46,724 bases of DNA from a virus (Duplodnaviria; Heunggongvirae; Uroviricota; Caudoviricetes). Of this stretch, positions 1 to 46,724 are shown one piece after another (positions within the stretch are counted from its first letter, which is position 1; every line of letters starts with the position of its first letter). The stretch is from IMG/VR virus record IMGVR_UViG_2579778634_000020. One strand, 5' to 3'. The position numbers and the translations under genes were made by a program. The notes below the pieces were generated by a model. The model did no database searches. It saw only the letters and a list, made by a program, of their open reading frames with translations, and was not told where the DNA came from.

Positions 1-7
1 CACTAAC

Positions 8-32
8 GCCCGCACATTGCTGCGGGCTTTTT
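8..32 (+). terminator. Rho-independent terminator hairpin (gcccgca..tgcgggc + TTTTT) closing a plus-strand transcript entering from the left of the window
   Basis: Seen in sequence: 7-bp GC stem with a 6-nt loop, followed by a T5 run on the plus strand. Confidence 0.6.
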
Positions 33-326
33 GATTCATTTCGCAAATGTGCTGACATTTTCCCCTCTAATCCGTACCATACACGCCACAGTTTTTTATA
101 TCAGATTTCTTATGCTGGGCGTTCCGGCATGACGCATACTCTTCTGATGCCATATAACGAATTGAGTCGCTTTTAATGTCGCAAAATCAAGAAATTAGTA
201 AGAAAGAACAATACAACCTGAACAAGTAAGGGCAAAAATCACAACCATCTGACACATAAAGATTTTATTTATTTTTCAAAACGTTAAACAATATCAGCGA
301 CTACAATAACCTACGATAACCCACTC

Positions 327-380
327 TTTTTTTGCCCCATTTTTGCCCCTTTTGCAGCGTTTTGCCCCATTTTTGCCACC
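327..380. repeat. Direct repeats of tttgccccatttttgcc (two copies at 331-347 and 361-377) in non-coding DNA downstream of the tail-fiber module
   Basis: Seen in sequence. The position suggests a prophage-end, att-arm or other protein-binding repeat; its function is unknown. Confidence 0.4.
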
Positions 381-552
381 ACAAAAAATCCTAAACCACA
401 CAAATCTAAAACCTACAAATTGCCCCCTTGGATACTTTTCAATAGAATCTGTTCCGGCTGGAAATCATTCAATACTCGCACTATCGAAAGTTATCCAGCC
501 AACCGCAGCACGTCCTGCATACGTCGTGTCTGCGGTTTTTCTTTTTCGCTTA

Positions 553-732
553 CATTGTGTCTGGTTCTTCCGGCCACTCAATATCAGGTGCAGTTGATGT
601 ATCAACACGGTTCAACAACACCCGATACTTTTTCCATGCGGCCAGTAACGCTTTCTCTTCCTCCGTTGCGATTTCCAGCTCAACAACAGTCTGAACGTAC
701 CGGGAACAGCCTCCTTCAGAGCTTGAAGGATA
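553..732 (-). pseudogene. tfa: Remnant of a tail fiber assembly (Tfa) gene: C-terminal 60 codons only, in frame directly after the stf TGA stop and lacking a start codon
   Basis: Translation ends ...[43 protein letters not shown]. This matches the conserved C-terminus of lambdoid Tfa proteins (TfaE, TfaR, lambda Tfa). There is no ATG or RBS, and the fragment begins at the stf stop codon. Confidence 0.7.
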
Positions 733-3222
733 TCAATGTTCGCTTCCTGTTAACTGCCGGACAAGTGCAACCAGTTCGCTTACCTGATTTTCCAGAGTGC
801 TGATCCGGGTGTCTGCTGTTGCCAGATTTTCACGTAGCGTTGTGTTTTCCTCTTCCAGCGCGGTAACGCGATCATCTGTTTCACGGGCGACCTGAACAAG
901 TAAACCCGTCACGGCGGCGTAGTCAACATTAAGATAGCGCGTTTCTTCGCGTAGCTCGTTGCCGTCAACGGTCGGACCTTGTAACGCTTCACCGTAATGA
1001 GTAAACGATCCCACAGCTTCCGGTAGCGCCTCCATTACCTCCTGAGCGATAACGCCAGCGTAAGGTAGTCCGTTTTCCTTAAGGGTATAAGTGTACCCGT
1101 TCATTTTGCGGATGGCTTCAGTTGCATCACCTATAACCTGAATGTTGTCCTTCAGATCACGATCAGATGATTGGTTTATCGTTTCGCATGTAATGTGACC
1201 AGACGCTTTAAGATTTTTTACATCAAGTCTGTCGTTTGCAAAATTATATGAAATTGCGGTGCTGGTGCTTCCGGCATCATCATAATCGCTTTTATGAATA
1301 AACCAGTTTCCACCATTAGCAATGAGAGTATAAGTAGGCGTGTTAGCCGGGCGATCTGTTTCATTAAATCTTATTGCTGGGTTAGCGCTCCTTATTTGTA
1401 AAGGTTTTTCAACCGTGGATTTCAGTATCGCACTATCTACAATTAAATTACCTTCTGAGTTAATGTTTAGATATTTTGAAGCACCAGTTGAACCATCGTA
1501 TGTAAACCTTATTGTTAATTGACCTGGCTCATTTGATAAAGTCTCAACATACATATCAGCACCAAGACGCACAGTGCTGTCAGTTGCTAACAGTCTTGTA
1601 TGGAGAATACCACTAGATGTGTATGTATTGGTCGAATCACTATATCTATCAAGAAATAGACTGTTAAGTTGAGGGCTATTGCTCCTGCCTAATCCAAGAT
1701 TCGTTCTGGCACCATCAATAGTTGCCGCACCAGTACCTCCGGCCGCGATCGAAAGCGGAATCCATTCGCTATTCTCTGCATCGTAATAACCCCATGTTCC
1801 TGAATCGTAGATACTAAAAAATTTGCTTGCATTTTGACAATATACGCGTGTATTACCTGTTAGTTGAGTAAGCCTGTCCACTTCATCTTTTCTTGCGTGA
1901 CGCGTCCACTGCGGGCCTATTGTCGGATTCCAGCGATAAGTATAAAGCGAGCGCGTAGCCCATCCCTGAAATACACCTGTATACGCTGGTGTTCCATCTA
2001 CCTGACTAATAAACCCCGTAAGACTGCTTTCACCGGATGCAATCGATGGAAAGCCTTTTGCATTACTCATAATGCGCATAAATCCGATATACCCTGATGG
2101 GTTGCCGGAAATATCAGGACAATCACGCGGGGCTGAGCCAAGACCGATATTATCGCCAACAATTACTTGCGCCTGGTTGCGATAATTAAGTGCGTCCGCT
2201 GCAGATTTCGCCGCGTTTGTTTCACTGGATTTAGCATTAGTTTCGCTGGCTTTAGCGTTTGTTTCGCTGCTCTTTGCTGCTGCCTCGCTATTTTTCGCGT
2301 TGGTTTCTGATTTTTTGGCTGCTGTCGCGGAGTTTGCCGATGCAGTTTGTGAGGCCGCTGCCGCCTGTGCGCTGTTATCCGCATTCGTCTCAGACGTTTT
2401 TGCGGCCTTCGCGGAATTTCCTGCCGCCGTTGCCGAGGAAGCTGCACTACTGGCACTTGATGATGCGTTCGTTTCTGATGATTTCGCTGCCTCTTTTGAG
2501 GCCGCCGCATCCCGGGCTGAGGTGGCAGCTTCTGACGCTTTCGTGGTCGCGGTGGATGCAGAAGTGGCTGCAGATTTTTGTGACGCTGCAGCATTCGTTT
2601 CTGACGTTTTCGCCGCACCGGCACTGGTAGCCGCCGCGCTTTTTGAGGACTCTGCAGCGGCAGCACTTTTTGATGCTTCAGTAGCCTTTGTTGATGCCGT
2701 TCCTGCGCTGGAAGACGCTGACTGAGCCGACGTCGCGGCCTGCCCGGCTGATGTGCTGGCTGCACGTGCTGAGCCTGCAGCATCAGTCGCATGGGTTGCC
2801 GCCTCACGGGCTGATGTGCCGGCATCGCTGGCTGACTTCTTCGCGGCTGCCGTGTTCTGTTCCACTGCGGACGCGTTACGCGCCACCTCTTCCACCATCA
2901 GTTCAAAGCGGCGCAGTGCCTCCGGACGGGCATCATCCTCCGTCATGGCACCGAGAAAATCATTCAGTGTGCCCGGCTTTGAGTCCTCATATACGGTGAT
3001 AATCCCGGCGTGTGACGGCGGGAATCCCTCCACCAACAGACTGACGCTGTACTGACCATACTCGACGTCCATTGTGTAACGCCCGGCTTCATCCGGGTTT
3101 TCTGAGGCCACTGTGTTCACCACCACCGTGGTGCTGTTGCGCCTGGCCTTTAGCTGAATGGTGCAGTTTTGTATCGGCTTACCTGCGCCATCTTTCAGTA
3201 CACCTGAAATCCGTACTGCCAT
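733..3222 (-). CDS. stf: Side tail fiber protein. The N-terminus is near-identical to lambda Stf, followed by a long Ala/Ser/Thr-rich repeat region and a C-terminal peptidase S74 intramolecular-chaperone domain.
   Basis: N-terminus MAVRISGVLKDGAGKPIQNCTIQLKARRNSTTVVVNTVASENPDEAGRY... matches lambda Stf. The C-terminal ~130 aa (DLKDNIQVIGDATEAIRKMNGYTYTL...coiled coil) resemble the endosialidase/T5 pb1 intramolecular-chaperone domain. An RBS of GGGGGG lies upstream. Confidence 0.9.
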   Translation of the reverse strand: MAVRISGVLKDGAGKPIQNCTIQLKARRNSTTVVVNTVASENPDEAGRYTMDVEYGQYSVSLLVEGFPPSHAGIITVYEDSKPGTLNDFLGAMTEDDARPEALRRFELMVEEVARNASAVEQNTAAAKKSASDAGTSAREAATHATDAAGSARAASTSAGQAATSAQSASSSAGTASTKATEASKSAAAAESSKSAAATSAGAAKTSETNAAASQKSAATSASTATTKASEAATSARDAAASKEAAKSSETNASSSASSAASSATAAGNSAKAAKTSETNADNSAQAAAASQTASANSATAAKKSETNAKNSEAAAKSSETNAKASETNAKSSETNAAKSAADALNYRNQAQVIVGDNIGLGSAPRDCPDISGNPSGYIGFMRIMSNAKGFPSIASGESSLTGFISQVDGTPAYTGVFQGWATRSLYTYRWNPTIGPQWTRHARKDEVDRLTQLTGNTRVYCQNASKFFSIYDSGTWGYYDAENSEWIPLSIAAGGTGAATIDGARTNLGLGRSNSPQLNSLFLDRYSDSTNTYTSSGILHTRLLATDSTVRLGADMYVETLSNEPGQLTIRFTYDGSTGASKYLNINSEGNLIVDSAILKSTVEKPLQIRSANPAIRFNETDRPANTPTYTLIANGGNWFIHKSDYDDAGSTSTAISYNFANDRLDVKNLKASGHITCETINQSSDRDLKDNIQVIGDATEAIRKMNGYTYTLKENGLPYAGVIAQEVMEALPEAVGSFTHYGEALQGPTVDGNELREETRYLNVDYAAVTGLLVQVARETDDRVTALEEENTTLRENLATADTRISTLENQVSELVALVRQLTGSEH
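2160..2860. repeat. Imperfect tandem nucleotide repeats encoding the (S/T)AxxAAxSxxxA low-complexity segment of Stf
   Basis: Seen in sequence: repeated gcNgcNtcNgaNgcN units. This produces the spurious overlapping ORFs on both strands (2163..2825 and 2300..2725). Confidence 0.8.
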
Positions 3223-3233
3223 ATTCCCCCCAC

Positions 3234-3259
3234 AAAAAAGCCCGCCTGAACCGGCGGGC
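3234..3259 (-). terminator. Intrinsic terminator/attenuator between lom and stf (minus-strand RNA GCCCGCC-GGUUCA-GGCGGGC-UUUUUU)
   Basis: Seen in sequence: 7-bp GC-rich stem followed by a U6 run on the minus strand. Confidence 0.65.
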
Positions 3260-3286
3260 TGTCATAACACTGTGTTACCTGGCTAA

Positions 3287-3886
3287 TCAGAATTTATAAC
3301 CGACACCAACGATGAAACTGTTGGTACGCCAGTCACCGCTGCCGGAGCCTTCATAAGCGACGTCAACGGCCACGGATTCGGTCGGGTTAAACTGCACGCC
3401 AGCTCCCCACGCCAGAGACGTGTTGCTGTGGCGACCGTCATCACTTCCGGTCAGCACATCGTGCGTTTTCCCCTTGTTGTCAGTTACGCGGATATAATCC
3501 CCGGAGAAAGTCGACACACGGCTGTAAGCCATACCCGCCATCGCATACGCGCTGAACCATTCATTCACGCGCACAGACGGCCCCGCCATCACGCTGAACC
3601 AGCGATTACGCACGGAATCCTCATGCCAGCGGGTATCGCTGTAATGCGTTTTTTGCTCATCTTCAGCGTTGGCATAACTGAATGACGTAATCAGCCCCAG
3701 CGTGTCCGTAAACTCATAACGGTATTTCACGTTAATCCCGTTCAGATTATCGCTGCCGGGAGCGTTCGTACGGGCATGAAGATACCCTGCGCTCAGTGTG
3801 GCCTGCTGCTCAGACGCCCATGCAGGCGCACCGGATACGGCCAGACAGATGGCTGCGGACAAAATGGCTGCACAAACTTTACGCAT
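3287..3886 (-). CDS. lom: Outer membrane protein Lom (Ail/Lom/PagC/OmpX family beta-barrel)
   Basis: 199 aa with a signal peptide. Near-identical to lambda Lom (MRK..AAILSAAICLAVSGAPAWAS...VGVGYKF). Confidence 0.95.
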   Translation of the reverse strand: MRKVCAAILSAAICLAVSGAPAWASEQQATLSAGYLHARTNAPGSDNLNGINVKYRYEFTDTLGLITSFSYANAEDEQKTHYSDTRWHEDSVRNRWFSVMAGPSVRVNEWFSAYAMAGMAYSRVSTFSGDYIRVTDNKGKTHDVLTGSDDGRHSNTSLAWGAGVQFNPTESVAVDVAYEGSGSGDWRTNSFIVGVGYKF

Positions 3887-3910
3887 AATTACCTCTCGCT
3901 TTTCTGCAAT

Positions 3911-3934
3911 AAAAAAGGCGCCATTTCTGGCGCC
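3911..3934 (-). terminator. Hairpin + U6 (GGCGCC-AGAAAU-GGCGCC-UUUUUU) between J and lom; putative attenuator
   Basis: Seen in sequence. Confidence 0.5.
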
Positions 3935-3953
3935 CGTATATGGGTTATAAAAT

Positions 3954-6900
3954 TCAGCTGATACTGATGCCTGCGGTGGCTTTCTTCATCACCACAACCA
4001 GCAAATCGCTGATACTTGCTGTGGGATACCAGTCATTTACCAGCCATGCTGACACCGAAAACTCCAGCGTCGTGTGACCGTGACCGGCAGGCATATCAAT
4101 AACGCCACTGTAAATCAGCGTATTATCCAGCGCGGTACGGTTATAAATTTCAGCACCGTTTTTCCGCACTATCAGACGGCATGAGGAGTAAATATCAGTA
4201 TGCTCTCTCTCATGTTTAGCGCCGCTGAATGCCACCGCCGGAATAACAATCTGCCGGTCAAACGGCTGATCGTCATAAATCCTGACGGTAATGGTCCCTG
4301 ATGGCCACCGCTCCGGTGCCCGGGAGTCCCGCGGGAAAGCCTTACCCACTGTTTTGACAATATCGCCTTCAATCTGGTTGGCTGACAGTTTCCCTTTAAT
4401 CTGACAGTTCTCATTTATCGTAACGTTGTTGAGCGTCCCGGCGTTCGCATTCACACTGCCACTGATATCCGCATTTTTAGCGGTCAGCTTTCCGTCCGGT
4501 GTCAGGGAAAAGGCCGGAGGATTGCCGCCGCTGGTAATGGTGGGGGCCGTCAGGCGCTTCAGGAACACTTCATTCATGAATATCTGATCACCCTGACCAA
4601 CAAACATCGGTTTTGTGTTGCCATTCGCAGGATTAATCATCGCAATCCTGTCTGCCGCCAGCAGCACCTGACTCTGCATGCCGTCAGGGGTGTTCTCAAT
4701 ACCGGCACCAATACCCGCGATATAAAGGCGTCCGTCCTGCATCTGCTGCAGCTTCACAGCCCACATGCTGTTCAGGTTATTATTTGTATCAACCTGAACC
4801 TTCTGTATCTGCTGAATTGCAGCACTCTGGTCTTCCAGTTTCTTATTGACGGTCTGCGTGATTTCATTGCTGACATCCGTAATGGACGTCCTGATTTCAG
4901 CCAGGTCAGGCGCAAGCTGACCGTTATCAATCTGCGTCCACAGCTCCTGAGCCAGATGGGTTTTCCCTATCTCGCCTTTGAAAAAATCCAGATAACCGGA
5001 TGCATCATCACTCGGCTGACCAACAGCCTCCACGAATGCCGATTTGCCAACGGTGTTCACACTGCGGATATAAAAGTAATAATCATGGCCCGGTTTGATA
5101 TTGATACTGGCGGCTATCCAGTACAGCGCCGTACCAAGATAGCGTGCTGTGGTTTCAACCTGCCTGATATCCGCAATCCGCTTTTCCGAGAACCAGAACT
5201 CAAACTGTACCGTCGGATCATAAACCGCAAGATGCGGCGTGGCGGTTATCTGAAAATAGCCCGGTGTCAGCTCAATCCGAGACGGCGCTGCCGGTGCGGC
5301 AATCCGGAACGATACCGATGCCGGATCGCCCTGCTGTCCCCACGCATTTACCGCCCGGACTGTCAGCCTGTAGTTCCCCAGCGCCAGTTGCGTGAAGCGG
5401 TATGTAGTTTCCGTCGTCCGGGCCGTGCTGACCAGCCGCTCACTGCCGTCATCCGCTGCCACGGTCAGGCGAAGCATAAAGCTCACCCCCTTCACCACCT
5501 TCGGCGTGTCCCAGCGCGCCAGCACCTGATATTCCCCGCTGTCTGCGGTGACTTCGGCAGTCAGGTGCTGCACCGCTGGCGGCGTGACACCATTCACCGT
5601 GCCGCTCTGGTCGCCGTCAAAGTGCGCCCCGTTATCCACGATGGCCTCTTTTTCCGGCACATGCTGCACGGCGGTGATGGCATACGTGCCGTCGTCGTTC
5701 TCACGGATACTCACGCAGCGAAACAGTCGCTGGCGCAGCGTCGGCAGCTTCAGCCCCCATACGCTGTATTCAGCAACACCGTCAGGAACACGGCTCACTT
5801 TTACCTTCACGCCGTCGGTGGCGGACTGGACCTCCACGCTGACCGGATTGCCATTTCCGTCAACCAGGCTTATCAGCGTGGTACCGGAGGATGGCAGCGT
5901 GATTTCACGGTCGAGCGTCAGCGTCCGGGTCTGGCTGTTCACCGCCAGCACGCGCCCACCGGTGCTGATACCCGCATAGTCATCATCACAGATTTCAATG
6001 ACATCGCCCGGCACATGGCGAAGCCCTTCTGCGCCCACGCTGAAGTCCACGGTCTGCGTTTCCAGCAGTTCTGTTTTAATCAGCCACAGCCCGGCGCGGT
6101 GTGCCTGCCCCCGGCTGGTACAGCCAAAGGCATCCATCTTCGTGACATTACGACCATAACGGGCAATGGCCTGCGTATCTTCAACAAGCTCTGTCGCCGT
6201 CTCCCAGCCGTTGTCCGGGTCAATCCAGTTCACCTCAACGGCATTATGGCGGACCTTCAGGGCGCTGAAACTGTAGCGGAACGGCGCGCCATCATCCGGC
6301 ATCACCACATTACTGCGGTTATAGGTCCACACCTTATCCGACGGCCGGTCCTGCACGAACGTCAGCGTCTGCCCGTTCCATACCGGCATACAGCGCATCG
6401 CCGAGCAGAAATCACTGAGCACATCCCACGCCTTACGCTGTGTGGTCAGCCAGGCATTACAGGTGATGCGCGGCTCCGTGCCGCCAAAGCCGTCCGGCAC
6501 CGACTGGTCGCAGTACTGGCCGATGACATACAGCGCCCATTTATCCACATCCGCCGCACCAAGACGTTTCCCCATGCCGTAGCGCGGGTGGGTCAGCATA
6601 TCCCACAGACACCATGCCATGTTGTTGCTGTATGCTGGCTTAAACGTTCCGTCCCAGATACCGCTGTATTGCCGCGTCTGCGGGTTATAGTTCGACGGCA
6701 CCTGCAGAATGCGCCCGCGAAGATGATAATTACGGCTCACCTGCTGGCTGCCGAACTGCTCCGAGTCCACCTGTACGCCGACCAGTGCCGTGTTCGGGTA
6801 GCACTGTTTCACATCGATGATTTCGGTGTATGACGACCAGAGCGTTTTGTTCTGCAGCTGGTCTGTGGTGCTGTCCGGCGTCATCCTGCGCATCCGGATG

Positions 6901-7433
6901 TTGAACGGGCGCGGCGGCAGGTTACCCACCACCACCGAGGCCAGATACTGCGAGGTGGTTTTGCCCTTAATGGTGATGTCTTTTTCCGTCACCCAGCCAC
7001 CGTTACGTTGTATCTGAACCAGCAGGCGGACTTCCGACGGATTCCGGTCCCCCTTTGAGGTGGTTTCCACCAGTGCCTGCACACCGAAGGTAAAGCGCAG
7101 TCGGTCGATGTTTGCCGACGTGATGGCGCGGGTGATCGGCGTGTCGTATTTCACTTCCGTACCCAGCACCGTCTCGGAGCCGGAGGATTCAAATCCCTCC
7201 GGCGGAGTCTGCTCCTGCTCACCAGCCCGGAACACCACCGTGACACCGGCGATGTTGGTATTCCCCTCACTGTCCAGCACCGGCGTACTGTTCAGCAGCA
7301 CGCTTTTTAATCCATCCACCGGACCTTCAATCGGCCCTTCACTGATGGCATCAATCACACTCAGCAACTGCGTGGATTTCAGGTTGTCCTTCGCTTCACG
7401 CGGGGTATGCCCCTTACTGCTGCCTTTACCCAT
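3954..7433 (-). CDS. J: Tail tip host-specificity protein J (central tail fiber)
   Basis: 1159 aa, collinear with and highly similar to lambda gpJ ([26 protein letters not shown]...). The C-terminal receptor-binding region diverges from lambda. Confidence 0.95.
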
Positions 7434-7493
7434 TCGTCACGCTCCATAAACGACAAAACCGCCCGCAGGCGGTTTCACATAAAACGTTTTTCA

Positions 7494-8135
7494 TCAGCGA
7501 CCAATCACCACAACCTGACCACCATCACCTTCATCTGCTGTGCTGATCTCCTGAGATACCACCCGCGACCCCACACGCATTTCACCGTACAGAACGGGCA
7601 GGACATTGCCCTGGGCAACCATATTATCCAGTGAAGAAAAATAGGTGTTCTGTTTGCCGTTATCCGTTGTCTGTGTGCGGGGGGTTTTGGGTTTAGGGGC
7701 CAGCATCTGTGCAACACCGCCAAGCGTCATACTGGCACCGAGAGAAAACAGCAGATTACTCGCCATAATTCCTACCCCCGGCATCCATATAGCAACCGCC
7801 ATAACAGCCGCCCCCAGCACAGCCTGAAACACACCGCCACTTTTGGCTCCTGCCAGACGCGGCACGATATGGATCACAGCACCATTTGCCAGCGGTTCAT
7901 TAAGACGGGCTGATAATTCCGTTTCACCTGTATCACGCCCGGCAATGCGTATCTGATACCAGCCGTCGCTCAGCTTCTGACGAAACGCCGGGATCTGCAT
8001 GGCCAGCGCCCGGATGGCTTCAGCCCCCGTTTTTACACGAAGGTCGATGCGGCGGCCAAATCGTTGTAAATCCCCGTAAAGGCAGATGCGCGCCATGCCC
8101 GGTGACGCCAGAGGGAGTGTGTGCGTCGCTGCCAT
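7494..8135 (-). CDS. I: Tail assembly protein I
   Basis: 213 aa. Same position and overlap as lambda gpI, between K and J. Confidence 0.8.
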   Translation of the reverse strand: MAATHTLPLASPGMARICLYGDLQRFGRRIDLRVKTGAEAIRALAMQIPAFRQKLSDGWYQIRIAGRDTGETELSARLNEPLANGAVIHIVPRLAGAKSGGVFQAVLGAAVMAVAIWMPGVGIMASNLLFSLGASMTLGGVAQMLAPKPKTPRTQTTDNGKQNTYFSSLDNMVAQGNVLPVLYGEMRVGSRVVSQEISTADEGDGGQVVVIGR

Positions 8136-8776
8136 TTGTCGGTATACCTCTCTCGTTTGCTCAGTTGTTCAGGAATATGGTGCAGCAGCTCGCCATCACC
8201 ACAGTAAATGGCGGCATGATTCGGCACCGATGAACCAAAACAGCACAGCAGTACATCGCCCGGCTGCGCCGCTGACAACGGCACCTGATACAGCCCCGTT
8301 GCCTCCAGATTATCCAGATAGAGATTCTGGCCGTTACGCCACCAGCCATCCTCACGATGAAAATCCGGCATCTCAATCCCCGCCAGATGATAAGCATCCC
8401 GGAACAGCGTGTAACAGTCCGTCACCCCGTGCTCAAAGCGCCGCCCGGTGAGATGCGGCACACAGCGGAACTTATGAATCGCCCCCCGGCAGACCAGCCA
8501 CCACGGCAAATCACTCTGCACCTGCAGCCGCCGGTCAGCCTCACTCAGCCAGGGCAGACCACCGGGGTGGCTGTGGACCAGCGCCACAATCTCACCCTGC
8601 ATTTCTGCCCGCAGCCAGTCCTCCGGAGCCATCCGGAAATAATCCTCCGGCTCACCGGAAATATTCACGCAGGGATAATATCTTTCTCCCTCCGGCGTTC
8701 TCACCACGAAGCCGCACGACTCCGCTGGCGCACATCGCCGGGCGTGCGCCAGAATCGCTGATTCTGTCTCTGTCAT
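8033..8776 (-). CDS. K: Tail assembly protein K (MPN/JAB + NlpC/P60 domains)
   Basis: N-terminus MTETESAILAHARRCAPAESCGFVV... matches lambda gpK, with HSHP and Cys/His motifs. Overlaps I as in lambda. Confidence 0.85.
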   Translation of the reverse strand: MTETESAILAHARRCAPAESCGFVVRTPEGERYYPCVNISGEPEDYFRMAPEDWLRAEMQGEIVALVHSHPGGLPWLSEADRRLQVQSDLPWWLVCRGAIHKFRCVPHLTGRRFEHGVTDCYTLFRDAYHLAGIEMPDFHREDGWWRNGQNLYLDNLEATGLYQVPLSAAQPGDVLLCCFGSSVPNHAAIYCGDGELLHHIPEQLSKRERYTDKWQRRTHSLWRHRAWRASAFTGIYNDLAAASTFV

Positions 8777-8781
8777 GGGAT

Positions 8782-9480
8782 TTACTGCGAAAATTTGTTA
8801 ATGGAAAGGAAGCCGCCAAAGTTGCCGACGTTATTGCGGAACTTACATCCGCTCAGGCATTTGCTGCATTTATCCTTCGTGATATCGGACGTCGGCTGGT
8901 CATATTCATCCGCGACCGCCGGACCGTGATAACCGCACTCATCGCCGCGATAGGTCCAGGTGCAGGTGTTGGCCAGCATGATACGTCCCGGAAAAACGGC
9001 ACCATCCGTTTCAGTCGGAGTAGACAGCACAAAGGCCGCGCTAACCGCGTTCAGTTCGCTGCACTGCTCGATGCGCCAGCGGCTGATCACCTCCTGCTCC
9101 GGATCGGCTTCGCTGTTTCCGTTGATGAAGTTCACCGCATCCAGAAAACGGGCGTAGACCTTACGCCGGACCACTGTTCCGCCGACCAGACTCTGTAAAT
9201 CCTCCACCATCCCGGTGACCATGCCGTGCAGGTTAGATACTTTCAGTGTTGGCCTTGCACTGGCACCTTTGCCGTTCATCTCAAATCCACTCCCCTGAAT
9301 GGGATAGGCCTGATACTGCCGACTCTGCCAGGTGACAGACTCACCTTTTTCATTCTGCTCATTGCAGAAAAAGTAGCGATCCCCGCCTACCTCTGTCAGG
9401 TCGATTTCCCAGAGCACCACGCTGGCCGACTGCTCCGCCCGAATGCATTCATTCAGTGTTTCCTGTTGTATGTCCTGCAT
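8782..9480 (-). CDS. L: Minor tail protein L
   Basis: 232 aa, the same length as lambda gpL, with a C-terminal Cys cluster. Synteny M-L-K-I-J. Confidence 0.85.
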   Translation of the reverse strand: MQDIQQETLNECIRAEQSASVVLWEIDLTEVGGDRYFFCNEQNEKGESVTWQSRQYQAYPIQGSGFEMNGKGASARPTLKVSNLHGMVTGMVEDLQSLVGGTVVRRKVYARFLDAVNFINGNSEADPEQEVISRWRIEQCSELNAVSAAFVLSTPTETDGAVFPGRIMLANTCTWTYRGDECGYHGPAVADEYDQPTSDITKDKCSKCLSGCKFRNNVGNFGGFLSINKFSQ

Positions 9481-9818
9481 CAGATCACCACTTCGTCAAA
9501 CTGACACGAAAAATCGGTATAGGTGATATGTTCTGTCGCTGACCACGTTCGACACACCACTCTGATTTTTCTGTTAATACCCGGCGGGCGCCAAAAAAAA
9601 GATTTATAGCCTTCATGCCGGGCTAAAAATTTTTCAAATGAATCACGTTCATTCGCCTCAACTTTGAAATCACAGGTGAAAACGCGCAGAGAATGATTAA
9701 GTCCATTTGGACTTCGTTGCTCATAACCATCGCCAAATCTTACAATTTTTATCGATGGTTTATTTTCTGTTTTCATTCCATCCTCTGGTAACCAGTGAAA
9801 TTCTTCCGTATTAGCCAC
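9480..9818 (-). CDS. M: Minor tail protein M
   Basis: 112 aa. Synteny between the tape measure and L; lambda gpM-like. Confidence 0.8.
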
Positions 9819-12800
9819 TTAACATTCCCCCATCACGTCGCATATTTAACAGATTGCCCTGCACCCGCTGATCAACCATCCCCATAAGTGCTTTTATTGC
9901 CTGAGGGCCAATCTCTCCATTCTGGCCGTCATTTTGAATAGTGATTTGGTATACAGGGGCATAGGTAATATCTCCGCCTCCATTACCACTTTTACTATTA
10001 ATAGCTCTGACACCAAGAGAACCATCGGAAGTTCGTGTTAATGGCATAATGGCTTCCGGTCCAGCCTCACCAAAAACACCAGCCCCTTTTGCAAAAGCAA
10101 AAAATTGCGGGGAATCATAAATACCGTTCGAATACGTGCTCAATGACGGAGACTCATAAACACCGCCCTTTGCATTCGGAATAAATTTACTAATAGCACT
10201 CCCGATAGTTCCTAAAATCCCCCCAGAAGAACTGTTACTAATGCTGTCGAAAATCCCAGTAATTGAAGCCTTTAATGCTATTCGACTAAGATCCGAAATC
10301 ACGGAAGTAGCGAAAGAACGAAAATTTGCCTTGCCTGTCGTGACAAAATCACCCAGCGCATCGGTCATCCCATCAAACATCTGAGTCGTGGTTGATTTTA
10401 TCTGCTCACTGATATCCTTAGTGTCATCCAGCCAGTTATTGAATCCCTGGGAGGCACCACTAACCCAGTCTCCTGCCTGAATATCGAGCTGCTCGTTTTT
10501 CTGTCTGACAATTTCTTTTTCCCGTTCCAGAGCATCATTCAGAGCCTGCATTTTCTCTTGAAAAACATGATCTGACATTCCACGGGATTTATCTGCATAG
10601 TCACGTTCAAGTTGCAGACGCTGATTGTTATATCCATGTTCAATCCGCAGTAATTCCTGCTGGCGTTGCTGATTTTTATCGCCAACCCCATAACCAGCAA
10701 TCTGAATATCATACCCCTGCTGACGATTATCAATCGAAGCCTGCAATGAATCACGCCATGCTGTTATTTCGGCGGATTCCTTGATTAGCCTGTTATTCTT
10801 TTCAATCGCAACATTTTTCTCCATCAACGCGGTTATTTCTTCCCGGTGTAAGAGAAGCGATTTCTGATCCTGGGTTAATTTCGATGATGGTCGTGACTCC
10901 AGGTCGGCAATCCGCTGACGCCACTTAACCAGTTCCTGTTCAGAGGAACTTAATTTAACGGTCAACTCAGCTTGTGAACTTAGTAACGCATTCTGTTGAT
11001 TCAGATGATCAATCATTCGTTGGGCTGCATCATCAGAATAACCTTTCGCCTTTGGTTGCTTTGGATCTTTATAACGCTCATTTATTTGAGCGATAAGATT
11101 ATTATATTCTTCCTTTGAATACTGATTCTTTAGCTTTTCCAGTTTTGCAAGTTCACTAGCTCTCTGCTGCTCCCGGGTCTGATATTGTTTTGAAAAGGCA
11201 TCTGCTCTCTGTCTGAGTTCAATTCCTTCCTGTTGTCGCTTGTTGTAATCGTTTATTGATGAATTTAGTACGTCCTGAGCAATTTTTTCTGCTTGAAGTA
11301 CGCCCAATTGCTGCTTTAATCGTGCCAGCCTTTTATTTTGAGCTCCGCCATCTCCAATGCCACCTAACCCGAAAACTCCGGGTCGGGTATTTTTTTCTAT
11401 TTCATCAATTTGACGGAGAACATCTGAGATTTTTTGATCAAGGGAGGCCTCACGGCCAATATCCAGCATGGAATCCCATGCCCATTTTGCGGAGTCTGCG
11501 ACAGCTTTCCATGCAGTCTCAAGATAACCAAGATTTTCTTTAATCTGGTTGGTGCGCTGGATCATTGAGGATGAGTATTCTTCTGTCGCAATGCGGGCGG
11601 CCTCCTGCTGGTTCCCTTCATCCTGTAGCGCCTTAATCTGGTTATAAGTCGCAAGTGTCAGAAAATGGTACTGATCATTAAGTTTTGATATGGCACTGAC
11701 AGGATCCTTTGCAATTTCATTGAAGTCATTAACCAGTTGTTCGGTTGATATTCCTGTTACTTCGCTCGTTTTTACTATCGCTGTCGTCACTTGCTCCAGC
11801 GAACTGCTCGCTACCTTTCCCGAACGCACAAGCTGATTTAATACTGCCGCCGCAGCACCAGTTGTCGAATCAGCCGCATTCCCGGCACGTTGAGCTATAT
11901 CGCCCAATTGCCCGCTGGTTGTCCCCAACTGATTTCCGGTAAGAATAAGAGATTTATTAAATTCGTCCTGCTCCTGAGAGCCTTTATAGTAAGCCAGTCC
12001 TAAGACCCCAACGGCTGCTGCGGCCAGGGTAAAAGGATTAATTAATCCCAGCACATAAGAACCTACACCTTTGATCGCCGGGCCAATCCCACCGAACATA
12101 TCTTTTAGCTGGCCGCCCTGCTGCATTAACACCATAAATGGCGACTGACCAGTGGACAACCCAACAACAATATCCGTCATTTGTGCAGGCAACATGCGCA
12201 TAGCAAAAGCCGTTTGTTTTGCCGACATTCCGGTTTTGCTTAATTGTGATTGGGTAACCTCAAGCTCACTCCGCATAGCACGAAGTTTTCCAGAAAGCTC
12301 CTCATACATTTCAGGAGAAAGCATCCCCTTAGCTTTTGCTTCATTGAGCTGTTTCTGTTGTTCTACCAGACGATTAAAAGCAGTTCCGACAGGATCAAGT
12401 TGAGCAATCAGACGTTGCAAAGCAACAACCTGTTCATCATGCGCTTTTGCTGCTTCTCGCTCTGCCTGAGCCTCTCCGGTAAGCTCTCGCCGTGTTTCCT
12501 GTATTTTTCGGCTATAATTCTCAAACTGAGAACCATTTATTTTCCCGGATGCAAACGCAGCATTAAGTTCATCATGCTGTTGTTCAAGATTTCTTAGCGC
12601 CGCAGCCAGAGGGTCGATCTTGTCCAGCATTCTTTGAAAGGCCTGAGCCTGCGCTTCCTGCTGGGCGGCAGCAAGTTTTCCGGCCTTCTCGGCTTCTCTC
12701 TGCGCTTGCGCAACCCCGCTCAATTCCTCTGTGGTTTCATTAAGTTTACGGACAAGAAATTCATATTCTTCTTTATCAATAAGCCCTTTATCGAAAAATT

Positions 12801-13044
12801 TCTTTAATTCAGAATAGCGTCGACCGACAGTATCAATTGCGGCACCAACTGGATCAATAGCTGCTTTTAATTTTGCGAGCGCGTTCTTCTCATCTTCTGT
12901 TGCCTTAGTCACTTTCCCTGCGCTATTTGCAGCAGTTTCCCCAGCCTGCGTCATTTTGACTAATGAGGAGGTCAGATTGTCAGCATTATTTTTCGCTCCA
13001 GTGCTATCAATAATTATTGCGAGACGCGAGGTTTGCTCTGCCAT
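9811..13044 (-). CDS. Tail tape measure protein (coiled-coil rich)
   Basis: 1077 aa with repeated coiled-coil segments. Located between the G/T chaperones and M. RBS AGGAG at 9 nt. Confidence 0.9.
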
Positions 13045-13064
13045 TTATTAAAACTCCTGACAAC

Positions 13065-13086
13065 AAAAAACCCACCGCGAAGTGGG
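13065..13086 (-). terminator. Hairpin + U6 (CCCAC-UUCGCG-GUGGG-UUUUUU) immediately upstream of the tape-measure RBS, in an unusually long 165-nt intergenic gap
   Basis: Seen in sequence. Confidence 0.4.
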
Positions 13087-13209
13087 TTTCAGGCGACATA
13101 ATAGTAGATATAGCGATTACGAGGCCACGCAATGCTTTTCTCCAGGAGCATCATCGATTTAATTAAAGACACCATCACATCTCTGTAACAGAGTGTACGT
13201 AATTAACAA

Positions 13210-13443
13210 CTACACACACTGCTCCTGAAAATACTGGTCATCCAGTGCAAAGATCACTGCTTCAAATTCATCGCGCTCAATCAATACCGGATGAGTGGCT
13301 AAATATTCATTTATCTCTGTCAGAGATAAAGGCAAAGGCACCCCAGCCATTCCAGCATAACGTCGGGCACGGGATATTACCGAATAGGCGTACAACAACT
13401 CCTTAAGCACCGGGTCTATTTCTGGTTCCGGTATCGGTGGCAA
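13210..13443 (-). CDS. T-like C-terminal extension of the tail assembly chaperone, expressed only as a G-T fusion via a -1 frameshift. It has no independent ATG; the ORF-finder start is a TTG.
   Basis: This frame is open without stops from the slippery site at 13530 down to 13213. It is the -1 frame relative to 13518..13979. Confidence 0.7.
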   Translation of the reverse strand: MPPIPEPEIDPVLKELLYAYSVISRARRYAGMAGVPLPLSLTEINEYLATHPVLIERDEFEAVIFALDDQYFQEQCV

Positions 13444-13517
13444 CCTGAGTTTTTCTCGCTTCCATCTTGCCTTTTCCCCCCTTTCTCCCCCGAACTCCGA
13501 TAACCACCGCTGGGCAG

Positions 13518-13979
13518 CTATGGCTTTTTTATCGTATCCTGCTTCTGCTGCTCTTTACCCTGGGCGATGCTGGCTGCTTCTGCAAGGATCTGCCAGTACA
13601 ACTCTGGATTCTGCTTAAGCAGCGCGATCCCTCGTTCTGCCGTATATTCCAGTGCAACCTCAACACCATTAACCAGTTCACCAACCCCTTTCCAGTCTTT
13701 CAGCAGATAACGAGCGGCATTATCAATGAGTAAATCATCAACAGAATCCACCTCGGAAACCTTTGAAATATCAAACTCCTTCGTTCCGACGTGCAAACTG
13801 GCATCCATTTTCTCAATGTGGCGACGGATTAATGCATTACGGGAGCGATACTGATCGTTATCGCTGCTTGCCACCAACAGTTTTAACCCGTCTACAGGTT
13901 TTAAGTCCTTCATTGGCGTAAACCAGCGTTCTCCACCAATGATAATTTTCTGATTAAGAATAAACATCCATAACCTCAT
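13518..13979 (-). CDS. Tail assembly chaperone (lambda gpG analogue)
   Basis: 153 aa and acidic. Located between the major tail protein and the tape measure. A slippery site sits at its 3' end. Confidence 0.75.
   Translation of the reverse strand: MRLWMFILNQKIIIGGERWFTPMKDLKPVDGLKLLVASSDNDQYRSRNALIRRHIEKMDASLHVGTKEFDISKVSEVDSVDDLLIDNAARYLLKDWKGVGELVNGVEVALEYTAERGIALLKQNPELYWQILAEAASIAQGKEQQKQDTIKKP
13524..13530 (-). promoter_or_regulatory. Programmed -1 ribosomal frameshift slippery heptamer A_AAA_AAG, two codons before the chaperone stop
   Basis: Seen in sequence: minus strand ...GAT ACG ATA AAA AAG CCA TAG. The X_XXY_YYZ heptamer is in the zero frame and the -1 frame continues open into 13210..13443. 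Analogous to lambda G/GT. Confidence 0.75.
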
Positions 13980-14027
13980 TCAATGCGTCCCCCTGTAGGG
14001 CAGTACCACAGGAGGAATAACGGAAAA

Positions 14028-14990
14028 TCAACTAATCGCCTCAGCACTGGCTTTTGCGATCACGGCAGCCGGGGAATTTTTTTTTCTGGTTATCGTAGGT
14101 GCTTCATCTGCTGCGGTAATGCTCAATTGAACCTGGATAATGTCGCTATTACCCCCATCAGGCCATTCACCTGACACCTGAACCTTCGGGAAACTGAAAG
14201 TGTATGCCCCCTCTCCATTCGAAAGCGTGAAGCTGAACGGAACTGTTTCTCCAGTCAGTGTTTTACTCCAGATTTCCCACGCGGCTTTAGACCATGAAAG
14301 CGTCACCGTACCGGACGGTGTAAAAGTAGTCGGAATATTTGCTCCTGCATAAGGCGAGCCAGTCCCGATACAACGCTGTGTCTGGAGTTTGTTATCGAAC
14401 TGAATATCAAAACTGTCGATACAAAAACCGTTACCTCCGGCAACACCATTCAGGCTTACTGCTGAAACCTCCTTAAACGAATAACGTAGCTTTCCTGCAC
14501 TATCCACAGGTTCGCCTTTGATAAAATTCGTATCATCGGCCTTTGATTCCCAGTCCAGTCCGGCAAAGGTTACGGTCGCTGTAATATCGCCGTCGTTAGG
14601 GATCTGCATTTTCCATGAGCCAACCTGCGCTCCTCTGACGACAGAGGCAATTCCGACATCGGACGCATAGGTCGCCAGAGAAAATGTTATTCGCTCATTC
14701 CCCATTGTCAGAGAATCGCCTGACCATTCCGCGCCGAAACAGGATGCAAGAAAATCATCATGTTGACCCCAGCGAAATTTGGTACCAACATCACCGCCGA
14801 CATCCACAGTGCCAGGCGTCGCCCCCTGAGCCATCCGGGAGCCACCAATCTCATTATTTTCGCCTTTATTCTGGGTGGGTTTTACTCCCCAGCTTGTGCG
14901 TTTTAATAAACTCCAGTCACCACTTGCTGGCGTAGTGCCTGCAACCGTCTCCCGGATAAATGCCGAGATAACCTTTGCACCTGAACTCAC
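14028..14990 (-). CDS. Major tail (tube) protein
   Basis: 320 aa. Lies directly upstream of the G/GT chaperones, with Ig-like C-terminal sequence features. Confidence 0.7.
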   Translation of the reverse strand: MSSGAKVISAFIRETVAGTTPASGDWSLLKRTSWGVKPTQNKGENNEIGGSRMAQGATPGTVDVGGDVGTKFRWGQHDDFLASCFGAEWSGDSLTMGNERITFSLATYASDVGIASVVRGAQVGSWKMQIPNDGDITATVTFAGLDWESKADDTNFIKGEPVDSAGKLRYSFKEVSAVSLNGVAGGNGFCIDSFDIQFDNKLQTQRCIGTGSPYAGANIPTTFTPSGTVTLSWSKAAWEIWSKTLTGETVPFSFTLSNGEGAYTFSFPKVQVSGEWPDGGNSDIIQVQLSITAADEAPTITRKKNSPAAVIAKASAEAIS

Positions 14991-15016
14991 AGGAGCCTCC
15001 TATGTCATAAATTGCG

Positions 15017-15409
15017 CTAGAGCGCGCGATATGGAATTTGAAGATTAAGCTGGAACCAGCCATTCTTTTCGCCAACGGCTATTGAGGAAACAGCCTGGTA
15101 ACTGAGACGATCGTCATCCTGAAACTCAAACAGTTCCCGCAATTTATCGGCTGTCTCAGTAATGAGTTTTGAACCAGAACCTGCGGGGACAAATAACTGA
15201 ATAATGATTATCCCCGTGCGATAAACAATCGGCCCCGCGCCAATTTCATTAACTCCAGCCTGCCCGGGAATATTACTTAACCGCGCCCAGATTAACTTAC
15301 CGGAAGGATCGAACGTTGGCGCGTTCGGATACAATACGTCTTTTCCATCAATAATCGTCTGTGCCGTCATTCTGGAAATAACCGTATTTCTGATTTCAGT
15401 AAACGTCAT
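15017..15409 (-). CDS. Tail terminator / tail completion protein (gpU-like position)
   Basis: 130 aa. Assigned by synteny only. Confidence 0.5.
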   Translation of the reverse strand: MTFTEIRNTVISRMTAQTIIDGKDVLYPNAPTFDPSGKLIWARLSNIPGQAGVNEIGAGPIVYRTGIIIIQLFVPAGSGSKLITETADKLRELFEFQDDDRLSYQAVSSIAVGEKNGWFQLNLQIPYRAL

Positions 15410-15786
15410 TTGTAAGCCTGTAAAACACCATGAAAAGCGTTGGCATACACGCCAGTTGGCGCTTGTTGTGAATGACCGTTTTCAAGAATCTCTGCATAAG
15501 GAAGGTTATTCTGGATATAAATAACTCCGTAATTTGCAGCTTTCGAAATAACCCCGATCCCACGCTGAACCGCAATCGTACCGTTCGGATCCACGTTATC
15601 AGATATACCAAAATCGGGATGCTGTAACGACACCAGGTTGTTATTTCTGAAACGTCCGGTATCAACCGGAGTAGCAATATCAATAGCAGTAAGAATCTGC
15701 ATAGCGATGTAGCGAATTTTCAGCCCCACATCTTCCTCAATCATCCCGGCAAATATTGACGGTTCTATATCCCATGCCTTTGCCAT
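15406..15786 (-). CDS. Head-tail joining / neck protein
   Basis: 126 aa. Translationally coupled within the connector gene block. Confidence 0.5.
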   Translation of the reverse strand: MAKAWDIEPSIFAGMIEEDVGLKIRYIAMQILTAIDIATPVDTGRFRNNNLVSLQHPDFGISDNVDPNGTIAVQRGIGVISKAANYGVIYIQNNLPYAEILENGHSQQAPTGVYANAFHGVLQAYK

Positions 15787-16170
15787 TTACGCTCTCCTTA
15801 ACTGGATAGAGTAAACTGATGCGGAAGGATCTACACTCGCTGTAATTACCTCGTATCGTTGTAACTGCCTTAATACAGGATCATAAATCTCAATAATATG
15901 GTCGACAGCGGGTTTATCCGTAACCTCGCATACCAGAGCGGTTAATTTAAGGTCACCATGCAAAATATTAATCCCATCAATTCTGCCCAGCTTATAACGT
16001 GTCAACACGCCTCGCCCGGTATAGATTGCGGTGGATTCGCCACCAGTTTCCGTCACAGGATCCCAGTGCCGGTGCGTAACGTAAGAACCAGAAAAATCAC
16101 TCACGGCGTCCGCTAAATCCTCATCAAAAGCAGCGGCAACCTCTGACTGAATCTCTTCACGAAGCCCCAT
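15787..16170 (-). CDS. Head-tail adaptor / head completion protein
   Basis: 127 aa. Assigned by synteny only. Confidence 0.45.
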   Translation of the reverse strand: MGLREEIQSEVAAAFDEDLADAVSDFSGSYVTHRHWDPVTETGGESTAIYTGRGVLTRYKLGRIDGINILHGDLKLTALVCEVTDKPAVDHIIEIYDPVLRQLQRYEVITASVDPSASVYSIQLRRA

Positions 16171-16565
16171 TATCCCCCCCTCACAACCCTGACTTGTGAG
16201 CGACTAAGTCCGTACGGTTTCAGCAGTGCTATCGCAAGCTGTAAATCGGGTTCAAGCAATGCAGTGCTGTTTGCTGGCAACTCAGCAAATGATTTCGATA
16301 CACTGACCCCGTCAGCCGACACGGCTTTACTGATAACAACGCCAGAATCATTTTTCTGCTGAAACAACTTACCGAATGAGGCAATTCTGGCTGCATATGC
16401 TCCCGCAAGTTTTACCTCTTCCGGAATACGGGATGGGTTAATTTTCAGGTTGAAGCCATTAAGCCAGGCATTAGCCATTAAAACAGCTTTATTTTTAGCG
16501 TTCTCACTCGTCCAGCCGTTCCCAAACGCATTATCAACGTCATCACAGGTCACGTAAGTGATCAT
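16170..16565 (-). CDS. Head-tail connector protein
   Basis: 131 aa. Start overlaps the preceding stop (ATGA). Confidence 0.45.
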   Translation of the reverse strand: MITYVTCDDVDNAFGNGWTSENAKNKAVLMANAWLNGFNLKINPSRIPEEVKLAGAYAARIASFGKLFQQKNDSGVVISKAVSADGVSVSKSFAELPANSTALLEPDLQLAIALLKPYGLSRSQVRVVRGG

Positions 16566-16568
16566 GTG

Positions 16569-16745
16569 TTACTCCTGAGTTTTCCAGCCCATAGCCTTCC
16601 AGTTGTCAACTTCATCAGGATGAACATTAGCGATAGTTGGTGCGCCGGGAAACATCTGATAATCGGTCACCATAACCACTAACTCAATTTGCGTTTTTTG
16701 TGCGGCTTCACGCTGTGCTCTTTGCTCTTTAGTTAATCCGGCCAT
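16569..16745 (-). CDS. Small structural-module protein (58 aa), not in the ORF track because it is under 60 aa
   Basis: Strong RBS GGAGG 5 nt before the ATG. MAGLTKEQRAQREAAQKTQIELVVMVTDYQMFPGAPTIANVHPDEVDNWKAMGWKTQE. Its stop is coupled to the next gene. Confidence 0.6.
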   Translation of the reverse strand: MAGLTKEQRAQREAAQKTQIELVVMVTDYQMFPGAPTIANVHPDEVDNWKAMGWKTQE

Positions 16746-16787
16746 ATGCCCTCCATTAAAAATGGGGCCGAAGCCCCGTTTGAATGT

Positions 16788-17927
16788 TTAACCAAGAATC
16801 AGACAACCATGTGCCGGCTTCACTGATGAAACACCCCATGCCAGTCCAACTTCATAGCGCACCTGGCGATACTGACGATACAGTGCAATCTGGAACGTAA
16901 TCCCTGAAATCGGGTCCGTAACATTCATTACATCATCAGCATTATCGCCACCTTCCGGCATTGCCGGAGTACGGGATGCCAGCAGAAACGCGTTGCGATC
17001 AAACGCCATATTTGCAGTAAAGGAGCCAACAACTGTGATTGCAGTATCATCGGCCAGATCCTGACGCAGTCCGGGCGCTGCAAGAGTAATCAGATTGCTG
17101 GTCGCTGCTGCCACAACATACTGATTCGGATCGCCAGCGAACGTAACAATCTGACCTGCAGAAATACTCCCCGAACCAGTATCAATGGAAATAAGAACAT
17201 CGCCTTCTTTTTTCTCGCCATTCACGAGATAACCAGTTGCAGCAACCTTTGGCGCTCGTTTTACACCTGCCGAACTGTGAATATTGAATCCCTCCAGACG
17301 CCCCAACACGCCCTCACGCAGTAGCTGTTCAGTGCCGGATTCATTCACTTTAAACAGTACAGACTGTTTTCCGCGCAAATTAGCAATGGCAGTGGAGCCA
17401 AGCACCATCTGCAGATCGGTTGTCGGTGCGCCGTTATCCTCCAGAACCTGACGAGCCAGAGCAGCATCAGAAAGATCATCTTTAACACCAAACGGCGTTG
17501 TCCCTGCGGTTCCCACGGCGCGGGAAGCACCGAAATACAACGCACCAAGATCAGCCTCAACCTCGTTTGCAAGGGCGCGAAAAGCCTGCTTGAACTGATC
17601 AGCAAGAATGGTGTTGTAAGTCCCTGAAGGGCCAAGAGCCAGTTGTTCTTCACCATTCCATTTAACCGGTGCCATTTTGGATTTAGTAATTTTCACATCA
17701 ACAGTGCCAATATTTTGATCACCGGTATTCGGAGCTGACGGCCCCGGTACGATATCTTCGGTTTTCGCCTCAGGCGCAACTGGCGCGGTTACCGTCTGAT
17801 CTTTTGCTGCGGCGTCAGCTTTTGCGTTTTTTGCTACCGCAGGGATAAAACCTACCTGCTCACGGGATACAATATCCAGGGCGGTATAAATAGTCGGGAT
17901 CAACCCGGTCAGGGTATTTCCAGCCAT
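16788..17927 (-). CDS. Major capsid protein. The likely start is MAGNTLTG; the ORF-track N-terminal extension to 18020 lacks an RBS.
   Basis: 379 aa, with RBS AAGGA upstream of the internal ATG at 17927. Located directly downstream of the scaffold. Confidence 0.8.
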   Translation of the reverse strand: MAGNTLTGLIPTIYTALDIVSREQVGFIPAVAKNAKADAAAKDQTVTAPVAPEAKTEDIVPGPSAPNTGDQNIGTVDVKITKSKMAPVKWNGEEQLALGPSGTYNTILADQFKQAFRALANEVEADLGALYFGASRAVGTAGTTPFGVKDDLSDAALARQVLEDNGAPTTDLQMVLGSTAIANLRGKQSVLFKVNESGTEQLLREGVLGRLEGFNIHSSAGVKRAPKVAATGYLVNGEKKEGDVLISIDTGSGSISAGQIVTFAGDPNQYVVAAATSNLITLAAPGLRQDLADDTAITVVGSFTANMAFDRNAFLLASRTPAMPEGGDNADDVMNVTDPISGITFQIALYRQYRQVRYEVGLAWGVSSVKPAHGCLILG

Positions 17928-18025
17928 AATTAAATATTCCTTAAAAATTTGCGTAATTGTGAATAGATGGAGTAATGAGCTATCCAGCCCTGACACCAGC
18001 TCCCATCCGGAAGCTGACAAATGTG

Positions 18026-18790
18026 TTAATCAACAATTGTGATACCGTCTTTCAATGCGTTTTGCTTACCTGCAATATCCAGTGCATCAAAAGCAGAGCG
18101 TTTCATCGTTTTCTGACCAATATCATGCTGTGTCGGACGGGAGCCGCCGCCATTGTTGCCACTGGCTTTCAGGATGTAGTCTTTCTGAGGGTAATTTTCG
18201 ACGAGGAACTCCAGCGCCTCATCAAACTGCGCCAGTTCGCCAGGCTTCGCGCGGGAATAAATTTTGTTGCCGGAAGCGTCATAAGCAACGATCTTCCCTT
18301 CTTCCACTTTGAATGCCTGCCCGAAGCGGGCTTGTAATAAATCTGCCGGGATCGCAATTTTATCGGCAATATATTTTGAACCCGCAAAACTACCGCCAAT
18401 CATAGAATCGTAAAGCTGCGTCTCCAGCATCTGAGAGCGTTGCTTTTCTTCATCTAATTGCTGCTGAAAATTTTTCGTAATTTCTGCCTTAACCTGGTCA
18501 ACCTGTCCCGCATCGAGCAGCTTTTTCTGGTCGATTTTTGACAGCATTTCCAGTGCCTCGATCGCCTTCTTCGGGTCTTCGATAGCGGCAAACTTAGCCA
18601 GTTTTTCCTCTGCAGCTTCTTTAGCCAGGCGATGATTTTTTGCCTCGCCATTAAGCTCTGTAATTTTTTTTGTCGCCAGCGGTGCATCGAAGCCAATTTC
18701 TTTACCATCGTCGTGCACATAAACTGGCAGGCCAGCAGTATCAATTTCTGCGTATTGTTTTCCGTTAATCTCGACCGTTTTCAGTTTCAT
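18026..18790 (-). CDS. Scaffolding protein (coiled-coil). Start taken at MKLKTVEINGK.
   Basis: Coiled-coil rich, lying between the head-morphogenesis and capsid genes. The ORF-track start at 18862 is a GTG inside the upstream hairpin and is unlikely to be used. Confidence 0.65.
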   Translation of the reverse strand: MKLKTVEINGKQYAEIDTAGLPVYVHDDGKEIGFDAPLATKKITELNGEAKNHRLAKEAAEEKLAKFAAIEDPKKAIEALEMLSKIDQKKLLDAGQVDQVKAEITKNFQQQLDEEKQRSQMLETQLYDSMIGGSFAGSKYIADKIAIPADLLQARFGQAFKVEEGKIVAYDASGNKIYSRAKPGELAQFDEALEFLVENYPQKDYILKASGNNGGGSRPTQHDIGQKTMKRSAFDALDIAGKQNALKDGITIVD

Positions 18791-18850
18791 ATTAGTACCT
18801 GGTTTAAGTCTTCCGACAGTTACGCTGCTCACCATCCGGATCGCAGCAAT

Positions 18851-18874
18851 AAAAAAGGCCACCCGAAGGTAGCC
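18851..18874 (-). terminator. Intra-operon hairpin with a UUCG tetraloop + U6 (GGCUACC-UUCG-GGUGGCC-UUUUUU) between the head-morphogenesis and scaffold genes
   Basis: Seen in sequence: 7-bp stem with one G-U pair. Confidence 0.5.
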
Positions 18875-18894
18875 TGTTGTAATAAATGATTTAT

Positions 18895-20010
18895 TTAAAT
18901 CCCTGCTTTTCTGAATACCTGTGCATCACGCTCACGGAGCTGCTTCAGCGTCAGCCATTCGCCTTTATCGGTGTAAAATTCATCTGGCGACATACCACCA
19001 TCCCGAATCAGCTTTGCTCGGGTTTCCCCCACAATCTGTTTTTGTCTGGTGTAAGGCTGACGCAAAAACCATTCCCTGTAGGTTGTATCTCCGGCCACCA
19101 CGCCATCCATGCTGGCCCGCTCAGCCGGGGAAATATCGCGAACATCAATACCCAGTTCCTTCGCTGATTTCAGAATGAACGTTTCCGTTGAGCGGCAGCA
19201 GAAATGAATTTTTCCCGGCCCCTGCAAATAAGGCACGCTGTGACCTACAGGTTTATTATTCAGCGTATATTTGAGGCGATCCCTGATTCGACATTGTGGC
19301 GTAGTACGATTATCAAGCGTTGATAACCATTGCTTACCCTTAATCAAATCATTATTCGCGCTGGCAAAACTCTCACGGGCAGTAGCAGCAAGATGTCCAA
19401 CCGCTGTTTTTGCAATGCTGGCCGCATTAGCCCGGCTCATCTGCAATGCACCATCCTGAAATCCCTTACTGACATGTCCCCGAATTTTTCTTGCGATCTG
19501 CTCATTGGTATCCCCCAGCAAAAAACCCTGACGCACTGTATTTGTTATGCGTCTGAGCCGATCCGCCTCAAGATCTGAGGCCCACTCACTGAGCAGTCGT
19601 CCCTGGAATGGTCGCGCCATTGCAGCGGCATAAAGTGCATCAGGAGAGATACCAACCAGAGGGTGAACATCAGCAACAAAATCAGGTAGCATAGAATCAA
19701 ACAGACTTAACTGATAACCAGCCTCATAAATTGCCAGCTCGTTCAGCTCTCCGGAGAGACGGGTAAACATGCTGTTAATAGCAGCGCGGTTAACCTCTCT
19801 GACACTCGCCAGAAGTGACTCCAGGCGCGTAACGGTAAAACTACCAGGATCGAGGCTGTCCAGTGCTACCAGCAGGCGAGCTGTAAGCTCCGCATCGCTG
19901 TCATTCAGTATTTTCACCATTCTGGCAGCCACACCAGTGCTATAGCGGGATATCCAGACTGCATGAGCAATTGATTCATCACGCAGCCGTTCATTCACGG
20001 TTTGCATCAT
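18895..20010 (-). CDS. Head morphogenesis / minor head protein (SPP1 gp7 / Mu gpF family)
   Basis: 371 aa, immediately downstream of and overlapping the portal gene. Confidence 0.65.
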   Translation of the reverse strand: MMQTVNERLRDESIAHAVWISRYSTGVAARMVKILNDSDAELTARLLVALDSLDPGSFTVTRLESLLASVREVNRAAINSMFTRLSGELNELAIYEAGYQLSLFDSMLPDFVADVHPLVGISPDALYAAAMARPFQGRLLSEWASDLEADRLRRITNTVRQGFLLGDTNEQIARKIRGHVSKGFQDGALQMSRANAASIAKTAVGHLAATARESFASANNDLIKGKQWLSTLDNRTTPQCRIRDRLKYTLNNKPVGHSVPYLQGPGKIHFCCRSTETFILKSAKELGIDVRDISPAERASMDGVVAGDTTYREWFLRQPYTRQKQIVGETRAKLIRDGGMSPDEFYTDKGEWLTLKQLRERDAQVFRKAGI

Positions 20011-21397
20011 TGATTTCCATCAGCATTACACTCTGATTTTTTAATTCATCGATCACTTCCTCTGGACGGGAATCCTGATCGATAAATTTCAACGCCTGCA
20101 ACACCCGAACCGCATCAATCTGACGTATATCACCGCCCTGACGCAATGACTGAACAGCCAGCGCGGAGGATGAGTCAAACACCTGGGCAGATACATCCAG
20201 TTCAGTGCGCACATCCACATTGCCACCGCAACTCTCTCCGATCCATTCCGCCATTATCTGGAGAATATTATCGAGGGCATCTTCGAGGGAGTTCGCCATT
20301 GTATAAAGCGGCGAGTTTTCCTGCATTCGCTCTTCATTAGTCTGATCAACAGATTTGGTGGATGTATTTTCAGCACGCAGAAGTTTAGCGCCGGCATGAC
20401 GCATCTGATTTTCCAGCTTCTCAAGTGATGTTTCGCCAGATTCTATCGCTGCGCCACTATGTTCAACATATTCGAGGCCATTTTTTGTTCTGTCCTCAAA
20501 AATCGTAGCGGTGGATGCACCAACCGTCAGTTCTTCATTCCTGTCCAGCCCGTAGGCCACCAGCAATGGAACGCGGGCAACATGAAGAATATTGTCCTGC
20601 TCGCTCTGGCTTTGCCAGTGCTTGATATTCAGCAAGCCAAGATTAAGCAATGGCGGTGTACCACGCATAAACCCTGTTTTCTTCGTATACAGTGTTACCA
20701 GAGGAATATCATCACGGCTGGTATTCCATGACTCATGAAGCGTCCAGACAGATTCGCCATTAGTACCTTCGCTGCGTCGATAAATTTCAACTCGACGGGG
20801 CATAATATGGCGGATCTGCTCCACCTTCTTCTGCCCGAAATCATCACCATCAATAATGATGACCTCTTTTATACGCAAATCAGTGAGAACAACTTTCCCT
20901 TTTTCAACTTTCGATTTCCATCCAATAACCTGGCGTGGATTCAGCATCGTAACGTACGGGCGACCACCGGCCGCGTTTTCATCGGCTTTTGTCCGAATCT
21001 CTTTCATATCCGTTCGTGGATAGTCCACCAGCGCATGTGCCACACCATACTGAAATGCGAGACTGAAAAATTGCTGCGCCCACACATCCAGTCGGCTCCC
21101 CTCCATGTCGATATTTTCTGCATATTCCCTGATTTTTTCCGGCGTTTCCTCACTCAATACTGTCGGCTCTGCAAATATGCGCCCAATATTTTGTTTGATG
21201 CTTTCTTCATACACAGGAAGTAGCGTAGCCACAGACAGGCGTTTTTTATAAGCGTCTTCATCTTCATTAGGCCATTTGGGGAGATAATTTTCCCCCTGCC
21301 TGCGCATTTCAAGCGTACCGCCCATCAATGCGTCGTTAATATCCCACGCCTCCAGCATATCGTTATAGTCGAGGTTGGGTGTTGATATATCAGCCAT
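19991..21397 (-). CDS. Portal protein
   Basis: 468 aa. Follows the terminase large subunit directly. Confidence 0.75.
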   Translation of the reverse strand: MADISTPNLDYNDMLEAWDINDALMGGTLEMRRQGENYLPKWPNEDEDAYKKRLSVATLLPVYEESIKQNIGRIFAEPTVLSEETPEKIREYAENIDMEGSRLDVWAQQFFSLAFQYGVAHALVDYPRTDMKEIRTKADENAAGGRPYVTMLNPRQVIGWKSKVEKGKVVLTDLRIKEVIIIDGDDFGQKKVEQIRHIMPRRVEIYRRSEGTNGESVWTLHESWNTSRDDIPLVTLYTKKTGFMRGTPPLLNLGLLNIKHWQSQSEQDNILHVARVPLLVAYGLDRNEELTVGASTATIFEDRTKNGLEYVEHSGAAIESGETSLEKLENQMRHAGAKLLRAENTSTKSVDQTNEERMQENSPLYTMANSLEDALDNILQIMAEWIGESCGGNVDVRTELDVSAQVFDSSSALAVQSLRQGGDIRQIDAVRVLQALKFIDQDSRPEEVIDELKNQSVMLMEINDANRE

Positions 21398-21399
21398 AA

Positions 21400-22710
21400 T
21401 TAAATCCGAAGTGATGTGACTCTTCCGGTCGGTTTGACAATAGGGAATTGCTTAACGATGAAATAACCTCCGGCATCATTCGGGTGATCATTGCCAGATT
21501 TTTTATCAGGCTCCCCCTTATCATCCCAGACCTGTTGCTCCAGAGATTCGGCATATACCGGACAACGCTTCACATTAACTTTATAGCGACGCTCACCATT
21601 GGCATTGCAGAACATTGCATTCATTGAGTTAACGCGATCTTTTACTGGCGGGTTCGAGCTGTTCACCACAACGTTAAAACCAGCCTGCTTAAGCTGGGCT
21701 ATATCCGTCGTACTTGCGTTACTTGATTTTCTGGAATCTCCGGAAGCATCTGGATAAATATAAATCTCCCTCACTTTCCGGTAATCATTCCCGTCATACA
21801 GCCAGAAGCGTTCTTTAATGATGCGGATCATATCCGGCGTATCGTAGGCATTGATGATTTCAGTTACCGCACATGGAAGCCCCAAACGCAGCACATGGAC
21901 GATCCCCGCCATCTTTCCAACGTTAAAATCCATCCCAATATAAATCGGCTCCCCTGGCTGCTCCACTTCTTCGCAATTATTCAGTTTCCGGTCAAACTGA
22001 TGGTAAACAGTACCACTTGTCAGGTTAGTAAACTGTCCTCGAAGATAGGCTTTAATCAGCTCTGGAGGGTATGATTCAAGAAGCGAAGGAATGTAATCTG
22101 CTGGCAGGTTCTTTTCATTATCGAAAGTAGATGCCTGCACCAGACCATACAGTGAGGCCAGCTCTGTTTTTTCACGCACGGCTTTAACAAACTGCTCGTA
22201 GACAAATTTGAATCCTTCCGGCGTGGTTGTAACGTCAATACCGTTGCGAAGTCCATCAATCTTATAACGCATACGCGCAATTATCTTGCGCCACGCCGTT
22301 CTGGCTTTTTCCTTCGGCAAAATGTCCAGTTCATCCACCAGCGCATTACCAATTTTGAAACCGACGATCGTTTGTGGCTTCTCCATCGATCTGCAGATAG
22401 TGGTTCCCCGATACTGGCGTCCGTAATAAAAGTGAACCTCTTTATTTCCCTCATTAATTTTTACGTTCAATCCCCAGTCAGCAGCAACTTCTTCCACTGT
22501 AGGGTAAAAAATATCGCGAATTTGGGGATACGTTGGCGCAAAATATCCCTGATTTATACCTGGATGCTCCCAAATCCCCTTGCATATGCCGCCACACCCA
22601 ACCCATGTTTTGCCCGAGCCAAAACCAGCAATATAGGCTTTAAATTTATGGGGCATTGAAAGAAATCGCGCCTGAGGCACATTAAGCGTCGGAGAGATCA
22701 TCTTCATCAC
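21400..22710 (-). CDS. Terminase large subunit (ATPase + nuclease)
   Basis: Walker A AGFGSGKT near the N-terminus; acidic nuclease motifs in the C-terminal half. 436 aa. Confidence 0.9.
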   Translation of the reverse strand: MMKMISPTLNVPQARFLSMPHKFKAYIAGFGSGKTWVGCGGICKGIWEHPGINQGYFAPTYPQIRDIFYPTVEEVAADWGLNVKINEGNKEVHFYYGRQYRGTTICRSMEKPQTIVGFKIGNALVDELDILPKEKARTAWRKIIARMRYKIDGLRNGIDVTTTPEGFKFVYEQFVKAVREKTELASLYGLVQASTFDNEKNLPADYIPSLLESYPPELIKAYLRGQFTNLTSGTVYHQFDRKLNNCEEVEQPGEPIYIGMDFNVGKMAGIVHVLRLGLPCAVTEIINAYDTPDMIRIIKERFWLYDGNDYRKVREIYIYPDASGDSRKSSNASTTDIAQLKQAGFNVVVNSSNPPVKDRVNSMNAMFCNANGERRYKVNVKRCPVYAESLEQQVWDDKGEPDKKSGNDHPNDAGGYFIVKQFPIVKPTGRVTSLRI

Positions 22711-23776
22711 TCCTTACTCTGGCATCAACCACATTAATATTGATCGCCACAGGCTGGGGATGTTCATTATCTTCCACCGTTTCGATCTCTTTGCGCAGCT
22801 TCTGGTTTTCCATTCTGCGCCGTTCAATTTCCAGTTCCTGTAGCCGTTTATCTGCACATAAAGCCCCGCCAGCAGAAAACAAACGCAACAATTCACGCCG
22901 GGCGGCAGCCTTATCCTCCAGCAGGATCTCAACGCCGAATTTTCCGAATTTTGCCCCTGCATATAATTGCCGCGCATCCCCATCAAGCAGAGTGGTATCA
23001 GCCATATAAAGCTGTCCCGTTCCCTCACCGCAGCACTTCGGGCAGTCCGGATTGGGTATGGCGTTATCAACAAAGCCGAGGCCTCCATATTCCGGTTCGG
23101 GTTTGCCATCTCTGGAAGCCTGCGCCGCTGCCTTGTCGAATTCTGCTATATCGCGCCACTGGTAGAGATGATTCTCGCCCCAGCAATAACGGCAGTTAAC
23201 ACGGCGAAATTGTGCAAGCTGATTGGGGTCGGCCAGGACAATGGCCATCAACTGACTCACCAGTAAATCCAGGTCTGCGGTATAGCGTTTCTGGTACTGA
23301 TTGCGGAAGTAGCTGATAGCGCGAAAAACCCTGGCATTTCTAAGCATACGACTGGCGTTGCTGTTAGCTGTCGCACCTTGCCCCTCATAACCGGCTAGTC
23401 GGTACGCCTCTGTCGGCTTTTTCCCCTGAGCAACAAGCATCGCAAACTTAGCCTGCTGGTCAGAAATGCCGAATTCATCGGGACAGAACGAAAATTCCTC
23501 CGCGTCGCCCTCATTCAGGCCCGCATCGAATACTGGCTTTTTTTCCTGAGATTTTTCGTTCCGCTTTTGTGCAGTCTGCGCAGATTTTTTCTGCGCACTT
23601 TTTTGCGCAGTTTTGCGCATTTCTGTCTGCGCATTTTTCGGAGGTTTTTTGATGTAACGACGGGCTGTTGCGTAATTCAGTCCCCTTGCTTCACACCATG
23701 CCACCGGAGATATACCGGAGCGGGTGTATTCAGCAATATACTCCTGCTGCAACGCCCCCCAGTCCGGTCTGCTCAT
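22682..23776 (-). CDS. Terminase small subunit (N-terminal HTH + Terminase_2-like core), unusually long (364 aa) with a C-terminal Cys-rich segment (C..C...CPKCCGEG)
   Basis: N-terminal HTH ISPVAWCEARGLNYATARRYIKK, then AYRLAGYEG...NASRMLRNARV. Overlaps the large terminase subunit. Confidence 0.7.
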   Translation of the reverse strand: MSRPDWGALQQEYIAEYTRSGISPVAWCEARGLNYATARRYIKKPPKNAQTEMRKTAQKSAQKKSAQTAQKRNEKSQEKKPVFDAGLNEGDAEEFSFCPDEFGISDQQAKFAMLVAQGKKPTEAYRLAGYEGQGATANSNASRMLRNARVFRAISYFRNQYQKRYTADLDLLVSQLMAIVLADPNQLAQFRRVNCRYCWGENHLYQWRDIAEFDKAAAQASRDGKPEPEYGGLGFVDNAIPNPDCPKCCGEGTGQLYMADTTLLDGDARQLYAGAKFGKFGVEILLEDKAAARRELLRLFSAGGALCADKRLQELEIERRRMENQKLRKEIETVEDNEHPQPVAININVVDARVRSDEDDLSDA

Positions 23777-23779
23777 CAG

Positions 23780-24031
23780 TTAGTCCTGATTTTTATCCAC
23801 CCTGAGTAGTTCGCGCAGAGCAAAGGCATCCCCTTTTCTGGCAAGCTTAAACAATGCCGCTCGTAACTCGGCTTCACCTTTCGCTCTGCCCTTACGGATG
23901 GCCGCATAAAAATCTGTCATTGCTTCCCGATTTTCTTTCAGTCGGTTCAGATCAACATCCAGAACGTCAGCGATTTGTTGTGCAGTCATCCGGCACGCTG
24001 CCAGAGACTCGACTTTCGAATACGGAATCAT
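23780..24031 (-). CDS. Small HTH DNA-binding protein (83 aa), possibly packaging-associated
   Basis: MTAQQIADVLDVDLNRLKENREAM... is an HTH-like segment; located directly upstream of terS. Confidence 0.4.
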   Translation of the reverse strand: MIPYSKVESLAACRMTAQQIADVLDVDLNRLKENREAMTDFYAAIRKGRAKGEAELRAALFKLARKGDAFALRELLRVDKNQD

Positions 24032-24920
24032 TTGTCACCCCTATTGATATGCAGGGTGTCTTCTTCCTGTATTTTTCGTGAAGGATTTTTACTGCAGCGT
24101 TGTTCCAGGTGACCTGATGGTGAATGCGTTTATGGCTGGCACCCATCAGTGAGATTTTTACGCACGACGGCGCATACATGACGGAGTAAAAACTTTTAAC
24201 GTAGGTTCCGGAATCCAGATACAGCTCGGTCATTCCGCCGCTGTTTTTCTGCGTCTGTTTCTGCCCTAACTGGACAGCACCGATCGTCATGAACAATTCA
24301 CCACAGCGACCGAGATTCGTGTACGTATTCACATCCTCGTTAATGCGCCCCATGAATGAGAACGGTCGATCAACCGAACAGATAAAGCTGTTCATTGCCT
24401 TGCGTTTCACCCACGAAGCATGGCCGCCATTGTCACCAAGAAAATCCCCGCCCTGCGACATAGCGATGGAAAGAGCAGGTATTGATTCGTAGTACGCCAG
24501 CATTTCAGAAAGGATCGCATCCAGTTTCCTTATCGGAAAATAGGCCTGGTCATAGTTGCGATCCACCCGAAACTGGAACTCGTGATAATCATCATCGAGC
24601 TGAATGAAGTATTTACACCCGACCAGTTTTGCCAGGTCGAAACAGGCATTACGGGCGTAAAAAATTGAGCGGCGGTCACCGAAATTATCGGCTTCGTCAA
24701 AACGACTGGCGATATCGGCTTTGGAAAACACCAGCACCTGTTCACCAAATTCAGCCATGTACTGATGCCGTGTCTTATCTTCATCATCAACAACGATAAA
24801 AATTTTCCCGGTATAGCCAGCACGACGCAACGTCCGGTAAGTCAGAACTTTGTCCGGTCGCCCGTGAGTCAGAATAAAGGCGCAAAAATCATCACGCATA
24901 TTCCTCCTCCTCACCACCAT
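23967..24920 (-). CDS. Hypothetical protein with a GT-A-like glycosyltransferase signature (beta-strand/DD then DDD motif)
   Basis: FILTHGRPDKV...KIFIVVDDED ... YFIQLDDDYHEF resembles the nucleotide-diphospho-sugar transferase fold. Weak inference. Confidence 0.35.
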   Translation of the reverse strand: MVVRRRNMRDDFCAFILTHGRPDKVLTYRTLRRAGYTGKIFIVVDDEDKTRHQYMAEFGEQVLVFSKADIASRFDEADNFGDRRSIFYARNACFDLAKLVGCKYFIQLDDDYHEFQFRVDRNYDQAYFPIRKLDAILSEMLAYYESIPALSIAMSQGGDFLGDNGGHASWVKRKAMNSFICSVDRPFSFMGRINEDVNTYTNLGRCGELFMTIGAVQLGQKQTQKNSGGMTELYLDSGTYVKSFYSVMYAPSCVKISLMGASHKRIHHQVTWNNAAVKILHEKYRKKTPCISIGVTNDSVFESRVSGSVPDDCTTNR

Positions 24921-25683
24921 GCATGATCTCCACCATGCGCTGCGTCATCCGGACAAATCCATTTTCAATAGCCTGCTGATAATCAATGATCACCAGCGCC
25001 GACTCCTCGAAAAAACACTGAATTTCAGCGGGGGCGTGAGCGTAATAGTCCGCAATTCTGCTGAAATTAAACACCGTGTGACGTTCTGCCGCACACAGGA
25101 GGAATTTCTCAATATCAGGCTCAAGAGACGCCGAACGTATCCGGCTGATCAGCTCCTGAGTTTTCGTATCGTCGTACAGTTCACTGATATCCGGTTTACC
25201 GCCCGACGGCTCATAAACAGGCGTATCAATTTTCGTCGTATACGGCTCCTCCTCATTTCCTGTACCGGGCAAAACATCCGTCAACAGTTCATCAATTTCT
25301 GTCGGGATGAAGCCTGTCAGGGAGACATCAAAATCAGCATTGATTAGGTCCGACAGCTCCATCCGCAACAGATCTTCATCCCAGCCAGCATTCATCGGCA
25401 GGCGATTATCTGCCAGGCGGTACGCCTTTTTCTGCTCATCCGTCAGGCCAGACAGAACAATGACCGGAACAGAATCCATTTTGAGCATTTCAGCCGCCAT
25501 AACACGACCGTGACCCGCAATAATTTCGCCCTTTTCGTCAATCAGCACCGGATTAGTCCAGCCGAATTGCTTAATACTTTCTACCAGTTGTGCCACCTGC
25601 TCAGTACTGTGCGTCCTGGCGTTGTGCGCATACGGTGACAATTCTTGTAATGGGCGATAGACTATCTTTAATTTCTCGCTCAT
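24892..25683 (-). CDS. ParB-like nuclease domain protein (ParB/Srx N-terminal domain)
   Basis: N-terminal KIVYRPLQELSPYAHNARTHSTEQVAQLVESIKQFGWTNPVLIDEKGEIIAGHGR is typical ParB-N (GxxR). C-terminus acidic. Confidence 0.7.
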   Translation of the reverse strand: MSEKLKIVYRPLQELSPYAHNARTHSTEQVAQLVESIKQFGWTNPVLIDEKGEIIAGHGRVMAAEMLKMDSVPVIVLSGLTDEQKKAYRLADNRLPMNAGWDEDLLRMELSDLINADFDVSLTGFIPTEIDELLTDVLPGTGNEEEPYTTKIDTPVYEPSGGKPDISELYDDTKTQELISRIRSASLEPDIEKFLLCAAERHTVFNFSRIADYYAHAPAEIQCFFEESALVIIDYQQAIENGFVRMTQRMVEIMHGGEEEEYA

Positions 25684-25700
25684 ACAGCCTTGCTTTATGA

Positions 25701-25734
25701 ATAAAACGCACCCCAGCAGCCAGTGCTACTGGGG
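25701..25734 (-). terminator. Hairpin (CCCCAG...CUGGGG) + U-rich tract downstream of trkG
   Basis: Seen in sequence. Confidence 0.45.
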
Positions 25735-25820
25735 ACGGAGGTATTGCTGGTAAAGTTAGGTATTGGATCAATGAGTGAGTCAACATAATATTAAACTCAC
25801 AATTATAAATCAGCCATATA

Positions 25821-27278
25821 TTAGGAGCGCCAAAAAAAACCTGAAAACAATATAATAACAGGATAAATTTCAAGGCGACCAAGAATCATAGCTATGCACA
25901 TTAAACATTTTGCAATGTCATTAAGCACTCCGAATGACGATGCAGTAGCCCCAAAACCTAATCCCATATTATTAATACATGCAGCCACTGTTGCAAATGA
26001 TGTAAGAAAATCATATCCCATACCATTTAACACCAGTATAAAAAACACCGTGAAGAGAGTATAAAGAAAAAAGAAACTCCATACAGACCTCATTACACGA
26101 TCTGTAACTATCTTCCCTCCTACATTTACACTCAACAACGCTCTGGGATGAGAAAGCTGATTTATCTCGTGTTTGCTTTGTTTGAAAAGTATAAGAAATC
26201 GAAGTGACTTAATTCCACCACAAGTTGAACCTATACATCCCCCAAAGAAACTTGACAACAGCAAAAACACTATCGTGTGCGTGGGCCAACTTGCATAATC
26301 CTGCGTAGCTAAACCATTATCAGTGAGCATGGAGCTGGCAAGAAAAAACGAATGAATAAAACTTCCATGCAAGTCATACATACCTATATGCCAGACCTGG
26401 AAAGAGGTAACAATGATCACCCCTAAGGCTATTAACAGAAAGAAACGAAGTTCAATATCTCTGATTAAAGGTTTTATCGTTTTCCTGCTAATAACAATAT
26501 ACCAAAGAGTGAAGTTGAAAGCCGATAGCAGGGAAAAAGAACCAGCCACCAGCTCAACCAAATAGTTATTAAAATATCCGATACTCTCGCTATGAGTTGA
26601 GAAACCACCAAGCGAAACTGTGGAAATCCCGTGACAAATAGCATCAAACAAAGGCATTCCTGCAAGTCTATAACAGACAATACAAGCAATACCTAATAAA
26701 GAATAAGTTATCCACAGTGTCCGTGACGTATCGGCCAGGCGGGGAGTGAGTTTGTCATCCTTAAATGGCCCCGGCATTTCTGACTGATAAAGCTTTGCAC
26801 CACCAATACCCAATAATGGCAATACAGCAACCGCCAGAACAATAACTCCTAAACCACCTATAAAATTTAACTGTGACCGATAGTACAAATATGCCCGAGG
26901 TAATGAACTAACATCATCAATTACAGTTGCTCCTGTTGTTGTTATTCCAGAAACCCCTTCAAACAGAGCATCAATGAACGTTAAATTAAGTTCTGAGTCA
27001 ATCCATAAAGGGAATGCACTAATAACAGAAAACAAAATCCAAAACATTACAATTATAATAAACCCATCACGGGTACGTAATTGAATGCCAGATTTCTTAG
27101 TTGTATACCACGCTCCGCCACCAATGCAAAAAAATATAACGAAAGTTATAAAGAAAACGAACAGGCTTTTTTCTTTATAAAACAATGCTACAACCATTGG
27201 TGGCAACATTGAAAGACTATAGAGCCAAACCAGGAACCCACACATATGAGTAACAACTCTTACATGAGATGTATTCAT
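25821..27278 (-). CDS. trkG: Trk-system K+ uptake protein TrkG (TrkH/KtrB family); prophage cargo gene. Start taken at MNTSHV.
   Basis: 485 aa polytopic membrane protein matching Rac-prophage TrkG of E. coli K-12 as I recall it. Much lower GC than the flanking phage genes. Confidence 0.9.
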   Translation of the reverse strand: MNTSHVRVVTHMCGFLVWLYSLSMLPPMVVALFYKEKSLFVFFITFVIFFCIGGGAWYTTKKSGIQLRTRDGFIIIVMFWILFSVISAFPLWIDSELNLTFIDALFEGVSGITTTGATVIDDVSSLPRAYLYYRSQLNFIGGLGVIVLAVAVLPLLGIGGAKLYQSEMPGPFKDDKLTPRLADTSRTLWITYSLLGIACIVCYRLAGMPLFDAICHGISTVSLGGFSTHSESIGYFNNYLVELVAGSFSLLSAFNFTLWYIVISRKTIKPLIRDIELRFFLLIALGVIIVTSFQVWHIGMYDLHGSFIHSFFLASSMLTDNGLATQDYASWPTHTIVFLLLSSFFGGCIGSTCGGIKSLRFLILFKQSKHEINQLSHPRALLSVNVGGKIVTDRVMRSVWSFFFLYTLFTVFFILVLNGMGYDFLTSFATVAACINNMGLGFGATASSFGVLNDIAKCLMCIAMILGRLEIYPVIILFSGFFWRS

Positions 27279-27415
27279 ATCTAAATATTCTTTCAATTAT
27301 AACCACCTTGCTGCAATATTATGATTATACTGTATAAAATTTAACTCCTCTTAGATCTTACTTCACTGTTCCTTATGAAACAATCATCAAAATGAATCAT
27401 ATTGTAGTTAAGATT

Positions 27416-27880
27416 TTACTTTAAACACTGCTCGGTTATGTATTGCTGAGCACCTTCAAGTTGGGCCTGCATCATTACCAGTCGTTCCCGCAGGGTGAAA
27501 TAATCCCGTTCAGCGGTGTCTGCCAGTCGGGGGGAGGCTGCATTATCCACGCCGGAGGCGGTGGTGGCTTCACGCACTGACTGACAGACTGCTTTGATGT
27601 GCAACCGACGACGACCAGCGGCAACATCATCACGCAGAGCATCATTTTCAGCTTTCGCATCAGCTAACTCCTTCGTGTATTTTGCATCGAGCGCAGCAAC
27701 ATCACGCTGACGCATCTGCATGTCAGTAATTGCCGCGTTCGCCAGCTTCAGTTCTCTGGCATTTTTGTCGCGCTGTTCTTTGTAGGCGATGGCGTTATCA
27801 CGGTAATGATTAACACCCCATGACAGGCAGACGACGATGCAGATAACCAGAGCGGAGATAATCGCGGTTACTCTGCTCAT
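27416..27880 (-). CDS. Rz: Spanin, inner membrane subunit Rz
   Basis: 154 aa, near-identical to lambda Rz ([31 protein letters not shown]...). Confidence 0.95.
27475..27660 (-). CDS. Rz1: Spanin, outer membrane lipoprotein Rz1, embedded in the +1 frame of Rz
   Basis: [52 protein letters not shown]... has the lipobox LVVVGC and a proline-rich segment; lambda Rz1-like. Confidence 0.9.
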
Positions 27881-28353
27881 ACCTCAATCTCTCTGACCGT
27901 TCCGCCAGCTTCTTTGAATTTTGCAATCAGACTGTCAGCCTTATGCTCGAACTGACCATAACCAGCGCCCGGCAGTGAAGCCCATATATTGCTGCAACGG
28001 TCGATAGCCTGACGGATATCACCGCGATCAATCATCGGCAAAGCGCCACGCTCTTTAATCTGCTGCAGCGCTACAGCATCCTGACTTTCTGGAGAAAAAT
28101 CTTTCAGGCCAAGTTGCTTGCGGTAGGCATCCCACCAGCGTGAAAGAAGCTGGTAACGTCCAGCGGCTGTTGATTTGAGTTTCGGATTTAGCGTGACAAG
28201 TTTGCGGGGGTGATCGGAGTAATCAGTGAACAGTTCGCCACCGACAATAACATCATAACCGTGATTTCTGGTTTTCTGCCGTCCGTTATCTGTTCCTTCT
28301 GACCATGCCACCATATCAAGGAAAGCTTTACGCTGGGAATTAAGTGTCTGCAT
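27877..28353 (-). CDS. R: Endolysin R (lytic transglycosylase, lambda R type)
   Basis: 158 aa, near-identical to lambda R ([46 protein letters not shown]...). Confidence 0.95.
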
Positions 28354-28356
28354 TAA

Positions 28357-28707
28357 TTACTCCTTATGGGCACCGAACTTGTTACCGATGACCCTCATTG
28401 CCGCACCACGAATAGCATCAACACCAATCAGCCCCACCCCACCACCAATGGCAACAGAAAGTGATTTAGGCCATCCGACATACTCAAGCGCGGATGCAAA
28501 GGTCAGCGTCAGAGCACCACAAAGCAGAATCTCAAGCGTTTTTCGTTTCCAGCCGCCGCCACCGCCAAAATAGGCAATGCGCAAACCAGCCATAATAATT
28601 GACATAACCACTGCACCCAGCGGCGTATCTCCACGCCACCAACTTTGTAAGAGTTCCAGTAAGTCAGGCCAGGAATGAGGGGCATTGTGCATTTTCATAA
28701 GCCTCAC
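28357..28707 (-). CDS. Holin (not lambda S type)
   Basis: 116 aa with multiple TM segments and a charged C-terminus, immediately upstream of R with a 4-nt gap. Confidence 0.75.
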   Translation of the reverse strand: MRLMKMHNAPHSWPDLLELLQSWWRGDTPLGAVVMSIIMAGLRIAYFGGGGGWKRKTLEILLCGALTLTFASALEYVGWPKSLSVAIGGGVGLIGVDAIRGAAMRVIGNKFGAHKE

Positions 28708-28915
28708 CTCCGAGAGTTCGGATGGTGCTAAGTGTAAGATTCAGGCTCTCAGGCTTGCTAACAAGAAGTCGAGGATGTTTCCGGAGCCTAACAACGAAAA
28801 AGCCCCGGGACATGCCGGGGCCAGATGGAGTGCCAGATTAAGCTTCTGGCGGTATATACTCGTGTTTGATATCGTTAAATCGCCAAAAGTAACAATTCAA
28901 ACAAAGAGGATTTTT

Positions 28916-29077
28916 ATGTCTGAAAAAAACAAACCACAAGGTGAAAATAAACCTCAGCACCCCGTGGCACCAAAACCAACTCCAACACAAAGTACTACAG
29001 ACTTTGCTACACGTCGTGTTTTTGTTGGAGATTCTGCCGACTCAGTCATTGAACATATAAAAAAACAGCCGAGATAA
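28916..29077 (+). CDS. Small hypothetical protein (53 aa) on the plus strand, convergent with and overlapping the 3' end of the 189-aa membrane protein gene
   Basis: RBS AGAGGA 7 nt upstream. MSEKNKPQGENKPQHPVAPKPTPTQSTTDFATRRVFVGDSADSVIEHIKKQPR. Confidence 0.4.
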   Translation: MSEKNKPQGENKPQHPVAPKPTPTQSTTDFATRRVFVGDSADSVIEHIKKQPR

Positions 29078-29615
29078 ACATCGCCGCTACCGGAGCAAGG
29101 ATGGTATACATCCTTGCTTTATCGAGACTCGTGCGGATTTTCTCATTTTCCAACAGTAACTCTCTTGCTGTATCACTCAAGTCAACAAGGCGATACCTTC
29201 GTATAAGCGGCAATAACTTATCAGGTCCTAAATATCCTGCATCAGCGAATATTTTAAAGCTCGAGGGCTCCATATCCTTATATTTTTCATGATATAGATG
29301 ATCAGGAGGGGCATTGATCAGGCCCCTAACCTTCACAGATAAACCAGTACATACCAAGTAAATGGCGCACCATGTCCATAGTAATGTAAATGTGGTAATT
29401 CCGGCGGTGAGAAAATCGAAATTAGTTTTCTGTGTCAGCAATAAAAAAGATGAACCAATTCCAACAATCTGAATGTTCAGAAGTTTGTATCCATTCTCAA
29501 CATTGGTTTTGTTAGAAAGATGAATCTCTCGTATCGTCTCTTCCCCTTGTTTTTCAAGATAATCGACGAGCTCATCATCTACTCCTAAAAAATAATCTTT
29601 AGGTAGTTCTCTCAT
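29046..29615 (-). CDS. Hypothetical membrane protein (3 predicted TM segments) in the moron slot between tR' and the holin
   Basis: 189 aa. TM candidates LLNIQIVGIGSSFLLLTQ, FTLLWTWCAIYLVCTGL and ILAPVAAMFISAVFLYV. No recognisable family. Confidence 0.55.
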   Translation of the reverse strand: MRELPKDYFLGVDDELVDYLEKQGEETIREIHLSNKTNVENGYKLLNIQIVGIGSSFLLLTQKTNFDFLTAGITTFTLLWTWCAIYLVCTGLSVKVRGLINAPPDHLYHEKYKDMEPSSFKIFADAGYLGPDKLLPLIRRYRLVDLSDTARELLLENEKIRTSLDKARMYTILAPVAAMFISAVFLYVQ

Positions 29616-29722
29616 CTCACCTCCACATCCTGTACTGAAAACAATTTTACCAGAATGTCTCGATTCTAGGTATTCCGCCAGGAATCGCGCTCCAGAAATG
29701 AAACATCAGGTTCGCCAGTACC

Positions 29723-29753
29723 AGAAACAACAAAACCCGCTCAATGGCGGGTT
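29723..29753 (-). terminator. Candidate tR' late terminator (AACCCGC-CAUUGA-GCGGGUU-UUGUUGUUUC) about 85 nt downstream of Q
   Basis: Seen in sequence. Correct position for the Q-antiterminated terminator. Confidence 0.6.
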
Positions 29754-29836
29754 CTGGTAAAGTTCATGCGCTTGGTTCGCCTCGCGATACAGCTTTGCGA
29801 AGCATACCGGAATTGAAGCAGTTTATGCGTAAAAAA
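29754..29836 (-). promoter_or_regulatory. Candidate late promoter pR' / qut region between the Q stop and tR'
   Basis: TTGATT ... TTCAAT with 17-nt spacing on the minus strand. Inferred by analogy with lambda. Confidence 0.3.
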
Positions 29837-30379
29837 TCAAGCTATTTTTTGAGCAAATGATTCTCGCATGGGAATATATAGGGCATACTCAGCAACAGCC
29901 AACCAATTAGCAATTCGCTTTTCGCATGTGCTAAAACACCACTCAGGATGTGCATCATTTAGCAATTCAGCCATTTTGCGCTTAGTCATCCCCCGTCCTT
30001 CATACCGTTGCCGGAGGACACTAATCAATCCAGGATGCTCTGCCAGCACCTCACTTATGACTCTATCAATACATAACGCCTCTGCATCAGTACAATGCGC
30101 CAGCCAGGTCTTTTGCTTGCCATTGATCATCTCTCGCAAAAACGCTTCCAGCTCAGGTTTCTCTATTCCCGCTTTTTTCATCCTGCGCAGGGCTTCATTG
30201 ACGGCTGTTTTCGTCAATTTTTTGGATGCCAGCAACTGGTTAAACATATTTCCCGTCTTACCGCCGCCAATATACGACCAGCGCCCCCACATGCGCAGTT
30301 TTCCCTGAATCCAGACACTTTCCAGCGTGGTGAGACGAAGGTGTTCCCCGCTTTTGCCTGTATTTGTTGGGTAAATCAT
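29837..30379 (-). CDS. Late antiterminator Q-family protein. Start taken at MIYPTNTGK, with RBS AAGGAAGG; the ORF-track extension to 30499 is likely not translated.
   Basis: Position upstream of pR'/tR' and the lysis genes. Its ATG overlaps the stop of the upstream gene (ATGA). Phage antitermination Q-like sequence. Confidence 0.6.
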   Translation of the reverse strand: MIYPTNTGKSGEHLRLTTLESVWIQGKLRMWGRWSYIGGGKTGNMFNQLLASKKLTKTAVNEALRRMKKAGIEKPELEAFLREMINGKQKTWLAHCTDAEALCIDRVISEVLAEHPGLISVLRQRYEGRGMTKRKMAELLNDAHPEWCFSTCEKRIANWLAVAEYALYIPMRESFAQKIA

Positions 30380-30666
30380 AAATAACCTTCCTTTCTCCAG
30401 ATTTCTTGTGTGCGAAAAACACCTTCTGCATGCATCAGGCGTAATTCTTCTTTGGTGTAATCGCTGGTTTTTACCCGCCCGTCGATTAAATCGTGGCATG
30501 AGCTACAGGCAATCGCTGCCTGCATATCGTGTGGTTTTGTCGCTGTTCCGCACGTCCCCGCCAGCCTGTAATGCGCCAGCACAGATGTTTCGGGATTGTG
30601 ATTGCAGTAGCCAGGAATTCTGACGGTGCACATCTGCCCCCGCGCCGCTTTACGTAAATCCACCAT
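30376..30666 (-). CDS. DUF1364/YbcO-like Cys4 zinc-binding nin-region protein (putative nuclease)
   Basis: 96 aa with C..C....C..C pattern (CNHNPETSVLAH...CGTATKP...CSSCHDLIDGR). Same length and motif arrangement as DLP12 YbcO. Confidence 0.5.
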   Translation of the reverse strand: MVDLRKAARGQMCTVRIPGYCNHNPETSVLAHYRLAGTCGTATKPHDMQAAIACSSCHDLIDGRVKTSDYTKEELRLMHAEGVFRTQEIWRKEGYL

Positions 30667-31265
30667 TACGCAAACTCCAGCAGCTGCGCGGCCACATTTT
30701 CGACTTGTTCCGGAGAGGAAAATTTACGGAACAGAATCCAGTTCCACAGCACATTCAGAACAGATTTATAAACCTGCTGAAACTCGGTTTCGTCCATATT
30801 CGCAAAAGCGATAGATTTTGCCCGACGCCCGCGGCTACCGTCCTGATAAAAATGTTCGGTGTAAAATCCAGCCTGAATGGTTACCCACTCGCGAAAAGCC
30901 TCAAACGACTTTAGCAATGCCGTATCCCGGGTTCTGCGTGTCGCAACTGTATTCAGATATTGCTCTGCGGCATCACTCAGGGCTGGCGTGTGTTCCCGAC
31001 CAACTGATTCGCACAGGTAATCAACGAAACCAGACAGCAGTTCTCGTTCGCGAGGCGTGATCGCCCCACCGACCGGAGTCCAGTAATCGAATCCCAGTTG
31101 CAGGAGTTTGAAAAAACGCTTGTGGAATGCGTAGTTACGCACACGCTTAAAGTCTGCGTGTATCCACTCGCCTATTTTGATTTGATGCAGAAAATCACAA
31201 CTCTCCGGCGTCGCCGGGAGAAGTAATCCGGAAGAGGTTTGTTTGACCAGTTGTATATGCGCCAT
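30666..31265 (-). CDS. Hypothetical nin-region protein (199 aa)
   Basis: ORF with stop/start coupling to the downstream gene. No confident family assignment. Confidence 0.5.
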   Translation of the reverse strand: MAHIQLVKQTSSGLLLPATPESCDFLHQIKIGEWIHADFKRVRNYAFHKRFFKLLQLGFDYWTPVGGAITPRERELLSGFVDYLCESVGREHTPALSDAAEQYLNTVATRRTRDTALLKSFEAFREWVTIQAGFYTEHFYQDGSRGRRAKSIAFANMDETEFQQVYKSVLNVLWNWILFRKFSSPEQVENVAAQLLEFA

Positions 31266-31537
31266 TTCTTAATCTCTCGATGGCGCAGCGCAGCAGATGC
31301 CAGTTGTTCAGGCTGACGTATGAAGTATAAATAAACTGGCTCCAGTGTAAAGCCCCACCTTAATGGAATAAAAACCAAACAACAGATTGCTGGGATACAA
31401 ACAACGCTTATTATTAAAAGCGGTTAAACAAATTAAATTTTAATGTTATGCAAATCTGCCAGATCACCATAATATCTCATTTGAAAACCGCTGAAATAAC
31501 AACCCTATTAGGGTTAATCATATTAAGGTGAGTAAAT

Positions 31538-31624
31538 ATGGAAAACAACAAATCTGCACATTACGTTCCTTTTTTATCTGTAATACTTTTTGTTTTATGC
31601 TGTGCGTGGGCATTATTTTTATAA
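31538..31624 (+). CDS. 28-aa hydrophobic peptide (MENNKSAHYVPFLSVILFVLCCAWALFL); candidate type I toxin-like small membrane protein
   Basis: RBS AAGGTGAG 7 nt upstream of the ATG. A single TM helix. Sits in a 766-bp AT-rich non-coding island. Confidence 0.4.
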   Translation: MENNKSAHYVPFLSVILFVLCCAWALFL

Positions 31625-31730
31625 AAATATTCACAGATAAAATATACCCGCCAAAGTTGGTTAAGTGCGGGTGCGTTGAGGATGCCTGACTCATCAGAGG
31701 TGGCGAGGGATTTCTCCCTCGCCTGGTCTC

Positions 31731-31883
31731 TCACTCCTCAGGTTCGTAAGCTGTGAAGACAGCGACCTCCGTCTGACCGGTTCGGATTTGTACCTCGCAG
31801 AAGTCTTTCCTTGTTACCAGTGCCATCACAACGACGGTAATACAGATGACAATCAGGGCGGTTAACATCGTCTTTTGCTGCAT
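31731..31883 (-). CDS. hok: Hok/Gef-family type I toxin (50 aa)
   Basis: MQQKTMLTALIVICITVVVMALVTRKDFCEVQIRTGQTEVAVFTAYEPEE closely matches Hok/Gef/RelF toxins (conserved LVTRKxLCEVRIRTGQTEVAVFTAYEPEE). Confidence 0.85.
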   Translation of the reverse strand: MQQKTMLTALIVICITVVVMALVTRKDFCEVQIRTGQTEVAVFTAYEPEE

Positions 31884-32000
31884 CACAGCCTACTTACCCT
31901 TACCTTTCGTTCAAGCGGTAAGGTCACTTTTTCTGTTGTGTGCTAACCAACAAACCTCTTTTATCTGCATTAAAAATCGTTATCATGTCATCCTCAACCT
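31884..32000. promoter_or_regulatory. hok leader region expected to carry the mok overlapping frame and the antisense Sok RNA gene
   Basis: By analogy with the hok/sok loci. The minus-strand upstream sequence contains a GTG-initiated frame ending at TGATG overlapping the hok start. Confidence 0.35.
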
Positions 32001-32031
32001 GTTAATAGCCTATTATGGACTTTAGTAAACA

Positions 32032-33861
32032 ATGAGCACTTCCGCATACAAGAGCAAAATTCGAACACTCCAGTGCGCGTTAAAAAACGGTGAATTTGAA
32101 CCATTCATACAACATATCCGTTTTCCATACTTTAAAAATATAGAGCAGAATGCAAGGATCGATTTTCAGTTCCCTATAACGGCTTTAGTAGGAAAAAATG
32201 GAACTAATAAAAGTTCTGTTATCAAAGCGCTATTTGGTTGCCCACATGGTAAAAATATAACTCGTTATTGGTTCACAACTGAAACAGATGAGTTTCCTGA
32301 CCTAAAACTTGCTGATGGCAGTTCTCTTAAACCTAGATATATATATGGATATAAAAATGCTGATGGCCGTTTAGTTGAAATACTCCAAGCACGTATCAAT
32401 GCTACCAAGAAAACAATCGATTATTGGGAAACAAGTCGACCATCTGTTGGTGATAACATGGAGAGTATTTCGGATGATCTGGGTGCTAATAGTAATGCAA
32501 CCAGATGGAAAAAAATCAAGAAGGGATTGGTTTTCCTAGATTTCAGATCGGAAATAAGTGCATTTGATAGATGTATGTATCACTCTGATTTTAAATTAAG
32601 AAAGAAGAAGAGTGGTGTATTAATTACAAAGCAAGACTATATCAGAAGCAAATCTAAATATATAAAGAAAGCTTTTGATGAAAAGCTAAGTAATTTAAGA
32701 CTCTGGGGGGCGGAAACCATTGTTAAAAATATAACCTTGGCGCCAGAACTAGTTGAGCACGTCTCATTTATATTAGGGAAAAAATATAAAGTCATTAAAT
32801 TTCTTGAGCATCGGTTATTTGGAACCAGAGGAGGAACCGCTTTACTTTCAACTGATAAGTTGAACTATACAGAAGCGTTTGCTGGAAGTGGTGAATTTGC
32901 AATAGTTTCACTAATACTCAATATTTATTCGGCCAAACCTAATTCATTAATTCTTCTTGACGAACCAGAAGTTTCACTTCACCCTGGTGCACAAAAAAGG
33001 ATGATGGATGTTCTGTACTCTATTGTTGAGCAGAAAAAACATCAAGTGGTAATATCAACCCATTCTCCTGTTATTGTGAACACTCTTCCCAAAGATGCCA
33101 TTAAATTATTTGTTTTTGATGAAGAGAGTGAAACAGCTAAAATAGTTCAAAATATAGCACCGGATGAAGCTTTTATAGAGCTAGGGCATGATATTAACAA
33201 GAAAACAATAATTGTAGAAGATAAATTAGCTAAAGCAATTATAGATAAAGCGATTAAAAATGATGAAAGATTAAGCTTATCATTTAGTGTAAGTTATATA
33301 CCAGGTGGTTCGGAGACCATTTTAAGCAAGCATCTTCCCAGTTACGCTGTGGTAGAACGCAATGATATTTTGTTTTTACTTGATGGTGATAAAAACAAAA
33401 AAATAAAACCAGTAAGAATTAGTGAAATTGCTGATGCTGATTTAGTTAATACAATGTGCAAATATTATGGTTGCGAGTTAATTATCAATGCCAGTGGTAG
33501 TAATGGCAAAAAAAATGAACAAGAATCTAATAGACTCAAAAGGCAAGTGCTTGAGTATGCATTCAATAAAGTGCAGTATTTACCATTTGATACTCCCGAA
33601 CAATTACTCATTGAAAAGGCAATTACGCCAAGTGAAAAAGAAATAATTGATTCACAGACCTGGAGTTCTAATGATCCAGAACTGTATAAGAATCAAATAA
33701 GATTATTAGCGCAACACCTGTATGATAAAGAAGAAGTAAATGCAGAGGAAATTTTTTGCCTCCAACAAATGATGACCGCAAGACTTAAAAATGAATTGCC
33801 TGAATTTATAAAAATAAGAAAAATAATTACTCAGGCTCTTGACCGTGGTATCATTAGGTAG
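32032..33861 (+). CDS. OLD-family nuclease-like protein: N-terminal ABC/AAA_21-type ATPase + C-terminal Toprim domain
   Basis: Walker A VGKNGTNKSS; Walker B/D-loop LILLDEPEVSLHP; H-loop VVISTHSP; C-terminal Toprim-like IIVEDKLAK (conserved Glu) and FLLDGDKN (DxD). 609 aa, close to P2 Old (586 aa). About 33% GC versus roughly 50% in the flanks. Confidence 0.75.
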   Translation: MSTSAYKSKIRTLQCALKNGEFEPFIQHIRFPYFKNIEQNARIDFQFPITALVGKNGTNKSSVIKALFGCPHGKNITRYWFTTETDEFPDLKLADGSSLKPRYIYGYKNADGRLVEILQARINATKKTIDYWETSRPSVGDNMESISDDLGANSNATRWKKIKKGLVFLDFRSEISAFDRCMYHSDFKLRKKKSGVLITKQDYIRSKSKYIKKAFDEKLSNLRLWGAETIVKNITLAPELVEHVSFILGKKYKVIKFLEHRLFGTRGGTALLSTDKLNYTEAFAGSGEFAIVSLILNIYSAKPNSLILLDEPEVSLHPGAQKRMMDVLYSIVEQKKHQVVISTHSPVIVNTLPKDAIKLFVFDEESETAKIVQNIAPDEAFIELGHDINKKTIIVEDKLAKAIIDKAIKNDERLSLSFSVSYIPGGSETILSKHLPSYAVVERNDILFLLDGDKNKKIKPVRISEIADADLVNTMCKYYGCELIINASGSNGKKNEQESNRLKRQVLEYAFNKVQYLPFDTPEQLLIEKAITPSEKEIIDSQTWSSNDPELYKNQIRLLAQHLYDKEEVNAEEIFCLQQMMTARLKNELPEFIKIRKIITQALDRGIIR

Positions 33862-34925
33862 TGATTCTGGATGCAGAGGGAAAAATGAAAAAAATCAAAG
33901 TGTTTGACTTCTTTTCCGGTTGTGGTGGAACCAGCCAAGGTTTCCATCAAGCTGGAATGGATATTGTTTTTGGCCTCGATTTCGACGTTGATGCAGCCAG
34001 TTCATTTCGTGCAAATTTCCCGCAGGCTGCTTTTATTAACTCGGACATTAGGTTAATCGACAACAATGCCATAAACAAGTTAGTAAAAAAACATCGTAAT
34101 GATTACATTCTTTTTTCAGGATGTGCGCCTTGTCAACCGTACTCTAAGCAAAACTCAAATAAGAAAAATGATGATCCACGATTAGATCTATTAAAGGAAT
34201 TCAGTCGCTTTGTAGAGCATTATATGCCTGATTTTATTTTTGTTGAAAACGTGCCAGGAATGCAAAAGTTTAACAAAAATGAAGGAACATTCATGATGTT
34301 TTTAGAAATGCTTTCATCAAAGGGATATAGTGTAGATTATAAAGTAATGCCAGCTGCGTGGTACGGTGTACCACAGACGCGAGAAAGATTAGTGCTCATT
34401 GCATCCAAGGATTTTTATGTCGCATTGCCTTCTCCTACACATGGGGTTGGAAATACTCCCTATTCAACAGTAAAGGACTGGATCGCTAATTTACCGAAGA
34501 TAGAAGCAGGAGAAAAGCATAATAGTATTCCTGATCATGAAGCTGCACGCTTATCAGAGCTTAATTTACGTAGAATAAAATGCACTCCTGAAGGTGGAAG
34601 TCGAGAATTTTGGCCAGATGAATTGATTTTAGAATGCCATCGTAACCATAAAGGGCATACAGACGTATATGGACGTTTGAGTTGGGACAAACCAGCCAGC
34701 GGACTAACAACTCGTTGTATTAGCTATTCAAATGGACGTTTTGGACATCCAACACAAAATCGAGCAATATCGGTTCGTGAAGCAGCGTGTCTACAAACAT
34801 TTCCTTTGGATTATAAATTTATTGGTTCTTTGCAATCTCGGGCTCGTCAAATAGGAAATGCGGTCCCTCCGAAGATGTCTGAAACGATTGGAAAACATTT
34901 GCTTAATATAATCAAAGCCTCCTAG
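33861..34925 (+). CDS. DNA (cytosine-5)-methyltransferase. The ORF-track start is a GTG overlapping the upstream TAG; the probable start is ATG 33885 (MKKIKVFDFFSGCGG) with RBS AGGGA.
   Basis: Motif I FFSGCGG, motif IV GCAPCQPYS (catalytic Cys), motif VI ENVPGM, motif X QIGNAVPP. Confidence 0.9.
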   Translation: MILDAEGKMKKIKVFDFFSGCGGTSQGFHQAGMDIVFGLDFDVDAASSFRANFPQAAFINSDIRLIDNNAINKLVKKHRNDYILFSGCAPCQPYSKQNSNKKNDDPRLDLLKEFSRFVEHYMPDFIFVENVPGMQKFNKNEGTFMMFLEMLSSKGYSVDYKVMPAAWYGVPQTRERLVLIASKDFYVALPSPTHGVGNTPYSTVKDWIANLPKIEAGEKHNSIPDHEAARLSELNLRRIKCTPEGGSREFWPDELILECHRNHKGHTDVYGRLSWDKPASGLTTRCISYSNGRFGHPTQNRAISVREAACLQTFPLDYKFIGSLQSRARQIGNAVPPKMSETIGKHLLNIIKAS

Positions 34926-34958
34926 GAGGCTTTATTTTATTGTTATCCCCCCTAGTAG

Positions 34959-35390
34959 TTAATCGTGCTCACCAGACAACCTCCTGAAATTACTCTGGTA
35001 AAATGCCAGTACACGCTGCATAACTTCGCTTTTCCGGCACTCGCGACAGATTATATTCAGGCGCCTGTCGTAGCGGCGTATTTCTCCGTCTGGTAATGAC
35101 CAGATAAGGTCAGGATCAACCACAACCGTTTTTTTCACCTTTGCCCTGGATAGTTTTTTGCGGGCGTTTTGCCAGTCCTTACGAGCCTGCTCAGACGGGA
35201 ATAATCCGTAGCCTGAATTGTAAACATCACCACTGGCGACCAGTTCTCTGGCGAGAGTGCTTATGTAATACCTTGATGCACCGGTTTTAGCCTCCAGAGC
35301 CCGTAACGTCTCGCGACCGCTCAGACGTACAAGTTCAACAACCTGCCCTTTAATTTTTTCCCGCTCTTCTGGTGTAAATACTTTTGCCAT
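34959..35390 (-). CDS. Hypothetical protein (143 aa from MAKVFTPEE; strong RBS GGAGG), nin/replication-proximal
   Basis: The ORF-track start is a TTG. The internal ATG at 35390 has GGAGG 6 nt upstream. Confidence 0.55.
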   Translation of the reverse strand: MAKVFTPEEREKIKGQVVELVRLSGRETLRALEAKTGASRYYISTLARELVASGDVYNSGYGLFPSEQARKDWQNARKKLSRAKVKKTVVVDPDLIWSLPDGEIRRYDRRLNIICRECRKSEVMQRVLAFYQSNFRRLSGEHD

Positions 35391-35405
35391 AGGTGCCTCC
35401 GGCAA

Positions 35406-36167
35406 TCACTTTTCCGACACAATACGACTGGAGGAATCGAAAATCTGTCGAACAATATCCCGGTGCTTGTTCAGCTCCCGCAGCGCGGCGCAGACTCGCT
35501 CCCACTTCTGGACATGATTTTTCGCCCGACGCAGTTCACGGTTTGCCATATGCAGCGATGGTAAAATCAGGTTATCCGCTTGCGTTTCAGTAAACGATGG
35601 CAACGACTGCACAATGTCCGCCACAGTTTCTGTTTTAATATCTTCCTGTGTTGCAGCTTCCTGTACTGGTAACGCAACACCGGCTAGCTGAGGAAAGGCT
35701 TTACCATCTGTTTCCGCTACCGATGCAGCTTTCGGCTCTGCTGGTAAATTACCGCCCGGCATGCAGTAACGAAATTTACCGTTCTGATTAACGCGAATCA
35801 GACGAGCTTTGCTGATTGCCATTGCCAGCGTTGAAGCCACTTTGCGGGATGTGGTACCGAACACCGTAGCCAGTTCATCCGCAGTTAGTGGACCACGTTG
35901 TTCAATCGTCGCAGTTAAATCGCTCTCTGAAATTTTCGCGACTGTTGCCGTGGTAGTTTCTTCCGGCAGTTCTGCCGGCGCTGGCTGTTCCTGCTGAACG
36001 TTGTTATCAGCCACACGCCAGGTGTACGCGCTTTTATCAACGAAACCAGCCTTTTTCAGTTCCCATAGTTCGTTCAGCACTTCTTCACGGCTGATATCAA
36101 GTCGCGCAGCAAGTTCTATGGATGTGGCTTTTCCCATTGCTTTCAGTGCGTCAAAAACAGTCTCCAT
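35406..36167 (-). CDS. Hypothetical protein with an N-terminal winged-helix-like DNA-binding segment (start [21 protein letters not shown])
   Basis: [43 protein letters not shown] is MarR/wHTH-like. The middle is acidic/Thr-rich. Confidence 0.5.
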
Positions 36168-36189
36168 TAAATTTTTCTCCCGGTAAAAA

Positions 36190-36936
36190 TTACTTCGCAA
36201 TTCCTGGCTGGACGACATTCGGACGCCAGCTCTCCCAGTTAAAATTCACCCATCGCCCGCCGTTCATGGTCATGCGATCCATAATCCTCTCGCCGAGCAA
36301 TGTTTTCATGGCCTCATAATTCAGGTTTGTCAGCATCCCCACGCTGCGCATCGACGCTGTCCGGCGATCAACAATCTGGTGCAGCACCACCTGCTCGTTT
36401 TTTGTCTCGCGCTGAATGCCAATTTCATCAAGAACCAGCAGATCCACTTGGCACAGTTCCCGCAAAAATTTTTCGCCTGATTGCCCGTCGTCATAGCTGG
36501 CGTGTAGGGCACTCATGACATCAGCCACGGTAACCACAATCACTGTCTGGCCATCTTTCAGCAGGCGATTCCCGATAGCTGCCGCTAAGTGGTTCTTCCC
36601 GGTACCAGGTTTTCCGCTGAACGCAAAATTTGTACACCCGGTCATCAGTTCATCAGCGATGGATTTCGCCTGACTCAACGCGTATCGCTGCCCTTCGTTC
36701 TGCACCTGGTAATTCGAAAACGAGCATTTGCGGTGCAATGGCTGGATGCCAGAGCGATTCAGAATTTTTTCCACCCGCAACTGACGATTCTGACGGTTGA
36801 TCTCCTCACAACGTTTCTGGCCTTCGGAAAGTTGCCACTCGCGCCACTCCGCTACCGTCTTGAATGGCGCGGTTACATGCGACGGGGCCAGTCTGCGGAT
36901 ACGTTCAAGAACGTCGCCTGTCGCAATATTTTTCAT
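36190..36936 (-). CDS. ydaV: Replication protein, DnaC-like helicase loader (Rac YdaV)
   Basis: 248 aa with Walker [16 protein letters not shown] and Walker [10 protein letters not shown]. Confidence 0.9.
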
Positions 36937-36942
36937 GGTCAG

Positions 36943-37731
36943 TTACCCCCTGAAGCCTGGCGGGATCGCACTATCCGGTAACGAGACGGTGTTAACCTGT
37001 CGGAGTAACGTCTCAGGTCGAACACCTTTCGGCGCGAACAAGCCCTGGTATTCGTTGGCGATGCTGTGTCGAATCACCTGCTCAGGTGAAAAACCCTGCT
37101 GGCGGAATTTTTCCAGCTCCCGTATCGCCCCGTTAGCGCCCTGCTCCGTTCGAATCGGTTTTCGCAATGCCTGCCTGAACTGAACCCACTCATGCCAGAG
37201 TGTTTCCGGCAACCAGTCAGGCAGCTCGATAGCCTCCGGTTCGAATTTTTTAGACGCTCGTTTTTGGCGAGGGGGATTTAGGGGGAGATAAGTATTTATA
37301 TCTTCCTCTTTCTCTTCCTCTGGTAACGCTTTTTGATCCGTTTTTGTAACGCTGGCAGCGTTACCTTTTCGTTTCAGTTCTCGTATTTTTGTTACTCTCT
37401 CGTTTGTAACCGCCCGTTTTTTAGAGCTTTTCCCGTTATGGCGCTCAAAGTTAGGAAGCGACAACACACCATTAGTTTCGACCAGCCATCCAACCTGAAT
37501 TAACGCATCAGCAAAACCAGCCATAAAAGTGATGCGATCTATTGCACTTTTTGTAACGCCGCGAGCGTTACACTCTGCGTTACCGTCTATCATTTGTTGA
37601 TCCGCCCATGCCCAGAAGCGAATGACTTTCCCTAATGCGGCATCTGGATCAATATTCAGAATCTCAGCAAGCCTGAATATTTCCGGCTTATCCGGCGTAA
37701 TAACTTCGAGCTTTATCCAGTTTGAAGCCAT
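36943..37731 (-). CDS. ydaU: Replication initiation protein (Rac YdaU, lambda O-like N-terminus)
   Basis: 262 aa directly upstream of the DnaC-like gene. Sequence similar to Rac YdaU. Confidence 0.7.
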   Translation of the reverse strand: MASNWIKLEVITPDKPEIFRLAEILNIDPDAALGKVIRFWAWADQQMIDGNAECNARGVTKSAIDRITFMAGFADALIQVGWLVETNGVLSLPNFERHNGKSSKKRAVTNERVTKIRELKRKGNAASVTKTDQKALPEEEKEEDINTYLPLNPPRQKRASKKFEPEAIELPDWLPETLWHEWVQFRQALRKPIRTEQGANGAIRELEKFRQQGFSPEQVIRHSIANEYQGLFAPKGVRPETLLRQVNTVSLPDSAIPPGFRG

Positions 37732-37808
37732 TTGTTTTCACCTTGTAACGCTCGCAGCGTTACATTTAACTGATACCGAACAAAACAGTTCGGTACGATT
37801 AATTTCAA

Positions 37809-38231
37809 TCAATGCACTACGACAGAATCGCTAGGAGAACCGCCGCCGCTGAAATGTGCTTTACGGTAAACGGCCTGGACTGCATCATCATGCGCATCAA
37901 TTGCCGTACTCAGTGCATCCTGTGCCGCCAGTAATGCACGGCGTTCCAGGGTATCGAAGATGCAGAGTCGGTGACGCAGCTCGCGAGGAAGAATTGCCAG
38001 AACCGCAGGGATCAGTTTCTGAATTTTTTCCCTTTGCGCATTCGTTTCACCTTTCAACCAACGATGATAGATATTCTGCTGATTGTTCCAGTCCTTGCCT
38101 GGTACCAGGGGCAATTCGCCGCCCCCCTGGCGCAGATATTCTTCAGTAATTGCGTTAGCGACCCACGCCTGCCCTTTTTCGGCTGCCAGGGCTAACAACA
38201 CTGATTCGATGTGCTCATGCTTGATTTTCAT
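37809..38231 (-). CDS. ydaT: YdaT (CII-like regulatory protein / toxin of the Rac immunity region)
   Basis: 140 aa, the same length as K-12 YdaT. Position downstream of ydaS. Confidence 0.8.
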   Translation of the reverse strand: MKIKHEHIESVLLALAAEKGQAWVANAITEEYLRQGGGELPLVPGKDWNNQQNIYHRWLKGETNAQREKIQKLIPAVLAILPRELRHRLCIFDTLERRALLAAQDALSTAIDAHDDAVQAVYRKAHFSGGGSPSDSVVVH

Positions 38232-38482
38232 GAATCAACTCCCATCAGCTTTTTCGTAGTAGTTTTATTTCTGCCAATAGTTAAAATTGCATCGGCAGAA
38301 AATAATCCGTTTGATGCATGAGCGATTTTTTCAGCGTAATTTGTTTCGCCGGTATATTCTGTGCGAGGCAATTTTCCGTTATCCATCCATTTGTAGATTG
38401 CTCTTTGGCTGACACCACAAACGTCGGCCACAACAGAAACGCGAACAGTTTTGATTACATCTTCAAGTGTTTTCTGGTTCAT
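38228..38482 (-). CDS. ydaS: YdaS, Cro-like HTH regulator (start MNQKTLEDV, RBS GAGGGTG)
   Basis: HTH VCGVSQRAIYKWMDNGKLP. Divergent from racR. Confidence 0.85.
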   Translation of the reverse strand: MNQKTLEDVIKTVRVSVVADVCGVSQRAIYKWMDNGKLPRTEYTGETNYAEKIAHASNGLFSADAILTIGRNKTTTKKLMGVDS

Positions 38483-38561
38483 ATCACCCTCACAATGTGA
38501 ACTTTGAGTACATGCTATAACAGAACTGACAGTACATTCAAGAGCGAATATCATTGAACTT
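38483..38561. promoter_or_regulatory. racR-ydaS divergent promoter/operator region
   Basis: 79-bp intergenic region between divergently transcribed repressor and cro-like genes. Confidence 0.6.
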
Positions 38562-38981
38562 ATGGTTCATGAAGATAAAGCGCGTAAAGAGTTCGCCAGT
38601 AGGCTTGCGCTAGCCTGTGAAAACGCTGGTTATGAACAACATGGAAGGCAGGCAGAAATTGCCCGTCGAATGAAATTAACACCAAAAGCGGTTAGCAAAT
38701 GGTTTAATGGTGAAACAATTCCTCGCCGAGAGAAATTAAGGGAATTAGCAACACTCATTGGAACAACACCAACCTATCTTTTGGGAGAGGATACAGAAGA
38801 AAGTGGACAGATACGTTTCTATCAGGAGTTAAATCCAAGACAAAAAATCATCATTGACCTTCTGGACGAGCTCCCTGACAGTGAGACAGATGAACTTTTA
38901 AAAACTCTTGAGGAGAAAAAACAGAAGTACAATGCAATTTACGAAGAGTTAGCACGAAAGAAAAAACAAAAAGCCTCTTAA
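38562..38981 (+). CDS. racR: Prophage repressor RacR-like (XRE-family HTH)
   Basis: 139 aa with N-terminal HTH (QAEIARRMKLTPKAVSKWFNGE). CI-position, divergent from ydaS. Confidence 0.75.
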   Translation: MVHEDKARKEFASRLALACENAGYEQHGRQAEIARRMKLTPKAVSKWFNGETIPRREKLRELATLIGTTPTYLLGEDTEESGQIRFYQELNPRQKIIIDLLDELPDSETDELLKTLEEKKQKYNAIYEELARKKKQKAS

Positions 38982-39268
38982 ACCAGCATAAATCCGGTAG
39001 CGTCCCCCTCCGGGTTTGTGCTTCACTTTATCCCGTCTCATTTTTTTATACATAAAATGTACTTAAAGTACTTTACAATGATGAACACAAAGTACATTAT
39101 ATACCTACCAACCCACCCCGCCCCACAGAACGCCGGGCAATACTTCGAGTTACCAGGCAGTGGTCAGGGGTTAAGTAGCCAGCCCGAGGCGTATGAACAT
39201 GACGGCGGGATTCAAATTTTGCAGTGCAGCAGTTAGTTCCGCCACCCGGCGTTAAGGGGATAGATAAG

Positions 39269-39403
39269 ATGGTGCATTACGAAGTAGTTCAGTATTTGAT
39301 GGATTGTTGCGGTATCACTTACAACCAGGCTGTGCAGGCTTTACGCAGCAACGACTGGGATCTCTGGCAGGCAGAAGTCGCTATACGTAGCAACAAGATG
39401 TGA
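39269..39403 (+). CDS. ydaG: Rac prophage small protein YdaG (44 aa)
   Basis: RBS AAGGGGA. MVHYEVVQYLMDCCGITYNQAVQALRSNDWDLWQAEVAIRSNKM. Confidence 0.7.
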   Translation: MVHYEVVQYLMDCCGITYNQAVQALRSNDWDLWQAEVAIRSNKM

Positions 39404-39413
39404 GATTCGCAAA

Positions 39414-39569
39414 ATGCAAAAAATCGACCTCGGCAACAACGAATCCCTGGTGTGCGGCGTGTTCCCCAACCAGGATGGAACGTTCACTGCCATGACGTAT
39501 ACCAAAAGCAAAACATTTAAAACCGAAACTGGTGCGCGCCGATGGTTGGAGAAGCACACAGTAAGCTAA
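39414..39569 (+). CDS. ydaF: Rac prophage small protein YdaF (51 aa)
   Basis: MQKIDLGNNESLVCGVFPNQDGTFTAMTYTKSKTFKTETGARRWLEKHTVS. Its end overlaps the sieB 3' end convergently. Confidence 0.7.
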   Translation: MQKIDLGNNESLVCGVFPNQDGTFTAMTYTKSKTFKTETGARRWLEKHTVS

Positions 39570-40054
39570 CGATTAAAACGTCTACTCCTGCTGTTCCAGA
39601 ATAACTTCATAAAATGGGAGTATTTTTCGGTGACGAGATAATAAGAACAGTTTGCGCTATCACTCTGATGTTGAATGATGCCCTTCCGTTCTAATTTTTT
39701 CATAACCGGGTTACGGCAAGGAGAAGTGATAATAAGATTTCCTGTTTTAAGGAAATCTTTAAATACAGCGATTTCTTTCTCAGATAAACGAAGCAATACT
39801 CGTTGCTCTGGTAGTAATGAATAATGCTTTTGAATATGTGCTCGCAATCTTGAGAAGGAAATGGCGACCACGAAAGAAAAGGCAAAAACGATAATCTGAA
39901 AGAGCCAAGGTATTTCAGTATAAGCATTGAATGCGACAGTAAACTCTTTCGGTATCAGCCAGAGAGTGAGACCAAAAATGATAATCGTATACATAAGTCT
40001 TTCGAGTGGCTCGTTAGCAAAAAGTTTCAACAATGGAGTAAATACATCCAACAT
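39566..40054 (-). CDS. sieB: Superinfection exclusion protein SieB (162 aa from MLDVFTPLLK). The ORF-track N-terminal extension to 40177 is not part of the gene.
   Basis: Essentially identical to K-12 Rac SieB as recalled. TM segments present. Confidence 0.9.
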   Translation of the reverse strand: MLDVFTPLLKLFANEPLERLMYTIIIFGLTLWLIPKEFTVAFNAYTEIPWLFQIIVFAFSFVVAISFSRLRAHIQKHYSLLPEQRVLLRLSEKEIAVFKDFLKTGNLIITSPCRNPVMKKLERKGIIQHQSDSANCSYYLVTEKYSHFMKLFWNSRSRRFNR

Positions 40055-40495
40055 ATCAATAACTCTCAACTGTAAGGGTATTGAAATGTTAACACAAGCT
40101 CTCGCTGTAGGGGTATAGCCGAGACCACCGAAGCCCGGAGGTGGTGAAATAAAACCGGGCACAACACGAAGGCGCATTTCCGATATCCATAAAGAGTCGG
40201 TCTTGTCTGTTAAATTTAAATGGTGGGAGTGCGCCTCCGGTTGTAAATAACGACATTGCTGTGTGTAGTCCTGGCGGCATCAGTTTTTTTCTTGAAGTTC
40301 GGCTGATGTCCGCCCTTTTTAAAGTGAATTTTGTGATGCGGTGAATGCGGCTAAGCGCACGTGGCACAGTTAAAAGTCATGTTAGTCCTTATTGGTTTGG
40401 GTGGGAAAGCCGACTGTAATTGTTAACTGGTTGCAGTCACCTGGAGGCACCAGGCACCGCATCAACAAAGTTCATTTGTAAAAATGGAGATAATT

Positions 40496-40717
40496 ATGAT
40501 TGCACATCACTTCGGAACTGATGAAATACCACGTCAGTGTGTGACTCCTGGCGATTATGTTCTTCATGAAGGCCGGACATATATTGCCTCGGCAAACAAT
40601 ATTAAAAAGCGAAAACTATATATTCGTAACCTGACCACAAAAACATGCATTACTGACCGCATGATTAAAGTCTTCCTCGGTCGTGATGGTTTACCTGTAA
40701 AGGCGGAGTCATGGTGA
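40496..40717 (+). CDS. kilR: Cell-division inhibitor KilR (FtsZ inhibitor)
   Basis: 73 aa [35 protein letters not shown]... matches Rac KilR. Confidence 0.9.
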
Positions 40718-40887
40718 TGACTAAGAAAATAAAATGTGCTTACCACCTTTGCAAAAAAGACGTTGAAGAAAGCAAAGCTATTGAAAGAATGCTTCACTTC
40801 ATGCACGGGATTTTATCAAAAGACGAACCGAGAAAATATTGCAGTGAAGCTTGTGCCGAAAAAGACCAGATGGCACATGAACTTTAA
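40717..40887 (+). CDS. ydaE: YdaE (56 aa, Cys-rich zinc-binding), overlapping the kilR stop
   Basis: [56 protein letters not shown]. Confidence 0.7.
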   Translation: MTKKIKCAYHLCKKDVEESKAIERMLHFMHGILSKDEPRKYCSEACAEKDQMAHEL

Positions 40888-40961
40888 TTAATTGACTATT
40901 CGAAACTGAATTTATGCCAGAAATGGCAGGTATTCGCTCAACCTTAATTAAGGAGAAAAAC

Positions 40962-41237
40962 ATGATTACCAATTATGAAGCCACTGTTGTAACTACCGAT
41001 GACATTGTTCACGAGGTGAATCTGGAAGGAAAGCGCATTGGCTACGTAATTAAAACAGAAAATAAAGAAACCCCATTCACTGTGGTTGATATCGATGGTC
41101 CATCAGGCAACGTAAAAACACTTGATGAAGGTGTCAAAAAAATGTGCCTGGTGCATATCGGAAAGAATCTGCCCACAGAAAAAAAAGCCGAATTTCTGGC
41201 AACTCTAATTGCAATGAAATTAAAAGGTGAAATCTGA
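40962..41237 (+). CDS. racC: RacC (91 aa; start MITNYE)
   Basis: Matches Rac RacC. Immediately upstream of recE. Confidence 0.85.
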   Translation: MITNYEATVVTTDDIVHEVNLEGKRIGYVIKTENKETPFTVVDIDGPSGNVKTLDEGVKKMCLVHIGKNLPTEKKAEFLATLIAMKLKGEI

Positions 41238-41338
41238 AAGAAATAGCCTGCGTATGGCGCAGGCTATGAACAGTGTGTATCCGGCAAGATCATTCACTGA
41301 ACAAAACGAATTTTAATCTGAGTTGAGGTTAAAAAACA

Positions 41339-43939
41339 ATGAGCACAAAACCACTCTTCCTGTTACGGAAAGCGAAAAAATCATCCGGTGAACCTGACGT
41401 CGTCCTGTGGGCAAGCAACGATTTTGAATCGACCTGTGCCACTCTGGACTACCTGATCGTTAAGTCAGGTAAAAAACTGAGCAGCTATTTTAAAGCTGTT
41501 GCCACGAATTTTCCTGTCGTTAATGACCTGCCCGCTGAAGGTGAGATCGATTTTACCTGGAGTGAACGCTATCAACTCAGCAAAGACTCCATGACATGGG
41601 AACTAAAACCGGGAGCAGCACCAGACAACGCTCACTATCAAGGCAATACCAACGTCAACGGCGAAGACATGACTGAGATTGAGGAGAATATGCTACTCCC
41701 AATTTCTGGCCAGGAACTGCCCATTCGTTGGCTTGCTCAACACGGCAGCGAAAAACCGGTAACGCACGTTTCACGCGACGGACTCCAGGCATTACACATT
41801 GCTCGGGCTGAAGAACTACCGGCTGTTACTGCCCTGGCTGTTTCCCACAAAACCAGCCTGCTCGACCCGCTGGAAATTCGCGAACTCCACAAACTGGTTC
41901 GTGACACTGACAAAGTTTTCCCTAATCCTGGTAATTCAAACCTGGGACTGATAACTGCTTTTTTCGAAGCATACCTGAACGCTGACTACACCGATCGAGG
42001 ACTGCTGACAAAAGAGTGGATGAAGGGTAATCGTGTTTCACACATCACTCGCACGGCTTCCGGTGCTAATGCTGGCGGCGGAAACCTCACCGATCGCGGC
42101 GAAGGTTTCGTACACGATCTGACGTCACTGGCGCGCGACGTAGCCACTGGCGTACTGGCCCGTTCAATGGATCTGGACATCTATAACCTTCATCCGGCAC
42201 ACGCTAAACGCATTGAGGAAATTATCGCTGAAAATAAACCGCCCTTTTCTGTTTTCCGCGACAAATTCATCACCATGCCTGGCGGGCTGGATTATTCCCG
42301 CGCCATCGTGGTTGCGTCCGTAAAAGAAGCACCAATTGGGATCGAGGTCATCCCCGCGCACGTCACTGAATATCTGAACAAAGTACTGACTGAAACCGAT
42401 CATGCCAACCCTGATCCGGAAATCGTGGATATTGCCTGCGGTCGCTCCTCTGCCCCGATGCCGCAGCGAGTAACAGAAGAAGGAAAACAGGATGATGAAG
42501 AAAAACCGCAACCATCTGGAACAACGGCAGTTGAACAGGGAGAGGCTGAAACAATGGAACCGGACGCAACTGAACATCATCAGGACACGCAGCCGCTGGA
42601 TGCTCAGTCACAGGTAAATTCTGTTGATGCGAAATATCAGGAACTGCGGGCAGAACTCCATGAAGCCCGGAAAAACATTCCATCAAAAAATCCTGTCGAT
42701 GCCGATAAATTGCTTGCTGCATCACGTGGTGAATTTGTTGACGGAATTAGCGACCCGAACGATCCGAAATGGGTAAAGGGGATCCAGACTCGCGATTGTG
42801 TGTACCAGAACCAGCCAGAAACGGAAAAAACCAGCCCGGATATGAATCAACCTGAGCCAGTAGTGCAACAGGAACCGGAAATAGCCTGCAATGCCTGCGG
42901 CCAGACTGGCGGGGATAACTGCCCTGACTGTGGTGCGGTGATGGGCGACGCAACATACCAGGAAACATTCGATGAAGAGAGTCAGGTTGAAGCTAAGGAA
43001 AATGATCCGGAGGAAATGGAAGGCGCTGAACATCCGCACAATGAGAATGCTGGCAGCGATCCGCATCGCGATTGCAGTGATGAAACTGGCGAAGTCGCAG
43101 ATCCCGTAATCGTAGAAGACATAGAGCCAGGTATTTATTACGGAATTTCGAATGAGAATTACCACGCGGGTCCCGGTGTCAGTAAGTCTCAGCTCGATGA
43201 CATTGCTGATACTCCGGCACTGTATTTGTGGCGTAAAAATGCCCCCGTGGACACCACAAAGACAAAAACGCTCGATTTAGGAACCGCTTTCCACTGCCGG
43301 GTACTTGAGCCGGAAGAATTCAGTAACCGCTTTATCGTAGCACCTGAATTTAACCGCCGGACAAACTCCGGAAAAGAAGAAGAGAAAGCGTTTCTGAGGG
43401 AATGCGCAAGCACAGGAAAAACGGTTATCACTGCCGAAGAAGGCCGGAAAATTGAACTCATGTATCAGAGCGTTATGGCTTTGCCGCTGGGGCAATGGCT
43501 TGTTAAAAGCGCCGGACACGCTGAATCATCAATTTACTGGGAAGATCCTGAAACAGCAATTTTGTGTCGGTGCCGTCCGGACAAAATTATCCCTGAATTT
43601 CACTGGATCATGGACGTGAAAACTACGGCGGATATTCAACGATTCAAAACCGCTTATTACGACTACCGCTATCACGTTCAGGATGCATTCTACAGTGACG
43701 GTTATGAAGCACAGTTTGGAGTGCAGCCAACTTTCGTTTTTCTGGTTGCCAGCACAACTATTGAATGCGGACGTTATCCGGTTGAAATTTTCATGATGGG
43801 CGAAGAAGCAAAACTGGCAGGTCAGCTGGAATATCACCGCAATCTGCGAACCCTGGCTGACTGCCTCAATACCGATGAATGGCCAGCTATTAAGACGTTA
43901 TCAGTGCCCCGCTGGGCTAAGGAATATGCAAATGACTAA
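41339..43939 (+). CDS. recE: Exodeoxyribonuclease VIII RecE (full-length 866 aa)
   Basis: 866 aa with an acidic low-complexity middle and a C-terminal nuclease domain (...[15 protein letters not shown]...). Stop overlaps the recT start. Confidence 0.95.
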
Positions 43940-44741
43940 GCAACCACCAATCGCAAAAGCCGATCTGCAAAAAACTCAGGGAAACCGTGCACCAGCAGCA
44001 ATTAAAAATAACGACGTGATTAGTTTTATTAACCAGCCATCAATGAAAGAGCAACTGGCAGCAGCTCTTCCACGCCATATGACGGCTGAACGTATGATCC
44101 GTATCGCCACCACAGAAATTCGTAAAGTTCCGGCGTTAGGAAACTGTGACACTATGAGTTTTGTCAGTGCAATCGTACAGTGTTCACAGCTCGGACTTGA
44201 GCCCGGTAGCGCCCTCGGTCATGCATATTTACTGCCTTTTGGTAATAAAAACGAAAAGAGCGGTAAAAAAAACGTTCAGCTAATCATTGGCTATCGCGGC
44301 ATGATTGATCTGGCTCGCCGTTCAGGTCAAATCGCCAGCTTGTCAGCCCGTGTTGTCCGTGAAGGTGACGAGTTTAATTTCGAATTTGGCCTTGATGAAA
44401 AGTTAATACACCGCCCAGGAGAAAACGAAGATGCCCCTGTTACCCACGTCTATGCTGTCGCAAGACTGAAAGACGGAGGTACTCAGTTTGAAGTTATGAC
44501 GCGCAAACAGATTGAGCTGGTGCGCAGCCAGAGTAAAGCTGGTAATAACGGGCCGTGGGTAACTCACTGGGAAGAAATGGCAAAGAAAACGGCTATTCGT
44601 CGCCTGTTCAAATATCTGCCCGTATCAATTGAGATCCAGCGTGCAGTATCAATGGATGAAAAGGAACCACTGACAATCGATCCTGCAGATTCCTCTGTAT
44701 TAACCGGGGAATACAGTGTAATCGATAATTCAGAGGAATAA
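43932..44741 (+). CDS. recT: Recombinase RecT (ssDNA annealing protein)
   Basis: 269 aa from [17 protein letters not shown]...; matches RecT. Confidence 0.95.
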
Positions 44742-44796
44742 TTCAGCCTGGCGGTGTAATGCACCGCCAACTTGAAATATTTTTATGAGAAAAATT

Positions 44797-44991
44797 ATGA
44801 GATATGACAATGTTAAACCATGTCCATTTTGTGGTTGTCCATCAGTAACGGTGAAAGACATTTCAGGATATTACCGGGCAAAATGCAACGGATGCGAATC
44901 CCGAACTGGCTATGGTGGAAGTGAAAAAGAAGCGCTCGAAAGATGGAATAAACGAACCACTGAAAATATTAATGGAGGCGTTCATGTATAA
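44797..44991 (+). CDS. ralR: RalR (Lar) restriction-alleviation protein / type I TA toxin (64 aa from MRYDNVKP)
   Basis: MRYDNVKPCPFCGCPSVTVKDISGYYRAKCNGCESRTGYGGSEKEALERWNKR... matches RalR. Confidence 0.9.
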   Translation: MRYDNVKPCPFCGCPSVTVKDISGYYRAKCNGCESRTGYGGSEKEALERWNKRTTENINGGVHV

Positions 44992-45172
44992 AATTACCGC
45001 TACAATTGAAAAGGAAGGTGGCACTCCTACTAACTGGACAAGATATTCAAAATCTAAACTAACGAAATCAGAATGCGAAAAAATGCTCTCAGGTAAAAAA
45101 GAAGCAGGCGTTTCCAGAGAGCAGAAAGTAAAACTGATAAATTTTAATTGCGAGAAACTTCAGTCCTCGTGA
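44972..45172 (+). CDS. ydaC: YdaC (DUF1187) small protein
   Basis: ...MYKITATIEKEGGTPTNWTRYSKSKLTKSECEKMLSGKKEAGVSREQKVKLINFN... The start codon is uncertain (44972 or 44984); the ORF-track start at 44912 overlaps ralR. Confidence 0.6.
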   Translation: MEAFMYKITATIEKEGGTPTNWTRYSKSKLTKSECEKMLSGKKEAGVSREQKVKLINFNCEKLQSS

Positions 45173-45271
45173 ATTGCATTGTATTCAAATTAAAACTTCA
45201 TAGCTGATTATTAATAATCAACATCAGGCGTCAATTTCAGTCTAACATTGGCGCCTGCCAGAGGTGATGCG

Positions 45272-45487
45272 ATGGCACAAGTAATCTTTAATGAAGAGTG
45301 GATGGTTGAATACGGCCTGATGCTTCGCACTGGTCTGGGGGCCAGACAAATTGAAGCATACCGCCAGAACTGTTGGGTGGAGGGCTTCCACTTCAAACGA
45401 GTATCTCCTTTAGGTAAGCCAGACAGCAAACGAGGGATTATCTGGTACAACTATCCAAAGATAAATCAGTTTATCAAAGACTCATGA
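45272..45487 (+). CDS. xisR: Excisionase (Rac XisR/YdaQ, 71 aa from [10 protein letters not shown])
   Basis: Matches YdaQ. Lies directly upstream of int with a 1-nt gap. Confidence 0.85.
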
Positions 45488-45488
45488 T

Positions 45489-46724
45489 ATGTCTAAATTA
45501 CCAACAGGTGTCGAGATTAGAGGTAGAAACATTCGCATCTGGTTCATGTTTCGAGGAAAACGATGTCGGGAAACATTAAAAGGCTGGGAGATTACAAACA
45601 GTAATATTAAAAAAGCCGGAAATTTAAGAGCGCTGATAGTTCATGAAATAAACTCCGGTGAATTTGAGTATTTAAGACGTTTTCCCCAGTCCAGCACTGG
45701 GGCAAAAATGGTGACAACGAGAGTCATAAAAACGTTCGGGGAGCTTTGTGATATCTGGACAAAAATTAAAGAGACAGAGTTAACAACAAACACAATGAAG
45801 AAAACGAAATCACAATTAAAAACACTCAGAATAATAATTTGTGAAAGTACCCCGATATCATATATTCGTTATAGCGATATCTTAAACTACCGGAATGAAC
45901 TGCTGCATGGAGAAACGCTTTACCTGGATAATCCAAGATCCAACAAAAAAGGAAGAACCGTGCGCACAGTTGATAACTATATCGCCCTGCTCTGTTCGCT
46001 GTTACGTTTTGCGTATCAGTCGGGATTTATATCAACCAAACCATTTGAAGGAGTAAAAAAATTACAGCGAAACAGAATAAAGCCTGACCCGTTATCTAAA
46101 ACAGAATTCAATGCATTAATGGAAAGTGAAAAAGGACAGAGCCAAAACTTGTGGAAATTTGCCGTTTACTCCGGGCTTCGTCACGGGGAACTGGCAGCTC
46201 TGGCGTGGGAGGATGTGGATTTCGAGAAGGGAATTGTGAATGTCAGAAGAAACCTGACGATACTTGATATGTTCGGTCCCCCAAAAACAAATGCCGGGAT
46301 CCGGACGGTAACATTACTACAGCCAGCTCTTGAAGCACTGAAGGAGCAATACAAACTGACCGGGCATCATCGCAAAAGCGAAATCACTTTTTATCATCGG
46401 GAGTACGGCAGAACCGAAAAGCAAAAACTGCATTTTGTTTTCATGCCCAGGATGTGTAACGGAAAACAGAAACCTTATTACTCGGTAAGCAGTTTGGGTG
46501 CGAGATGGAATGCAGCAGTAAAACGTGCTGGTATTCGCCGCCGTAATCCGTACCATACGCGACATACTTTTGCCTGCTGGCTGTTGACGGCAGGAGCGAA
46601 CCCGGCATTTATAGCCAGCCAGATGGGGCATGAAACTGCGCAGATGGTGTATGAAATTTACGGTATGTGGATTGATGACATGAACGACGAACAGGTAGCC
46701 ATGTTGAATGCGCGGTTATCATAG
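45489..46724 (+). CDS. intR: Tyrosine integrase IntR (phage integrase family). Its 3' end points to the prophage boundary just beyond the window.
   Basis: 411 aa, the same length as Rac IntR. C-terminal catalytic motifs R...HxxR...Y (NPYHTRHTFACWLLTAGANPAFIASQMGHETAQMVYEIY). Confidence 0.95.
   Translation: MSKLPTGVEIRGRNIRIWFMFRGKRCRETLKGWEITNSNIKKAGNLRALIVHEINSGEFEYLRRFPQSSTGAKMVTTRVIKTFGELCDIWTKIKETELTTNTMKKTKSQLKTLRIIICESTPISYIRYSDILNYRNELLHGETLYLDNPRSNKKGRTVRTVDNYIALLCSLLRFAYQSGFISTKPFEGVKKLQRNRIKPDPLSKTEFNALMESEKGQSQNLWKFAVYSGLRHGELAALAWEDVDFEKGIVNVRRNLTILDMFGPPKTNAGIRTVTLLQPALEALKEQYKLTGHHRKSEITFYHREYGRTEKQKLHFVFMPRMCNGKQKPYYSVSSLGARWNAAVKRAGIRRRNPYHTRHTFACWLLTAGANPAFIASQMGHETAQMVYEIYGMWIDDMNDEQVAMLNARLS

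What the first reader, a model, noticed from the sequence alone, without database searches (positions are those of the whole stretch)
32032..34925. OLD-family ATPase/Toprim nuclease paired with a C5-cytosine methyltransferase: candidate ATP-dependent restriction-modification-like defence module on an AT-rich prophage moron
The two plus-strand genes are inserted against the transcriptional grain between the nin/Q block and the replication genes. The first encodes a 609-aa protein with a complete ABC-type ATPase (Walker A VGKNGTNKSS, Walker B LILLDEPE, H-loop STHSP). Its C-terminal Toprim-like segment carries the conserved Glu (IIVEDK) and DxD (LLDGDKN) typical of P2 Old-type nucleases. The second gene, with an overlapping stop and start and therefore probably co-translated, is a canonical m5C DNA methyltransferase (FxGxG, PCQ and ENV motifs). 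OLD nucleases are known as stand-alone exclusion proteins or partners of UvrD helicases (Gabija-like). A fixed partnership with a DNA methyltransferase suggests a self/non-self marking logic like R-M, with an OLD nuclease as the effector. I cannot place this in a described defence-system family from memory. GC content is about 33% versus about 50% in the flanks, and the module is flanked by type I toxin loci, consistent with a mobile defence island.
Basis: partly seen in the sequence, partly recalled or inferred. Interest (0 to 1): 0.85.

Follow-up and report, generated by a model that had tools for sequence, protein, structure and literature searches.

The report
OLD-type nuclease paired with cytosine methyltransferase
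A Rac-type E. coli prophage carries a two-gene cassette, an ATP-driven OLD-like nuclease plus a DNA cytosine methyltransferase, that stays together across many bacterial phyla and looks like an undescribed restriction-modification-like phage defence, though its function is untested.

Summary
Window 32032-33861 (+) encodes a 609-aa ABC ATPase with a divergent C-terminal Toprim domain. Window 33885-34925 (+) encodes a complete C5-cytosine DNA methyltransferase. The cassette is 36% GC against about 50% in the flanks, and it runs against the minus-strand genes of a Rac-type prophage.

- **Toprim.** It is supported by invariant E396 and D451-G-D453, by profile matches to the validated defence protein HEC-04 and the retron I-B ATPase-Toprim, and by OLD Toprim structures as top fold hits. 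Fold scores are modest, and Pfam does not detect the domain.
- **Conserved pair.** A C5 methyltransferase lies within 2.5 kb on the same strand in 70 of 80 genome loci from many phyla. It lies within 2.5 kb on either strand in 60 of 64 viral contigs. All 4 sampled methyltransferase homologues have the nuclease gene directly upstream.

The family is not a member of any PADLOC 2.0 model, fits none of the OLD classes by gene context, and uses no recognised restriction-enzyme fold. Best reading (about 0.55): a methylation-gated, ATP-dependent, restriction-modification-like module expressed from prophages. No function was tested, and the methyltransferase target is unknown. Two details need correcting. 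The methyltransferase probably starts 24 nt after the nuclease stop codon. A type I toxin gene (hok) abuts only one side.

The parts
31887..32031 (+). Upstream intergenic region between hok/gef and the nuclease gene. It presumably holds the module's promoter, which was not identified.
   Evidence: The consensus scan found no plus-strand sigma-70 site here. The sequence was read.
32032..33861 (+). Gene for a 609-aa ABC ATPase-Toprim (OLD-like) predicted nuclease
   Evidence: ORF. Pfam AAA_21 and AAA_15. PADLOC HEC-04 at 1.7e-34 and ATPase-Toprim_I-B at 2.8e-26. Full-length fold hits to TsOLD and GajA. RefSeq name 'ATP-dependent nuclease'.
32188..32217 (+). Walker A motif VGKNGTNKSS (res 53-62); K60 is invariant
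32269..32289 (+). Invariant W-F-x-T-x-x-D motif (res 80-86) in a low-confidence loop of the ATPase insert; candidate contact site for the partner protein or DNA
   Evidence: Invariant in 77 sequences. Residues 75-86 have pLDDT below 50.
32881..32970 (+). ABC signature-like AGSGE (res 284-288) through Walker B LILLDEPE (res 306-313)
33055..33069 (+). H-loop STHSP (res 342-346); H344 is invariant
33196..33690 (+). Divergent Toprim domain (about res 389-553). Putative metal-binding and catalytic residues: E396 (33217-33219), D451-G-D453 (33382-33390), E523 (33598-33600), K553 (33688-33690).
33873..33879 (+). Shine-Dalgarno-like AGAGGG(G) 5 nt upstream of the methyltransferase ATG
   Evidence: Sequence read
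33885..34925 (+). Gene for a 346-aa C5-cytosine DNA methyltransferase. Motif I FSGCG at 33912-33926, PCQ at 34128-34136, ENV at 34245-34253, target-recognition region at about 34422-34769. A mechanical GTG start at 33861 is possible but less likely.
   Evidence: Pfam DNA_methylase 5.3e-61. PADLOC MTase_II 1.4e-96. TIGR00675. Annotated start. Conservation of the target-recognition region.
34914..34940 (+). Bidirectional intrinsic-terminator hairpin AAAGCCTCC-TA-GGAGGCTTT followed by a T-run, between the convergent methyltransferase and DUF977 genes

Best explanation
The two genes form one functional unit: a prophage-borne, methylation-gated, ATP-dependent defence (and probably addiction) module that works like a restriction-modification system.

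The C5 methyltransferase marks a fixed short sequence on the host and prophage DNA. The ABC ATPase-Toprim protein acts as an oligomer, like other OLD-family enzymes. It uses ATP binding and hydrolysis to license its Toprim two-metal active site (E396, D451, D453, E523, K553) against DNA that lacks the mark, such as superinfecting phage DNA.

The same nuclease family partners with at least 8 lineages of C5 methyltransferase while its own conserved insert residues do not change. I therefore favour a Type I/III-like arrangement in which the methyltransferase supplies sequence recognition to the nuclease, rather than two independent DNA readers.

Shown here: domain composition, conservation of catalytic residues, operon structure, strict and reciprocal gene linkage, and prophage moron placement. 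Inferred: nuclease activity, its substrate, dependence on methylation, and phage defence.
For: **Domains and catalytic residues.** The nearest characterised relative is HEC-04, an ATPase-TOPRIM defence protein that is toxic on induction and is inactivated by Walker A or E/DxD mutations. The spacing matches: K60, E396, D451 and D453 here against K62, E319, D375 and D377 in HEC-04.

**Structure.** The best fold matches are OLD and GajA for the whole protein and OLD Toprim domains and AriB for the C-terminal domain.

**Linkage.**
- Of 80 genome loci from many phyla, 57 have a C5 methyltransferase directly adjacent on the same strand and 13 more have one within 2.5 kb on the same strand. Four of the 6 loci without one are cut by a contig end.
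- Of 64 viral contigs, 60 have a methyltransferase within 2.5 kb, and 3 of the other 4 are cut.
- All 4 methyltransferase homologues sampled by methyltransferase similarity alone have the nuclease gene directly upstream.
- Pairwise identities of the two proteins correlate at r = 0.56.

**Methyltransferase.** In 42 two-gene modules its target-recognition region is the best conserved part of the protein, as expected if a fixed target matters.

**Lysogen-expressed cargo.** The module has its own terminator and opposite orientation and low GC. In other prophages it sits directly downstream of the cI-like repressor, between Q and the lysis genes, or next to the integrase.

**Decay pattern.** An E. 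coli lineage carries a frameshifted nuclease gene with an intact methyltransferase. More distant relatives add Vsr, which typically accompanies C5 methylation systems.
Against: - No experiment was done, and no methylation target is known.
- A few intact nuclease genes have no methyltransferase within about 6 kb (L043, L065, L145).
- One metagenome-assembled genome shows a split methyltransferase beside an intact nuclease gene (L030).
- In L067 and L069 the nuclease sits beside a complete HpaII system, so there it is not the only restriction activity.
- Other relatives carry a GHKL-HEPN protein that REBASE-based work treats as the putative restriction subunit.
- HEC-04 defends without a methyltransferase.
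- P2 Old and PARIS Toprim effectors are reported to cut tRNA, not DNA.
Confidence: 0.55

Rival explanations
1. Guard or abortive-infection model. The ABC ATPase-Toprim protein is a suicide effector of the PrrC, PARIS or P2 Old kind. It is held inactive by the methyltransferase (by protein contact or by the methylation state) and released when a phage interferes with methylation or with restriction. The methyltransferase acts as bait or antitoxin, not primarily as a self-mark for DNA cleavage. The target may be tRNA.
For: - OLD-clade relatives act as sensors that trigger abortive effectors. P2 Old and PARIS cut tRNA, and OLD-ABC modules are described as backup effectors beside BREX and restriction-modification loci.
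- Some relatives sit next to a complete HpaII system or a paraMORC-HEPN protein, which has been proposed as a PrrC analogue.
- The partner methyltransferases belong to at least 8 lineages while the nuclease's conserved residues stay fixed.
- An invariant motif lies in a flexible loop.
Against: - In the majority two-gene form there is no restriction enzyme to guard, and a methyltransferase alone gives no defence.
- The target-recognition region is the most conserved part of the methyltransferase. A mere bait would not need that.
Confidence: 0.22
2. Two independent cargo genes. An orphan phage methyltransferase (anti-restriction or epigenetic) and a stand-alone Class-1-like OLD or HEC-04-type exclusion protein merely travel together.
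For: - HEC-04 and P2 Old work as single genes.
- Lambdoid prophages often carry orphan methyltransferases. One example is the Dam gene in L082.
- A few nuclease genes lack a nearby methyltransferase.
Against: - Linkage holds across Proteobacteria, Actinomycetota, Bacteroidota, Bacillota and others, inside and outside prophages, with 0-27 nt spacing on the same strand.
- Linkage is reciprocal.
- The two proteins co-diversify.
Confidence: 0.05
3. Maintenance of C5-methylated DNA. The ATPase-nuclease works with the methyltransferase (and, in relatives, Vsr and a MutL-like GHKL ATPase) to process lesions or mismatches caused by cytosine methylation, and not in defence.
For: Distant relatives are flanked by Vsr and a GHKL ATPase of the MutL/MORC kind. 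ABC ATPases include the mismatch sensor MutS (established knowledge).
Against: - The two-gene modules have no Vsr or GHKL partner.
- They sit in prophage moron slots and defence contexts.
- The nearest characterised relative is a defence protein.
Confidence: 0.05

Closest known systems
HEC-04 (PADLOC 'Hma-embedded candidate 04'; Payne et al., bioRxiv 10.1101/2024.01.29.577857)
   Same: Both are single polypeptides with an ABC ATPase fused to a TOPRIM nuclease. HEC-04 is the best profile match (1.7e-34), and the alignment runs from the ABC signature through the Toprim E and DxD. The spacing of K, E and DxD matches. HEC-04 defends against phage, needs both active sites, and is toxic when induced.
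   Different: HEC-04 is a single-gene system of about 494 profile positions. Only positions 160-383 align, and the window protein is about 115 residues longer, mostly in the ATPase inserts. HEC-04 has no dedicated methyltransferase partner.
P2 Old and Class 1 OLD nucleases (TsOLD, PDB 6p74)
   Same: Same domain order (ABC ATPase then Toprim). TsOLD is the top full-length fold hit at E 6e-13. Both are carried as lysogenic-conversion cargo of a prophage.
   Different: - Class 1 is defined as having no conserved neighbour; this family has one.
- Sequence similarity to P2 Old is limited to the Walker B/H-loop region.
- The PADLOC Old model scores only 58 bits, over 56 residues.
- P2 Old is reported to be a tRNase activated by DNA structures.
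Gabija GajA (Class 2 OLD) with GajB helicase
   Same: An OLD-type ATPase-Toprim nuclease working in a two-gene defence operon. GajA structures are among the top fold hits.
   Different: Here the partner is a C5 methyltransferase, not a UvrD-like helicase. GajA profiles match only the Walker B/H-loop region.
Retron type I-B ATPase-Toprim effector (Eco8-like; Class 3 OLD)
   Same: Second-best PADLOC profile at 2.8e-26, covering residues 41-464.
   Different: There is no reverse transcriptase and no retron RNA in the locus. The NCBIfam Eco8 model scores 30 bits against a cutoff of 250.
Restriction-modification systems: Type II with a C5 methyltransferase, and NTP-dependent kinds such as Type I/III or the C5-methyltransferase-linked LlaJI and BsuMI (the last two from my own knowledge)
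   Same: A methyltransferase and a predicted nuclease in one operon, on mobile elements. Vsr is present in relatives. The nuclease gene can decay while the methyltransferase stays intact.
   Different: The predicted nuclease is an ABC ATPase-Toprim. The words Toprim and ABC do not occur in the 2008 fold classification of Type II restriction enzymes. There is no SF2 helicase or McrB-type GTPase motor. Sensitivity to methylation is untested.
GHKL (paraMORC)-type putative restriction subunits next to C5 methyltransferases (R.HgiDII, R.NmeAIP)
   Same: An ATPase-containing protein stands in the place of the restriction gene beside a C5 methyltransferase. A GHKL-Hypoth_Ymh protein, the architecture described for R.NmeAIP, is encoded beside the OLD-like gene in distant relatives. 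One source labels a 63%-identical methyltransferase 'M.HgiDII'.
   Different: The ATPase fold differs (GHKL, not ABC) and there is no Toprim domain. The window has no GHKL gene.

Membership tests
OLD family nucleases | N-terminal ABC-type ATPase with Walker A, signature, Walker B and H-loop | tested here: met
   Motifs read. Pfam AAA_21, AAA_15 and SMC_N. K60, D310, E311 and H344 are invariant in 77 sequences.
OLD family nucleases | C-terminal Toprim domain with a conserved Glu and a DxD | tested here: met
   E396 follows strand 1 and D451-G-D453 follows strand 3 in the domain model. Both are invariant. HEC-04 and retron I-B ATPase-Toprim profiles align across them.
OLD family nucleases | Structural similarity of the C-terminal domain to solved OLD Toprim domains | tested here: inconclusive
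OLD family nucleases | Detection by sequence profiles of the family's Toprim region | tested here: not met
   No Pfam or NCBIfam Toprim hit. A profile of the C-terminal domain finds no Toprim protein in the PDB. hhalign against P2 Old aligns only residues 300-351.
OLD Class 1 (stand-alone) | No conserved neighbouring gene | tested here: not met
   A C5 methyltransferase is adjacent or near in 70 of 80 genome loci and 60 of 64 viral loci.
OLD Class 2 (Gabija) | Adjacent UvrD/PcrA-like helicase GajB | tested here: not met
   No helicase gene is in the cassette. GajA models match only about 70 residues.
OLD Class 3 (retron) | Adjacent reverse transcriptase and retron non-coding RNA | tested here: not met
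   No reverse transcriptase is annotated. Rfam finds only RalA in the window.
HEC-04 | Full-length match to the HEC-04 profile, as a single-gene system | tested here: not met
   Only profile positions 160-383 of 494 are matched. The gene is paired with a methyltransferase.
Type II restriction-modification | Methyltransferase with complete catalytic motifs | tested here: met
   PF00145 over 322 of 324 profile positions. PADLOC MTase_II at 1.4e-96.
Type II restriction-modification | Endonuclease of a recognised restriction-enzyme fold (PD-(D/E)XK, HNH, GIY-YIG, PLD, half-pipe) | tested here: not met
   The predicted nuclease domain is Toprim. The 2008 classification of Type II enzymes never mentions Toprim or ABC.
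Type II restriction-modification | Cleavage at a specific sequence that cognate methylation blocks | not testable with these tools
   This needs methylome mapping and cleavage assays.
Type I / Type III restriction-modification | SF2 helicase-type motor with PD-(D/E)XK nuclease, and an N6-adenine methyltransferase | tested here: not met
   The motor is an ABC ATPase and the methyltransferase is C5-cytosine class.
Druantia type II / DISARM class 2 (the methyltransferase hits DruM and DrmMII profiles) | Signature genes DruE or DrmA/DrmB in the locus | tested here: not met
   Only the two cassette genes lie between the prophage genes.
PrrC/RloC or PARIS-type guards | ABC ATPase coupled to a HEPN or separate Toprim RNase, embedded in or triggered through a restriction system | tested here: inconclusive
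   There is no restriction enzyme in the window. Relatives do sit beside a complete HpaII system or a GHKL-HEPN protein. The trigger and the substrate cannot be tested here.

The most novel reading that the evidence does not exclude
The methyltransferase is the sequence-reading subunit of a complex whose Toprim effector cuts tRNA, as reported for P2 Old and PARIS, rather than DNA. In that case an epigenetic DNA mark gates an abortive-infection RNase: sensing as in restriction-modification, killing as in abortive infection. This would be a fifth, methyltransferase-coupled class of OLD proteins and a new way of discriminating self from non-self.
Probability: 0.12. Interest if true: 0.85.

Novelty: new variant of a known kind. 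Interest (0 to 1): 0.68.

Why it matters
How OLD-family ATPase-nucleases distinguish self from non-self is an open question for the stand-alone and Gabija classes. A branch of the family that is almost always linked to a C5 methyltransferase suggests one concrete answer, an epigenetic mark, and that answer can be tested directly in E. coli with native genes.

If the nuclease is the restriction component, Toprim would join the catalytic folds used for restriction, and an ABC ATPase would join the motors of NTP-dependent restriction-modification. If the nuclease is instead a guard, the module would be a minimal two-gene example of a methyltransferase used as bait.

There is also a practical point for annotation. 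PADLOC 2.0 has no model that covers the nuclease over its length, and it matches the methyltransferase only to generic methyltransferase models. The module is therefore probably missed by current defence annotation. It occurs in about 370 protein clusters at 50% identity and occupies the prophage slots where lysogenic-conversion genes usually sit.

Tried and rejected
- **Toprim by sequence profiles.** Pfam and NCBIfam scans give no Toprim or OLD equivalog hit. A profile of the C-terminal domain searched against PDB sequences gave only chance hits. hhalign of the family against P2 Old aligned only Walker B to H-loop.
- **Structure prediction.** It was repeated with fragments of proteins from the homology search.
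- **Other collections.** Deposited phage genomes hold no DNA or protein relative. Plasmids hold one distant Clostridium hit.
- **Literature.** I searched OLD with cytosine methyltransferase and Toprim, ABC ATPase with TOPRIM and methyltransferase, OLD-ABC with methylase, the Pfam names, the RefSeq accessions, and TOPRIM with Vsr. None returned a description of this pair. The PluTI paper's 'OLD family nuclease' is a Gabija pair beside an unrelated system. Krishnan et al. 2020 (NAR 48:10045), which may describe ABC-ATPase-anchored restriction-like systems, is not held. Prior computational mention therefore cannot be excluded.
- **Sok RNA beside hok.** Rfam found nothing, even at E up to 1.
- **Methyltransferase target.** The only clue is a source label, 'M.HgiDII' (GTCGAC), on a 63%-identical Klebsiella protein. 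I treat this as a lead, not a result. Site counts in the window are uninformative.
- **Systems rejected.** Druantia II and DISARM 2 (only the methyltransferase matches), Gabija, retron, PARIS and MADS (only the generic ABC region matches).


Full report
**What is in the sequence.** The window is E. coli chromosome (paa, tynA, ldhA, nifJ, ompN, sitABCD) followed by a Rac-type prophage that reaches intR next to ttcA. The prophage genes around the finding (DUF1133, DUF1364, DUF1367, hok/gef on one side; DUF977, DUF1627, ydaV, ydaU, ydaT, ydaS on the other) all run on the minus strand. Two plus-strand ORFs lie between them:
- 32032-33861, 609 aa.
- 33861 (GTG) or 33885 (ATG) to 34925, 354 or 346 aa.

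RefSeq annotates an identical locus as 'ATP-dependent nuclease' and 'DNA cytosine methyltransferase', with the second gene starting at the ATG. That ATG is preceded by AGAGGG, and 346 aa is the usual length in the protein's cluster. I therefore take the genes to be 23 nt apart and not overlapping. A perfect hairpin with a T-run follows the methyltransferase gene. The cassette is 35.9% GC against 49-50% for its neighbours.

**The first protein.**
- *ATPase half.* Pfam sees only the ABC-type ATPase (AAA_21 1.8e-20, AAA_15 3.6e-20, SMC_N). It reports no Toprim, and no NCBIfam model reaches its cutoff.
- *PADLOC.* The best match is HEC-04 (1.7e-34, residues 232-459 on profile positions 160-383 of 494). 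Next is the retron type I-B 'ATPase-Toprim' effector (2.8e-26, residues 41-464). Old, GajA, PtuA and AriA models match only the Walker B/H-loop region.
[quoted passage not shown] It protects E. coli from phages, is toxic on induction, and is inactivated by K62A or by E319A/D375A/D377A. The window protein has K60, E396, D451 and D453 at the same spacing.
- *Conservation.* In 77 homologues that are 32-63% identical, K60, D310, E311, H344, E396, D397, D451, G452, D453 and K553 are invariant, and E523 is conserved in 76.
- *Whole-protein fold.* An AlphaFold model (pLDDT 82.6) has TsOLD (6p74, E 6e-13, aligned along its whole length) and GajA as best PDB matches, ahead of PtuA and SMC heads.

I conclude that this is a divergent OLD-clade ABC ATPase-Toprim protein. 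It is closest to HEC-04 and not 'P2 Old-type' in any narrow sense.

**The second protein.** It is a complete C5-cytosine DNA methyltransferase: PF00145 5.3e-61 over the whole model, PADLOC MTase_II 1.4e-96, and TIGR00675. Its best solved relatives are DNMT1 catalytic domains, followed by bacterial enzymes. It also matches the DruM and DrmMII profiles, but the signature genes of Druantia and DISARM are absent.

**Is the pair a unit?** This was the decisive test, and the answer is yes.
- *Genome scan.* A scan of one genome per species found 250 relatives of the nuclease, and the best 80 were kept. They come from Gamma-, Beta- and Alphaproteobacteria, Actinomycetota, Bacteroidota, Bacillota, Acidobacteriota, Myxococcota, Planctomycetota, Patescibacteria and others. 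A C5 methyltransferase is directly adjacent on the same strand in 57 of them (42 downstream, 15 upstream). In 13 more it lies within 2.5 kb on the same strand, with a third gene between. Of the 6 loci without one, 4 are cut by a contig end.
- *Viral contigs.* In an independent scan, 60 of 64 loci have a methyltransferase within 2.5 kb, and 3 of the remaining 4 are cut.
- *Reverse direction.* Four methyltransferase homologues were chosen only by similarity to the window methyltransferase (60-63% identity; Klebsiella, Burkholderia, Pasteurella, Pseudomonas syringae). All four have the OLD-like gene directly upstream.
- *Co-variation.* Pairwise identities of the two proteins correlate at r = 0.56 over 2211 pairs.
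- *Family size.* The family is discrete and of moderate size: 374 clusters at 50% identity with E up to 1e-30, out of 1.84 billion representatives.
- *In E. coli.* The window's version is in 32 of 5426 complete genomes, always chromosomal and at least 99% identical. A 39%-identical second version is in 8 genomes.

**Context.**
- In enterobacteria and other proteobacteria the pair sits in prophages, at the positions where lysogen-expressed cargo is usually found. These are between Q and the lysis genes on the opposite strand (E. coli, Klebsiella), next to the integrase (Serratia, Burkholderia), and directly downstream of the cI-like repressor on the same strand (Pasteurella, P. syringae).
- None of 50,697 deposited phage genomes carries a relative.
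- More distant relatives (33-37% identity, mostly Bacteroidota) have larger operons: methyltransferase, a GHKL ATPase fused to a Hypoth_Ymh HEPN domain, the OLD-like gene, and Vsr. The GHKL-Ymh architecture is the one that a REBASE-based survey lists as the putative restriction subunit R.NmeAIP, and that Anantharaman et al. proposed as a PrrC analogue.
- Two loci have an HpaII-like methyltransferase, R.HpaII and then the OLD-like gene.
- One locus without a methyltransferase sits beside an AspBHI-like restriction gene. AspBHI is a methylcytosine-dependent enzyme (my own knowledge).

**What the comparisons say about mechanism.**
- Within the 42 two-gene modules of the window's type, the methyltransferase is much better conserved than the nuclease (50-72% against 33-63% identity to the window proteins). 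Its target-recognition region is its best conserved part, with 0.61-0.87 per-site identity over residues 221-300. These modules therefore probably share one target. One source labels a 63%-identical Klebsiella protein 'M.HgiDII' (GTCGAC), but that is only a label.
- Across the whole family the partners fall into at least 8 methyltransferase clusters below 48% identity. All of them were found by similarity to the C5 query. The nuclease is only slightly more similar within a methyltransferase cluster than between clusters (0.41 against 0.36).
- The nuclease's own conserved insert residues (W80, F81, T83, D86, R121, E133, R158, F171, R172, D179, R205, Y252, H260) do not vary with the methyltransferase type. 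The WFxTxxD motif lies in the only long low-confidence loop of the ATPase.

Together these points argue that the nuclease does not itself read the target sequence. Either the methyltransferase supplies recognition, as Mod or HsdM/S do in Type III and Type I systems, or the nuclease senses the methyltransferase or the C5-methylation state in a generic way.

**Explanation and rivals.**
- *Best reading (0.55).* A methylation-gated, ATP-dependent, restriction-modification-like defence and addiction module. The methyltransferase marks self DNA, and the ABC ATPase-Toprim enzyme attacks unmarked DNA, probably in complex with the methyltransferase. A natural E. coli lineage with a frameshifted nuclease gene and an intact methyltransferase fits the usual decay pattern of restriction systems. 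The opposite case occurs once, in a metagenome-assembled genome (L030), so this is only anecdotal.
- *Main rival (0.22).* A guard or abortive-infection design, in which the methyltransferase restrains or baits a suicidal effector that may cut tRNA, as reported for P2 Old and PARIS. It is encouraged by the loci with a complete HpaII system or a GHKL-HEPN protein. It is weakened by the absence of any restriction enzyme in the majority two-gene form and by the strong conservation of the target-recognition region.
- *Independent cargo genes (0.05).* Contradicted by the linkage data.
- *A role in repair of methylation damage (0.05).* Does not fit the prophage contexts.

**Comparison with what is known.** The protein works like an OLD-family enzyme and shares the family's two domains and catalytic residues. 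It fails the context definition of every OLD class I could check: Class 1 stand-alone, Class 2 with a helicase, Class 3 with a retron. PARIS, with its separate Toprim protein, does not fit either. The protein is not a full-length member of HEC-04 or of any other PADLOC 2.0 family. The cassette resembles a restriction-modification system in gene content and behaviour, but its nuclease fold is not one of the recognised restriction folds and its motor is not a helicase or a McrB-type GTPase. The 2023 review of OLD nucleases never mentions methyltransferases, and none of my ten literature searches found the pair described. Krishnan et al. 2020 could not be read, so an earlier computational mention remains possible.

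**Verdict.** I rate the module a new variant of a known kind: an OLD-clade nuclease with a dedicated C5 methyltransferase. It is widespread, likely missed by current defence annotation, and untested. Interest 0.68.

Noticed in passing
window 44990-45168 (-): RalA sRNA (Rfam RF02694, 218 bits), the antitoxin of the RalR type I toxin-antitoxin pair of Rac. It lies about 10 kb from the module, so the module is not flanked by type I loci on both sides.
   Followed up: yes
window 31731-31886 (-) and 31887-32031: A hok/gef toxin gene (PF01848, 1.7e-21) abuts the nuclease gene. Its leader, where mok and Sok would be expected, must lie in the 145-bp gap that should also hold the module's promoter. Rfam finds no Sok RNA, even at E up to 1.
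   Followed up: partly
window 29046-29615 (-): A 189-aa ORF with no Pfam match, in a patch of about 40% GC between the lysis genes and the DUF1133 Q-like gene. It is annotated only as a hypothetical protein and may be another moron.
   Followed up: partly
L094 1799-2482, compared with window 31266-31730: In another E. coli prophage the same hok, nuclease, methyltransferase, DUF977, DUF1627 block has an extra Fic-domain gene and a 59-aa ORF between DUF1367 and hok. The window lacks both, so this junction is a variable cargo site.
   Followed up: no
L094 3001-4831 and L095 287-2117: A natural E. coli variant has the nuclease gene split by a frameshift (495 + 119 or 124 aa, inside the Toprim region) beside an intact methyltransferase. 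It was seen in several assemblies.
   Followed up: partly
L067 and L069 (Bacteroidota), about 3800-7760: The OLD-like gene follows a complete HpaII-type system: methyltransferase then R.HpaII (PF09561, 1e-132). There it is not the only nuclease linked to the methyltransferase.
   Followed up: partly
L065 4762-5475 (-): One of the rare OLD-like genes without a methyltransferase sits next to a gene with the AspBHI N-terminal domain. AspBHI is a methylcytosine-dependent restriction enzyme (my own knowledge) and would be incompatible with a C5 methyltransferase.
   Followed up: no
window 32269-32289 (residues 80-86 of the nuclease): W-F-x-T-x-x-D is invariant in 77 homologues, yet it lies in the only long low-confidence loop (pLDDT below 50) of the ATPase model. 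It is a candidate contact motif whose partner is unknown.
   Followed up: no
L082 and L085 6481-11199: The second E. coli version of the pair sits between the antiterminator Q gene and the TerB, DUF3927 and NanS-like esterase genes that precede the lysis genes. That is the slot where Stx phages carry their toxin genes (the slot assignment is from my own knowledge; gene order).
   Followed up: no
window 25821-27278 and about 24200-25000: The prophage is a remnant. The low-GC gene trkG and a truncated tail-fibre-assembly pseudogene lie directly beside the sitABCD iron/manganese transporter genes.
   Followed up: no
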